From: Eledone cirrhosa
Lineage: Eukaryota
Assembly (NCBI GenBank): GCA_964016885.1
Contig: OZ024740.1
Span: forward strand, 194,308,001 to 194,372,000
Direction: 5' to 3'
Length of the DNA: 64,000 bases
Below, one piece after another: positions 1-64,000 of the stretch. Position numbers and translations under genes: made by a program. The notes below the pieces were generated by a model. That model saw nothing but the letters and a program-made list of their open reading frames with translations. It searched no databases and was not told where the DNA came from. The stretch's first letter is position 1. Each line of letters begins with the position of its first letter.

Positions 1-765
1 TCATCTCCGACATGTCTATACATTTGAACATTCAGAATTTAATGATTCGCAGCGATTCATCTTGAGATTTAACTTAACTTCTTCGTCCGATGAATGCTAT
101 GTCAATATATTATTCTTACAGTTACAGATATATTTCGTACAGTTTGGAAGGAAGATAAACATGAAAATGTAATAAACAAACCACACAGCAAACATAAACC
201 TCAAGGGAAACAACTTATTTTATTATTTCATGTGGTAACCGTCATGATTACACTAAACTATGAAGTCTCCTTCATTTTGAGAAAATATTTTTTCTACAAT
301 GCACAACATTAATAATTGGAGTTGACGCAAGAATATTAGAATTGTGTAATTCCCTATCACGCATGAAAAATATTGAGTTGAAGACACTTCGCATAAATAA
401 CTTGAATATAAACCTTATTCTACTACGATATGATATTCCACACTAAATTCGCAGGCTCCCAACACATCTTGAATCTATGCTTAAAAATGACAGTAATACA
501 AAATAAATTGTATCAGCACATTTAGTGATATATAAATTGAAAAAGAAAATATGTCAGATTAATAATATCGTTTATTAAAATATTGCTGATAAAAATGCAC
601 TGCAGAATACAGCACTTAAACTATGCACGTATAACAGATAACTGTAATAAGTCTTCTTCAAAGTAACTGTTATCTAGCAATGTACTGGATAATTATACAG
701 TGCATTGACTTCGTGGACTAGACCGTCAATAATTAAATGGCTTGACCACAAACATAGCAAAACGC

Positions 766-768
<3 letters not shown>

Positions 769-822
<54 letters not shown>
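769..822. repeat. (TA)n microsatellite
   Basis: Pure TA run; abuts the 3' end of a pLTR fragment. Confidence 0.95.
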
Positions 823-825
<3 letters not shown>

Positions 826-965
826 TAAAATAACAGATTAAAGTTTAAGCAAAGAATCGCTGCTTTCACCCTTAACGGGATCTTCTGAAACTAACAAAGT
901 CAATCTGTAAACGCAGAAATCGAGCCCTCTTTGGATTTTAGTCTTCCAATTTATTATTATTACTA
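823..965. mobile_element. Solo fragments of Naiad PLE pLTR family A as a divergent pair (minus 823-918, plus 919-965)
   Basis: 823-918 is the reverse complement of ~62995-63090; 919-965 matches ~63137-63183; both ends run into (TA)n. Confidence 0.85.
842..892 (-). ncRNA. Type I hammerhead-like motif, CAGAAGA core (family A)
   Basis: Minus strand reads AGTTT-CAGAAGA-T-CCC-GTTAA-GGG-T-GAAA-GCA-9 nt-TGC-TT-AAACT. Confidence 0.65.
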
Positions 966-1041
966 TATATATATATATGTCCCAAGGCTCTGATACCATC
1001 AACACTATAAACACAGAGCTGGCATATCTAAGAACTGACTA

Positions 1042-1097
1042 ACTGCCTGATGAGGTCATAGCCATTCGATGGCTATTATCGAAATATATATAGCAGT
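1042..1097 (+). ncRNA. Minimal type I hammerhead ribozyme (family C pLTR)
   Basis: ACTGC-CTGATGA-stem II (ATAGCCAT/ATGGCTAT)-GAAA-TATATA-TA-GCAGT followed by AATAAA; same family at 31140-31447. Confidence 0.8.
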
Positions 1098-1139
1098 AAA
1101 TAAAGGATTATGAGTTCATGCAATTGATTATGTTTCGTC

Positions 1140-1262
<123 letters not shown>

Positions 1263-1309
1263 ATATGTATATACACATACACACACACACACACATATAT
1301 ATATATATT

Positions 1310-1362
1310 ATTAAAATAATAGATTAAAGTTTAAGCAAAGAATCGCTGATTTCACCCTTAAC
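1310..1362 (-). mobile_element. Short family A pLTR fragment
   Basis: Near-identical to 823-875. Confidence 0.75.
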
Positions 1363-1911
1363 CAAATTTATGAACGGAGTTAAAAACTTGAATTAATCCA
1401 CTGTAATTTAATGAGCTGAAGGAATAGAATCCGGGCTCTTTATAAGACAGTATATAGAGAAAAGTACACAAAGAGTTGTGTTAAGTTATAGGGGATAGAC
1501 TACCACCAGAGTGATAAACAAAAAGTCAACGAAAGGAATGGAGAATACATATAAATAATGAATAAAAATACACGAACAAATCTTTTATAACTATAAAGAC
1601 CTGGACAAACTCTCATAAGAGAACGTTTCACCATAAAAAGTGAAGATTCCATACCACTAAGGGTTTATCAACAGCGGTATAACAGAATGGTTCTCAATTC
1701 TAAAAGTATATCAGATAACTAAAATAACGTACACAGTGTAAAGAGAAGAAAATATTACCCTAACATAGTCCATAGTGGTGTGAATGGACAGATAGACTGT
1801 TAGAAATAGCAGCGCAGAATCATTCAACTTAAGAAGCTCTTCTTAGATATAAGGTATTGTATCCCATATAATTGAACATAGGTTTTTGTGTATTGTCTCT
1901 ATATACTGTTT

Positions 1912-2017
<106 letters not shown>

Positions 2018-2099
2018 TCCCAACCTCAATCGGGAATAACCACAGTAATTAAGGTACTCCCTCCATATATTAGTAGAGTATATACCACAAATTTTAATC

Positions 2100-2218
2100 T
2101 AGAAATGGCTTCTACAGGACTAGAACTGTTTCATTCATCATTCGAAGTAAATCATCAGGAGAGCCCTGATGAATTCCTTTGAATGAAATAGTTCTAGTTC
2201 TGTAGAATCCCTTTCTAC
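2100..2218. mobile_element. Divergent inverted pair of HHR-containing pLTR fragments
   Basis: Arms 2100-2160 and 2165-2218 are imperfect reverse complements. Plus arm reads CTGATGA-ATTC-CTTT-GAAT-GAAA-TAGTTC-TA; minus arm also has CTGATGA...GAAA. Confidence 0.6.
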
Positions 2219-2249
2219 ATTAAGTTTTGTTTTATATATATATATATAT

Positions 2250-2952
2250 ATAAAAGAAGAAGTTTTTGAAACGGAAATGCGGGTATAAAGAATTTATTAG
2301 GTAACAATTGTTTCTATAGTGTATGGGTTACCTATACCTCGCTATTTGTATAATATAAAAATATTATCATAAATCGTAGGTACACTGTAAGAAAACACAC
2401 CATGTCGTCAGACCTTTGTAGTAGAATGATATGAAAATATTTTATACACTAGATATAAGAGAAAGAAGGAGGTAGGAAGGGAAGGGGAAGAGGGATTTAA
2501 GACTGTCAGAGTAGCAGAGATTGTAAGGAGAAAATGTTTTGTCAGCAGTTAGCTTAATGAGGCGTGTTAGGGTTGGCGGGGGAAGTAAATTCTTCTAGTG
2601 GTGTTGTTTGGACAAAATTTAGTTAAAGGTGTCAAAGTAGTACAGAATTACAGACAAGTTATTGGGGCTATTATAGTAGCAGGTTATTTCTAAAGGGGTC
2701 CAAAAAACAGTGTTTAGTACTATTATTATAGAAAGCCATATCGTGTGTATAAACATATAAAACAGAGATTTGCAAACGGTGGTGTAAAAAGGTAACATTA
2801 CATGCATTTAAAAAAAGAAAAAGTCGTTTTCAAACGATGGTTACAGTAAAGTGAACGTTCAATTTTGCTGTTCAAAAGTTTGTTTTCCGACGTTAAAATG
2901 CAGTATATCTCCATATTGCATAATTTACAGAATCGATGATTTTTTTTTACCC
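2250..2952 (-). mobile_element. 5'-truncated Naiad-type PLE: end of GIY-YIG domain, 3' UTR and pLTR
   Basis: ORF 2798-3004 contains HRFCKLCNMEIYCILTSENKLLNSKIERSLYCNHRLK, matching the CxLC..E..I..LN..E..CxH tail of the other PLE copies here; HHR and AATAAA near the end, then (TA)n. Confidence 0.8.
2299..2415 (-). ncRNA. Type I hammerhead ribozyme with ~90-nt stem II
   Basis: AGGT-CTGACGA-[C-ATGGTGTGT...ATACACTAT-A]-GAAA-CAATTG-TT-ACCT-AATAAA. Confidence 0.7.
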
Positions 2953-4239
2953 CTAATATTAGCCGTAGGATCTCCACCCTCTCATCCTCAGAAGCTATTT
3001 TCAATAAGGCATACCCCTACTATAATAAAGCCCTTCGAAATAGCGGATTTAGCGAACCGTAGAAGTACATACCCAACAATACTAACTCCTTTAAACATAA
3101 TAATAGGAAAAGAAAAATAATCTGTTTCACACCCCTCTACTCTTTAGCAGTTAAAACTAATGTAGGCAAAACATTCATAGAGCTCTTAGATAAACATTTC
3201 CCCAGAACACATAGATACTATAAGATCTTCAATAGAAACTGTGTCAAAATCAGCTACTCCTGCGGTCCCCCTAATAAATCTTATATCATCAATAAGAAAA
3301 TACCCAGAGAACATCAAAATTGCTCCTGTAGAGTCAAAAGTGAGTGCCCATTACAAGGTAAATGCAACACCAAAGCCATTGTATATGCGGCTAAAGTGAC
3401 AACCAGCAGCAACAACCTACCAGCCACCAGCGACACAAGACAAATTCAAAACGCGTTATTACTCACATGTCCCATCTTTCTGACATCCTGAAAAAAGATT
3501 TACAACAGCTCTGGCTAGCAGAATATGGGATTTGAAAGACCAAGGTATCAAATATAAATTAGATTGGTCAATTTTGAACCCATCTAAAGTATATGCAAGA
3601 AGAACAAGAAGATGAGCACTCTGCATAAGTGAAAAATATTGTATTTTACAGAACCTTAAATCACTAAAAACCTGCCTGAATGCAAAAACAGAAATTTTCA
3701 CCAGTTGCCCACACATGAAATCACACTTGCTTTCCAGCACATATAAACTTAACTCACTTTCAGATACTTATCCTCTATAAACTCTTGTTCTTCACTTTCC
3801 TTAAATTACCCTCTTTACAGACTTCTCTTTCCGATTTACTTATATTTTTATTTTTAACTTTATTTTTACTTCACATCCACCAGTGACCCTGCTTTTTGAT
3901 TCACTTACTTTATATCTTCACAATTTTACATATTTTACTTCCCCATTTTCTTTCACTACCTGATATCACTTGTCACTTGCGTTTTCAACTCCATATATAT
4001 TCTGTTGTCTCCCAGCCGCTTTTATGTATGTTCACTTGCGTATAATTTGTACTCATTTATTCATACGGCTGGTTTTTATATTGTATCTATGCGTGTGAGC
4101 GTGCATGTGTGTGTATGTCTGTTTGTATATGTATACGAATGCATTCGTATGTGCGCATGTGTGTGTACATGTGTGTGTGTATGTCTGTTTTTATATCTAT
4201 GTTTTTACATACTTATATATATGTGTGTGTGTGTATATG

Positions 4240-4270
<31 letters not shown>

Positions 4271-5085
4271 GCGTATGTATGCATAATTATATATATATAT
4301 ATATATATATATAGTCGCGTGCATGCGTGTGATTAGATGTACATGTACGTATATATATATGTGCTTCGTGTGTATGTATGCGCGCCTTTGTATGTATGTA
4401 CGCATGTATGTGCTTTTGTCTGTACGTATTTATATATATGTAATTTCATATATATATGTGTATGTACGAACCTATGTTTGTTTACTATTTTTTCTAGTGT
4501 TACTTATAATTGATAACCCCTTCCCTCTTACTTTCTCTTTGATTTAATTTTTTTATTCTCATAATTTTTTCATTTTTATATATGGATCGACCTTCAGCCT
4601 GACACTGCTTTGACTGATACACTCCCTTCCCTGTATATATCACTCGCATGTATGTGGTTGCGCGTGTGTGTGTGTTTTTACGCGTGCTTTCATACTTGTA
4701 TGTGTATATATTTCAATCCTTTGTACCTAAGTCTGGATGTACGTTAACTCTATTATCTTACAATTTCTTTTTCAACATATATTATATATGTATTTCTGGT
4801 CACACATACACTGATATGCTTGCCCTCATATATATGTACTTACGCACACATTTTTTCACTATACACGTGCATTTGTACATACACACATTTTATTTTTATA
4901 TATCTCTTGCATTACTTTTATTTATATATTTTTTTGCCAGTTAAACTTTTGCCTTTTTTGAGGAGATTTTTCAAATATTTCACTATGTGTTAAATTGCCT
5001 TGTCCGACGAACGAATGAGGACGTTTCTTGTATTCGTCTTATCCGGGAAACCTCTGGTAATGAGGTAATTATATTGTATTGTTTA
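2953..5085 (+). mobile_element. 5'-truncated, decayed Naiad-type PLE (RT thumb, GIY-YIG, long 3' UTR, pLTR)
   Basis: Manual translation: ISRRISTLSSSEAIFNKAYPYYNKALRNSGF; KTNVGKTFIELLDKHFPRTHRYYKIFNRNCVKISYSC; NCSCRVKSECPLQGKCNTKAIVY; FKTRYYSH; IWDLKDQG; R*ALCISEK; LNAKTEIFTSCPH. Collinear with the 60-62 kb element; has stops and frameshifts. Confidence 0.9.
4993..5070 (+). ncRNA. Hammerhead-like motif, CCGACGA core, at PLE 3' end
   Basis: Stem I AATTGCCTTGT/ATGAGGTAATT, CCGACGA, hairpin ACGAAT...ATTCGT plus extra nt, GAAA-CC-TCT-GG-TA. Confidence 0.55.
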
Positions 5086-5138
5086 TTATACATTATATAT
5101 ATATTTATATATATATATATATATATATAAGAGGGTGT

Positions 5139-5537
5139 TAAAGTTTGCTTGAAGCATTGTGAAATGTGTAAAATACGTAGTTTAGAAAGCCACAACAATG
5201 CAGATGGGAAATCTCGAGGTAGGAAGTGAATGATAGATAGGAGAAATAGGAGAAAGTGAAAATTGAGAGAGACAAAGATGAAAACAAAACAAAGGTAGAA
5301 GGGTTACCGTAGTGGAGATTTAATCCCAATATGTGTAAAATACGTAGTTTAGAAAGCCACAACAAGGCAGATGGGAAATCTTATTGGGATTAAATCTCCA
5401 CTACGGTAACCCTTCTACCTTTGTTTTGTTTTCATCTTTGTCTCTCTCAATTTTCACTTTCTCCTATTTCTCCTATCTATCATTCACTTCCTACCTCGAG
5501 ATTTCCCATCTGCATTGTTGTGGCTTTCTAAACTACG

Positions 5538-5543
<6 letters not shown>
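5139..5543. repeat. 167-bp tandem unit (~1.3 copies) plus one inverted copy, between (TA)n tracts; pLTR-like
   Basis: ATGTGTAAAATACGTAG at 5164 and 5331; 5383-5543 is the reverse complement of ~5170-5330. Confidence 0.85.
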
Positions 5544-5624
<81 letters not shown>

Positions 5625-5769
5625 TTCAAAACATTAATAAATGAAGACGTTCACAAAATCAAAATATTTGTTTTATTATATATATTTCGGAGGTACTGTG
5701 CTGTTTTTTAGTACGTACTCATCAGATAAAATACATAAATTGATGTACGACATACCTCAACTGACTTGG

Positions 5770-5880
<111 letters not shown>

Positions 5881-6824
5881 GATGTCTACCTAGTACTCTC
5901 AGCAAGTACTGAGAGTATTAAGTAGACATCATTTACATTTTCATGATTATTAGTAATACAAATTGTCTGACGATGTAATTAAGTATATATTTATTCTGAT
6001 ATTCTTTATCTATTCTTCTTCTCTTTTTCTATTTTCTACTTTTTTCTTCTTCTCTCATTCTTTCTCCTTTCATCATTCTTTTCTCTTGTTCTCCCCCCGT
6101 TTGTCCTCTCCTTTTCTCTTTTTCTTCTTTTGATCTCCACTATTTATTCGACCTTTTTCTTCTACTTCTTCTACATCTTCGTTTAATTCTATTTCATCTT
6201 CTAAATATCGATTATTATTGATTTCATATAAGGTTTAACAAATCCAGATATTGTGTGGTAATGTACCACAACCAGTGGCCTTAGGTATCACTACATTCGT
6301 TTCCATCTATCCTCCTGATGATTCGCGCTGTTCCCTTAAAACAAGCTTTCTTGAGTAATGCTTTAGAGCTGTCAGTTCCCATTTACTTTATCCAATGATT
6401 ACATTAGGTTATAGTTCCCATGGCACTTATCACTGCTCGTAAAATGTAACCTTTTTTAATTTCCACAAACGTGTAATCTCATACCTTAATGGACAGAAAT
6501 ATTTCTCTTTTTCTCTTACTTTTTCCTCACACTTAAGTTAAATCGTCATTAGGGATCTATTATATATTTTTATTTGTCTTCTTCCTCTACAGATATATCC
6601 TTTTTGTATTGCGACGTCCTATAATATTCTGCCATTTTCTGACTTATGGTTTTATCCCTTATCCTCACACTCAACCCCCCCCCCCCGCCCCCCTCCCCCA
6701 CTTCTGGAAAAGTTTCGAACGTAAAGCCTTGTCTATTTCAACATGTTTCTATTTCTCGTATTCATTTTTTGCCAAATTATGGCGCTCGCTTATAATGTGT
6801 ACCACTGTCTCCTCTGAAAGTCCA

Positions 6825-7024
6825 NNNNNNNNNNNNNNNNNNNNNNNNNNNNNNNNNNNNNNNNNNNNNNNNNNNNNNNNNNNNNNNNNNNNNNNNNNNN
6901 NNNNNNNNNNNNNNNNNNNNNNNNNNNNNNNNNNNNNNNNNNNNNNNNNNNNNNNNNNNNNNNNNNNNNNNNNNNNNNNNNNNNNNNNNNNNNNNNNNNN
7001 NNNNNNNNNNNNNNNNNNNNNNNN
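6825..7024. other. Assembly gap (200 N)
   Basis: Run of N. Confidence 1.
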
Positions 7025-7916
7025 AATCTCAGGCGAAGAAGAAGAGACCAAAACCTTAGATTCCTCAATACGACAATTGGATTTATTGAAACTTTCTGTA
7101 GACATTCATGTGGATGAAATGTTGCCGACGCAGATCTTTGCCATTATCTCGAATGTTGATCTTTACACCGTGTCGCATTTTAAACAAAATGTCATCTAGT
7201 CGTCATTATTAATTTAATGCTTAGTTGATCAATATCCTCATTTTCACAGTCGTTAATGTTTGTATATTTGAGATGCTTCTGTGTTTGATTCAATAGCTTT
7301 ATTTCTCTAACAAAATTCTTTATGTTTGATATCAAAGTAATTAGTAAGACGTCTTGGCATTCGATGAGATTTTAATAGTTTACGTGTAACTACGCACTGA
7401 CTAACTTAAGCTGAGAGGTGAACAGATTTTTTCTTGTCGTTTTTCATTGCTACTTATTATAAATAGCATCACCAAGTAAATGAGTAGCATCAGATTTAGA
7501 TATTAGTTCAATGTTCATTGGAATTGCTTAATAGATACTATGAATAGCAATAAGTCTAAAGTGGAAACTACTGAACGACTGCATATATTTTTGAGTAGAT
7601 TCGACATTATAATAGAAAAACTATTTTGATATTATTTAGGAAAATATTTTATGGGTATATTTGGAATGTACCAAGTGCAATTTTACCACATTGAATCCCC
7701 TGCGTAATGAATAATATACTAACATTAATTGTAAGCAGTCTAAATTTACTTCAACAACTACCCTGATACTAGTAAGTTCTGAAGATCTTCGTTGTATCTC
7801 ATTTGGTTTAAACACCACAATTTTATATATAACTGCGTCTAGTTGTATGCATATTCAGAACCATATTAAATATCAAACATTCTCAATCTCTGTCTCTCTC
7901 TCTCTATATATATATA

Positions 7917-7973
<57 letters not shown>

Positions 7974-8154
7974 TATAATATACATATATATATATATTGA
8001 CAGTTGATCGACTTTAGTCAAATTGGACGAATGAAGCAATGTTTCCATTGGTCTTTCTCATTGCTAATACTATCTATCGGTCACATATTCAGGTAGAAGG
8101 AACAGCGTGAAGTAAAGTGTCTTGCTCAATTGTCACCATTTTCTTTTCCGTTTA

Positions 8155-8290
<136 letters not shown>

Positions 8291-8460
8291 GTAAATCCTT
8301 GAAAGGTTTATTATACTATGATCATTTCAATGACCGGGTTCAGTATGAATCCGGTGATATCATCATTGAACTGCTTTACGTTGAGTACTCTCCATATTAT
8401 TACATTAAGATTGACCATACGGAATTGACTAGCTCTATCCAGTGGTGAACCTCAAACCTG

Positions 8461-8507
<47 letters not shown>

Positions 8508-8518
8508 TAAGAAGAAAT

Positions 8519-8693
8519 AATTGTTTCTACTTTTGGCACAAGGCCAGCAATTACTCAGTGTATTACTGGAAATTTATTTTATCGACCCGGTAAGGATGAA
8601 AGGCGAAGTTAACCTCGGCGCAGGATTTGAAATCAGAATGGAAAGGGCCGTAACTCTTTGCATGAAAGCATGGCGTCCAACCCTCTACCGATC
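8519..8693 (-). mobile_element. tRNA-derived SINE, family 1 (5' truncated, diverged)
   Basis: Matches the family 1 consensus seen at 52683-52866. Confidence 0.9.
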
Positions 8694-8720
8694 AGATATA
8701 TATCTATGTTTTCTTCAATG

Positions 8721-8811
8721 TCCCGACTGTACAGTTTCCCTGGTCACTATGCACAAATCTTATATCATAGAGATGTAACATTGTTGTGAGGTAAGCCAGC
8801 TTTTCAAGGGA
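8721..8811 (-). ncRNA. Hammerhead-like motif with UUGAAAA (U3-A8) core and long stem II
   Basis: TCCC-TTGAAAA-GCTGG...CCAG(G; C in the sister copies)-GAAA-CTGTACAG-TC-GGGA. Confidence 0.6.
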
Positions 8812-9086
8812 GCACCTCAGGGAAAGAGCGCTAACTAGACACGTCCGTAACATGCGAGAGAATCTCAAAAAAGCGGAGGGAAATACTATCACGTGATACA
8901 CCGGTCAAGAAAGGGGACTAAATCACTTGTAGAAGTGAAAAATATCTCAGAAGGCGGAGGGGGATATTAATATGATACAGAAGCTACAGAGGTGTGGTAA
9001 GGTTGACTGGAAGTGTATATAGTGTTTGCTTGAAAGCAGTCACTATACTTCCGTGGTTACTCTACCGTGAGGGAGTTAGAGACAAT

Positions 9087-9275
9087 AATTGTTTCTACTT
9101 TAGGCACAAGGCCAGCAATTAACCAGTACATTACTGGTACTTTATTTTATCGACCCCGTAAGGATGAAAGGCAAAGTTAACCTCGGCGGGATTTGAAGTC
9201 AGACTGTAAAGGGACGTAACTATGCTAGAAAACATGGCGTCCAACCCTCTACCGATACTGCCAATTCACCGCCCT
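9087..9275 (-). mobile_element. tRNA-derived SINE family 1, full length with 17-bp TSD
   Basis: TSD GAGTTAGAGACAATAAT at 9073-9089 and 9276-9292; A-box-like TGGCAGTATCGG and B-box-like G(A)NTTCAAATCC on the minus strand. Confidence 0.95.
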
Positions 9276-9561
9276 GAGTTAGAGACAATAATGAAAGGTA
9301 CATAGATATATGTGCATACATACATATACATATACAGTTTCGCTGGTCACTATGCAAAAATCTTATATCATAGAGATGTAACATTGTTGTGAGTTAAACC
9401 AGCTTTCGAAGGGAACACTTCGGGGAAAGAGCGCTAACTAGACACGTCCGTAGCATGCGAAAGAATCTCAAAAAGGATGTTTGCATAGTGACCAGCGAAA
9501 CTGTACAGTCGGGACATTGAAGAAAAAATAGATATATATCTGTGTCTATTATTTCTTCTTA

Positions 9562-9870
9562 TCCCGCCGAGGTTGATTTTGCCTTTCATCCTTACAGGGT
9601 CGATAAAATAAAGTACCAGTAATGCAATCTGGGTAATTGCTGGCCTTGTGCCTAAAGTAGAAACAATTATTTGTTCTTAGGTGGATTGGCAGTATCGGTA
9701 GAGAGTCAGACGCCATGCTTTCCAGCATAGTTACGTCCCTTTACGGTCTGAGTTCAAATCCCGCCGAGGTTCACTTTGCCTTTCATCCTTACGGGGTCGA
9801 TAAAATAAAGTACCAGTAATGTACTGAGTAATTGCTGGCCTTGTGCCAAAAGTAGAAAGAATTATTTCTT
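9562..9870 (+). mobile_element. Two tandem family 1 SINEs (truncated 9562-9672; near full 9680-9870)
   Basis: Consensus match; ATTATTT(C/G)TTCTTA recurs at ~9548, ~9666 and ~9861 as a shared target duplication. Confidence 0.9.
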
Positions 9871-10444
9871 CTTACTTTATAATATGTTACATAGCTCTGA
9901 TATTGAGTCAATTTAATTATTTCGAATATCTTGTCTCTCATAATCATAGGTCAACACTAGTTAAGGTCGACAACACACAATCTCACATACTTGTGAAAAA
10001 ATATATGTTTATACATACATGTATCATATATGCATGTATGCACATATATCTGTGTACATCTCATTATTGTATATATAAAATAAAGTACCAGTAATGGATT
10101 GTGTAATTGCTGGCCTTGTGCCGAAAGTAGAAAAAATTAATGTATATATATATATATATATATAAATGGAATAGAATGAAACGAAATTTCATTTATCACT
10201 CTTAGTACGGCACTTACTTAAATGCAAGTATGTATGTATGTATACGTACATACATATATGTATACAGACGTACAGTAGTATGTATATACATACATGCACA
10301 CATATATATATATGCACGTATCGGTTTACCGAACATTTATTATAATGCTCGGTTTGTTTGTTTGTAAACAAAAAACCAGCCCGAATTACGCCGTACAGTG
10401 TTTAGGCAACCACGTCATCTTTTTGTTCAACACTGACACTGGAT

Positions 10445-10485
10445 CGATGTACTAGTTTCAAGCTTATTAGCTATCGTCAGCATCG
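10445..10485 (-). ncRNA. Minimal type I hammerhead ribozyme
   Basis: CGATG-CTGACGA-T-AGCT-AATA-AGCT-T-GAAA-CTAG-TA-CATCG. Confidence 0.85.
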
Positions 10486-10915
10486 TATACCTTCCTGCCA
10501 GATGGTTGAACGTCTGAAAGTATATACTTTCCTTATGCATATTAACGGCTGAGCAGCCTAATTTGCATATCGAGTGAGTTCAGTCGGCCGGGCGCATTGT
10601 ACGGCGTAATTCGGGCTGTTTGTTTGTTTACAAACAAACAAACCGAGCATTATAATAAATGTTCGGTAAACCGAAACGTGCATAGATATATGTGTGCATG
10701 TATGTATATATATAATACTACTGTACGTTTGTATACATATATGTATGTACGTATACATACATACTTGCATTTAGGTAAGTGCCGTACTAAGAGTGAGAAA
10801 TGAAATTTCGTTTCATTCTATTCCATTTATCGTTTTCGGTCCGCCCGGCCGACTGAACTCACTCGATATGCAAATTAGGCTGCTCAGACGTTCAACCATC
10901 AGGCAGGAAGGTATA

Positions 10916-10956
10916 CGGTGCTGACGATAGCTAATAAGCTTGAAACTAGTACATCG
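10916..10956 (+). ncRNA. Minimal type I hammerhead ribozyme
   Basis: CGGTG-CTGACGA-T-AGCT-AATA-AGCT-T-GAAA-CTAG-TA-CATCG. Confidence 0.85.
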
Positions 10957-11151
10957 TTCCTGTGTCAGTGTTGAACAAAAAGGTGATGTGGTTGCCTAAA
11001 CACTGTACGGCGTAATTCGGGCTGTTTGTTTGTTTACAAACAAACAAACCGAGCATTATAATAAATGTTCGGTAAACCGATACTTGCATATATATATATA
11101 TATACATACTACTGTACGTCTGTATACATATATGTTTGTACGTATACATAC

Positions 11152-11199
<48 letters not shown>

Positions 11200-11203
<4 letters not shown>

Positions 11204-11340
11204 ATAATAATAAATTTGAAGACTAAAATCCAAAGAGGGCTCAATAAGGATAAATATATATCAAATATATAAAAAGATCCCGTTAAGGGTGAAAGGAGCG
11301 ATTCTTTGCTTAAACTTTAATCTGTTATTTTAATAAATAT
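11200..11340. mobile_element. Family A pLTR fragments, divergent pair (minus 11200-11272, plus 11273-11340)
   Basis: Matches two different parts of 63009-63183; both ends run into (TA)n. Confidence 0.85.
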
Positions 11341-11364
11341 ATATATATATATATGTGTGTGTGT

Positions 11365-12790
11365 GGTCAGGGGACATATAATCCAAGCAGGGACCATCCT
11401 TCTCAATGTCTGAACACAGCCAATTTCTTTTAGAGAAAGAGAAGAAATTGTGCAGGTTATACACAAGAGAGGAACTATATATATCGACCTCGACATATAT
11501 ATCGACCTCGAATGCTGAGAACCGTGATAAATATCGCAAAGCTTTCGTTCTCAGTTTGCTCAGGGTGCTCTCTGGATGCAATAGAATCTGCAGAGCTGGT
11601 CCTGATATGCTTATGCACCAACGCTCCCCGCTGTACCCAATATGTCCACCTGGACATTTGTGGGCTTCTTTGTCATGAGGTATTCTCAAGTTGCAGATAA
11701 CTGGGAAGGGATCAGCTGACAGGTCATTCCCTCTCTTAACACGAACATCCAGCACAGAATCGAAGAGATCTGAGACAACAGCCAAATCAATTATTGACCT
11801 CTGTCCCTTATTACCCTTATAAAATGTATTTTTATGGATGTTTCTGTGCTAGAAAGTCCATTGCTAGAATATATTTCTTATAAGGCCTCTTTATTTGTAT
11901 TTAGATCGAGATAGCCACTAGTTCCAATCACTCACTTCTATGTCAGGTGGTTAGTGCCAACATCTGCATTGAAGTCGCCTATCAGAATATATGACTCAGT
12001 CCTAACTACATCTAACCCTACAGAGATTTCATCAAGGAAGGATATGTATTTGGATTCCATGTTTGGTCCATAAACCTGCACCACCAGCAGAGATCTATCT
12101 TTCAACCAAAGCTTCAAGAGGCAAATGCTACATCCTAGTGATATCCAACCCATAACGCATTTTGACAGCCGGGGACTCATGAGTATCCTCATTCCCGCCT
12201 GTGCAGTTATTCCTGGCGTCACACAGTAATAGTGGAGTTTCCATCCTTCATCCAAATCTACAGTACTTTGTTGAGGAAACCCCGACTATATCTAGCCGAT
12301 AGCATCTAGCCTCCTTCACTAGTTCCTTCTTTTCGCCTGTATGGGTTGTGATACTCCAGGTTCCAGATTTTGCTCGCTTCCGAACTCTCTTTGGGGTCTC
12401 GGAATAGGCAATATTTGTGTATCCATCCCACACCTCCCACGACATGTTGCAGACCCAGTTGTAACGGCATGAAATAGGCTCCTCTACCTACGTCATGAAT
12501 GCGAAACTTGTTAACCCGCACGAAGGTCAATGCAACATGATTCATTTTCTTCCATTTCACCATATTGCAGTTTCGGATGTCAGTCACCAATCTGATATTT
12601 TCTCAAATAAGAATCCTCCTCCACACATGCTATCAGGAATGCCTCTGGGATTCTCCTCTTTTAAGAGAGGTGCATCCTGACGAGGTGGATAGAATACTTT
12701 GCTGATCTCCTAATTCACATCCCAACAGTATCTGCTGATGTACACAAGGTGCATCTGGGAACGATGAATAATCTCTCGGTGACTGAGCTT
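11365..12790 (-). mobile_element. RTE-clade LINE, 5' part (5' UTR plus AP endonuclease), decayed
   Basis: GTWSITT..GEKKELVKEARCYRLDIVGVSSTK; GWKLHY; VVQVYGPN; LIGDFNADVG; SIIDLAVVSDL..VLDVRVKRG. Same family as 46400-49010. Confidence 0.9.
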
Positions 12791-12792
12791 AC

Positions 12793-12819
12793 AAGAAGAA
12801 GAAGAAGAAGAAGAAGAAG

Positions 12820-12848
<29 letters not shown>
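12793..12848. repeat. (GAA)n microsatellite
   Basis: GAA run. Confidence 0.95.
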
Positions 12849-12850
<2 letters not shown>

Positions 12851-12899
12851 TGTGAATTATATTATTTGACTCATAAATTCTTTAAAGTTTGACGGGTAA

Positions 12900-13420
12900 A
12901 TCATACTTGGTCACCCGAGCTTTTATTTCTGAATGATTTGATGAAAGAAGATTTTAATCGTATGGTGAGTGTGGTTAAATTTCATTGGACTGTTGGAATC
13001 ACGTGGTAGGTTTGGTATATAATATTCTCCATTAGAAATTCTAGTGAAATATCTTAGAGGTTACCATAATATAACCTTCTAGTAAGATTTATGCGGGGGT
13101 ATTAAGTTTCAGTAAATTCCAATGATTTAGCCAATGAATAGTATTATTGGTAGCAGCAAAGTAACAATACGCTTTTCTTGTTAAAGGATATGGTGGATTT
13201 TTATGGTGTGGCAATAACGTCTCTCTTAAAATTAGCTAAATTAGCTAAATAAGTTTCATCGTTGGCAATAAATGAAGAGTTCGATTTTATTGTTGAGGGA
13301 TACATGAGGCTGTTGCTTATATTCGGTTTAGCATAGTAACAAAGTCAATATTTGCGCATTCTAGGTAAGTAGGTTTAGGTTTCGTCGGATATTTTCCTGG
13401 TAATACTCAGTAAGATATCT
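12900..13420 (-). pseudogene. Possible highly decayed Naiad-type PLE remnant
   Basis: Only scattered peptide echoes (YAKPN; ILW*P; TIKI) in the expected order. Confidence 0.25.
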
Positions 13421-13813
13421 TCCAGGCTTTAAACATCCATATAAAGTGTGACTGATTTGGGGAATTGACTTTATCCAGGGATCATAAAATATTTATATTC
13501 TGGTAAAGATCCTTGCAAATTCCCTTTCCGTGGGCAGGTAGTTTAAATTCAGCAGCTGAAAATGGGTGTCTGAGGTGACGCCTGTATAGTTGCTGGTGTT
13601 TTCTTTTTGAATCATTCAATATTGGAAGAGATATCCTCCAGAATAATTCCAATTCTGATCCGAACTGGCCAATGAGAACGATCTTCACTCGCCATCCAAT
13701 GGCTGACTGCTGTATTTAGAAACTGTATCTAAGCGATCAGGCGTGGTTTTCACTCATACAAAGTTTCAATTAATGCACCTTTGTATCAATCTGTCAAAAC
13801 ACGCAAACGCATA

Positions 13814-13850
<37 letters not shown>

Positions 13851-13854
<4 letters not shown>

Positions 13855-14697
13855 TAGCGAGAATCGAATTTCAGCTCAGGAATTAACGAGAACCACTTCC
13901 GAGTTGTGTGGCAAGCGCTCGATAATTCATATGAATTAGAGCTTACAACTTACGTTAAAGGCCAAACACACTGAGATGGTGGTTAAACTAATCATCCACA
14001 CAGCGAAAATTCGATCGCCTATTTCGGGTCAAACAGATATACAGATATAAAAATATAAATGGTTGAAAGCTTACCCGGGCCCCTGGAAAGATGGTAAAGT
14101 CCAGTATTTGGGTTTCTGCGGCTCCATAAGTCATTTACTGTCCACTTACATAAAGGATGTTAGGTTTCTGGTATCATGACTGAACTGGGAGTACGCGTTG
14201 TCAACGGGATTCAGTTCGAAAGTCCACATAAATGTGTCTGTAACTGACCCCACGTGGGGTTCAGCAAGGGAGGCAACACCTATATTAGGCGAATGAATTC
14301 AGTTGTGTATAATTTTGCGAAAATGCAAAATATCACAAATCGAATAAAGCTCTCGACAGAATGGTTGAATATAACAAAGCTATTCAGCAGTCAATAGAAT
14401 AGACCAAAAACAATCAATAAAATTAACTGGCCAATAGCTGGTCTCTGGAGATTAATACAAATAAAAATTAGCGAGAATCGAATTTTAGCTCAGGAATTAA
14501 CGAGAATCACTTCCGAGTTGTGTGGCAAGCGCTCGATAATTCATATGAATTAGAGCTTACAACTTACGTTAAAGGCCAAACACACTGAGATGGTGGTTAA
14601 ACTAATCATCCACACAGCGAAAATTCGATCGCCTATTTCGGGTCAAACAGATATACAGATATAAAAATATAAATGGTTGAAAGCTTACCCGGACCCC
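13851..14697. repeat. ~233-bp direct repeats (13851-14083, 14465-14697; period 614) between (TA)n tracts
   Basis: Near-identical copies with few substitutions; no TG..CA ends and no ORF in the spacer. Confidence 0.9.
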
Positions 14698-14763
14698 ATA
14701 TATATATATATGTGTATGTGTGTGTGTATGAGTATGAATGTGTGTGTGTGGGTGGGTGGGGGG

Positions 14764-14803
<40 letters not shown>

Positions 14804-16709
14804 TGTGTGTATAGTTATATATACATTGGAAATATCAATGAAATGGACACAGTTATTATCCATGTACGCTTAAAAATCCCACTGAGTTCAACACTAGTTT
14901 CATCTTTTTTTCATGTGTGGATAAATAAAGTACCATTCGAATGTTTGAAAGTTGTTATTCCTTACCTCTTTATTCTTTCTCTTTTATCTCTCAGATTTGG
15001 CTACGATCTAGTGGGAAATGATGCCACTCAAGCTTTTCTATCAGGTTATGTCTTTGGCCAAATCGGCTGAAGCAGGCAAAAACGAGCAAAATACAGGCAG
15101 TAGGTTTCTTAGGAACTTATAGAATTCTTGCCCTTATAGAAAGTATATATCTTTAAGATTAAATTAGCAGGAATGTATGTTTCTTGTAACACGTGAAAGA
15201 AAAGGGGATATAACATTCTGACAGAGCACAGTACATTGTTTGAATTCAAACAGAATATATTTAATTTCCATTTCTATTTTCCCACATAATATTATTTGCA
15301 TCTTGTTTTCTTTCTTCTCTGATTTGTATTTTTTTCAACACTTACCTTTATTTTTCTTCTATTTCCGGCAACGCTTTGCTTCTTCTACCTTTGAAATGAT
15401 CCATTATCAGATGCACATTTTTGCATATTTTCTCAGAGATGTTTCATTTCTGTTTTTCTTCATTTCTACTGTGGAATAAGACATTATAACTGCCTTCGTT
15501 CCTCAATCGCATTTATGTAACTTTCATTCCGCAAGCGTAACCAAACTTTAATTCTACAAGGTGTGATATATGTCTTTTTTTTCACAACATGTATGCAATT
15601 TATGTTCAACAACGTATAACGTCAGTCTAACAAGACCCCAGCGCAACCATTTATCTTATTCTTGTAACTCCTAAATTTCATTTAGTTTCTAAAAAAAAAA
15701 AGAACTAATTTTATGGTGCTACCCTATAACTAAGCTTTTGGTGTAGCCATGGTTATTTTTGTTGTTGTGACTGTGCGTTTTATTGTTTCTCTTGTTTGTG
15801 TGCATTTCGTATGCATTGCAGCTTTATTGTTGCATCTTTGTTTTCACTTGCATAGTTCCTTCTGCTGCTGCCTTTGTTCTTAATGACTATGTTGTCGCTG
15901 TATTGGCTTTTACTTGAAATGGAAGGATATGAAAATTGAATCCGAGAATAAAATTTAACACTTCTTCAACCCTCAAGATATATTTAGAAAATATTTATTT
16001 CTATTCATTTTATGCAAATATCAAGAACAGTTAAAATTATGATAAATACCAAGAGTCCATCGATTGTTCTAGGCTAAAAGATTATAGCTTTATGTATAGG
16101 ACAATAACTCCAGCCTTTGGGTTTCTATGGACATTACAATTTTGTTGGATGCTTTATCGTTCTCTTGGTGCCAATTGCATGTAAAATATCGTTTAAGAGG
16201 TTTTCAGATTAATAGAAGAAGGAAATATATGTTTATGACTTTGGAAAATGACCAAACACGACGACGAATGAAATATAATGTAGAGAATAACTCTAAAGTT
16301 TAATGTGTTGTTGTTGATTGATCAGCACCCAGGTCAAACACGCTCAAACAGATCTATATCACAGGCGTTCTAGTCATAGTCAGCACATCTTATTTAAAAC
16401 CTTGTCTTTTTATTTAAGATGCTAAATCATAATATAAACGATATCTGATTGCTCTTTGTAGCTGATCGCGTGATCACTTAGTTTATTGTGATCATAATAA
16501 TATCTTGAGCTACTCTGCCAGAAAGGTAAGAGAGTTTGAGATAAAAGCAACATACAAGGACGTAACTCGAATATCACCTGCTGAGCGAAAAGTCTTAACC
16601 ATATGGACGATGTAGGTTGGAATGGATCCTGTGGTGATAGAAGTGAATATGTTTTAATCATACTGAGCACTGATGTACTTTCCGCTCTGTTAGAAAGATT
16701 AAGAATCGT

Positions 16710-16746
<37 letters not shown>

Positions 16747-17011
16747 TATATAATTGGAGGCATAGTAAAATTGAATCTTTGGCGGTGTGCAAGCAAATTC
16801 GACCTATGATATGAATGAGTTAGCAAAGCACTCGGGAAGGTAGGTCCTTAGAGTAATAACATACGTTTAAATAGCTTGACAAACTGAACATTGTGGTAGT
16901 CCTTCATCAGAAGAAAGAATGAGAAATAAGATAGACTGAGGGGACGGGTGGGTTGGAATTGGAAAAAAATGTCTTTAGATAAAAATAACAGATCCATTCA
17001 CGTTGACATCT

Positions 17012-17190
<179 letters not shown>

Positions 17191-17999
17191 TATTTCTATT
17201 TCCAGATACCTTTTAAATATATATATATATTTATTTCCAGATACCTTTTAAACGTAACTTTCCGTATATATTACTGTTATGAGATATTGTTTGTTATCTA
17301 GGTATCATTTCTCTGTTTTTAAACTAAGAAAATAGCTATATGCGTGTGTAACATGCATACATTTATTTTTTTAAAATTAATTGAGTTCTTAACACGCAGG
17401 ATTGATAATGTTTTTGAAAAAACTAATTAACCCACGTGTATATTATTTTACTTTTCTTGTGACTCGCGATTGCCTCCCTTTTCCGCTTCGTGACGCTATG
17501 ATATTTCCTCAGTCTAAAGACTGCTGGAATTTCAAATTAGGCGGTCATTTGATGCGTGAAAGGATGACTTAGCGGACACGAAAAATAACTGCGGTAAGAA
17601 ATTGTTTCTTATATCAAAGTTTAATGGGCATCCACTGATGATTTATAAGTGCCCACCTACATATATTCTTACAGAAAAATATGTTAGGCTTCTACATAAA
17701 CTGGAAACATTCTCCCAACTTGTAGAAAACTTATAATGAAACAATTGTTTGGAAAGAGAGATATATTTTAATTTTAATTATATCTCATATAAAATAATAC
17801 AACTGGCTTTCCACAAAATACATATAGTTAGCACCCCAAACACAAAATTGGGATTATACTAACGTATATCCTAATGTTTGTTGAGTGAGATGGTTACCAG
17901 TCAGAGTTTAGCTTAAAGCTTTCTCTGCTATTGTATTGAATATATATATATATTGTGGACTCTCCCGTTGTATTTCGGCGTATGCGTGTTCAACACAAT

Positions 18000-18290
18000 T
18001 TCTCAATTCGTTTTTGTGGTTATGTCTTAAATGGTAATTTAGTTCAGATGACAGGATTTTGAACGAGTAGGATAGATAGTTTGATCGAATCTTGTTCGAA
18101 CTTATATCACTAAGTTGGACCAAATGAGATGTTTCAAAGTTCTATTTACCTTTCTTGTAGACAATTCTCCATTTTTCATGTTCAGCAGCTAGGGCTTCAA
18201 AACGAGTAGATGTGTTCACAAATTTAGGATTGTACTTCAGTTTGTCTCTATAATTGAATAGTGGTATTCCTTTCCTGAGAAGATATTAAT
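18000..18290 (-). mobile_element. RTE/BovB-like LINE 3' fragment
   Basis: Minus translation RKGIPLFNYRDKLKYNPK...FEALAAEHEKWRIVYKKG*NFE resembles the RTE C-terminal motif (RGRP..RYKD.LK...WE.LA.DR..WR). Confidence 0.55.
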
Positions 18291-18926
18291 CCTTATGTAG
18301 ATGATTTCATAGCTGTTTTTTATTATTGATGTTGTTTATACAAAAGCCAGGCATTAAAGAGTTGACCTATGATTGCACATTTCAGCGATAGCCATTCCAT
18401 TTTTGCACAGGACTCAGACAATATTTTGAAGCAAGGCGACATGATGTTAATCTGTCAAGTCGTCATTGTGGCATGATAGAGTCAGGATATACATTAAAGC
18501 ATTTGTAATGCTTACCAAAACAGTTAATAATTGTCGAATGCGTGGGTGAAGGTGTGAGTAATATCTGAAGAAGAGGGAGAAATAATTGTTGTTTATAATA
18601 TTGTTAATAATATTGTTTATTATAGATTCTAATGCCCCAAGATGAATATCTAAATATAACTTAACAGACTTAATGTTCACCAAAACATTAATGGAAATAA
18701 GATTCAATCGTCTACCGGCAGTATGTCTACTTTAAATTCATTATATTTGATGTGAGGCCGAATGAATACCATTCAGTATACAATTAACAATGAAGAACAG
18801 TTACATTCATGAAGCAAATAACAGTAATAACTGATTTTTAAATAGCTGTGATATGTAAATTGTATAAATGGTAGAAATGTGCGTTTGTTACATTCTTGCA
18901 TTGCTAATGCCATCAATGATATATAT

Positions 18927-19424
18927 TGCAGGGTGGTTGGTAGGCGGAGGGTATGAAAAATCTTCGCGTTCTGCGTGGTAGACTCCTCTTCTGAGATGCA
19001 ACATTTTGTGACACCTTCTCTAACGGCAACTTGGTGTGTTCGGCTACCAGCCCAGGCTTCGCTGCTCGCCAACGTCGAAGAGAGCAACCGTCAAAGCATC
19101 GGCCGCTCTCTGATAGGTCTGTGTTTGAGCCTGTAACTGAGATGTTCGGCTCTCTTGGCTCCCTTACCATATCCTAACTCACTGATATCAGAGCGGTGTT
19201 GGCTACCCTCGAGGTGGAATGACTCTTCCAGCGCATCTTCCTTAACATCAGACGGGGAAACGCCTTTTCCATTATGTCCGCCGGAGCCGTCGGGTGGCCA
19301 GCACGTGGGACCCCATTTTCTCACAATAGCGAGAGATGGGAGAGCGAGAGAGATGCAGGCGATGGCAGGGGAGTTCGGTTCTTCTGTGTTCGGACCTGGT
19401 GTGTGCAGCGTCAGTTCTCCGTAA
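18927..19424 (+). mobile_element. Possible LTR (18927-19181) plus PBS-like site and leader of an LTR retrotransposon remnant
   Basis: GC-rich island starting TG and ending CA, followed by C-TGATATCAGAGCGG; no second LTR or gag/pol seen. Confidence 0.3.
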
Positions 19425-19619
19425 GTAGGTAGTGATTCATCTACTATTATCTAGAAAGTATTATCGTTTTTACTAGGATGAAGATATGACAAAGGTATTT
19501 GTAATTGGTGTTTAAATCTTGACATGACGGTAGAGGGAAAGTAAGATAGAGAATCTAAACGAATAAAGAAAGAATAAATTATATGTAATCTGGGTACAGA
19601 AGCTGAAAGATGTGAAGCA

Positions 19620-19820
19620 GTTATCGGCAGAATCGTTAATGTTTTGGATGGGCTGCATTACTGCAATTCGCTAAGGTCCGCTGCGTTTTGTTTTAACATT
19701 GCCCTTTACCTTTTCGGGGTTGATAAAATAAGTATCAGTCATGTACCGGGATCAGTATACTTGACTTTCACTTTCTCAACCCCAAATCTTCTGGCTTTGT
19801 ATCAAAATGAGAAACCATTA
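19620..19820 (+). mobile_element. Old diverged SINE related to family 1
   Basis: GGCAGAATCGTT head and CCTTTTCGGGGTTGATAAAATAAGTATCAG central domain. Confidence 0.6.
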
Positions 19821-20424
19821 TTGATTTACATTGCATATTTTATTGTCCGACACCAGTCGGTTATAATAAACAATAGGTTTTGGGGTTACAATAAACTGTA
19901 TCAGTGTAGAAGTGTGAGGGTTATGTTTTGCTTCCGCCACTTCCTTTTTACCAATGTTCGGAAAAGTTTAGAATATATAATATGCTCTTCGCAGGATTAC
20001 TGAAGTCCGGAGTTTGAATCTCTAATTCAACTCTAATTTTTCTTCGACATATCCTGCCAAATATGGCGATTTACTGGTGCCATGCTACAATGCCCTGTTG
20101 TTTTTTTCCCCTTCTATTGTAGTTGTGCAGTGGTGATGAGTTATCTACGGTACTATTTAGATATATGGATCATTTTTCTCTAGCTTACACAACTGTGACG
20201 TTCAGTGCTAATAAAATCCATTATTTCCTTTGACTAGATACAATGCCAATTTTAGTATATATTTCCAGTATATCTTTAGTATATTTTATCGAGAAAAGAG
20301 GTGTAAAATGTAAAGTCATTCTTGGAAATATTTCAACATAGAACTAAAAGGGGCAATATTAAATGCGGTCCGGCATTTATGGTCTAATATTTCTGTCAAG
20401 ACAGCAACACTTGTTTACACAACA

Positions 20425-20745
20425 ATTACAAGGCCTGCTTATCCTCCATCGTTTCCCACGGCGAGTGTTTCAGTTATTCGAACAATGGTACTGCCTGTTC
20501 GTGGAATCAATGCGCAAGTAACTGAGAGTTTCACTAACACGTCCATTTTTAACTTAATTCTCGGAGGGATTCATCATACCAATGTATGTTAAATTACAGA
20601 TGCATCTCATGTTTGCCAGCTGCGTTGACTAGAGCGACATGAAATAAAGTGTCTTCCTCAAAGATACAACTCGCCGATGAGAATCAAATTAACGACCTTA
20701 CGGCCCTGATCTGAACACCTTAACTTCTAAGTCACGTGCCTTCAC
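20425..20745 (-). mobile_element. tRNA-derived SINE, second family (diverged)
   Basis: Minus strand shows GAAGGCACGTGACTTAGAAGTTAAGGTG head, TTTGAGGAAGACACTTTATTTCA body and CGCCGTGGGAAACGATGG tail; similar layout to 54810-55030. Confidence 0.55.
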
Positions 20746-22357
20746 AATTATGAGTAATGGTAGTATGATACATAAAACTCATTTTATTGGTAACCAGATA
20801 TTTATTTTATATTAGTTACCCAAATAAGTAGTATGGCATACAGCATGTCCAGTCATTTCGAAGCCGATATGTTTTATGTTCAACATGACTCAATGCCCAC
20901 AGAAACAAATATATTCAGTTTGATGTGAATGTTGTACACAATGAGGCGTTGGATATTAGCATATTTAAACTATAAATCCAGATACACCCAGAACTTTATT
21001 GTTCAAATAGTATTTTGAGTAATCAAGATCAATTATTTATTTATACAATATTGATCGATAAAAACTAATCAGCAGATGCTGAAAGACGTGCTTTGAAAGG
21101 AAAGAGAAGAGCAATAAGAGAGAAAATGGAACCCACGGCAGCTTAAATATTCTCATGATAAAGACGAGTGCAAGGTTTGTTTAAGGCAAAGGTGAGGGCA
21201 TTATTTTCGTGTCAGAGACCACAACTGCATGACATAAGAGAACAGGTATCCAAGAGATATACCTCTGTCAAAACACAGTATCGGGTCGTCTTTGATAAGG
21301 AACAGAAATTCAATGTGATGAAATAGGTAATTATTTGGTAGTCTTTTGATCAGCTTCAAAATCTTGAAAGTAAGAGTGACATGTCAATAGCTGTTAGTGG
21401 TAGATAGATCGGAATATCTAGAGGAAAAGATTGAGGGCCTTACCGAGAACATAAAGTACCTATGAAGTACATACAGTATTAGAAATAGACAGTGTCATAT
21501 CTGTTGCATTTGTTGAATGATCAGTGCAGTGATGGATCTATGCTGCTATGTCTCTGCAATTTCAGAGACGGAAATAACTTTTCTTTGGATTTGTCGATTA
21601 TTGTACCAGTATTTTCTATTGGCATAATGAAATATAGTTACTTAAAATATAAAATCATATGAATGCATTTATCAGCAGCGTTCTCTGCTAAATTTAAAAT
21701 GCAAATTGTTTCATGGAATGAAATTAGCGTTATTTTATTATTCACGAACTAGAAAAATATTTCTTGCATGTCTTTCAGCTATAATTAAGTTTCTGTTTTA
21801 TTTATTCTATTTTGTCATATTTTCCTTTCTTTTAATTTACAGTATGACCTAGTGGATTTCATGCTATTTAGTATAGCAATTTACAGACGGTTATTAACGG
21901 GTTATACTCACTTATCCCTCAAGTCATACGCTTCCCTAACGTGAAAATATATTCTTGCATTAAAACTTACAACACATACTTTACAAACTATACTTAACAT
22001 ATATATTAAGAAGAATGGTGGTTATGTAGCCGCAGACCACCTCTAAATAAGACAAACGTCGAACGATTAGAGGTGAGCCACAGATTTATGTACCCGTTCT
22101 TAACATGATTTCCTGGGAAATTCTGCTTCCTGCTATACGAGGACAATATTGTGCATATAGAATTCTATTTATTTCTATACCATGATAAAATCAGTAAAGG
22201 AGATGAGCGAGATGTAGATTTAGTCGGTAAATGTATATATATATATATATATATATGTGTGTGGGGGGGGGGTGTATGTGTGTGTGTTATGTACACATAT
22301 GTGTGTACGTTTATTTATATATTTATATGTATATATACATACAAACATAATACATAA

Positions 22358-22512
<155 letters not shown>

Positions 22513-23606
22513 TCATCCTTATTTTTATTAAAATAAATAAAGATGTCGTGTCTGAGAAAATTACAGACACGCGCTATATCGCCTGCAAAGGAAGCCCCAA
22601 AAAAGAAATTCTGAGCTCTTAATATAAATTCATGGCATATAGAGAAATATATCAAACATTTAAAACGAGAGATGATTTGTAAAGAATGTAAGAGTATATA
22701 ATTACAAATGAGCAGTTTATCAAACGAAACAACTAATTTACTCTCTCGCACGTAATTTCTTTATGATTTCAGAGACTATGTTTCACCTTTGAAATGGTCA
22801 AGTTCAATGGTCTATTAGGATCATCACGAGAGAGAACCAACCATATGAACTTACACCTCTAAAACAAATCTATGGACAAAATTGAGACCTGATAGTTTTT
22901 TTCAACTCCATTCGCATAGTATAGGTGGTCGGGAAAACGAGTGCCATAGCAGAAATTATATTATTTATTATCGTACGTTAGCTGAACTACAGCTAGTTTA
23001 ATTTTGATTTGCAAAATATAAGCAGAGAAATATATTCAATATACATTTATTTACTGATAGACTGCAGTTCCGTAGTCGAATAGCTACTTTGATAGAATGA
23101 GAAAACATTGCGAATTTGCATCACCCTATATGTTGAGTCAAGGGGGACTTTTTCGTACGGCTACATCCATTCAAATGAGCATTTGATCGGAAGTGGACAA
23201 GCGAGGTGTATAGTGAGAAAGACAAGTGAGGAGAGATAAATTGAAAACTGGTAGCGAAACGGGAGATGGTAAAAACAACTTTGAGAGAGCAATAGTGAGA
23301 AAAAGAAATGAGTGATGAAGATTGCTAGTGAAGGAATGGGGGACAGGAAATATATTTTTCCATGTGTATGTGTAGAAATGTACAGACAGTTACTTATCTC
23401 TTTAACAATAGAGGGGTGTGAGTAGGTATGCGTATGCTTATGATTATATGTGAAGTTAATAATTATATACGTGTGGGCGTGATATATTCTGTCTCTATAT
23501 CAGATGTATTGATGTGTAGGATTAATGTGTGCATTCCGTGATGTATATAAGTGTAAAGTGGAGGTGTGTATGTGGTCTTTATATAAGTGTGAAAAGTATG
23601 GAATGT

Positions 23607-24005
<399 letters not shown>

Positions 24006-25099
24006 GATATATTGGCTGTTTTCTATTTACGGTAAGATACGTTTATTATATTGAGGATTTTTTCTAGTATTTTATGTCATCTTTGTTTATTAGTTTTGCA
24101 TCTTCTATTTGTTATCTTCCTCATAAAATATCATGTTTCTTCCATGCGTTTTGTATGTTTGGTCTTCTTTCGTTTTTATCTTTTCATATATTTCCTGGTT
24201 TTTATAGGCTCTCCAGTTTTTCGTACATTTTGCTATATTTCTTATTTTCTCATATTTAGAAATGACAGTCCAAAACCCTTAACGTTTGCATAATTCAGTC
24301 TCTCCAACATGAAATATAATCCACACCACGGACTGCTAGCTTTAATGAACAATCAATAATGCAGTCTAGAAAACGTGTGCAGTTACCTATAATTATGTGC
24401 ATAATAATTTCCAAAACTTCCTATAGAATTCAGTCAACAATTTTTCTCGTTTCATATTTTCTCAAGTAAACTAGTAATTTAGTTCATTTTCGTGGTTATT
24501 TGTGTGCCACTATATATATTTTCTCTTGTTTTGTTTCAATATCTATACTACTAGTAGTAACTGTTGTTGTTTGTATTTCTTTTATGCAGACAGTTATCTC
24601 TGTTTTCTTATTTTATTTTTCGAAATACATTTTAGACTAAGATCAAAATATGTCTTTTCAAAGTGATTATTCTCATGGAAGCCATTGAAATCACTGTTTC
24701 TTCCTGTCAAATCAAACTTCATTAATTAGCTTAATTTCTAAGAATTCTCCTCCGAAATAAAACTCAAGTAATAGTAAATAAACATATACTGTTAATGTGA
24801 TTATTATTAGTATCATCATGATCATCATCATCGTCATTGTTATTAATGACTAGTGAACTGGTGCCGTCAATAATGACAGCAATGCTTCTGAGCGTAATTT
24901 TTGAAGTCCAGGATCTGTGTGTCATATATTCCAAGATTACCGGATTTATGAACAGTTATACAAATAGAAAAAGTTGCGCTTTGATAAATGTATGGTTTGC
25001 ATTAAAGAAACCCTATAGTTTATGTTCATTACTGACACGTAGAAGTGACTAAATATAAGAATGGTATTTAATAATTGTTTTCTAGAATATAATTGCCTA

Positions 25100-25512
25100 T
25101 ATATTGTTATATTTGGGGAAGGTCGTGTTGTTATAATATTGCCAGAAAAATACATAATAAAACACATTTACTCTTTGGCTATATATATAAATATAGTTTC
25201 TCGGAATTCTTTCGTCACACAGCTGTGACATCATCAGTGATGTTATTATGTTTCCTCCCGTTCTGCTGTATTATTGTAATGTTTTCTTAATAAGAAAAAC
25301 AGTTGTGTGACGAAAGAACTCTAAGAAATTATATTTATAACTATATTTTTAACTGTTGGTCAATCAATGATAAACATTGTTTGCCAACTGAATTAATTAT
25401 AGAAATACAAAATATACTGAAGCGAAAACCAACCCAAACCAAACAGAGGGTGTGTTTTACTATATATTTTTCATCCAATATTTCAACATCACCCTCCCCA
25501 AATATAACAATA
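25100..25512. repeat. Nested inverted repeats: dispersed family (25103-25180 plus, ~25350-25512 minus; also 63590-63790) around an inner pair with a degenerate HHR (25185-25345)
   Basis: TATTGTTATATTTGGGGA.GG shared by the three copies; inner minus arm reads CTGATGA-TGTCAC-AGCTGT-GTGAC-GAAA-GAATTC. Confidence 0.65.
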
Positions 25513-25767
25513 TCTGTTTCAACACATAATTTCATATCAAAAACCTTGCAAAATAAATCCATCGCCGTCAATTGCATAAATAATCAGCATATATGTACAA
25601 ATTACACACAGAATTAAATACATGAGTAACTTTGAAGAAGTAATTATTTATAGTGACAAATGTAGGGTTAGAACCCAGGACATTGTAATTCGAAAGCGAA
25701 CTTCTCATTGAAGAAGCATGATTGAGATGTAAAATGTATTGTGTATGTGTGGGTGAATTTTAAACAG

Positions 25768-26315
25768 ATGCATCATCATCATCATTCGTCGACTACTGTC
25801 GAGATGATGGATCTCACTCTCATGCCCCAGAATTCCCTGTGCCCCATCGCCGCCCCCAGGTCCTCTCTACTGATTCCCGTATCCCTAGAGATAACGCCAG
25901 GGAATAACAGCTTCCTACACCTAGTCAGGCTGGAGTCAGGGTTCCAGAGCAAGAGAGCGGATATGATTTCATTGCTGGCACGGTGACAGTGGCCAGCAAA
26001 TTGAGCTCTCCGGGATTTTAGAAGGGCAGAGGCTCGACGGAGTTTGCCATAGATTTTAGACAAGGTGGGATGTCGTTTCCAGGATAGGTTTTGCACTCTC
26101 ATTAAGAGGCGGGTATATGTGCCATCCAATCTCCTCTCAAGTTGTGATGTTAGTGTCCAAGTTTCGGATCCATAAAGTAATATGGGCTTAATGGTTGCTT
26201 GGAATATTTCCAGTTTTAGCTTGTTGGTAAGTTGAGATGTCCATATGGCGTGCATGTCATTGCACGCTGACCATGCCATACCCTTCCTGGTTAGAAAATC
26301 TGATGCAGACGGCGT
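25768..26315 (-). mobile_element. RTE-group LINE 3' end with (GAT)n tail
   Basis: ORF 25782-26435 core RKGMAWSACNDMHAIWTS..KLEIFQATIKPILLYGSETWTLT..LDGTYTRLLMRVQNLSW..FAGHCHRA; tandem CAT repeat right after the stop. Confidence 0.9.
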
Positions 26316-27039
26316 GTATATATATATATGTGTACAACACACATGATATATTATTATGGATAATAACCATAGTAATAATTCTAATGATAATATGAATAAT
26401 AACCCTTTCTCTATTGGCCACGTGGTCCCTACCAAATAATACAGAATATGAAATTAAAATGTTGTTATGAAAAGGTGGCAATTATTGCATATATAATAAA
26501 GAGTTAGTGGAGTGAAAAAATAATATAGTACGCAATATACTGAACCCACCTTGAAATTAGTAATATTCTGCAACCTATCTAGTATGAGGTTAACACGTAA
26601 CACAGATCAACCTCCTTTCCGATGAACGTTTGCAGCTCAATACCGCTATATTTGCTTCTGGCCATCTTAGGTTTTATTTAAAACATGCAGTGCAACGTTG
26701 TTTTGGTCGTTCTGTGTTAGCTGTTGATAGACAGTTAGTGTATTACCAATACGCTATGATTATAGTGTTCGGTACATTGTCGAACTCCAGTCGCTTCTCC
26801 CATCTTCACAGTATTTCATTTGATCGCTTTCAGGTCATTTCACATTTGTCCAAAATGTCTTGTTGGTGTTTCGGAGAACCTTGTGTCTGGCACTGTGAGA
26901 GAATGTTAGTCCTTGGTTAGACTTTTATTATCAATCATCTTTCATTTGTGCTCATGCTCGTCCTCTCCTTTTTAGCTTCTTGACTGTCCATTTGGTTTTA
27001 ATTTATTTACCATAAGCAAGGCAGTAAAGCCACTAAGAT

Positions 27040-27450
27040 GTCAGGAAGTTACCGAGAAAGGAAAAGGATAATTCAAGAAGAGAGAAGTTGACGATTGATG
27101 TTGCTTTTCAATTTTGGTAAATTTTAGAGGAGAAGAAAGCTGGAAGTCGGAAGAGAATTCCATAGGCAAAATATGTAAAGGAACTTGAACTCTAAATGGA
27201 TGAGAACTAGTTTCCAATCTGGTGCTCCGCTTAAACTCGTGAAGACGAGGCAACAAAGAGGAAAGCTCATCCGAACAATTCCCATGATATTTATTGAAGA
27301 TTCTTCTTTGGATCTTATCCAAACTCTAAAGGTGCACGGCAGGAGCACTAGACCAGACGTAACAAAAGTACTCAAAGAAGGGAAGATTTTCAGGCGATTG
27401 CTCCAACATTTCCATCGCCTCTATCTTTTGAAAATCACCACATGATTATA
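27040..27450 (-). mobile_element. CR1/L2/Jockey-group LINE 3' fragment
   Basis: DKIQRRIFNKYHGNCSDELSSLLPRLHEFKRSTRLETSSHPF...WNSLP, a typical post-RT C-terminus. Confidence 0.6.
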
Positions 27451-28599
27451 AGGTTGAACTACTGCTATATGCCTCTGGCTGGCCCTGTCCTGGGGAAATG
27501 GCATTTTTGTTTTCTTAGTGCCGCACCTCATCGGCCCAGGTATCGATATCACTAAAGATAATGTGAATTCATTTATCTTTAATGTTTGTCTCTGGGTGTT
27601 GTTTGAACTTCGAGCGGTGGTGCTTTGGAAATAGCAATATCAGCAGCTATCATGTCCTTCATTTAATGGACTTTATGTTGCTAGCTCTGCCACTATATGC
27701 CAATCTCTATTTTTCTGGGAAAAGCCGCCGGGTGGCCTTTCATATTATATGTTTGGCTAGTACATTTTCTGCTTTGTACAACCAGCCTCGTCGTCCTCCT
27801 CTTTCACAGAAAGGACATTCAAATATCTTTTGCATGAGGATGGCTTTAAGTTGCGCACTGTAGAATAGAAACATTATATGAATTAACTGAAGAAATTGAT
27901 ATGAGATACGGATTAGGAACATTCACCATGACAGCCTTGAAGAGAAGGCAATTAAGAATACTTATATGGTGTTAGATAAAAGCAAATAACAGTCGAGAAG
28001 ATTAGAAACACCCACATACAAATATTAGGAATCAATGAACAAAACAGAGAAACACGCATACAAATGACAAAAAGTCCAGTAAGGTATATTATAAACACAT
28101 TAGATTAAACAGTGATAAATGCAGAAAAAATGTAAGTAGGCTGTCATAGTAATAATTTATAGTTATAATATTCCCAATAGTCAATGACGTAGCATGACTA
28201 GAGAGACAAACAAGAAGAATGACTACATTTAGAATACATTACACGTAATTTGACATAGAAACATTATATGTTTATACACATGCAGGACGATAGAAGGCTT
28301 ATGCAACTAAAAAAAATATAAAATATCCAGTGTAAGACTACAGATATATCTAGCAAAGACTCACGTAAATATAACAGAAATATATGAAAAATATGCTTTG
28401 CTGTCTTCAAGGAAGCAAGGAAGAACGTTATCTGAAATGACAGACAGCTGTGTGTAGAAAGTAAAATAATAAGTAAAATAAGAAAGTAATGTGACTAAAG
28501 AAAAGCATACTAAAACAATAGCTCGAAAAGTTTTTATATGGCCCATACCTGAAAAGGCTAAACTCGTTCAAAATAAACAAATATTATTTTCAAAAGTCG

Positions 28600-28850
28600 T
28601 TAAGAAACGTATGACTCAAGGCTGTGAATGAACGATTCTTGATTGCAGCACCAAAAAATTACTAAAATCATATAATGATGAAGAATGCACTAAACAACTG
28701 AAGATTATGTTTAAGAAGTGTATTGTTTTTGACTGATCAGTGACATCCATTGACAGAATGTTTTCACACGTCATTATGAAATACTAAGAAACGTGATATA
28801 CAGTAAAAAATTACAGGGTAATCAAACTATTGCAACCCCAATCCACACAA
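28600..28850 (+). pseudogene. Possible decayed R4/Dong-like LINE C-terminal remnant
   Basis: Only ERFLIAA and a downstream KRD echo of the E.F.IAAQD...RH motif. Confidence 0.2.
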
Positions 28851-30307
28851 ACAGGTACATCATGATTAATCCGCAAAGAATTGTTTTGGTGAGACCCAAT
28901 AACGCACAGAGTTACGCGCAGTAAAAATGATAGTTCTCCTAGACATAGCCAACATCTTACAAAGTTGTTTTCAATCCAATAGAACATCACGAATTATACG
29001 CTCTCTACACACAACAGACAGCGTATATGTTTTCACATTAATGGCAGCCCAATGAGAGTGCAACGATTTGTTTACTCAGCGTGCATTAAATAGCAGGCAC
29101 ATCTCCCTCAAATCACATTCTACTATCCTAAAAAAAATAATACAATGGGTAATTGTTCGGCGTTCTTGCACATAGAAGAAAGCAGGATGGTCATACTTGG
29201 AATGTCTTTCATTACGTCATTTCTATGATGGCTGACCTGGATCTAGACAATAACCACAATACACCTAATAATATATTACAGTTCACATAAAGCATACATT
29301 GATCATCAAACAATATAAGACAGACCATACTGTTACATAGTCGATACTTTTCGATATAACACCAATTTATACGGCTCACATTCAACAATGGTACAACCCA
29401 TTTATATCATATCCCACATACCACACTCTCTCTACCATTATCGTCTAACACTAAAACATATGAATCCAACCACACAATAAATATGATACTTTGTTACCAC
29501 CGAACAAAGGAGTATAACCCATATTGCAACTTATACTCAATAACAGGATTCAGCGGAACAGAAATAACATTAAAATAACATCGTAAACAACAAATCAAAG
29601 TCCACATCAATGCTAGACTTATGCAATATCTACATTCTCAACGTATAATTCTATATACACACCAGGAAAACGATGTTACATCTGGTGATGCAGTAGAAAC
29701 GCAGAAAACTGTTGAAAGAAGGATGACGATGATTAATAATAACAATAATATTATCTATAATAATAATTTAAAAATCAATTTTTATTTGTCACAAGACCGA
29801 TAGATGAGGGACAATACATGGACAAATTACAAAAACACTCGGGGTTTACGCAATATCGATTATGAAAAATAAAGTGAAAGCAAGAAAACAATAGCAATAA
29901 TAATAACAATAATAATAATAATGTCTTTTTAAATCAATATTGACTTCTCTATAAAACATGAATATCGATTGCTTTAGTAATTGTAGTTCAGTACCGAAAC
30001 TTATATCAAAGCTATTTTTTTTTATATATTTTGTTATATTCGCAGTTGTTTTGTTGTTTGCTATTATAGTATTTATTAAGAATATCCAACAATCAAACAA
30101 TCACTTGCCGTTAAAGCATTATGTTAACTGATTTGTTGTTGCACAGCTTTAATGAATGGTTGGACATGAAAAGCATTTGTGCAAATTTTTCTGTCCACAC
30201 ATTCTTCCTATTGTCTTTAAATATTTCAGTTTATACAACAAATTCCTCGTGTCTTTCTATTCAGTCTGGGTAGAAAGTTTTAATTAGTAACCTTGCTATC
30301 AGTGTTA

Positions 30308-30550
30308 AATGTATGTATATATGTATGTATATATGTATGTATGTGTATATGAACGCATGTATGTATGTTTTCATTTATATATGTATGTGTGTATGTATGT
30401 AAGTATGAATGTATATATGTGTGGGTATGTATGCACGTGTGTATGTGTGTGTATGTAGCTTTGTATGTATGTATGTATGTATGAATGTGTGTATGTATGT
30501 ACGTATGTATGTATGTGCACACTGTATGTACGTATTTATGTATGTGCACA
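30308..30550. repeat. Degenerate (TGTA)n microsatellite
   Basis: Direct reading. Confidence 0.9.
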
Positions 30551-30933
30551 CTGTGAGCAATATAATGAAGGAATTTCTTTTTTTAAACCGATTGAAATAG
30601 ATCGGAACTCTTTAAAAATATTTTAGTTAACTTAGACTAATGGTAGGAAATGAAAACGCTATCCTTAGTCATGTGATCCAACCAGAATACTGAAAACTGA
30701 GAGTGAGAGGAATAGAAATGAAGAAATATCTTCGAGAAAATACAGGTCTGTTCGTTCAGCCATCGCTTGGAAAACGTTGACGGTTGGGGAAGTTAATTTG
30801 GATGTCTTTTAAAAGGCTGTGAACACATACACCTATATACATATATATGTATGGTAAGGCGCATGTTTGAGATTTTTTCAGACATGACATCTATATTTTT
30901 GTTCGAAATATATATATATAGATGTGTGGTATT

Positions 30934-30976
<43 letters not shown>

Positions 30977-31096
30977 TTGTGTGTGTATAATATTGATTAT
31001 GTTGGGTGTTTACCGACACTTCAGTAAGCACGTTGGAGCACTCAACGAAGTGGGCAGGTTGGTCTGTTTACTCAGGAATAATGTAAAAACATGAAG

Positions 31097-31490
31097 TGTA
31101 AGTCAACAGGCTAAAATTAGCTTCCTTTATCCATATTAGCTGCTATATATATTTCTGTGATAGCCATTATCCAATAGCTATGACCTCATCAGGCAGTAAG
31201 AACGTGAACAGAAAAATCAGGAAAACATAATAACATAATGTTGTAATAGATTTTACCTTATTAATTCATTGATATGTTCAGACACAGAGTGTGGTGTTAG
31301 TCCTCTAACGTACTGAAAACATATCAATGGATTAGCAAGGTAAAATATATTCCAACATTATGTTTCCTGTTTTGTCTGTTCAAGTTCTTACTGCCTGATG
31401 AGGTCATAGCTGTTGAATAATGGCTATCACTGAAATATATATAGCAGCTAATATGAATAAACGGAGTTAATTTTACCCAGTTCTTGTTTA
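31097..31490. mobile_element. Divergent inverted pair of family C pLTRs, each with an HHR (minus 31140-31196, plus 31391-31447)
   Basis: Arms ~31097-31275 and ~31322-31490; CTGC-CTGATGA-GGTCATAGC...GCTATCAC-GAAA-TATATA-TA-GCAG in both. Confidence 0.85.
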
Positions 31491-31493
31491 CAC

Positions 31494-31607
<114 letters not shown>

Positions 31608-32029
31608 ATTTATATGTATATGCATATATATAAATGTATGTTGCTATTATAATCCACGATGTCAAATAGGATTGGCCCATCCATTATGTTCTATTGTTTC
31701 CCTACGATTCTGGTCCCGATGTTTGGGACAACATTCTAGTTCTTCGGATTATCCTGTCTCTCGTTGTGTAAGGGTCGTAATCCTTTCCTTCAAATGTGAA
31801 CAAGTTCTAAGATAGATGCAGAAATGATCAGAAATATATAATGTGTCTAGAGGTTTCATGTCCGAACTTCACGTACATTTGGCAAGATCGTCAGACTTTG
31901 TACGCGCTTTGTCTATTCAAACACATTATATACCTAACACGGACATTCGTGAAATTACTAATTCATGAATATACTCATTCCTTCCAACCGACACTGATCT
32001 ATGATCCTTCAGAATGTGGAAGATGAAAG

Positions 32030-32700
32030 GGAAATCAACATTTTAGACACCAGTATTTTCAATGACCTTAACACCAAGACCAAATTCTTATTCAGTACCC
32101 TAACCATTGATGGAAGCAAGAATGTTTAAATAAACGGTGGTGGGTACTTTAATTATCATGAAGGAACACAAACCTCACTTCACAAATAACTACACTTGCT
32201 AGAACTGAAATAGGATTAGTCAGTAAAAATAGCCTTTGTAAAATGATTACCACCACCAAAACCCACCTACTACAGTGCGACAATATCCTGTCATCATGTT
32301 TAGGAAAATCCTTATAGCTACGTTCAATATCCTGGTGTTAAGAACTATCTAAACTACGAATCTCATTAGTATTAATTTCCTACACGTCACCTTCGACCTA
32401 AACTCCCATTATTTTTATAAAACCATGGCGGTGGATTGGCAGTATCGGTAGAGGGTTGGACGCCATGCTTTGCAGCAAAGATTTACAGACTTTTATGGTC
32501 TGAGTTCATATCCCGCCTAGGTTAACTTTGCCTTTCATCCTTACGGGGTCGATAAATTAAAGTACCAGTAATACACTGGGATAATTACTGGCCTTGTGCC
32601 AAAAGTAGAAACAATTATTTTTATAAAGCCAAATTTCACGTCTTTCTCTATTCACCTTTCATATTATTTAACCTGTTTTTACCTTATAACCATGTCTATC
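32030..32700 (+). pseudogene. Decayed Naiad-type PLE RT remnant interrupted by a SINE
   Basis: NLISINFLHVTFDL (compare NLSVVNYLDVT at 61.06 kb), then KPN after the SINE; GGG motif upstream. Confidence 0.45.
32427..32620 (+). mobile_element. tRNA-derived SINE family 1 with TSD
   Basis: Full consensus; ATTATTTTTATAAA.CCA duplicated at ~32408 and ~32614. Confidence 0.92.
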
Positions 32701-34519
32701 TACACCACCCTCTGTATTTATTTTTTATTCTTTCATGATTTTTGAAATTCTGTAAAGAAAATACTGTAACTGAAAGCTGGTTGATGGAAACAGAGTGGAA
32801 CCTATCGAAGAGACGGTTACTCTACGGTGTAATGCCATCATCTGTATCTTGGTTAATTTTGAGAGAGTTCAGTTTGTTCGGAAACATTTGCTGGATCTCT
32901 AATCTAAGTACAACCTTTGCTCGTCTTCTTAACTGTCTCTAAAGCCATGAAAAGAATGAGTGATAAATGTCATCGGAAAAGTCATTAAAACGCATTATAT
33001 TTGTGCATTGAACCCATTGCTCTTCTCTTCAGTCTCTTTATATCACAATTATCTTTGGGACCTCGGTTCTGCTTGTTTTTAAATAACCAGGTTTCTTTCG
33101 ATAAAAACAATTGAAAAATACTTCACTGACTTTTTCTATGGCATTGTGGATATAATTCTCAATAAAATATATCAGAAAATAGATATACTTGTTTAAATTT
33201 ACGTTGTGTTTTTTCGCTTTTAGATGAAAGGAAAACTAACTTTTTTTCTCACAAAGCAAGTTCGAAATTTTCTTCGCCAAAATTCTGTCAATCTACATCT
33301 TTATTACAATCCTAAATGAAATAAGCATTTGTAGAAAAATCCTTTATCGTTGATAATCAGATACCATTTCGTATTTGCAATAAGAATATTTTGTTTTTAC
33401 CATTGCATAAAAGTAAAGAGCATCTGCCATTTCATATAAAAAGCAAATATTTATAAACACAGCTATTTCATTGTTTCTTAATTTATTATATTATTTATTC
33501 TATAAATGGGTTTTATGTTTCCGTATACTGTTCTCTTTCTGATCTTATGATTCCGTTCATAAATAATTAAATTGCATTGTTACAACTACAATATAATTAG
33601 CTATGGATTTTATATTATCATAAAAGCACATCTTTTATGTAATGAAGTAATTGAATATAAATTAGTTCAAAATGCCGCTTTTGAAAGAATTGAGCGGCTG
33701 AAAAACAGAATTACCTTCCACAATTGGAATATTCAGTATATAATCGTTGTGTTTTTTTCAGTTTTCTTTATCATTTCTAATATATTCCTATTGAATTCCT
33801 ATTTTGTTTGTATCAATTTATATTTATCTAAAATAAATATCTAAATTTGGTGGTGAATGTATCCCTTTACGTCCATAAAATATTGTTCCTATTTCTTTTT
33901 AATCCCTAATGTATTGCTGTTGATGAATAATGTTTAAACAATTTATCTCTGTAGTAATTAACATTTTTAATGGAGAGATAGTTTGTGTAATTTACGAGGA
34001 AATAGGGGTATTTGTGTTTATATAAAAATATGATTAATAAAGAACATATAAGCGAATTTCTATACATTTTAACTTTATATATAAGATTGATTAAACTGAG
34101 ATTAAATTCAAATTCGAAAGCCATTCATAACAATCATAAGGTTTTACAGCATGTTTACCTAACACATTTTATTATGAGCTAAACAATTGAACTAGGACTC
34201 ATTGCACATATTAATGAGTTATATGTCATCGGAAAACGTAAATACATTGTTTTCTCACTCAAATATACACGTTGGTGTTAGATGACACTGAACAATTGAT
34301 TGGTACTTTATATTAACCGAATTAGTAAGAAACGTAGTATGACTTCATATATTCTATATAAAATTAAACTCTAAAACATTATTTGCGTATTGGAATTTCA
34401 GTGAATTCTTCCAGCAACGCTGATTTGTACTCATTGGAAAATTTGGAAACTTCAATTCATTTTATGCAATACGAAATATTAAATAACTCTTACTTTACAT
34501 GGGGGTGAAGATACGTGGT

Positions 34520-34700
34520 AACGGTGTTGTTCCAATATACTCAGATGAAAATGAATACCAGCAGTAGCTTGGTGTTCAAAACTGAAAAGGACTGGTGTCC
34601 TGTCCAAGGAGGAGTCTTGTACTTTCAGTCGCTTAACGCCACGGAAGCCGGGATATGCACCGGCCTGATAAGGCTCCACGTTAGTGAGAGTGTTTAGTCT
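34520..34700 (+). mobile_element. SINE 3' portion with V-domain-like motif
   Basis: GGACTGGTGTCCTGTCCAAGGAGGAG...CAGTCGCTTAACGCCACGGAAGCCGGGATATGCACCGGCCTGAT. Confidence 0.55.
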
Positions 34701-35489
34701 TTACTTTACATTGTACGACGCTTGTCGCGTTTTAATATTCTGATAACCAGTGGCCTAAAAGGAATTTCTTTCTTTAAAGTTGAGTTAACATTTGAGTGAA
34801 CAGTCTTATAGCTTTTCGCAAGATTAAATTTATTTTCGGTAAAACTACAAAATATCTATTCATATAATTACTATAATAGTTCACTTTTGTAAGGAGATTT
34901 TAAAATCTACTTTAGTATCTATTTCGGCATTTCCTTGTAAAATCTTTCCGTAGCAAATAGTTCTTTTCGTGTTATTAATAGTTCAGCTGTTTTTGTACAT
35001 CGCAACGTTTCCTTCCATATTGTATATATACAGTTACATATTCTTTCGATTTACTTTGATATTTCGCTAATGAGATCATCAGATCATCATAAACTTCCCT
35101 GAAGAGTTGATTGTCAGAAACGTAATGTCTAGAGATAGAATATATTAATTACGATATAGACGAATCTTCATTGACATGGTATTAATGCCCTGGATTGTCT
35201 TGTGGTGGTCGTTTTCTCTTAGATTATTTGATTGTGGATTAAATACTATCAATCAAGTATTAGGATCAGTCAAATCAATGTGTCATTACCAGATTGGGGG
35301 CTTACATTAAAGAAATTCTATAATTCGTAACTAGGCTAAGCATCTGCAAGTGATGGGTTTAGCCGATAAAATTAACCTCTTAAATATATGACTGATACTT
35401 AAATCATACACCCTCAAGTTTATTAATTAAAAATGGAACCTGCAGATGGTTGATGGAAACAGAGTGGAACCTATCGATGGTTGCCGAGC

Positions 35490-35660
35490 ATGTACGGCGT
35501 AATTCGGGCTGTTTGTTTACAAACAAACCAAAAATTACAATAAATCTTCGGTAAACCCATACGTACATATATATATATATGTGTGTATGTATATATATAC
35601 ATACTACTGTGCGTCTGTACACATATGTGTATGTACGTATACATACTTATATATATATAT
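35490..35660 (+). mobile_element. Fragment of the 10165-11160 repeat family
   Basis: TGTACGGCGTAATTCGGGCTGTTTGTTTACAAACAAACC match. Confidence 0.8.
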
Positions 35661-35666
35661 ACATAT

Positions 35667-35839
35667 AGTTTGAAATTGCTAACATCTTCGTGAGGTCAAT
35701 GATGGTGTGTTACAGATGTTCAAACTTTAATGCAAACAAAATATCTCAGCTTGTGAAGTTAAGTTCGTAGTTGCCCTAAATTCACTACTGGATTCAAACG
35801 TTTTAGTAAGAGATTCTTGTATAAAACGCCAAACATTGA

Positions 35840-35848
<9 letters not shown>
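35667..35848 (+). repeat. Inverted duplicate of 40875-41055
   Basis: Reverse-complement match of roughly 95% by eye; a third partial copy lies at 40798-40846. Confidence 0.9.
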
Positions 35849-35902
<54 letters not shown>

Positions 35903-35906
<4 letters not shown>

Positions 35907-38724
35907 TGGAATAAATGCTCTGAAATAGCGATATATATGTGAATATAGACATAGAATATTCGAAAATATTCTGTATGTTTATAATAAACATTTTGAAGAC
36001 CTAATCGCTATAGAATAGAATACGTCACGTATTACAATTAGATTCTCGATAAAAGCAAGGGAAGTAATCTACGCGTTTCATTCTCGTTAGAAATCATCAG
36101 GACTACATATCCAGTGCTTTTATCGAGAATGACACAGCTAGAGACTTATAGAATACTTAGCTGTGTACAGGAACTGGTTTGAAAGAGCGGTTGCCGGTCC
36201 GGCAGAAATTAGAAATTGGAATAAATGCTCTGAAATAGCGATATATATGTGAATATAGACATAGAATATTCGAAAATATTCTGTATGTTTATAATAAACA
36301 TTTTGAAGACCTAATCGCTATAGAATAGAATACGTCACGTATTACAATTAGATTCTCGATAAAAGCAAGGGAAGTAATCTACGCGTTTCATTCTCGTTAG
36401 AAATCATCAGGACTACATATCCAGTGCTTTTATCGAGAATGACACAGCTAGAGACTTATAGAATACTTAGTTGTGTACAGGAACTGGTTTGAAAGAGCGG
36501 TTGCCGGTCCGGCAGAAATTAGAAATTGGAATAAATGCTCTGAAATAGCGATATATATGTGAATATAGACATAGAATATTCGAAAATATTCTGTATGTTT
36601 ATAATAAACATTTTGAAGACCTAATCGCTATAGAATAGAATACGTCACGTATTACAATTAGATTCTCGATAAAAGCAAGGGAAGTAATCTACGCGTTTCA
36701 TTCTCGTTAGAAATCATCAGGACTACATATCCAGTGCTTTTATCGAGAATGACACAGCTAGAGACTTATAGAATACTTAGCTGTGTACAGGAACTGGTTT
36801 GAAAGAGCGGTTGCCGGTCCGGCAGAAATTAGAAATTGGAATGAATGCTCTGAAATAGCGATATATATGTGAATATAGACATAGAATATTCGAAAATATT
36901 CTGTATGTTTATAATAAACATTTTGAAGACCTAATCGCTATAGAATAGAATACGTCACGTATTACAATTAGATTCTCGATAAAAGCAAGGGAAGTAATCT
37001 ACGCGTTTCATTCTCGTTAGAAATCATCAGGACTACATATCCAGTGCTTTTATCGAGAATGACACAGCTAGAGACTTATAGAATACTTAGCTGTGTACAG
37101 GAACTGGTTTGAAAGAGCGGTTGCCGGTCCGGCAGAAATTAGAAATTGGAATAAATGCTCTGAAATAGCGATATATATGTGAATATAGACATAGAATATT
37201 CGAAAATATTCTGTATGTTTATAATAAACATTTTGAAGACCTAATCGCTATAGAATAGAATACGTCACGTATTACAATTAGATTCTCGATAAAAGCAAGG
37301 GAAGTAATCTACGCGTTTCATTCTCGTTAGAAATCATCAGGACTACATATCCAGTGCTTTTATCGAGAATGACACAGCTAGAGACTTATAGAATACTTAG
37401 CTGTGTACAGGAACTGGTTTGAAAGAGCGGTTGCCGGTCCGGCAGAAATTAGAAATTGGAATAAATGCTCTGAAATAGCGATATATATGTGAATATAGAC
37501 ATAGAATATTCGAAAATATTCTGTATGTTTATAATAAACATTTTGAAGACCTAATCGCTATAGAATAGAATACGTCACGTATTACAATTAGATTCTCGAT
37601 AAAAGCAAGGGAAGTAATCTACGCGTTTCATTCTCGTTAGAAATCATCAGGACTACATATCCAGTGCTTTTATCGAGAATGACACAGCTAGAGACTTATA
37701 GAATACTTAGCTGTGTACAGGAACTGGTTTGAAAGAGCGGTTGCCGGTCCGGCAGAAATTAGAAATTGGAATAAATGCTCTGAAATAGCGATATATATGT
37801 GAATATAGACATAGAATATTCGAAAATATTCTGTATGTTTATAATAAACATTTTGAAGACCTAATCGCTATAGAATAGAATACGTCACGTATTACAATTA
37901 GATTCTCGATAAAAGCAAGGGAAGTAATCTACGCGTTTCATTCTCGTTAGAAATCATCAGGACTACATATCCAGTGCTTTTATCGAGAATGACACAGCTA
38001 GAGACTAATTGTAATACGTGACGTATTCTATTCTATAGCGATTAGGTCTTCAAAATGTTTATTATAAACATACAGAATATTTTCGAATATTCTATGTCTA
38101 TATTCACATATATATCGCTATTTCAGAGCATTTATTCCAATTTCTAATTTCTGCCGGACCGGCAACCGCTCTTTCAAACCAGTTCCTGTACACAGCTAAG
38201 TATTCTATAAGTCTCTAGCTGTGTCATTCTCGATAAAAGCACTGGATATGTAGTCCTGATGATTTCTAACGAGAATGAAACGCGTAGATTACTTCCCTTG
38301 CTTTTATCGAGAATCTAATTGTAATACGTGACGTATTCTATTCTATAGCGATTAGGTCTTCAAAATGTTTATTATAAACATACAGAATATTTTCGAATAT
38401 TCTATGTCTATATTCACATATATATCGCTATTTCAGAGCATTTATTCCAATTTCTAATTTCTGCCGGACCGGCAACCGCTCTTTCAAACCAGTTCCTGTA
38501 CACAGCTAAGTATTCTATAAGTCTCTAGCTGTGTCATTCTCGATAAAAGCACTGGATATGTAGTCCTGATGATTTCTAACGAGAATGAAACGCGTAGATT
38601 ACTTCCCTTGCTTTTATCGAGAATCTAATTGTAATACGTGACGTATTCTATTCTATAGCGATTAGGTCTTCAAAATGTTTATTATAAACATACAGAATAT
38701 TTTCGAATATTCTATGTCTATATT

Positions 38725-38736
<12 letters not shown>
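35903..38736. mobile_element. 310-bp tandem array with one hammerhead ribozyme per unit and an internal inversion (retrozyme/pLTR-like)
   Basis: Unit starts at 35903, 36213, 36523, 36833, 37143, 37453 and 37763 (6.8 units), then ~2.4 inverted units from 38005. HHRs on minus at 36064-36106 +310n (7 copies) and on plus at 38250-38292 and 38560-38602. Confidence 0.95.
38250..38292 (+). ncRNA. Minimal type I hammerhead ribozyme (representative of 9 copies)
   Basis: GTAGTC-CTGATGA-T-TTCT-AACG-AGAA-T-GAAA-CGCG-TA-GATTAC, enclosed by a 16-bp helix ATTCTCGATAAAAGCA/TGCTTTTATCGAGAAT (38226-38314). Confidence 0.9.
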
Positions 38737-38756
<20 letters not shown>

Positions 38757-38761
<5 letters not shown>

Positions 38762-40760
38762 GAGTTAAACAAGATTCAATGAGTACAGCATAATGATCTT
38801 AATAATTGTTTCTACTTTTGGCACAAGGCCAGCAAATGCCCAGTACATTACTGGTACTTTATTTTATCGACCCCGTATGGATGAAAGGCAAAGTTAACCT
38901 CGGCGGGATTTGAACTCAGATCATAATGATCTTAATAATAACGTTAACATAAATGATACTAAACCAAAATGTAATTGTAGAAATAAAACTGACTGCTCTC
39001 TACAAAATATTTGTCTAGATAATAATTTGGTTTATAAATGCACCGTAAAAACTGATCACAACACATACAACTACATAGGATCGACTTCTTCTACATTTAA
39101 AGCCAGATTTGCGAACCATAAATGCTCATTCTCGAACTCCAAGAGGAAATCATCCACTTCTTTATCACAGCTCATATGGTCATTAAAAGAGAGGAATTTA
39201 AAATACTCCATTTTTTGGACAAAATTTCGGAATTGTGGAGTCTACCGCAACTCTAGTATATCAAATAACTGCGCGCTCTGTACAATGGAGACCCTGTTGA
39301 TTATTAATAACTATGAGACCTTAATTAACAAAAAAAGTGAATTATTCTCTAGTTACCTTCATAAAGCTACGTCTACATTCTTAGCCCCCCACAAAACCAT
39401 AAAAAAGAGGAAGAAACACTAAATCATTGAAAACTTGGTTTTCAGACGTAATTAACCAACAGGGAAAAACAGTAATGGCCTTTAATATTGCATTATCTTA
39501 TAACTATCTATAGAAGAAATAACGCTCGAATGAATGACACTTGTTCAATAAACACGCTGATACGTTGATATACATAACATAATAGTATTAACTTTGATCA
39601 ATACCATTATTCCTCTATCTTTATTTTCCTATCTGAGTTTTAAATTTTAGTTTAAATATCCAACCTGTTTATTTTTACGGACCTTATTTTTAACTGTGAA
39701 TCATTCATGTGTTTACATTTTTTATTTATAATATGTATGTAATTATCTTTTGTAAATTTTTAAATATTCCTACTTATATTTCTATCCATGATTCAAATAT
39801 AGAGCAAATATCTAACCTATAAATTATTACGGACCTTATTTTGAACTCTGAATTATCCATGCATTTATTATTATTATTTTTCTTATATATATGTATGTAT
39901 TTAACTGTAACACGTTGAAATCTATTATATAAGATTTATAATCGTTATCATTTATCTGAAGTATACTGTATCACTAATACTTAATATATATCTATATATA
40001 TCTCTCTGTATCTCTCTATACCTAATTTTTAGATAACTTTTGAATTTTTAGATTATTATTTATTTCGAACTTGAATAATTCAGGCATTTACACCCTTTTA
40101 TATATATGTATCTATTTAACTTTAGCATGTTTGAATCTATTATTTTATATTTGTTATCATTTACTTAAAATATACTGGTTCATTAATATATCTCTATATA
40201 CCTAATCGTTATTTAAATATTTCTAACAATAAGTACTTCATAAGCTTTACATACCGAAAATGTTGACATATTTATAGGTAATCTTCGTTAAAGATTACAT
40301 TTAGGAAAATATTCAACAGTGTAAATTTTCCTTTCGCTGGCCAGGTAAATCCTTTAAATTTTATCCTCATAAAATTCAGAAGTTTAGAAATGTTAACACA
40401 CTTATAGAATTTATAAAATCATCGTTCAGCGGCCCTCGTGGACTGTTATAATTCGTGAGATGTTTTCCTAGATAACCATAAATTGTAGTATCCTACATTT
40501 TAAAATCTCTATAGCTGTCGCATTAACCAACGTTTTTCTTACTCACACATTCTCTATTGAATTTATTACGTTTTCGCAATTTCTCATTATTAGGGTATAA
40601 ATGTTGAGTTTTCTCTTGGGTTATTCACTACCTTGATTAAATCTTAACCATTTAACATCTCAAGGTATGTCATGTATCATTATATTTTGTCTGATGAGGA
40701 ATTACTGTTGTACCTCTGAAATATTTATAATAAAATTTAATTGATCAAAAGAACATCTAT
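38757..40760 (+). mobile_element. 5'-truncated Naiad-type PLE: GIY-YIG endonuclease, AT-rich 3' UTR, degenerate HHR at 40687-40730
   Basis: ORF 38910-39422: KCNCRNKTDCSLQNICL..LVYKCTV..YNYIGSTSSTFKARFANHKCSF..LSQLIWSLK..CALCTME..LINKKSEL; TTGT-CTGATGA...GAAA..ATAA plus AATAAA near the end. Confidence 0.9.
38804..38921 (-). mobile_element. 5'-truncated family 1 SINE with 18-bp TSD, inserted in the PLE
   Basis: TSD CATAATGATCTTAATAAT at 38789-38806 and 38922-38939. Confidence 0.95.
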
Positions 40761-40843
40761 TTTATTAATATTTGTATTTTAATATATATATATATATGTT
40801 TTAGTAAGAGATTCTTGTATAAAACGCCAAACATTGACTCTAT

Positions 40844-40878
<35 letters not shown>

Positions 40879-41464
40879 GAGTCAATGTTTGGCGTTTTAT
40901 ACAAGAATCTCTTACTAAAACGTTTGAATCCAGTGGTGAATTTAGGGCAACTACGAACGTAACCCTCACAAGCTGAGATATTTTGTTTGGATTAAAGCTT
41001 GAACATATGTAACACACCATCATTGACCTCACGAAGATGTTAGCAATTTCAAACTTTCTAAAATGGTAGTTTGTACAGCGAGGTTGTGAGTCTAATTAAA
41101 ATTAAAACAAGCAAATCTATTACAGTGACAATACTGAAAGAAATTTAATATCATTGATGGTAACGCAAGGTAACGTATTAAAGGTTTTGAATTACACACT
41201 GTCTTTATCAGTGTCTGTATGTGTAACATTGCTCATAACTACTGAGGAATGTGATAAATGATCGTCTTCGTTCTAAGAAGTATGTATTTCTAAATGAATA
41301 CATATATATATACTTTTATGGTCTTCAATTTTAAACCATTATGGTTCTGATCTTGCCCCAAACCCCTTACTCTTGCTTCACCACACCTTCAGATTTTCCC
41401 TTAGCAATATTTAGTGCTGCAATTATATTTTACTACATCTAAGCATTTTTCTTTACCATAGAGA

Positions 41465-41600
41465 GCGGTGGATTTGCAAAGGCATTAGAGTGCCGGAGAA
41501 ATGCTCAGCAGTATTTATTCAGGATTTTTATGTTCTGAGTTTGAATTCCACCGAGGTCAACTTTGCTTTTCATCTTGCAATGTCAATAAAATAAAGTACT
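41465..41600 (+). mobile_element. Old SINE related to family 1
   Basis: GCGGTGGATTTGC head, CTGAGTTTGAATTCCACCGAGGTCAACTTTGCTTTTCATC body. Confidence 0.7.
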
Positions 41601-42132
41601 ATGGCCTCAGACTAATGACTGAAACCAGTTACAAGGTCAAGTTACTGACGTTAATGTAATCAACTTTCCCTTTCTTCCATAAACATTGTTTGTTATGTGG
41701 GTAGTTTTAGCAAAATTCCCTTTTCTTTTCTCAGTGACACAAGGTTAGATTATTGATTAACAGATTTTTCAGTCATGGGTGATTTATGTTTGGCAGCTGA
41801 ACAGAATAACCATTATATAATTGTAGTAAAGTAATAATTTGCTTTTCTTCTTTTCAAAGCCAATGAATAAAGTTACAACTCAGTAACGGAGCTGATTCTT
41901 CACATATATCTTTCTTTTTCTCTCACGTTCTCTGGAAGAAGTTGGATGTGTTCAAAACAGGGTAGTGATGAGCTTTGCCAGACTTAAATACGGAAGATAT
42001 GCTCTACATCACGTCAGTGGCCCTACAACTACACCAGGCACAAAGTCAGCAAGTGGAGGAAGGTAAAGTTGATGATATCAATGCCTGTACCTGACTTTAC
42101 GCATGTAGAAAGATGGGTAGATAGCAGATATA

Positions 42133-42257
42133 AGGAGAGAGAGAGACAGTGAGAGAGAGAGAGAGGAGGAGAGAGAGAGAGGGAGAGAGAGAGGGGGAGA
42201 AAGAGAGGGGGAGAGAGAGAGGGGGAGATAAAGAGAGGGTGAGAGAGAGAGAGAGAT
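42133..42257. repeat. (AG)n microsatellite
   Basis: Direct reading. Confidence 0.9.
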
Positions 42258-43452
42258 AATGAGAAGGCTGAAACTAAAAAAAAAATTATTGTGAAAAGAA
42301 ATAAAGGTTATGAAACCCCATCAAAAGCATTAATTATTAAAACTTTCTGACATTAATCCCATAATGCAATTTCTAATGACAAATATCTTCAAATGGAATA
42401 GACCCGTTCATCCTTGTTTGCTAATTCGATTAAAGGCATTCAAACATCCATAAAGGCATTTATAAACATCTAAGGGGTCCTTTCAAATATCTAAATGTTA
42501 AACAGAAAATTTTCTTTGAAATTTTAAAATAATTTCCCCAGAATTTGTTGAAAGATTTAAATAATAATTATAATCAAACAAGGAAGACATCTAACGGATA
42601 TTATGAAACAAAGTAGCAAAATATGCTTTTTAACTGAAAAAGTACGCTGATAATGCAAATTAGATGGCGAAAGTAAAATAGAGAGAGGCGGGAATGAAAG
42701 GGAAAAAAGAAAGAAAGAAAATGAAAAAAGTGTTATATGAACTAAATTTAAATTAAAAGAAGTGTAAATTGACATTCTCTCTAAAGAAAAGGAAAACTGA
42801 AATTGATTACAATTAAAAGAGAATAATGTGATTTCACTATAGTTTATAAATTTCTAAATATTTTCCAAGCACTATGGGAACCGATACTTCCGTAATGTTA
42901 TGATGTTTCGTTTACTAACTACCACAATGAGTATTTCAAATCTTTACAGAATGGATAGTTGCAAATAATATGCAGAAATGTTTATAGATTCTGGGTTTTT
43001 TTTGTTGTTGTTTTTTAAGTATTCAATCGTCAAACGATAATAGTTTCCCGAAATAAAAAAGATCATACTTGTCTTGACATGGCCCTTAATCTCTCTCCAA
43101 TAAATCATAGCAAATTTTGATGATCACAAAATAGTGCAAGTTGTACATAAATCACGCACGTAGATGAACCTTTCACTGAACTAAATAGTAAAATTAAAAG
43201 ATCACCTCCAGTGGGTTTGCGGCAGGTACGTATCCTCAAATAGCGAAAGGTAGTGCAAAGGTACATCCAATGAGTATACTTCTACTCATCGTAGATTTAT
43301 AAATCACAGAGCATAAATAAACGCAAAATATAGATCACCAAAGTTTACCAATTAATACATGATTTATTTGATTTATATATGTTTACATGTGTTTTATTCT
43401 CCAAAGGATACTATTTTCTATACATTTGTAGTGAAATCATCAGAATCAATTA

Positions 43453-44337
43453 TCTATATATATAAAACTGAGGATGTCTGTCTGTGTGTGTGTGAGTTTG
43501 AATCCCTAAAACTCGAGAACCACCCAACCGACTGTTTTCAAACTTTACACATGTAATACTTATGTTTCAGGGAGTGTTCTGAGCAAATAGAATCTCAAAT
43601 GTTCAATGCCCTAGGGACCTCATTAGGCGATTTAGCGATCTCTCTCTATAATTCTTAGTATTTCTCTTTTTAGATAGATACATACATATAACGTCACGCC
43701 CTTATAATATATGTCTGGTTGTCTGCATTACGTCAATTCTCTGAGGATGACTGTCTGTGTGTGTGTGTCTGTGAGTTTGAATCCCTAAAACTCGAGAAAT
43801 ACACAACCGATTCTTTTCAAACTTTACATGTTTATTACTTATGTTTCTAGGAGGTTTATACACATAAGAAATTCAACTTTTTGATCTCCTAGGTGAAAGA
43901 CTGTGTTTTTTAAGCTTTTTAGGGGTTTTTTGGAGGCGTTACGTCAGACTGATTTCCTTGAAATTGTAACTATGTATTAGTCAGTCTCTTCTTCATACCG
44001 TGAGCAAAGAAAATCCACCTTTTTTATCGCCTAGGCCTCGCATTAGGTGAAAAACGTCATTTTTTCAGCTTTTTAGGGCTTTTTGGAAGCGAAATTTCAA
44101 GGCATATTATGCACATAAAAAAAAATTATTTTCTTGATGCCCAAGGACCCGCATTAGGGGAAAACCTACATTTTTCCTGCTTCATCGAGGAAAATCTTAA
44201 AGATTATCCAGCCATCAGAGTATTCGGTTTATTTTCTTTACATATTGTCCAGGCATGCAGTTTTTCCACGATTAGGTCTGTTGGCGGCCCGCGTTCCAAA
44301 GTACCTTATCCCGTGCAACGCCGGGTACCACTGCTAG
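43453..44337 (+). mobile_element. Non-autonomous Helitron
   Basis: Starts A|TCTATATATATAAAA, ends CTAG|T, subterminal hairpin CCCGTGCAACGCCGGG; no TSD; internal duplication (~43468-43620 vs ~43741-43895). Confidence 0.85.
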
Positions 44338-45115
44338 TAACATATAAAAGTTATTTATTTACCAACCATGTGTGCGCGACAACCTGATTGAAGCGTCGAA
44401 AACGTTATCAATCTTTTTCGTTAACGTTATGGAAGGTTGGAAGAACAAGAATTATTTAACAGTACTGACAGGTATTTTCAGCAGCCTTGTTCTGACATTA
44501 ATATGGTATATGATTGTAGTCAGTGCATATATAGTATTATTTATGCACTGAAGTTACAATCGAATTTAACCTGAGTAAACAGTCTTTCCTCGTAATTATA
44601 ATTTGATAAATAGCTCTGCTTAAATTATTTTAATTCTACTGATTATTTTAACTCCTTTGGTCATTGAGCAAACCTGGTCAAGGCGGGACATCACACACAC
44701 ACACATACATGTATTTATGTATTTATGTATCTGTGTGCGTATCTTATTACTTTATTGTCCCAAATTCCTTTTGGTAGAGTGAAGTAGGAGGGTGCTGGCT
44801 GCTTTTTCTAGAAAATGTGAGACTCCGCAAATATCTAGCCCTTGCCTCCCGTCTGTGACCTCTACAACGTGACGATTTCTCCCTCCAGAGAAATATTCAT
44901 TTTCTTACGGTCAGGACTCCATAAGATTCGACTACTTCACATCGTTGGTACTCTTCTCTGGTACACCGATGTTGCAAAACGGCCGATGAACCTGCAGTAG
45001 GAACTTTGAAAAAAAAGTAGGTAATTTTTTGTCTATTCGTTCCTCGCATTTATAATTTGATGAATAACTCTGATTAAATGATTATTTCGTTTGTTTTGTT
45101 TAATTTAAGGTTTAT

Positions 45116-45169
<54 letters not shown>

Positions 45170-45173
<4 letters not shown>

Positions 45174-45740
45174 TTTCTTCACTGTGTTATCAACATTTTC
45201 CTCTTTCCTTAACATACTCCTTGGTAGTATTTAACTATCTTGTTAGATAAAGGAGTATTGTCGCTCAAGTATGAGACTGTGTACGGCCATTCCGACAGCC
45301 GATGTCCAAGGAGTTACATAGTCCTAGTTGCCAACTTGTTTTGTTTATATATTATTGCCTATCTTCTGTTTGGCTTTAATTGAATTCCTTGGAAATATAT
45401 ATATATATGATAAATATGTTTGAAACTATAGTTATAGGTGGTTCACCGGTTAAAGAACTCAATGCTGTTTCGAAGGTCCGGCTCGTATGGGGTTATATTT
45501 CAATATACTGCAGAGTGACGGCGGTTGTACCGTGTCGAGTGTAAATACAAGTAAGCAGATATTAAGTTCGAATTTTATTTTTGCACCTACGAACTCGATG
45601 GTCGCATATCTGATGAGATGTCAATGCGGAGTTGGCTCCCGATCATGATGATCGAACCCGGAGCTGATTGATATCGAAACGATTGTCATATGCAATAAAG
45701 TTTATTTATGGTGCAACCTTGACTTCATTTCTGCTTATAT
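45170..45740 (+). mobile_element. PLE-type 3' end/solo pLTR fragment
   Basis: Lies between a (TA)n tract and a TA/GATA tract; carries an HHR immediately followed by AATAAA. Confidence 0.55.
45604..45693 (+). ncRNA. Type I hammerhead ribozyme with long, bulged stem II
   Basis: GCATAT-CTGATGA-GATGTCAAT...ATTGATATC-GAAA-C-GATT-G-TC-ATATGC; outer helix TTGCACC/GGTGCAA. Confidence 0.85.
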
Positions 45741-46399
45741 ATAAATATAGATAGATAGATAAATAGAGAGTAGAGAGTGAGACAGGTAGAGATAAATAGA
45801 GAGAGGGGGCAGAGAGACAGAGAGAGAAAGAAGCTGGATAAAAAGTTGCTCTATTTCATTCATAATACTTCAAATTAATTTTCGTTCATTTTTCCTCTTC
45901 TTTTATTTCTTTTGTTTTGACTTATTTTTTCATTTCGTTTTTGTTCAGAAAATGCGACGTTTCAGTATTTTAATTGGCTTTTCCAATTTGAAACCTGCAT
46001 AGATTTTTAAATAGGATTTGTCCGAATATTAGTGAGTCCATCATGCCACCAGACTTCTATGTCGCAAGCAAGAAAATACAAAATATATATTAAAATAGAG
46101 TGAGGAGTGAAATCCATTTAAAAATTTAAATTTCAATAATATTTCAAATGATGCCGAAGTAATGTTTGTGAAATATTTTGACAGCCATCAAAAATTGCAT
46201 CAATTTAGAAAATTCTTATTTTCTTCTAGCTGTAAAAAATATGTTGTTATTATTGTGGCTAATAATGAAACCATCATTACCATCAACATTATTGTTGTTG
46301 TTGTTGGACTTCTTTTTCTTCATCTTTGTGTTGCTATTGTTATTGACACGTATGACAGATCTCCGTGGAGACGTTTAAGTCGCCTAAAATTAACATATG

Positions 46400-49010
46400 A
46401 AAAATACTTATGTGGGTTTCTTCTCGGCAGAGCTGTTCTGCAGGTAGTGGATAGCGATGCGGCCACCAAATATAATGATTTACTGCGATATAAGCGGCCA
46501 GCTGCCTGACGAATAAGCAACTGTGGACAAACTCCGGCAAACTACCAAGAGAAATGGAGGAATGGGTGAGACCTGTAGCTCTCTAGAAAATTCTCACACC
46601 CCAGTGATGACGAGGTGAGTATAGTCCGCCTCTAAAAAAGCCTCATCTTCGCGGGTTTCAAAAAGTACCTGATTGAATCTGGCGCGAATAAGACCACCAA
46701 GACTGCAATATGGTGAAAGGAATGTAAAAGAAACATACAGCACCGTCCTTCACGTGGGTTAACAAGGGACGCATTCAAGTAGAGGGACATGCTCAAAAGG
46801 TATATTGCACTCTCCATTTCATGCTGCAAAAACTGGCGATGGGCTTGCGACACGTCCTGGGAGGTGTAGGATAGACACACAAAGATTGCCTATGCCGAAA
46901 CCCCTAAGAAGTTTCAGATGGGAGCAAACCTTGACTATCGGAACCTGAAACATAACAACCCTAACAGGTAAGGAGCAGGAAGTAGTGGAGGAGGTTAGAT
47001 GCTACCGGCTAGATATAGTCGTGGTTTCCTCAACAAAGTTCCGTGGCTCTGACACTGTAGATTTGGAGGGTGGATGGAAACTCCACTATTCAGGTGTGGC
47101 GCCAGGAATGATTGCACAGACGAGAGAGTGGATACTCACAAGCTGCCGGCTGTCAGTGTGTATTATGGACTGGATTAGGAAGCTGAGGCTGAAAGATAGG
47201 TCTCTGAATACAGATCCTTCATTAATGAAGTCACTGTAGTGTTAGATGTAATTAAGACTGGGTGATATATCCTGATTGGAGACTTCAATGCACAAGTTGG
47301 TACTGGCTACTTGACATGGAAAGGAGTGATTGGAAAGACCGGCGAGCCCGATATAACTACAAATGGAGATGCCTTGTTAGACTTTTTCTCTAACAATGGA
47401 CTCTCTATTATGAGCATCTTCTTCCAGCACAGAGACGTCCATGGTATAAGGAGAATCAGGGAGGGAGACCAATAATTGAATCGCAGCAGATACAGTAAAT
47501 GCAGTCTTCTGTCAGACCATCCACCGACTTCATTATAAGGAGTTCTACTCCACATCTGCTATCAGGAACGAACCTGGCTCTTCAAAGAAGTGCATTCCCG
47601 CAAGGCGGAGAGAATAGTTTGCTTATCACATAAACGTGATCACAACAGCATCTTCTGATATATATGAGGTACACCTGGGAGCTGTGACCAATCTCTCTAA
47701 GGCTGAGGTTTCAAGAACAGTTTAAGTGCTTAAATGTGTCAAGGCCGCTGGGAAAGATTAAATCCGGTCGATGATGTTAAATGCCTTAAATAGAGAAGGT
47801 ATTCTCTGGCTGAGTGCCGAGCAAGTGAGTGCCGAGCAAGGCACCTAACCAATGGCAACCGGGATTGGTAATCCACATTTTCAAAAAGGGAGAGAGGAGA
47901 GGTTGACCGAATTACAGAGGGATCTCCTTGTTAAGCCTCCCTGATAAAGTCTATGTTGCTATGTTGGGTGTCTAGCAAAGAGATACAGGGAGATTGTTGA
48001 GTCCAAGCTAACTGAATAACAGTGCGGTTTTCATTTGGACGCAGTAAATCCGACTAAATATTCACACTGCGGCAGATCTTCGAAACATCGTGAGAGTATT
48101 GCCAAGAAGAATATTCTTATTTTGTAGACCTCGAAAAAGCATATAACTACGCTGCTCTGGACCTGCTGTTGTGGTGTCTGCATGAGTGTGGCATCGATGA
48201 TCAGCTTCTTCTTGCCATGACGTTTCTATACGAAAGCCCGAATATTTGTTCTGATAAATGGTGCTAAATCGAAACCATTAAATGTGGTAGTCGGACTCCA
48301 CTACAGGTGCGTACTGTCATCTCTCCTGTTCATTATTTTCATGAGCAGGATTGACATGGTCAGCCGGGTTGAAAGGGGTATCATGAGTGGCAGAAGTAAA
48401 ATCAATCGGCTGGATTTGTAGACGACATGGTGTTACTCAACTCGACAGAAGGTGTTCTCCAACAAGCACTTGATAGGTTCGATGCCGAGTGCTGCATGGC
48501 TGGAATGAAAATCAGTGATGCGGAAACTGAAACACTCGTCCTCTCAAGAAAGTATATGCCGTGTACTCTATATGTGAGTGGTGTTCCACTGAATCAGGTG
48601 GAGAAGGTCATGTGTCTCGGGGGCCGTATTGGTGAGTGAAGGAAGGCAGGAAGGAGGAAGAATTAAGTGCAAGAATTGCAGGAGCTGGCGCAGTAACGCG
48701 CCAGATTCAGCATTCGATAATCAGAAGGAGTGGGTTGGTGTAAACGCCAAACACGCTATTTTCAATTCAGTATTCGTGCCAACCCTTACTTATAAACATA
48801 AACCTTGGGTAATGACCGAAAGTATCCGATCATGAATAGAAGCGGCCGAAATAGGGTTACCCCCGAAGGGCTTTTAGAGTAACATTACACGATAGAGTGC
48901 GTAGCATGGCAATCGTAGAGTCACTCTAGGGGAAGCCACTACTTCTCCGAATTGAGAGATCACAGCGCCGATACTATGGGCATGGGGTTAGAATGTCTCA
49001 GGAAATAATA
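46400..49010 (+). mobile_element. RTE-clade LINE, near full span with internal deletion, decayed
   Basis: EN: LTIGT*NITTLTGKEQEVVEEVRCYRLDIVVVSSTK, GWKLHYSG, LIGDFNAQVG. RT: NYRGISLLSLPDKVY, YFVDLEKAY, CVLSSLLFIIFM, FVDDMVLL, AIFNSVFVPTLTY, IERSQRRYYGH. Confidence 0.92.
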
Positions 49011-52000
49011 TACAAAGACTTTGCCGATAAAATAGCAAGATTCCATTATCATTTTCATACGTTTATGGACAAAAACTATATGAATGACTCGATTGCAGCC
49101 AGCGAAAAGAAAGGTAAAATAAGTGGATGAGTTATATCAGAGAAGCCATAGAACCTTATCCGTGACTGAGAAAGAACATGATGCATCATTGTTTCGTTTT
49201 AAAGAACTACAAAGGTACTGTCACTGGAAGGACTTGCATGAAGCTTTAATCGATGTGTAGGATATCTACCTCATCAAACGAGGAATGATATATGACATCA
49301 TAGGCCTCTGAACACGAAATGTCTTAACTCGAAGCATGGCTGCAGTGGAAACGAATCTAAATCCCCATCAACATATAGAAACTAATTCCATCCCAGCTAA
49401 GAATTCTTATGATTCACTAAGAAAGAGATGGTGGGGTAGCGATGTACTAATTGAAGAGCAGATGGGTAAGTTGAATACTAGAATACTAGAGAAAAAACCA
49501 ACAGGTAGTTAAACATAAAGAATGCCCACAGTCACTTTCGTCAATCCTAGATTCCCACACCAGGAGCGAAACGTTGTCGGGGTTATGAGGTTCCCTGAAC
49601 CAACACAGGGATGGCTACACGTGTTTATGGGGTGGAGCGTAGGTTACTCTATTTTTTTGTATGATTATATTTACATTTCGTTTCAGTCATTTGTGTATCT
49701 TATTTAGGTTTTCATTATGTCATAATATATAGTATAATGTCCGGCTCATCGTTACTATTTTACTATGTGTGAACATCCCCACACATCTTGTAACAACATT
49801 TTTTGTAATATGCTGTTGAATGTATAGGCCCTTGTGATAAATACAAGAAAAGATTAATCTAAATAATAGTAGTTATATTTATATTAATACTATTTAATTA
49901 TTATTGATTTTATTTTTCTATTTTCGTTATGTTTCTTTAGACTATTGTGTAACACAATACTCTGTTTTTTCGTTATTGCTTTGCCTTAAGCTATATATTT
50001 GTAGGATTTATCCACGTCTGTGAGGAAGTTATACGAAAGCATAACTGCAATTTTTATTTCAACATTAACAATAGCGCTACCAAAAGTATTATTTATGTGT
50101 GTGTGTGTGTGCGTGTCTGCCTGTATGTGTGCATATGTGTATGTCTTCATATGTGTATGTCTGCACCAACAATGCGTTCCTTTAACATATAGTTATTTCC
50201 ACTTGACCATGTATTTCCAAAGATTGAAAACCATCTATTGTATAAGATGTCATTTCGATAACGGAATCTCTATAACATGCAGCACTGAAAACAATTGTGG
50301 AAAAAGTATTATATAACGAATGATAAATTTTGAATTATAAACAATAATACCCCCTTCAAATATTTCTCCGGAAAATATTATATTAGATATAGACTTTATG
50401 ACTAAACGCTTTCATTACCACCATATCTATTATTTCGTTCGTAATTATTATTAGAATGTTGTCTTGATGTTGTGCGTCTAGTGCTTTTATGGGACAATTT
50501 TCTCCGAATAGGTTATCAATTTTGTAGAACACGTAAATAATAGACGACTAGTGAAACCAAACTATCGATTTATCAAATGTTATATGCGAACTGCTCAGAA
50601 GGCGTTGGTGGGCTACACTCTTGAGTTCAATTCCATGTTCAGATTATAACACCAAACACTGCTGTTCAAGAGACCACTCGTCAAATCTACACTAAATTCG
50701 GCACATATTGCTGTGGTACGATGTTCCAAAGCAGTAGCAAAAAAAACTATTAGGAGAGCTGGTCAACAGGTCTTCAGAGAAGAAACCCCACTGAAGCAAG
50801 TGTTTTTACCCGTAAATTTTTACACTCAAAGCGGGCCGGGCCGCATCGAGATTATGATTCCTTGGTGCCTTTCTGCTGGCAGTTAACCATTCGGATAAAG
50901 AAAATTCCTAAGTTTAAGGCTTATTTGCTCGTGCAGTCATTGATTAGACAGACACCGGTGGACATTGTGATTTCATGTGGCGTTAGCGACTGAGCCTACT
51001 ATTTGTTCATGTACTGTGTTAACCAAGGTTAAATATATTGGTCATTTACACAGTATACAGTGTACCAGCCGTTATGGGCCACGAATAATCGACACTTTAA
51101 TGATTCGATATTGCAGGTACACGACTCCATGCGGCTCTTACTGAAAAACAAAATTATTTACATTTTTTTAGATTATTTATTTCGGTGAGAAGTTCAACTT
51201 AGCGTATTATTGATGTCTATATTTCCATTATTGCTTTTATTGTGTGTTACGTTTCGTTTAGGTCCAATCTTTGATTACCATCGGGTGCATTCTATAGAAA
51301 CAATTATGTCACTGTCCAATAGAAATTAAATATGACATAGAGAATTTTATATATGTCTAAGTTTAATGCTTGTCCACCTGACGATCAAATGTCGTATCAA
51401 TGGAAAAGGTGTATAAAAATACGAAATAATGAAGAGAATTTGACTGAATTAAAATCGTTTCATGATGGATTCATATTGATTCTACACTTAACAGACATTT
51501 TCTCATAAAATTATCAACAACTTTGCATCATTACCATCTATTAATATATATATATATCGGAAACATGGGAACTGGAGAGATATTTCAAGGTGATGGTGAT
51601 TTAGCAAGTCCTCTTTATAGTGATGGATTGGTGCTTATGTTAATCGTTATTGCTGGCAATTTATCATTTAAGTCATTACTTTTTAATTAAATTTATATTT
51701 ATGGGGGGATGCTTTTCTTTCCTCGTGTGTGCCCCACTATTTCATACCATAGTCATAATTAAATATCTTTGGGTATAATGTTTCAAATGCAAGCAAAACA
51801 TTACCCTTGCGTATTCCTCATTCCATCCATTAAAATGAAACTGCTACAGACTAGAACCACGACTATATCAGAAACTATGAACAATTATTACAACAGATTT
51901 TGAATACAGTCTAAAAGTATTCGTCGAAAAAGATGATTTCAATAAATGAAGGTAAGAGAGAGAGGCAACAGAAATAAATTATTACTAATACAAAACGTTT

Positions 52001-52263
52001 CTTTATGTGTTCGCCCATTTATCTTTTGGTCACGGGCAAAGTGGATACAATCCTTTTGTTCTTGTTTAATTTTCTCTATCATTTCTCGTAGAAAAATGAC
52101 AAATTAATCAGCATAATTACATCACTCGATTTGAATATGGGGGGAATGCTTTTCTTTCCTCGTGTGTGCCCCACTATTTCATACCATAGTCCTAACATTT
52201 TTAGTTAGCGATTACATGCTCTTAAAATTTAATTGTTAACGTCAATGTTACGATGTTAAAATA

Positions 52264-52450
52264 TAATTGTTTCTACTTTTGGCATAAGGCCAGCAATTAC
52301 CCAGTACATTACAGGTACTTTATTTTATCGACCCCGTAAGGATGAAAGGCAAAGTTAACCTCGGCGGGATTTGAACTCAGACCGTAAAGGGACGTAACTA
52401 TGCTGGAAAGCATGGCGTCCGACTCTCCACTGATACTGCCAATTCACCAT
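52264..52450 (-). mobile_element. tRNA-derived SINE family 1
   Basis: Consensus match. Confidence 0.93.
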
Positions 52451-52682
52451 ACTGCCATATTTTGTTGCAAGAATACAGTACCATTTGAAACTGGAGAAAT
52501 AGAGCAACGTATTTTAGATTGATTCATCAATTATCGCCATGGTACTTTTTGAACTTTGCTCTTTTTTAAATATATATTCGTTTCCTACTTCCAGAAACCG
52601 CCTCACAGCAAACTTGCTCTGTAAAGAAGATAATGAAAGCCACAGTAATTTGGCAGACGTGTATTCTGAGAAATTAAATAAT

Positions 52683-52866
52683 TGTTTCTACTTTTGGCAC
52701 AAGGCCAGCAATTACCCAGTGCATTACTGGTACTTTATTTTATCGACCCCGTAAGGATGAAAGGCAAAGTCAACCTCGGCGGGATTTGAACTCAGATCGT
52801 AAAGGGACGTAACTATGCTGGAAAGCATGGCGTCCGACCCTCTACCGATACTGCCAATCCACCGCC
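52683..52866 (-). mobile_element. tRNA-derived SINE family 1, full length with 18-bp TSD
   Basis: TSD TCTGAGAAATTAAATAAT at 52665-52682 and 52867-52884; A-box TGGCAGTATCGG, B-box GAGTTCAAATCC, central GCCTTTCATCCTTACGGGGTCGATAAAATAAAGTACCAG domain. Confidence 0.95.
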
Positions 52867-54343
52867 TCTGAGAAATTAAATAATGCTGATTAGAAAGTTC
52901 AATATAACACATAATTCACTAAATTTAAAGTAAATGGAAAATTTCACTTCAAAATTGAATGGTTTAATTTCATTAACATTCAGTATGAAACGTGAATGTT
53001 TAATAACGCCAACGTCTTAATTCATGTTACATATCTTGTCAAAGAAATAGTGTTATGAACAAACATGTTAGACTGTACGGGTCGCTCGACCTGCTAGTAG
53101 CAAAGCCATCTCAAATCACAATTCACCAGAATGATCACGGAATTCATTTGAAGATAGGTATGCAGAATCAGGAGGAATCTGAGGTAAAAGCAATACGATA
53201 TAGTGTTGCCAACCAGAATGAATTCCTTACTTTCTTAACAATTTCCCATACAACCATTTGAGCACGTATTTCTTTCGAAATTATAAATTTCTGATGAGTA
53301 TTTTCATCATTAAGTGTCTTGTATCTTCACAAAGGTTTCTCTCAGTTTCATCTCACTTTGTCATCGGGTGTCTTATTTCATCTGTATGTACCTATTGCTA
53401 GACTGAATCCGTATAGGAGCATCAATAACTTTTATCACTCATTTTTTTTTCTTACTTCATACGTGCCTGAAATCCAGTCTGCACAACTAAAACTTAGACA
53501 TATTAAGGCAATTACAATTCAACCCTATCAAAATATAAGTAGATGCGGGTATTAAATAGATTTCATCTATAACGATGAGAGTAGTAACCTGCGAAATATT
53601 AGAATATATCACCTCAAACATTTCAATATTTAATGTCTTTGTATGGTTTTCTCCTAATCCACGTAAGATTAAAACTCGAATTTATTTTTAGAGTGAAACT
53701 ACTGAAATCACTATGTATGCTGATTATTTTTACAGACATTTCAATTTGTATTCTGTGTGCTATGGAACATTATCTCTGTTTTTCTTTTACTGATTTTTAT
53801 CAAATAGCAGCATTTTTTTAAATATTTGTTCGCCGACTAATTTAGAGCAAAAGATTTTGTGATTGCTCTGTTTTCGTGATCAAATGATTTCTACAAACAA
53901 GAATTATCTTGTTTAACAGTTAAGTTATTTATTTCAAAAGATTGAGATATATTGCTTTTGCCAGTCAACTAACTTCTTTCTCGAGACGTGACTTCTTGTC
54001 TAAGTAAGATATTTTATAGAATTAATTCCGCGTTTCGTCTGTTTATGACATAATTAAATAAATAAGCCTGTTGGTATTATAAAAGCCATGGTAACGGTAT
54101 TGAGCAATGGCATTCATTTTGTTATTATACCTAGCATCGAAAACAAACGGTACGGAAAACAGAAAATAATAAATAATAATAAAACTAGTAATTATATTTA
54201 TTATATATTCACGAACTCATATATTGTTTTATCCTCTTAATGGCTTTGATCATTGTGCTGCAGTCATGCTGGGGTTATTAATGTGTGTGGAGGTCGTGTG
54301 TGGATTGTGTGCGGGTCGTGTGTTTGTTTGTGTGCGCGCGCGC

Positions 54344-54411
<68 letters not shown>

Positions 54412-54559
54412 TATCTACATTCATTCACGATCCCTTAATTTTATTCATAATAAATGAAGACTATATATCTAAGCACTACAATTTAAAAAATGTTGTTTAA
54501 AACAATTAAATACGCAATGAGTGCACTGAATCTACTACAGTATTTCCTTATGGCCTTCT

Positions 54560-55190
54560 CTACCTTCTGCGATCACATCTCGCCACAGCCTACTTTGCTT
54601 TTCATCATTCCGTGGTCGATAACATAAAAGTCCCTATAAAGCACTGGGGTCGATTCAATTGAAATTCCCCTCCCTCAAAATTTCTTGAATTTTACTTAAA
54701 TTAAAAATAATGATGTGCGTGGTATGAGCGAGGTCAATCGATAGTGTCCGGTAGGGTATCGGTCGAAACGCTTTAGGGTATTTAGTTACGACAGTCTACG
54801 TTCTATGGGGAGGCTCGTAGCCTGGTGGTGATGTTTGCTGGACTTTCGAACATAATGCCGTGGGTTCGATTCCTGGACTGGGTTGTGAGTTGTATTCTTG
54901 AGCAAAACACTTCAGTATATTCAGCTAAAGATGAGTATCAGCAATACTTGCAGGTTTAACCTTGTTCAGAGATGAGTGGTGTACTCTCAATTGCTGCACG
55001 CTACAGACACCGGGCTCGAGACAGATTTAGACTAAGATTTTAAGTTCTCTGTTACAATCCCACCGACTCAACATTATCTTTCATTGTTCGGGGTCTTTAA
55101 AATACAGTAGCAGTAAGTTATGTACTGAGGTCGATATAATCGACTTTCTGCTTCCCCAAAATTGCCGGCCTTCTGCCGATGCTAGAAGAA
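54560..55190 (+). mobile_element. Cluster of old SINEs (family 1-related at 54560-54700 and 54720-55190, interrupted by a second-family SINE at 54810-55030)
   Basis: B-box GGGTTCGATTCCTGG at ~54863; CTTTCAT..TCGGGGTC central domains. Confidence 0.6.
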
Positions 55191-56106
55191 TTATAGATGC
55201 ATGTGTGTGTATGAATGTGTGTGAGTTGTTTGGTATATAATGATGTGTTGTGTCTTGTGCACCTTTCTTATTGATGAGTCACCACTACTGGATAGATCAC
55301 ATCATGAACTAAAAAGTAACTCCATGTGAGATGCTTCCGGGAAGCCCCATCCTTACCCTTATCATGTCTTCTGACATAATGAACTAATAGTTTCTTGATT
55401 GTTTAGTTGTTTCGAGCCAGACGAGAAAATGAAATCTGATGAGAAAATGCCGTACATATGAAGCAACTTATATAGTTTTTGAAAATTTATCTACCACAAC
55501 AATCTGAGGGTTAATATTAATTTATCGTCAAATCTCTATACTGTAAAGCAAGGAATATATTGATACTATGGTTGTATAAAAGGCCAATAACAAAGTAGAA
55601 TATACAAATATATACCGTTACTATAGTTTTTAGACAGACTAAAATGCTATTAACAATATATTTAGAATATATAGCAAAATTATCTATGTTGTGATTGTGA
55701 AATACTTTCCCCCGCTATAACATTGATTTTTACAGGAAAAGCTATATTTGTATCTTATATTGATTTTTCATAACTAGGGAATGTTTCTGTATCATGAAAC
55801 TTTGGCAAAATTTCCAAATTTTCAAAATTTGTTTTTCATAATTATGACCTTCAAAGTAAAATTATTATCATTTTTCTAAATACGATATTCTTTTTATCCT
55901 CTAATTGAGAAGTCTTAATTTGATTTAATATAAATTGATATAATTAACTTCAGCTTAAACTTTTGTTGATCAATATATTTAACTAATCTAGTTCTTATCT
56001 TTTGGTACGAAATTAAAAATAATATATAAATTAGACAGAATAAAAGATTCGCCTAACTTCAAACATGCTCAATGGAGAAATAATTAGTTGATTTCAAATG
56101 AATTCG

Positions 56107-56299
<193 letters not shown>

Positions 56300-57239
56300 A
56301 TTTTAATTATAATTAATTTTATATATTTTCATTTTGATACAATTTGAAAATGATATTTTATTGAAATGTTATTTTTATTTTTTTGACAAATATACATTGC
56401 AGCTAAATCAACTTATATGGCTTTACTATAGCTATATAAGAAAGCGTATATTGTATGTAACTGGCTAGAAGGTTATTAACGTATATATGACAGTGGGAGG
56501 GGCCAAAAACCAATCTAAGTCATAGAATCTGGTTAGTAGAATGTTGAGTTGGAGAAATCCTTATCAGTACACACTGAGTTCAACACCTAAGCAGAGATAT
56601 TGACAGATGCAGTCAGCATATTGATAAGGAACGTTGGTAGACTTTCTCAAGCCCAATTCTGTATTGCTATTTTTTAGAGAATTAAAACCCCTTTGTTGGT
56701 TTATAGAGAGCAAGAAACCAGTGATGAAAGAAAACAAATTTTGCACGAACAAATAAAAGATCAAGAAATAGAAACTATATTTATGACACTTCCTATAGAA
56801 TATAAGGTGTTGGTAGATCAGTTTGTCCGCTCAGAGAGATAAGATGTAAAAGTGTTTCCCAACCTATGGTTTGCAGAGCTAGTACCACATGTTTCTAAAT
56901 TTCAAGTACTTTTTTAAAGAATATATGCATATATGTTATTGCATATTCATTCTTCTCTGGATATAAAATTCTCTCCGTGTGGATCGTTAATGTTCTTACT
57001 TTTCGAGAAGAGATGTGATACTTTCTCGTTTTCACCTTCCACAAGACATATTAGGTTCAAATAAAGCAACTACAGATAAATACATTTATATATATAATGT
57101 AAAACTAAAATCCCTGATTTGCTTATCTGTGTACATAATTGTGTTATAGCCCCTTGATCAAGGGGATATAACAGTTCAACATTCAATTTTGTGATAGTAG
57201 GGAAGAGGCTACAGATAATTAAATAGAGCTCACTACGTA

Positions 57240-57540
57240 GCTAATATAATAATTTATCGACCCTAGAGGGATGAAATACAAAGTTGAATGTCGAAGTTTG
57301 TAACAAACTACCGCAATACAGTTTATCCGTCATTTTACAGATTCTGCCAATCTCCACCTCGGAAGAAATACTAATACACATATTTGGGGAGGATAATATA
57401 GTTGATTAAATTAACTCCAGTACTTTATTTTATCCATTCATAAAATTGGAAAATATAAGTTGTCCCTAGAGGGATTTGAACTCAGAACATAATTACTTTT
57501 CCGCTTATTTAACGCATCTACGAATCCACCACCTTGAGGA
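57240..57540 (-). mobile_element. Old family 1-related SINE remnants
   Basis: TTTATCGACCCTAGAGGGATGAAA; GGGATTTGAACTCAGAAC; CTGCCAATCTCCACC. Confidence 0.55.
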
Positions 57541-59002
57541 AATACGAATGTTTCTTTGAAAGAATTTCGACACAATTGACAAGTGGGTGTATTAGCATTG
57601 TAGGTCCTTATTCGATATACAAAATGACAAAACTTCAATATATACAATGATACTATATTCTCGGAAATATTTTGCAAGTTGTTTTTTGTGCTCATATATT
57701 TACATGATATAGAGATTGTGTTCTTTGATTATCAATTCTATTCTTCTAAGCATCCGCTATGGGCAATGTACCTATATCTAAAATGTTCCTCATTTGAATA
57801 ATGGAATCATGTCATATCGTTGCACGATATCAGTTGACAAGGACGTTTCAAAGGAATTGCATTCAGCTGTTATCTCGACAGATTATATGTGGCAAAATAT
57901 ATTGATTTAAACCTCTGATAGTATAATGGATATCTCACTGTCTACAAGCAACATTTCATTCGGAATCACTGATAAAAAGGATTATTGTATTGGTGATTAA
58001 GGTTTAGAGATGGTATTGAATTGCATCTGCAGCTCACTGTGTGCTCTGATTTTGTAAAATTCTTATCACGTGTTTATAGAAATATTCTCTCTCGTAAAAA
58101 TAATCGGGTTGAAAGATATTAGAAAATAAAGGGAGGTCGTATATCAAAATTGGTTATACGACAGAAATATTATTTCGTATTTGTATTTGTTTTTATTTTA
58201 TCTTGAATGGAGACAGCAATATATTGCCATTACTGAGATGGAGGTCAAATATGTTAAAGTATTTGTATTCGTGAAAAATCCGGTTCCGGACATATCGGAT
58301 GTTGTCAATAGGATAATTGTTTTTGCATGATAAACGGTTTGCATGCCAACTACAAACACGTAGAATAAAACACTGCCCTAACATATAATATGATATTGTG
58401 CACAAAAATTAAAATCCACATTTATTGTCACGTCTTTCTTTAGACCTATGATCAATAATAGGTTGCCAAAAACTTAAGGGCAATCGGCGCGAAGATTCCA
58501 ATCAGCGTGATAGATTCCTTATCTCTATAAATGAAACTCACAAAAACAGTTGGCATCAGAAGTAAAAGACAACGAAACAATTGTTTAAGAATACAGAATT
58601 TCTTTTATATAATTATGACGCGTTTCGTTAGCTGGTAAACTATACCTGTGGGTATAGAATACATAATTGAAAACTATTTCAGTATATTCTTCATCATCCA
58701 CCTTCAAACAATGTGTGCACACTTATTCAAAGAGATCTTAGTAATAACAGCACCAGATTTTAACGACAAATTTCGTGTGAAAACATTGAACGGCAGAAAG
58801 TGACACAGAGTTTCCACATCAACTGAATATGTTATAAAAACAATACAAACAATAGGATGTCTTAATAAAGGAGTATATTCACATGCACACCAGGACGCTC
58901 ACAGAAAGATGTGTGTGCGTGTCTCTGTTTGAGTATGTGTGTACATATATAATGTACATTATATACATATATGTGTGTTTTTGTGTGTGTGTATGTATGA
59001 AT

Positions 59003-59591
<589 letters not shown>

Positions 59592-59699
59592 ATATATATA
59601 TGTTTGTGTGTATGTATATATTTATATATATATATATGTTTGTGTGTACGTGTGTATATCTGTATGTATGGATATATACAGGGTGTCATTGACTTTGTT

Positions 59700-59750
59700 A
59701 GTTTCAGAAGATCCCGTTAAGGGTGAAAGCAGCAATTATTTGCTTAAACT
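59700..59750 (+). ncRNA. Type I hammerhead-like motif, CAGAAGA core, in the 5' pLTR
   Basis: AGTTT-CAGAAGA-T-CCC-GTTAA-GGG-T-GAAA-GCA..TGC-TT-AAACT; the 3' pLTR copy (63021-63071) has GAAA mutated to AAAA. Confidence 0.65.
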
Positions 59751-59904
59751 TTAATCTGTTATTTTAATAAATATTTGCTCTACGGTTCTTATATATTTCA
59801 TATATATTTATCCTTATCGAGCCCTCTTTGGATTTTAGTCTTCAAATGTATTATTATTACTATTTGGCTCCCTCGGTTGAGCACTCTATTGACTTATATT
59901 CATC

Positions 59905-62031
59905 ATGCAGAAACAACATCTGAATATTTCTACAAAGAACATACCCGTACCAAGCAGGAAAACATACCTAAAATTCCTGATACAGAAAACACGCGTTCAT
60001 TAAATGGTTGCGTTGGCGTGCCTTTTATTTCGATAATCCGCGAAAAGCAGACAACAAACAGGATACATTTGGGTTTAAAACCTATAATAACCCCCCGTGT
60101 AACCCAGCATTGCTACACTTCGAAAATGATGTCTTGAAACTCATACGGAGTATCAAATTTCGGAATAGAAGCAATTCCTTCCAGCAGGACCTGAAGAATA
60201 GAATTCGTTCTATTAAGGATTCTAATGCTGTGCACGTCCATACCGACAAAACTGGCAACCTATATCAAGTGGAGCGCAGTACTTACCATCAACTACTACA
60301 TAATGCTGTAACTAAGGATTACCGTAAAACTAATCGGTGCGTCATCAATGAAATCAACGATACTGGGTTTAAAATCACCTCAGATCTCAATATCCTGGAC
60401 CGGACCGAACCTCTAGACCCTATTTCTTCCCACTTTACCCTGAAGGATCACAAATCCAATTTTCAGAACAACCCCTCTATTCGGCTTATTAACCCTACGA
60501 AGTCCGATTTAGGTAGACTTAATAAAAGGGTTCTTCATAGAATTATACCTGAAATTGGAAGTTTGGCCCCTCTTGCACTGTGGGACAATTCTTTCGCGGT
60601 GATTGATTGGTTCAACGGCATATGCAACAAGGAACATTGCCGTTTTATCCAATTCGACATCAACAATTACTACTCCTCCTTCACTTTACCACTCCTCCTT
60701 AGAACTATCAATTTCGCTAAAACACTCACAGTGGTTAAGGATTTCGAAGTTGATGTCATCCTCAATGCCCGTAAGTCGGTGATTAATTTCGACGACTCTA
60801 TTTGGATTAAAAAATCCAATAGTACCCCATTCGACGTGAGTATGGGCGCTAGCGATTCTGCGGAGGTTACTGATCTTATCGGCCTTTTCCTTTTTTTCTC
60901 TATCAAGGACGAATTCACCAACGCGGGCGGTGGTTTGTACCGTGATGATGGTCTTTTGACCATGACTAAGTGCGGACCTCGTGCTTGCGACAGGTTCAGA
61001 AAAGAACTCACACCCTTCTTTAAAGGCTTCAACCTCTCTATACAGGTTGAGGCCAATCTTTCGGTCGTTAATTACCTCGACGTTACCCCCCATTTATCGA
61101 ATGGGTTGTATTACCCGTATAGAAAGCCGAATGATACGCATAATTACATAAGTAAGCATTCCAACCATCCTGCCAGCATAACCAAGAACCTGGTAAGAAA
61201 CGTTTCGTTGAGGCTTTCCCGTCTATCTACTAACGAGCATATTTTCAACGACCATTCCACTTATTACAATGAAGCTCTTGCTCGGAGTGGATTTGGTGGA
61301 TTGTGATGTCGAATTGGATAAAACGGCAATGTTCCTTATCGATAAGGTAGCATATACAGAGTACGAAAATAGACCTAGAAGTAATAGATCCCGTCGCATT
61401 TGTTCGAATAACCCACCATATAATATGGAGGTGGCCACACCATTAGCTAAGATCTTTCTTTCCCTTATTACGAAGCATTTTCCCCCTAAACATAAATATA
61501 GTAACATTTTTAATAGAAATACTATTAAAATGTCTTACTCTACGACTCCTAACCTTGCACATAACATTACAGATTCAAATTTAGCTAAACTACCTAACCG
61601 TAGGAACACGTGCAACCCTGTAGTTAGTACTAACTCTAATTGGAGGAATCGGGTTGATTGCCCCCTATCCGGGAAATGCCTCTCTAGTAACATTGTCTAC
61701 AAATGTAAGGTTGAAAAACTCACGTCCCTAAATAGGGTTAACCGCCAATAGATTCAAGCAGCGTCTTTACATGCATACCCATTCTTTTCGTTACCCTCTT
61801 AGAAGGAATATGACGTCACTTTCAGCTTATATCTGGAGTCTAAAAGACAACCACACCCAATTTAAGTTACACTGGGAGATCCTAGCTAGGGCTAGATCGT
61901 ATAACGGAAATAAAAGACCATGTGACCTCTGCGCCGCTGAGGCCCTGGAAATACTCTACGCCACAGACCACATCTTAAACAAAAAATCTGAGGCAATTTC
62001 GGCTTGTAAATTGCACAAAACTTCGGCTTAA
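59905..62031 (+). pseudogene. PLE reverse transcriptase / GIY-YIG endonuclease ORF, disrupted
   Basis: ATG 59905 MQKQHLNISTKNIPVPSRKTYLKFLIQKT, frameshift, LRWRAFYF, DKTGNLY, TLKDHK, RLINPTKSDLG, QFDINNYYSS, DVSMGASDSAE, YRDDG, VNYLDVT, SNHP; frameshift near 61300; KHFPPKH..IFNRNTIKMSYS, CPLSGKCL, IVYKCKV; frameshift near 61735; IGLTANRFKQR..H, IWSLKD, CDLC, LNKKSE. Confidence 0.95.
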
Positions 62032-63178
62032 ATTGCACAAAACTTTCCTGTATTACAGCCCCACATTATACCCTAACGGATAGTACGATCTATACGTGGA
62101 TTTTTTTACGTCTTGATGTAGTAGCCAAGTATATGTTTTGTTTATACCATTACTTATTTGCATAGGTAAGTATATATTACCTGTATGTTTTGTGAAGGTA
62201 CGTATACTTCCTCATACGTATATTTGATTGATTATGTTGTGGCGTATACATTTTTTATATTTTCTGGTACATATGGTTTGGTTATGTGTATACGGGAGTT
62301 TTGCGTCTGTGTGTGTATGCAGGTTCGTACGTATGTAGGGTGTGTGTATATGTGTACTTCATGTTTTGGCTGTCTTACGTCTTCGAACATTTGTGTATTT
62401 ACATGTAGGTATGTGGGTGCGCTTGTTATATACATATTTATTTATTTATATACGTTTATTTAATTATTTATTTGTATACACGCGCACACACACACACTCA
62501 TATTTATATGTGCGTGGTTTTGTATACCTATGGCAAGTGTTTTGCGTATGCTTGTGTATGTATGTATTTGAATGTGTGTATGCATTTATTTAATTTCCAT
62601 TACCCTTGTATTGTATTTATTTACTTTTTTCTTAACTCTGAAGCGGAGATTCATTCGGTTTCCTAGTTAGAATTTAGTATACGACTTCAGCTATACCGTT
62701 TACGTGGTTTTGTCTTTGCGTGCAATTGTTCTCTACGCCCACATATGACGTTTATCTTCGTTTTTTCCGTTCATTGCCAGAGAACGTCTCTATGAAGCAC
62801 CTAAGAGAACATTAGTCTACGAATTCTTTTATACCATAAACGTGGTTCGGTCTTTGCGCGTAATTGTTTTTCACCGCTCCTATTAATGACGTATTATATT
62901 CGTTTTTTCCCGTTCTTTGCAAGGGAACGTTTCCACGAACCAAAGTACCGTCTTCCTGACTTCCTCCGGTTGCAACGTTTTTTGAAATATCCACTTCTGC
63001 GTTTACAGATTGACTTTGTTAGTTTCAGAAGATCCCGTTAAGGGTAAAAGCAGATATTCTTTGCTTAAACTTTAATCTGTTATTTTAATAAATATTTGCT
63101 CTACGGTTCTTATATATTTTATATATATTTATCCTTATCGAGCCCTCTTTGGATTTTAGTCTTAAAATTTATTATTAT

Positions 63179-63546
<368 letters not shown>

Positions 63547-63560
63547 TATATATATATATT

Positions 63561-63589
<29 letters not shown>

Positions 63590-63593
<4 letters not shown>

Positions 63594-63790
63594 TGTTATA
63601 CTTGGGGAGGGTCATATTTGCGTAATATTGCCAGAATTAATAACAGAACACACTCACTGTTTGGTTGGTTTTCGCTTCTCGCTGTCTTTTATATCTGCGA
63701 TCTAACTTACTCGGTCCTCAATGTTGCCATTGACTGACCGACGGTCAAAAATAAAACAGATACAATATAGACACAAACACATATATATAG
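63590..63790 (+). repeat. Dispersed repeat shared with 25103-25512
   Basis: TATTGTTATACTTGGGGAGGGT...CACACTC.CTGTTTGGTTGGTTTTCGCTTC match. Confidence 0.65.
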
Positions 63791-64000
63791 TTTACATAAT
63801 TTACATAAATCTTTCGTTGCACATCTGCAACATCGTCAGTGGTGTTATATTCTTTGTTCCTCCTGTTGTGTTGTATGTCTACGCCATTTTTTATTCAGTC
63901 TGTCTATATATTTATTTATTTATTTGCTTGTTTGTTTATTTTATTTTATTTTGTCTTCTTTGCGCATGCGTTTGCGTGTGTGTATAGTGTTATGTGTGCT

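Follow-up and report, generated by a model that had tools for sequence, protein, structure and literature searches.

The closest described relatives of the element reported here are the metazoan non-LTR retrozymes. In the available text on these (PMC7229834), they are tandem arrays of non-coding units of 150-450 bp with low G+C content, a self-paired fold and one type I hammerhead ribozyme per unit, and our family shares all of these features. RNA circles and cleavage are demonstrated there, whereas for our family they are predictions from DNA; that circles serve as RT templates, with PLEs as likely helpers, is a stated hypothesis of the same text (Cervera and de la Pena 2020, PMC7229834). Animal retrozymes derive from PLEs as non-autonomous elements, according to the available text of Li, Clavereau and Pollet 2026 (10.64898/2026.07.22.740005), where the evidence consists of co-occurrence and of pLTR homology in vertebrates; in our case, no homologous pLTR was found. 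Our family bears on how animal retrozymes re-enter the genome and on what hammerheads do in PLEs.

As far as the available texts describe it, the typical PLE insertion contains an inverted, 5'-truncated copy and a tail of 30-40 bp on one end (Craig et al. 2021, PMC8557442; Arkhipova et al. 2013, PMC3846280). In vitro, a PLE protein cuts and extends both strands, and the tail corresponds to the spacing of the two points at which the RT starts (Frangieh et al. 2024, PMC11167929); in the accessible part of the same report the anole PLE mainly used RNA that had not been cut, and cleavage was dispensable. Divergent arms, a tail of this length on one end, two RT start sites and (TA)n targets are common to EN+ PLE insertions (PMC8557442, PMC3846280, PMC11167929, as far as their texts go) and to our family. 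Unlike EN+ PLEs, our family has no ORF, and both of its arms are multi-unit concatemers of a 310-nt unit and not partial tandems. Non-autonomous Chlamys elements such as MRC1 are, in the text of PMC8557442, likewise non-coding PLE parasites that are often multicopy head-to-tail. They are found in green algae, however, and their 3' end resembles that of autonomous partners, a likeness that we did not find among the PLE ends compared.

The class of element is known, and its dependence on PLEs has already been proposed in print; what is new is the anatomy of the insertions and the signature of the template. Two-armed insertions, fixed paired ends, (TA)n targeting and haplotype evidence, all present here, were not found in the text of PMC7229834. 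The literature searched, which was thin on subscription papers and supplements, yielded no publication that describes retrozyme insertions with two arms and a tail or that draws on haplotypes to characterise the template.

Structure of the array

The window, that is, the whole stretch of 64,000 nucleotides of Eledone cirrhosa DNA that was analysed, contains an array of 310-bp units with a G+C content of 107/310, both within the retrozyme range (150-450 bp, G+C below 50%). Unit numbering starts after the predicted cut, so that unit position 1 is window position 38287 (Table 1). Nine hammerhead cores, seven on the minus and two on the plus strand, are distributed over two arms that both point outwards when read on the hammerhead strand.

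Table 1. Array of hammerhead units and its flanks, in window coordinates
Feature	Position	Strand	Remarks
(TA)n target, left side	35841..35902	none	
Left arm, 6.79 units	35903..38006	minus	hammerhead strand; outer end unit 167 (tail end), inner end unit 234
One-sided tail, unit 140-167	35903..35930	minus	left arm only; carries motif common to sister families
Seven hammerhead cores	36070..37960	minus	CUGAUGA starts 37960, 37650, 37340, 37030, 36720, 36410, 36100
Single-unit substitution, unit 219 G>A	36471..36471	minus	
Single-unit substitution, unit 157 T>C	36843..36843	minus	
2-nt CT microhomology linking inner ends of both arms	38005..38006	none	
Right arm, 2.36 units	38005..38735	plus	inner end unit 29, outer end unit 139 (short end)
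Ribozyme domain	38226..38314	plus	38226-38241 and 38299-38314 pair as the 16-bp clamp, 38250-38255 and 38287-38292 as stem I
Ribozyme core	38256-38286	plus	base of stem II carries U.U; stem III 6 nt, palindromic; cut predicted after 38286
Second plus-strand hammerhead core	38566..38596	plus	predicted cut after 38596
AU tract, unit 131-139	38727..38735	plus	complementary to (TA)n primer; short priming site
(TA)n target, right side	38736..38757	none	

A preliminary description of the locus had counted 6.8 units plus about 2.4 inverted ones with two substitutions, at 36471 and 36843; the measured arm lengths agree with this count, and exactly these two substitutions are present. The start of the array at 35903 stands, but its end lies at 38735, since position 38736, given earlier, is already one base into the TA run. 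Also borne out were the joining of the arms over the CT at 38005-38006, a 2-nt overlap, with (TA)n on both sides, and the presence in the unit of a 16-bp clamp around a minimal hammerhead and of further hairpins. Among the latter, the GC hairpin is present but folds as 5 bp with a 3-nt loop and not, as first drawn, as 6 bp with a 1-nt loop. The unit had been described as free of an ORF, and its longest open frame indeed has 59 codons, even when read round the circle.

Abundance and two-armed anatomy of the family

Genome-wide counts were made with sequence patterns, namely unit words, the ribozyme core and tail ends beside (TA)n. A 23-nt word of the unit has 16,752 matches and a control word none; the family accounts for some 5.2 Mb of the 3.0-Gb genome (0.17%). 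The exact 31-nt core with the ribozyme haplotype of the window occurs in 4,226 copies and its reversed control in none, and the abundance of the hammerhead core is not due to chance. The commonest exact tail end adjoining (TA)n has 956 copies, and tail ends at unit 163-172 adjoining (TA)n number 743 on the plus strand, from which we estimate roughly 1,500-1,700 insertions genome-wide.

We mapped 112 insertions in 111 stretches: the window, ten loci with the core pattern (the first among the matches listed) and about 100 tail-end loci. All are from one contig (C1), and the sample comprises about 7% of the insertions, mostly chosen by their tail end. The mapped insertions are dispersed to many loci and have no LTR, PBS or ORF of their own. 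Single-unit mutations amount to 0.04% per site (128 in 1,089 units); the burst is therefore very recent. Sister families are older, with units of 313-324 bp and the same ends, and the tail motif common to them has 6,712 matches. The array in the window represents a single insertion from a young family of non-coding retrozymes; on every feature that DNA can test, it is a non-LTR retrozyme.

Two divergent arms were found in 104 of the 112 mapped insertions and convergent arms in none. Among the eight scored as single, one lies at an assembly gap, one runs off its stretch and two have a second arm of less than 30 nt. The strand switch is the rule in this family, not the exception. Because the two arms are joined to each other between TA runs, there is no room for an ORF, and the unit is not only ever the pLTR of a coding PLE, a case that the preliminary description had kept in view.

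That description had also expected permuted array ends, whereas the outer ends fall at two fixed sites in the manner of a PLE tail. A short end (unit 127-139) is paired with a tail end (unit 163-172) in all 102 insertions with both ends visible; the pairing holds equally in 10/10 insertions picked by the ribozyme core alone, regardless of their ends. Units 130, 139 and 165 are the commonest outer ends. The tail, the gap of 26-42 nt between the two sites, is present on one end only, and the tail end occurs on either side of an insertion. TA-rich flanks on both sides were seen in 10/10 core-selected two-armed loci, the remaining loci having been chosen for one TA flank. As to target-site duplications, only four loci have informative flanks; in L032, one of these, a direct repeat of 9 bp is visible, although it lies within a tandem repeat. 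The early view of a young non-autonomous element with a PLE-type insertion, primed from both sides of a (TA)n break, is backed by this genome-wide anatomy and by the paired end positions.

Where the arms meet without filler, they overlap by at least 2 nt in 45 of 74 joints (chance expectation 18%), and filler, mostly unit-derived, is present at 29 of 103 joints. Arms exceed one unit in 182 of 202 cases, with a mean of 1,484 nt (about 4.8 units) and a maximum of 8,459 nt, and their lengths are not exponentially distributed (KS p 0.007). Inner ends are evenly spread over the unit (p 0.23), 6 of 206 lying within 5 nt of the cut where 6.6 are expected. The inner ends of the two arms are not mirror images of each other (7 of 103 within 10 nt, 7.0 expected), which speaks against a fold-back model and against a read artefact. 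A pile-up of inner ends at unit 296 was an artefact of haplotype variants.

No single-unit mutation was detected in 42 of 101 insertions, and these average 8.8 units and reach 22; the arms therefore were long at birth. The mutation load does not rise with insertion length (rho -0.17, p 0.10), and block variants in the style of satellites are limited to the longest arms.

Ribozyme and working strand

Hammerhead core and stems are found in every unit. In the ribozyme the core is intact, stem I has 6 bp, stem II rests on a U.U pair and stem III is a palindrome of 6 nt; the whole lies inside the clamp. Rfam gave no hammerhead match at gathering score or at E<=10, so that the motif is recognised by pattern and covariation and not by Rfam. 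We aligned 14 ribozyme domains, that of the window and 13 of 23 sister segments that were picked as complete. Of the aligned cells, 91.6% pair, a value reached by 0/500 shuffles, while slid controls gave 40-52%. Both sides have changed in 16 of 23 pairs, a covariation count inflated by related rows. The catalytic pair, which we take to be C3-G8, is CG in eight domains and UA in six, a double change of the kind to be expected if cleavage is under selection.

The fold of the unit beats that of shuffled sequences (z -3.9, 1/100 as good), also when treated as a circle (z -4.4, 0/100). The opposite strand folds equally well (z -4.5), and folding alone thus does not pick the strand; no CUGANGA core, as a viroid-like RNA replicon with a ribozyme on each strand would carry, was found on the opposite strand of the unit. 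In the predicted helices, inherited variants keep pairs in eight cases and break them in none, whereas single-unit mutations keep 13 and break 38 (p 9e-5). On the opposite-strand fold, one inherited variant keeps a pair and 12 break pairs. Since inherited variants keep the pairs of the hammerhead strand and break those of its opposite, the hammerhead strand is, judged by these predicted folds, the working RNA.

Seven of the eight pair-keeping inherited variants are A>G, and inherited A>G changes fall on 7/30 paired A versus 2/61 unpaired A (p 0.005). Their placement in helices, unlike the C>T changes that predominate among pair-keeping single-unit changes (9/13), suggests A-to-I editing of the template RNA, although selection for G.U pairs could give part of the signal. 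The helix placement alone is significant; the overall excess of A>G over T>C is not (inherited 9:5 vs 11:19, p 0.11). No inherited variant falls in the 12 core positions, where only about one would be expected.

For a transcript with two ribozymes, the two stems III are predicted to pair with each other (0.89-0.98). Misfolding of the core is predicted for the monomer circle, with a probability of 0.13-0.15 for stem II, and stem I (0.86-1.0) together with the clamp is predicted to hold the monomer ends together. These folding predictions lend support to the dimer-type hammerhead of the preliminary description, and the predicted cutting would be like that of dimer-acting axolotl motifs. The available text on these motifs describes HHR_Amex1, with a 1-bp stem III and a palindromic loop, and HHR_Amex2, with a U.U at the stem II base, and gives 6% and 22% cutting as monomers (PMC7229834). 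The ribozyme of our family resembles both and carries the weak features of both. In vitro, 8/9 Xenopus retrozyme dimers did not cut, according to the available text of Li et al. 2026 (10.64898/2026.07.22.740005).

Haplotypes and the template

Among 103 insertions of more than two units we found 31 haplotypes, and nearly always a single haplotype runs through both arms. Seventeen variants occur in one insertion only, where they are fixed in every covering unit (24/24 in L185, for example), and 14 of them span both arms with repeats; such variants are private among 112 of about 1,700 insertions, and homogeneous parent arrays may exist unsampled. Variants with the same index in both arms are seen in 2 insertions, versus about 37 expected from multimers varied as today's arrays are (319 overlapping units x 0.118), an upper guide that would have to be lowered if parent arrays had only just arisen when they were copied or if the single-unit changes include errors of the assembly. 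Both arms of L180 switch between two common haplotypes after exactly two ribozymes, which means either that multimers serve as templates now and then or that the two RTs switch jointly. In L073, one variant is present in the outer unit of both arms, and in L061 and L188 the haplotype patterns differ between the arms. Mixed variants account for 15 rows in 9 insertions, including scattered repeats in the longest arms, which point to later unit duplication.

We scored 1,065 crossings of the cut site: 974 have the reference sequence, 87 carry whole-insertion variants at +2/+3 and four show single changes. An indel at the cut itself was seen in 0/1,065 scored crossings, a result that speaks for a ligated circle rather than for jumps from end to end. 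The template was continuous through the cut and mostly a single unit, and we think it likely that a circle was the main template.

Whole-insertion 1-nt insertions 2-3 nt past the cut, giving 311-nt units, were observed in L041, L047, L173 and L190 and in L169 and L182. Two of the three inherited indel haplotypes sit at this distance past the cut, possibly as stem I tuning or as a ligation scar.

Relation to PLEs

The family has the features of PLE-type insertion, namely an inverted 5'-truncated copy (the divergent arms) and the one-sided tail (102/102), and the AU tract at the short site can pair with the (TA)n primer. Two young coding PLE families with the same geometry, together with the published pattern of PLE insertion, make the enzyme class well supported.

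One of the two is a very young, intact Hydra-type PLE (L226:5000-9006; L239-L246) with RWK-like, DKT and CxCx5C motifs and a U3-A8 hammerhead, present in at least 150 copies at 99-100% identity; counted from the first Met, its frame has 716 codons. Its ends lie about 20 and 100 nt after its own cut, with a tail of 80-83 nt. Pfam did not recognise the Hydra-type proteins. The Hydra-type PLE also forms full-length tandems of up to 4.5 units, which differ by 0-7 bases within and by 9-36 between arrays, and in one coding PLE tandem four 3,531-bp units differ by 0-1 base. At 16671-18324 of the joined stretch L241-L242, where an arm has its inner end, a 55-bp piece of the Hydra-type PLE recurs about 30 times.

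The other, a very young, intact and two-armed PLE (L291:3465-5816, minus strand; L272-L290), encodes RVT_1 and GIY-YIG, has copies that are 98.5-99.7% identical and is presumably Neptune-type, the clade being assigned from motifs. No hammerhead core was found in its 4.7-kb unit. All two-armed loci of this family (12 of 17 fetched) pair a short end at an AU tract with a tail end 34-40 nt on; L290 was read by eye as a tail variant. Matching in tail geometry only, it is the best geometric helper candidate. In L277-L279, a whole two-armed Neptune insertion, TA flank included, is repeated five times with a period of about 3.87 kb; this segmental repeat is of later date.

A PLE end resembling the unit was found in none of 27 + 4 PLE 3' regions (about 1.4 Mb), 30 tail-motif loci and the two young families. 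The Hydra-type PLE is similar in geometry, but its tail is longer and 88/100 shuffles score as high against the unit. The Neptune-type PLE has the fitting tail, but it gave a z of -0.5 and no nhmmer hit and showed no hammerhead core, so that we also rejected it as a sequence-related partner. Another Neptune end, in L184, shows a weak likeness to the unit around the ribozyme only (z 2.5, 6/300 shuffles). L112, considered as a coding partner with the tail motif, was rejected as a single chimera with a 541-bp repeat family. The GIY-YIG fragment next to the array in the window belongs to an older family (matches 81-95% identical) with a different ribozyme and has no likeness to the unit. An autonomous PLE with an expanded pLTR was discarded as well, because no ORF with RT and GIY-YIG is attached and the arms join each other and end in TA runs.

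Mechanism and alternative explanations

We propose that the array is a young retrozyme insertion, likely written by a borrowed PLE RT that primed on both sides of a (TA)n break and likely rolled round one 310-nt, probably circular RNA. We consider this scheme as a whole fairly probable, and PLE-type double priming within it highly probable. Points against it are the weak features of the ribozyme, the Xenopus dimers that did not cut, arm lengths that depart from an exponential distribution, and the coding PLEs compared, none of which yielded a related end. Arrays would be transcribed on the hammerhead strand, and neighbouring ribozymes would pair through the palindromic stem III of each, cleave as dimers and set monomers free. 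By analogy with axolotl and coral retrozymes, a host ligase may close the monomers, and the predicted misfolding of the core in the monomer circle would protect the circle. A PLE protein would then cut both strands of a (TA)n run; in line with the observed end positions, one 3' end would prime at the AU tract (127-139) and the other 26-42 nt downstream at 163-172. As the mapped insertions show, each copy crosses the cut site without a break, extends over a mean of about 4.8 units and stops at a random place, and the two cDNA ends are joined over short microhomology or short templated filler. A minority of insertions may stem from mixed or multimeric templates, and the longest arms were probably reshaped later by unit duplication.

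With the same double priming, the usual template could also have been an uncut linear multimer from a parent arm, circles being rare bottlenecks if they occur. The haplotype switch of L180 and the outer-unit variant of L073, each matched in both arms, fit such a template, as do the predicted misfolding of the monomer ribozyme and the preference of the anole PLE for uncut RNA in vitro (PMC11167929, in its available part). Nevertheless, index-matched variation appears in only 2/104 two-armed insertions against the many events expected, the 31 haplotypes fill whole insertions and would require repeated one-unit bottlenecks with regrowth, and arms would shorten in each generation; we regard a multimer in this role as unlikely. 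A cut linear monomer, closed by stem I and clamp, on which the RT jumps from the 5' end to the 3' end in every round, would agree with the haplotype and inner-end data, all of which fit one monomer, ligated or not. Its ends are predicted to stay together, and two of three whole-insertion indel haplotypes lie close to the cut. Such jumps should, however, leave pauses or scars, and neither indels nor a pile-up of inner ends were detected at the cut, which makes this template quite improbable.

The available text of Li et al. 2026 leans towards local amplification of arrays, whereas the arms here look long at birth. Later expansion of short two-armed insertions by unequal crossover or slippage, satellite-like, would explain the variants repeated in scattered units of the longest arms (L049, L051, L052, L080; 15-29 units). 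As mutation-free insertions are already long, mutation load does not rise with length and the first repeat still requires copying through the cut site, we consider this route very improbable for the arrays. Fold-back self-priming on an antisense template has been proposed for inverted Penelope copies in Adineta and is in print for head-to-head PLE repeats (PMC3846280, in the text available), and the opposite strand is equally stable in predicted folding. Such self-priming, or a fold-back artefact of assembly, is hardly compatible with inner ends that lack mirror symmetry, outer ends that differ by the tail, flanks that differ between loci and inherited variants that fit the hammerhead strand only, and we give it scarcely any weight.

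Going beyond the proposed copying from a circle, we speculate that PLE retrotransposition on RNA circles has left a direct record in the genome. On a single ADAR-edited circle, two RTs of one complex would begin at points 26-42 nt from each other, travel outwards for as many as 27 turns, now and then switch template together (L180) and be joined head to head. Since near-identical full-length coding PLE tandems (3,531-bp units) exist, circles may even be a general PLE intermediate. We hold this extended reading to be tentative, a serious possibility that falls somewhat short of likely. If true, circles as a general intermediate would account in one stroke for pseudo-LTRs, tandems and inversions and for what the hammerhead does. 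One and the same genome offers more than 1,000 near-identical insertions, start sites predicted to the base, a candidate template of 310 nt and two candidate enzymes that are intact, and the route is therefore directly testable. For RNA-templated gene insertion, a protein-free RNA that enters (TA)n sites as arrays of many copies would also make a compact cargo.

Other elements in the window and the fetched stretches

Next to the array, at 38898-40790, the window contains a 5'-truncated Hydra-type PLE copy with GIY-YIG (38898-39422), a long 3' UTR, its own hammerhead at 40691 and a (TA)n end. Hydra-like PLE coding fragments of other families lie at 59981-62030 and 2958-3747, and single hammerhead cores at 1047, 5725, 25237 and 63839. 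The 540-541 bp hammerhead tandem family (L112:4815-5330; L117-L136) is also two-armed, and in L112 it is fused directly to a sister-family tail, possibly by a template switch between families. More than 15 hammerhead families occur in the roughly 1.4 Mb of fetched stretches, many with two end distances, for instance 43/133, 49/139 and 55/155 nt past the cut. In the window, three divergent pairs of hammerheads (minus first, plus second) from three other families are located at 2100-2230, 10400-11000 and 31130-31460 and show the same geometry in miniature.
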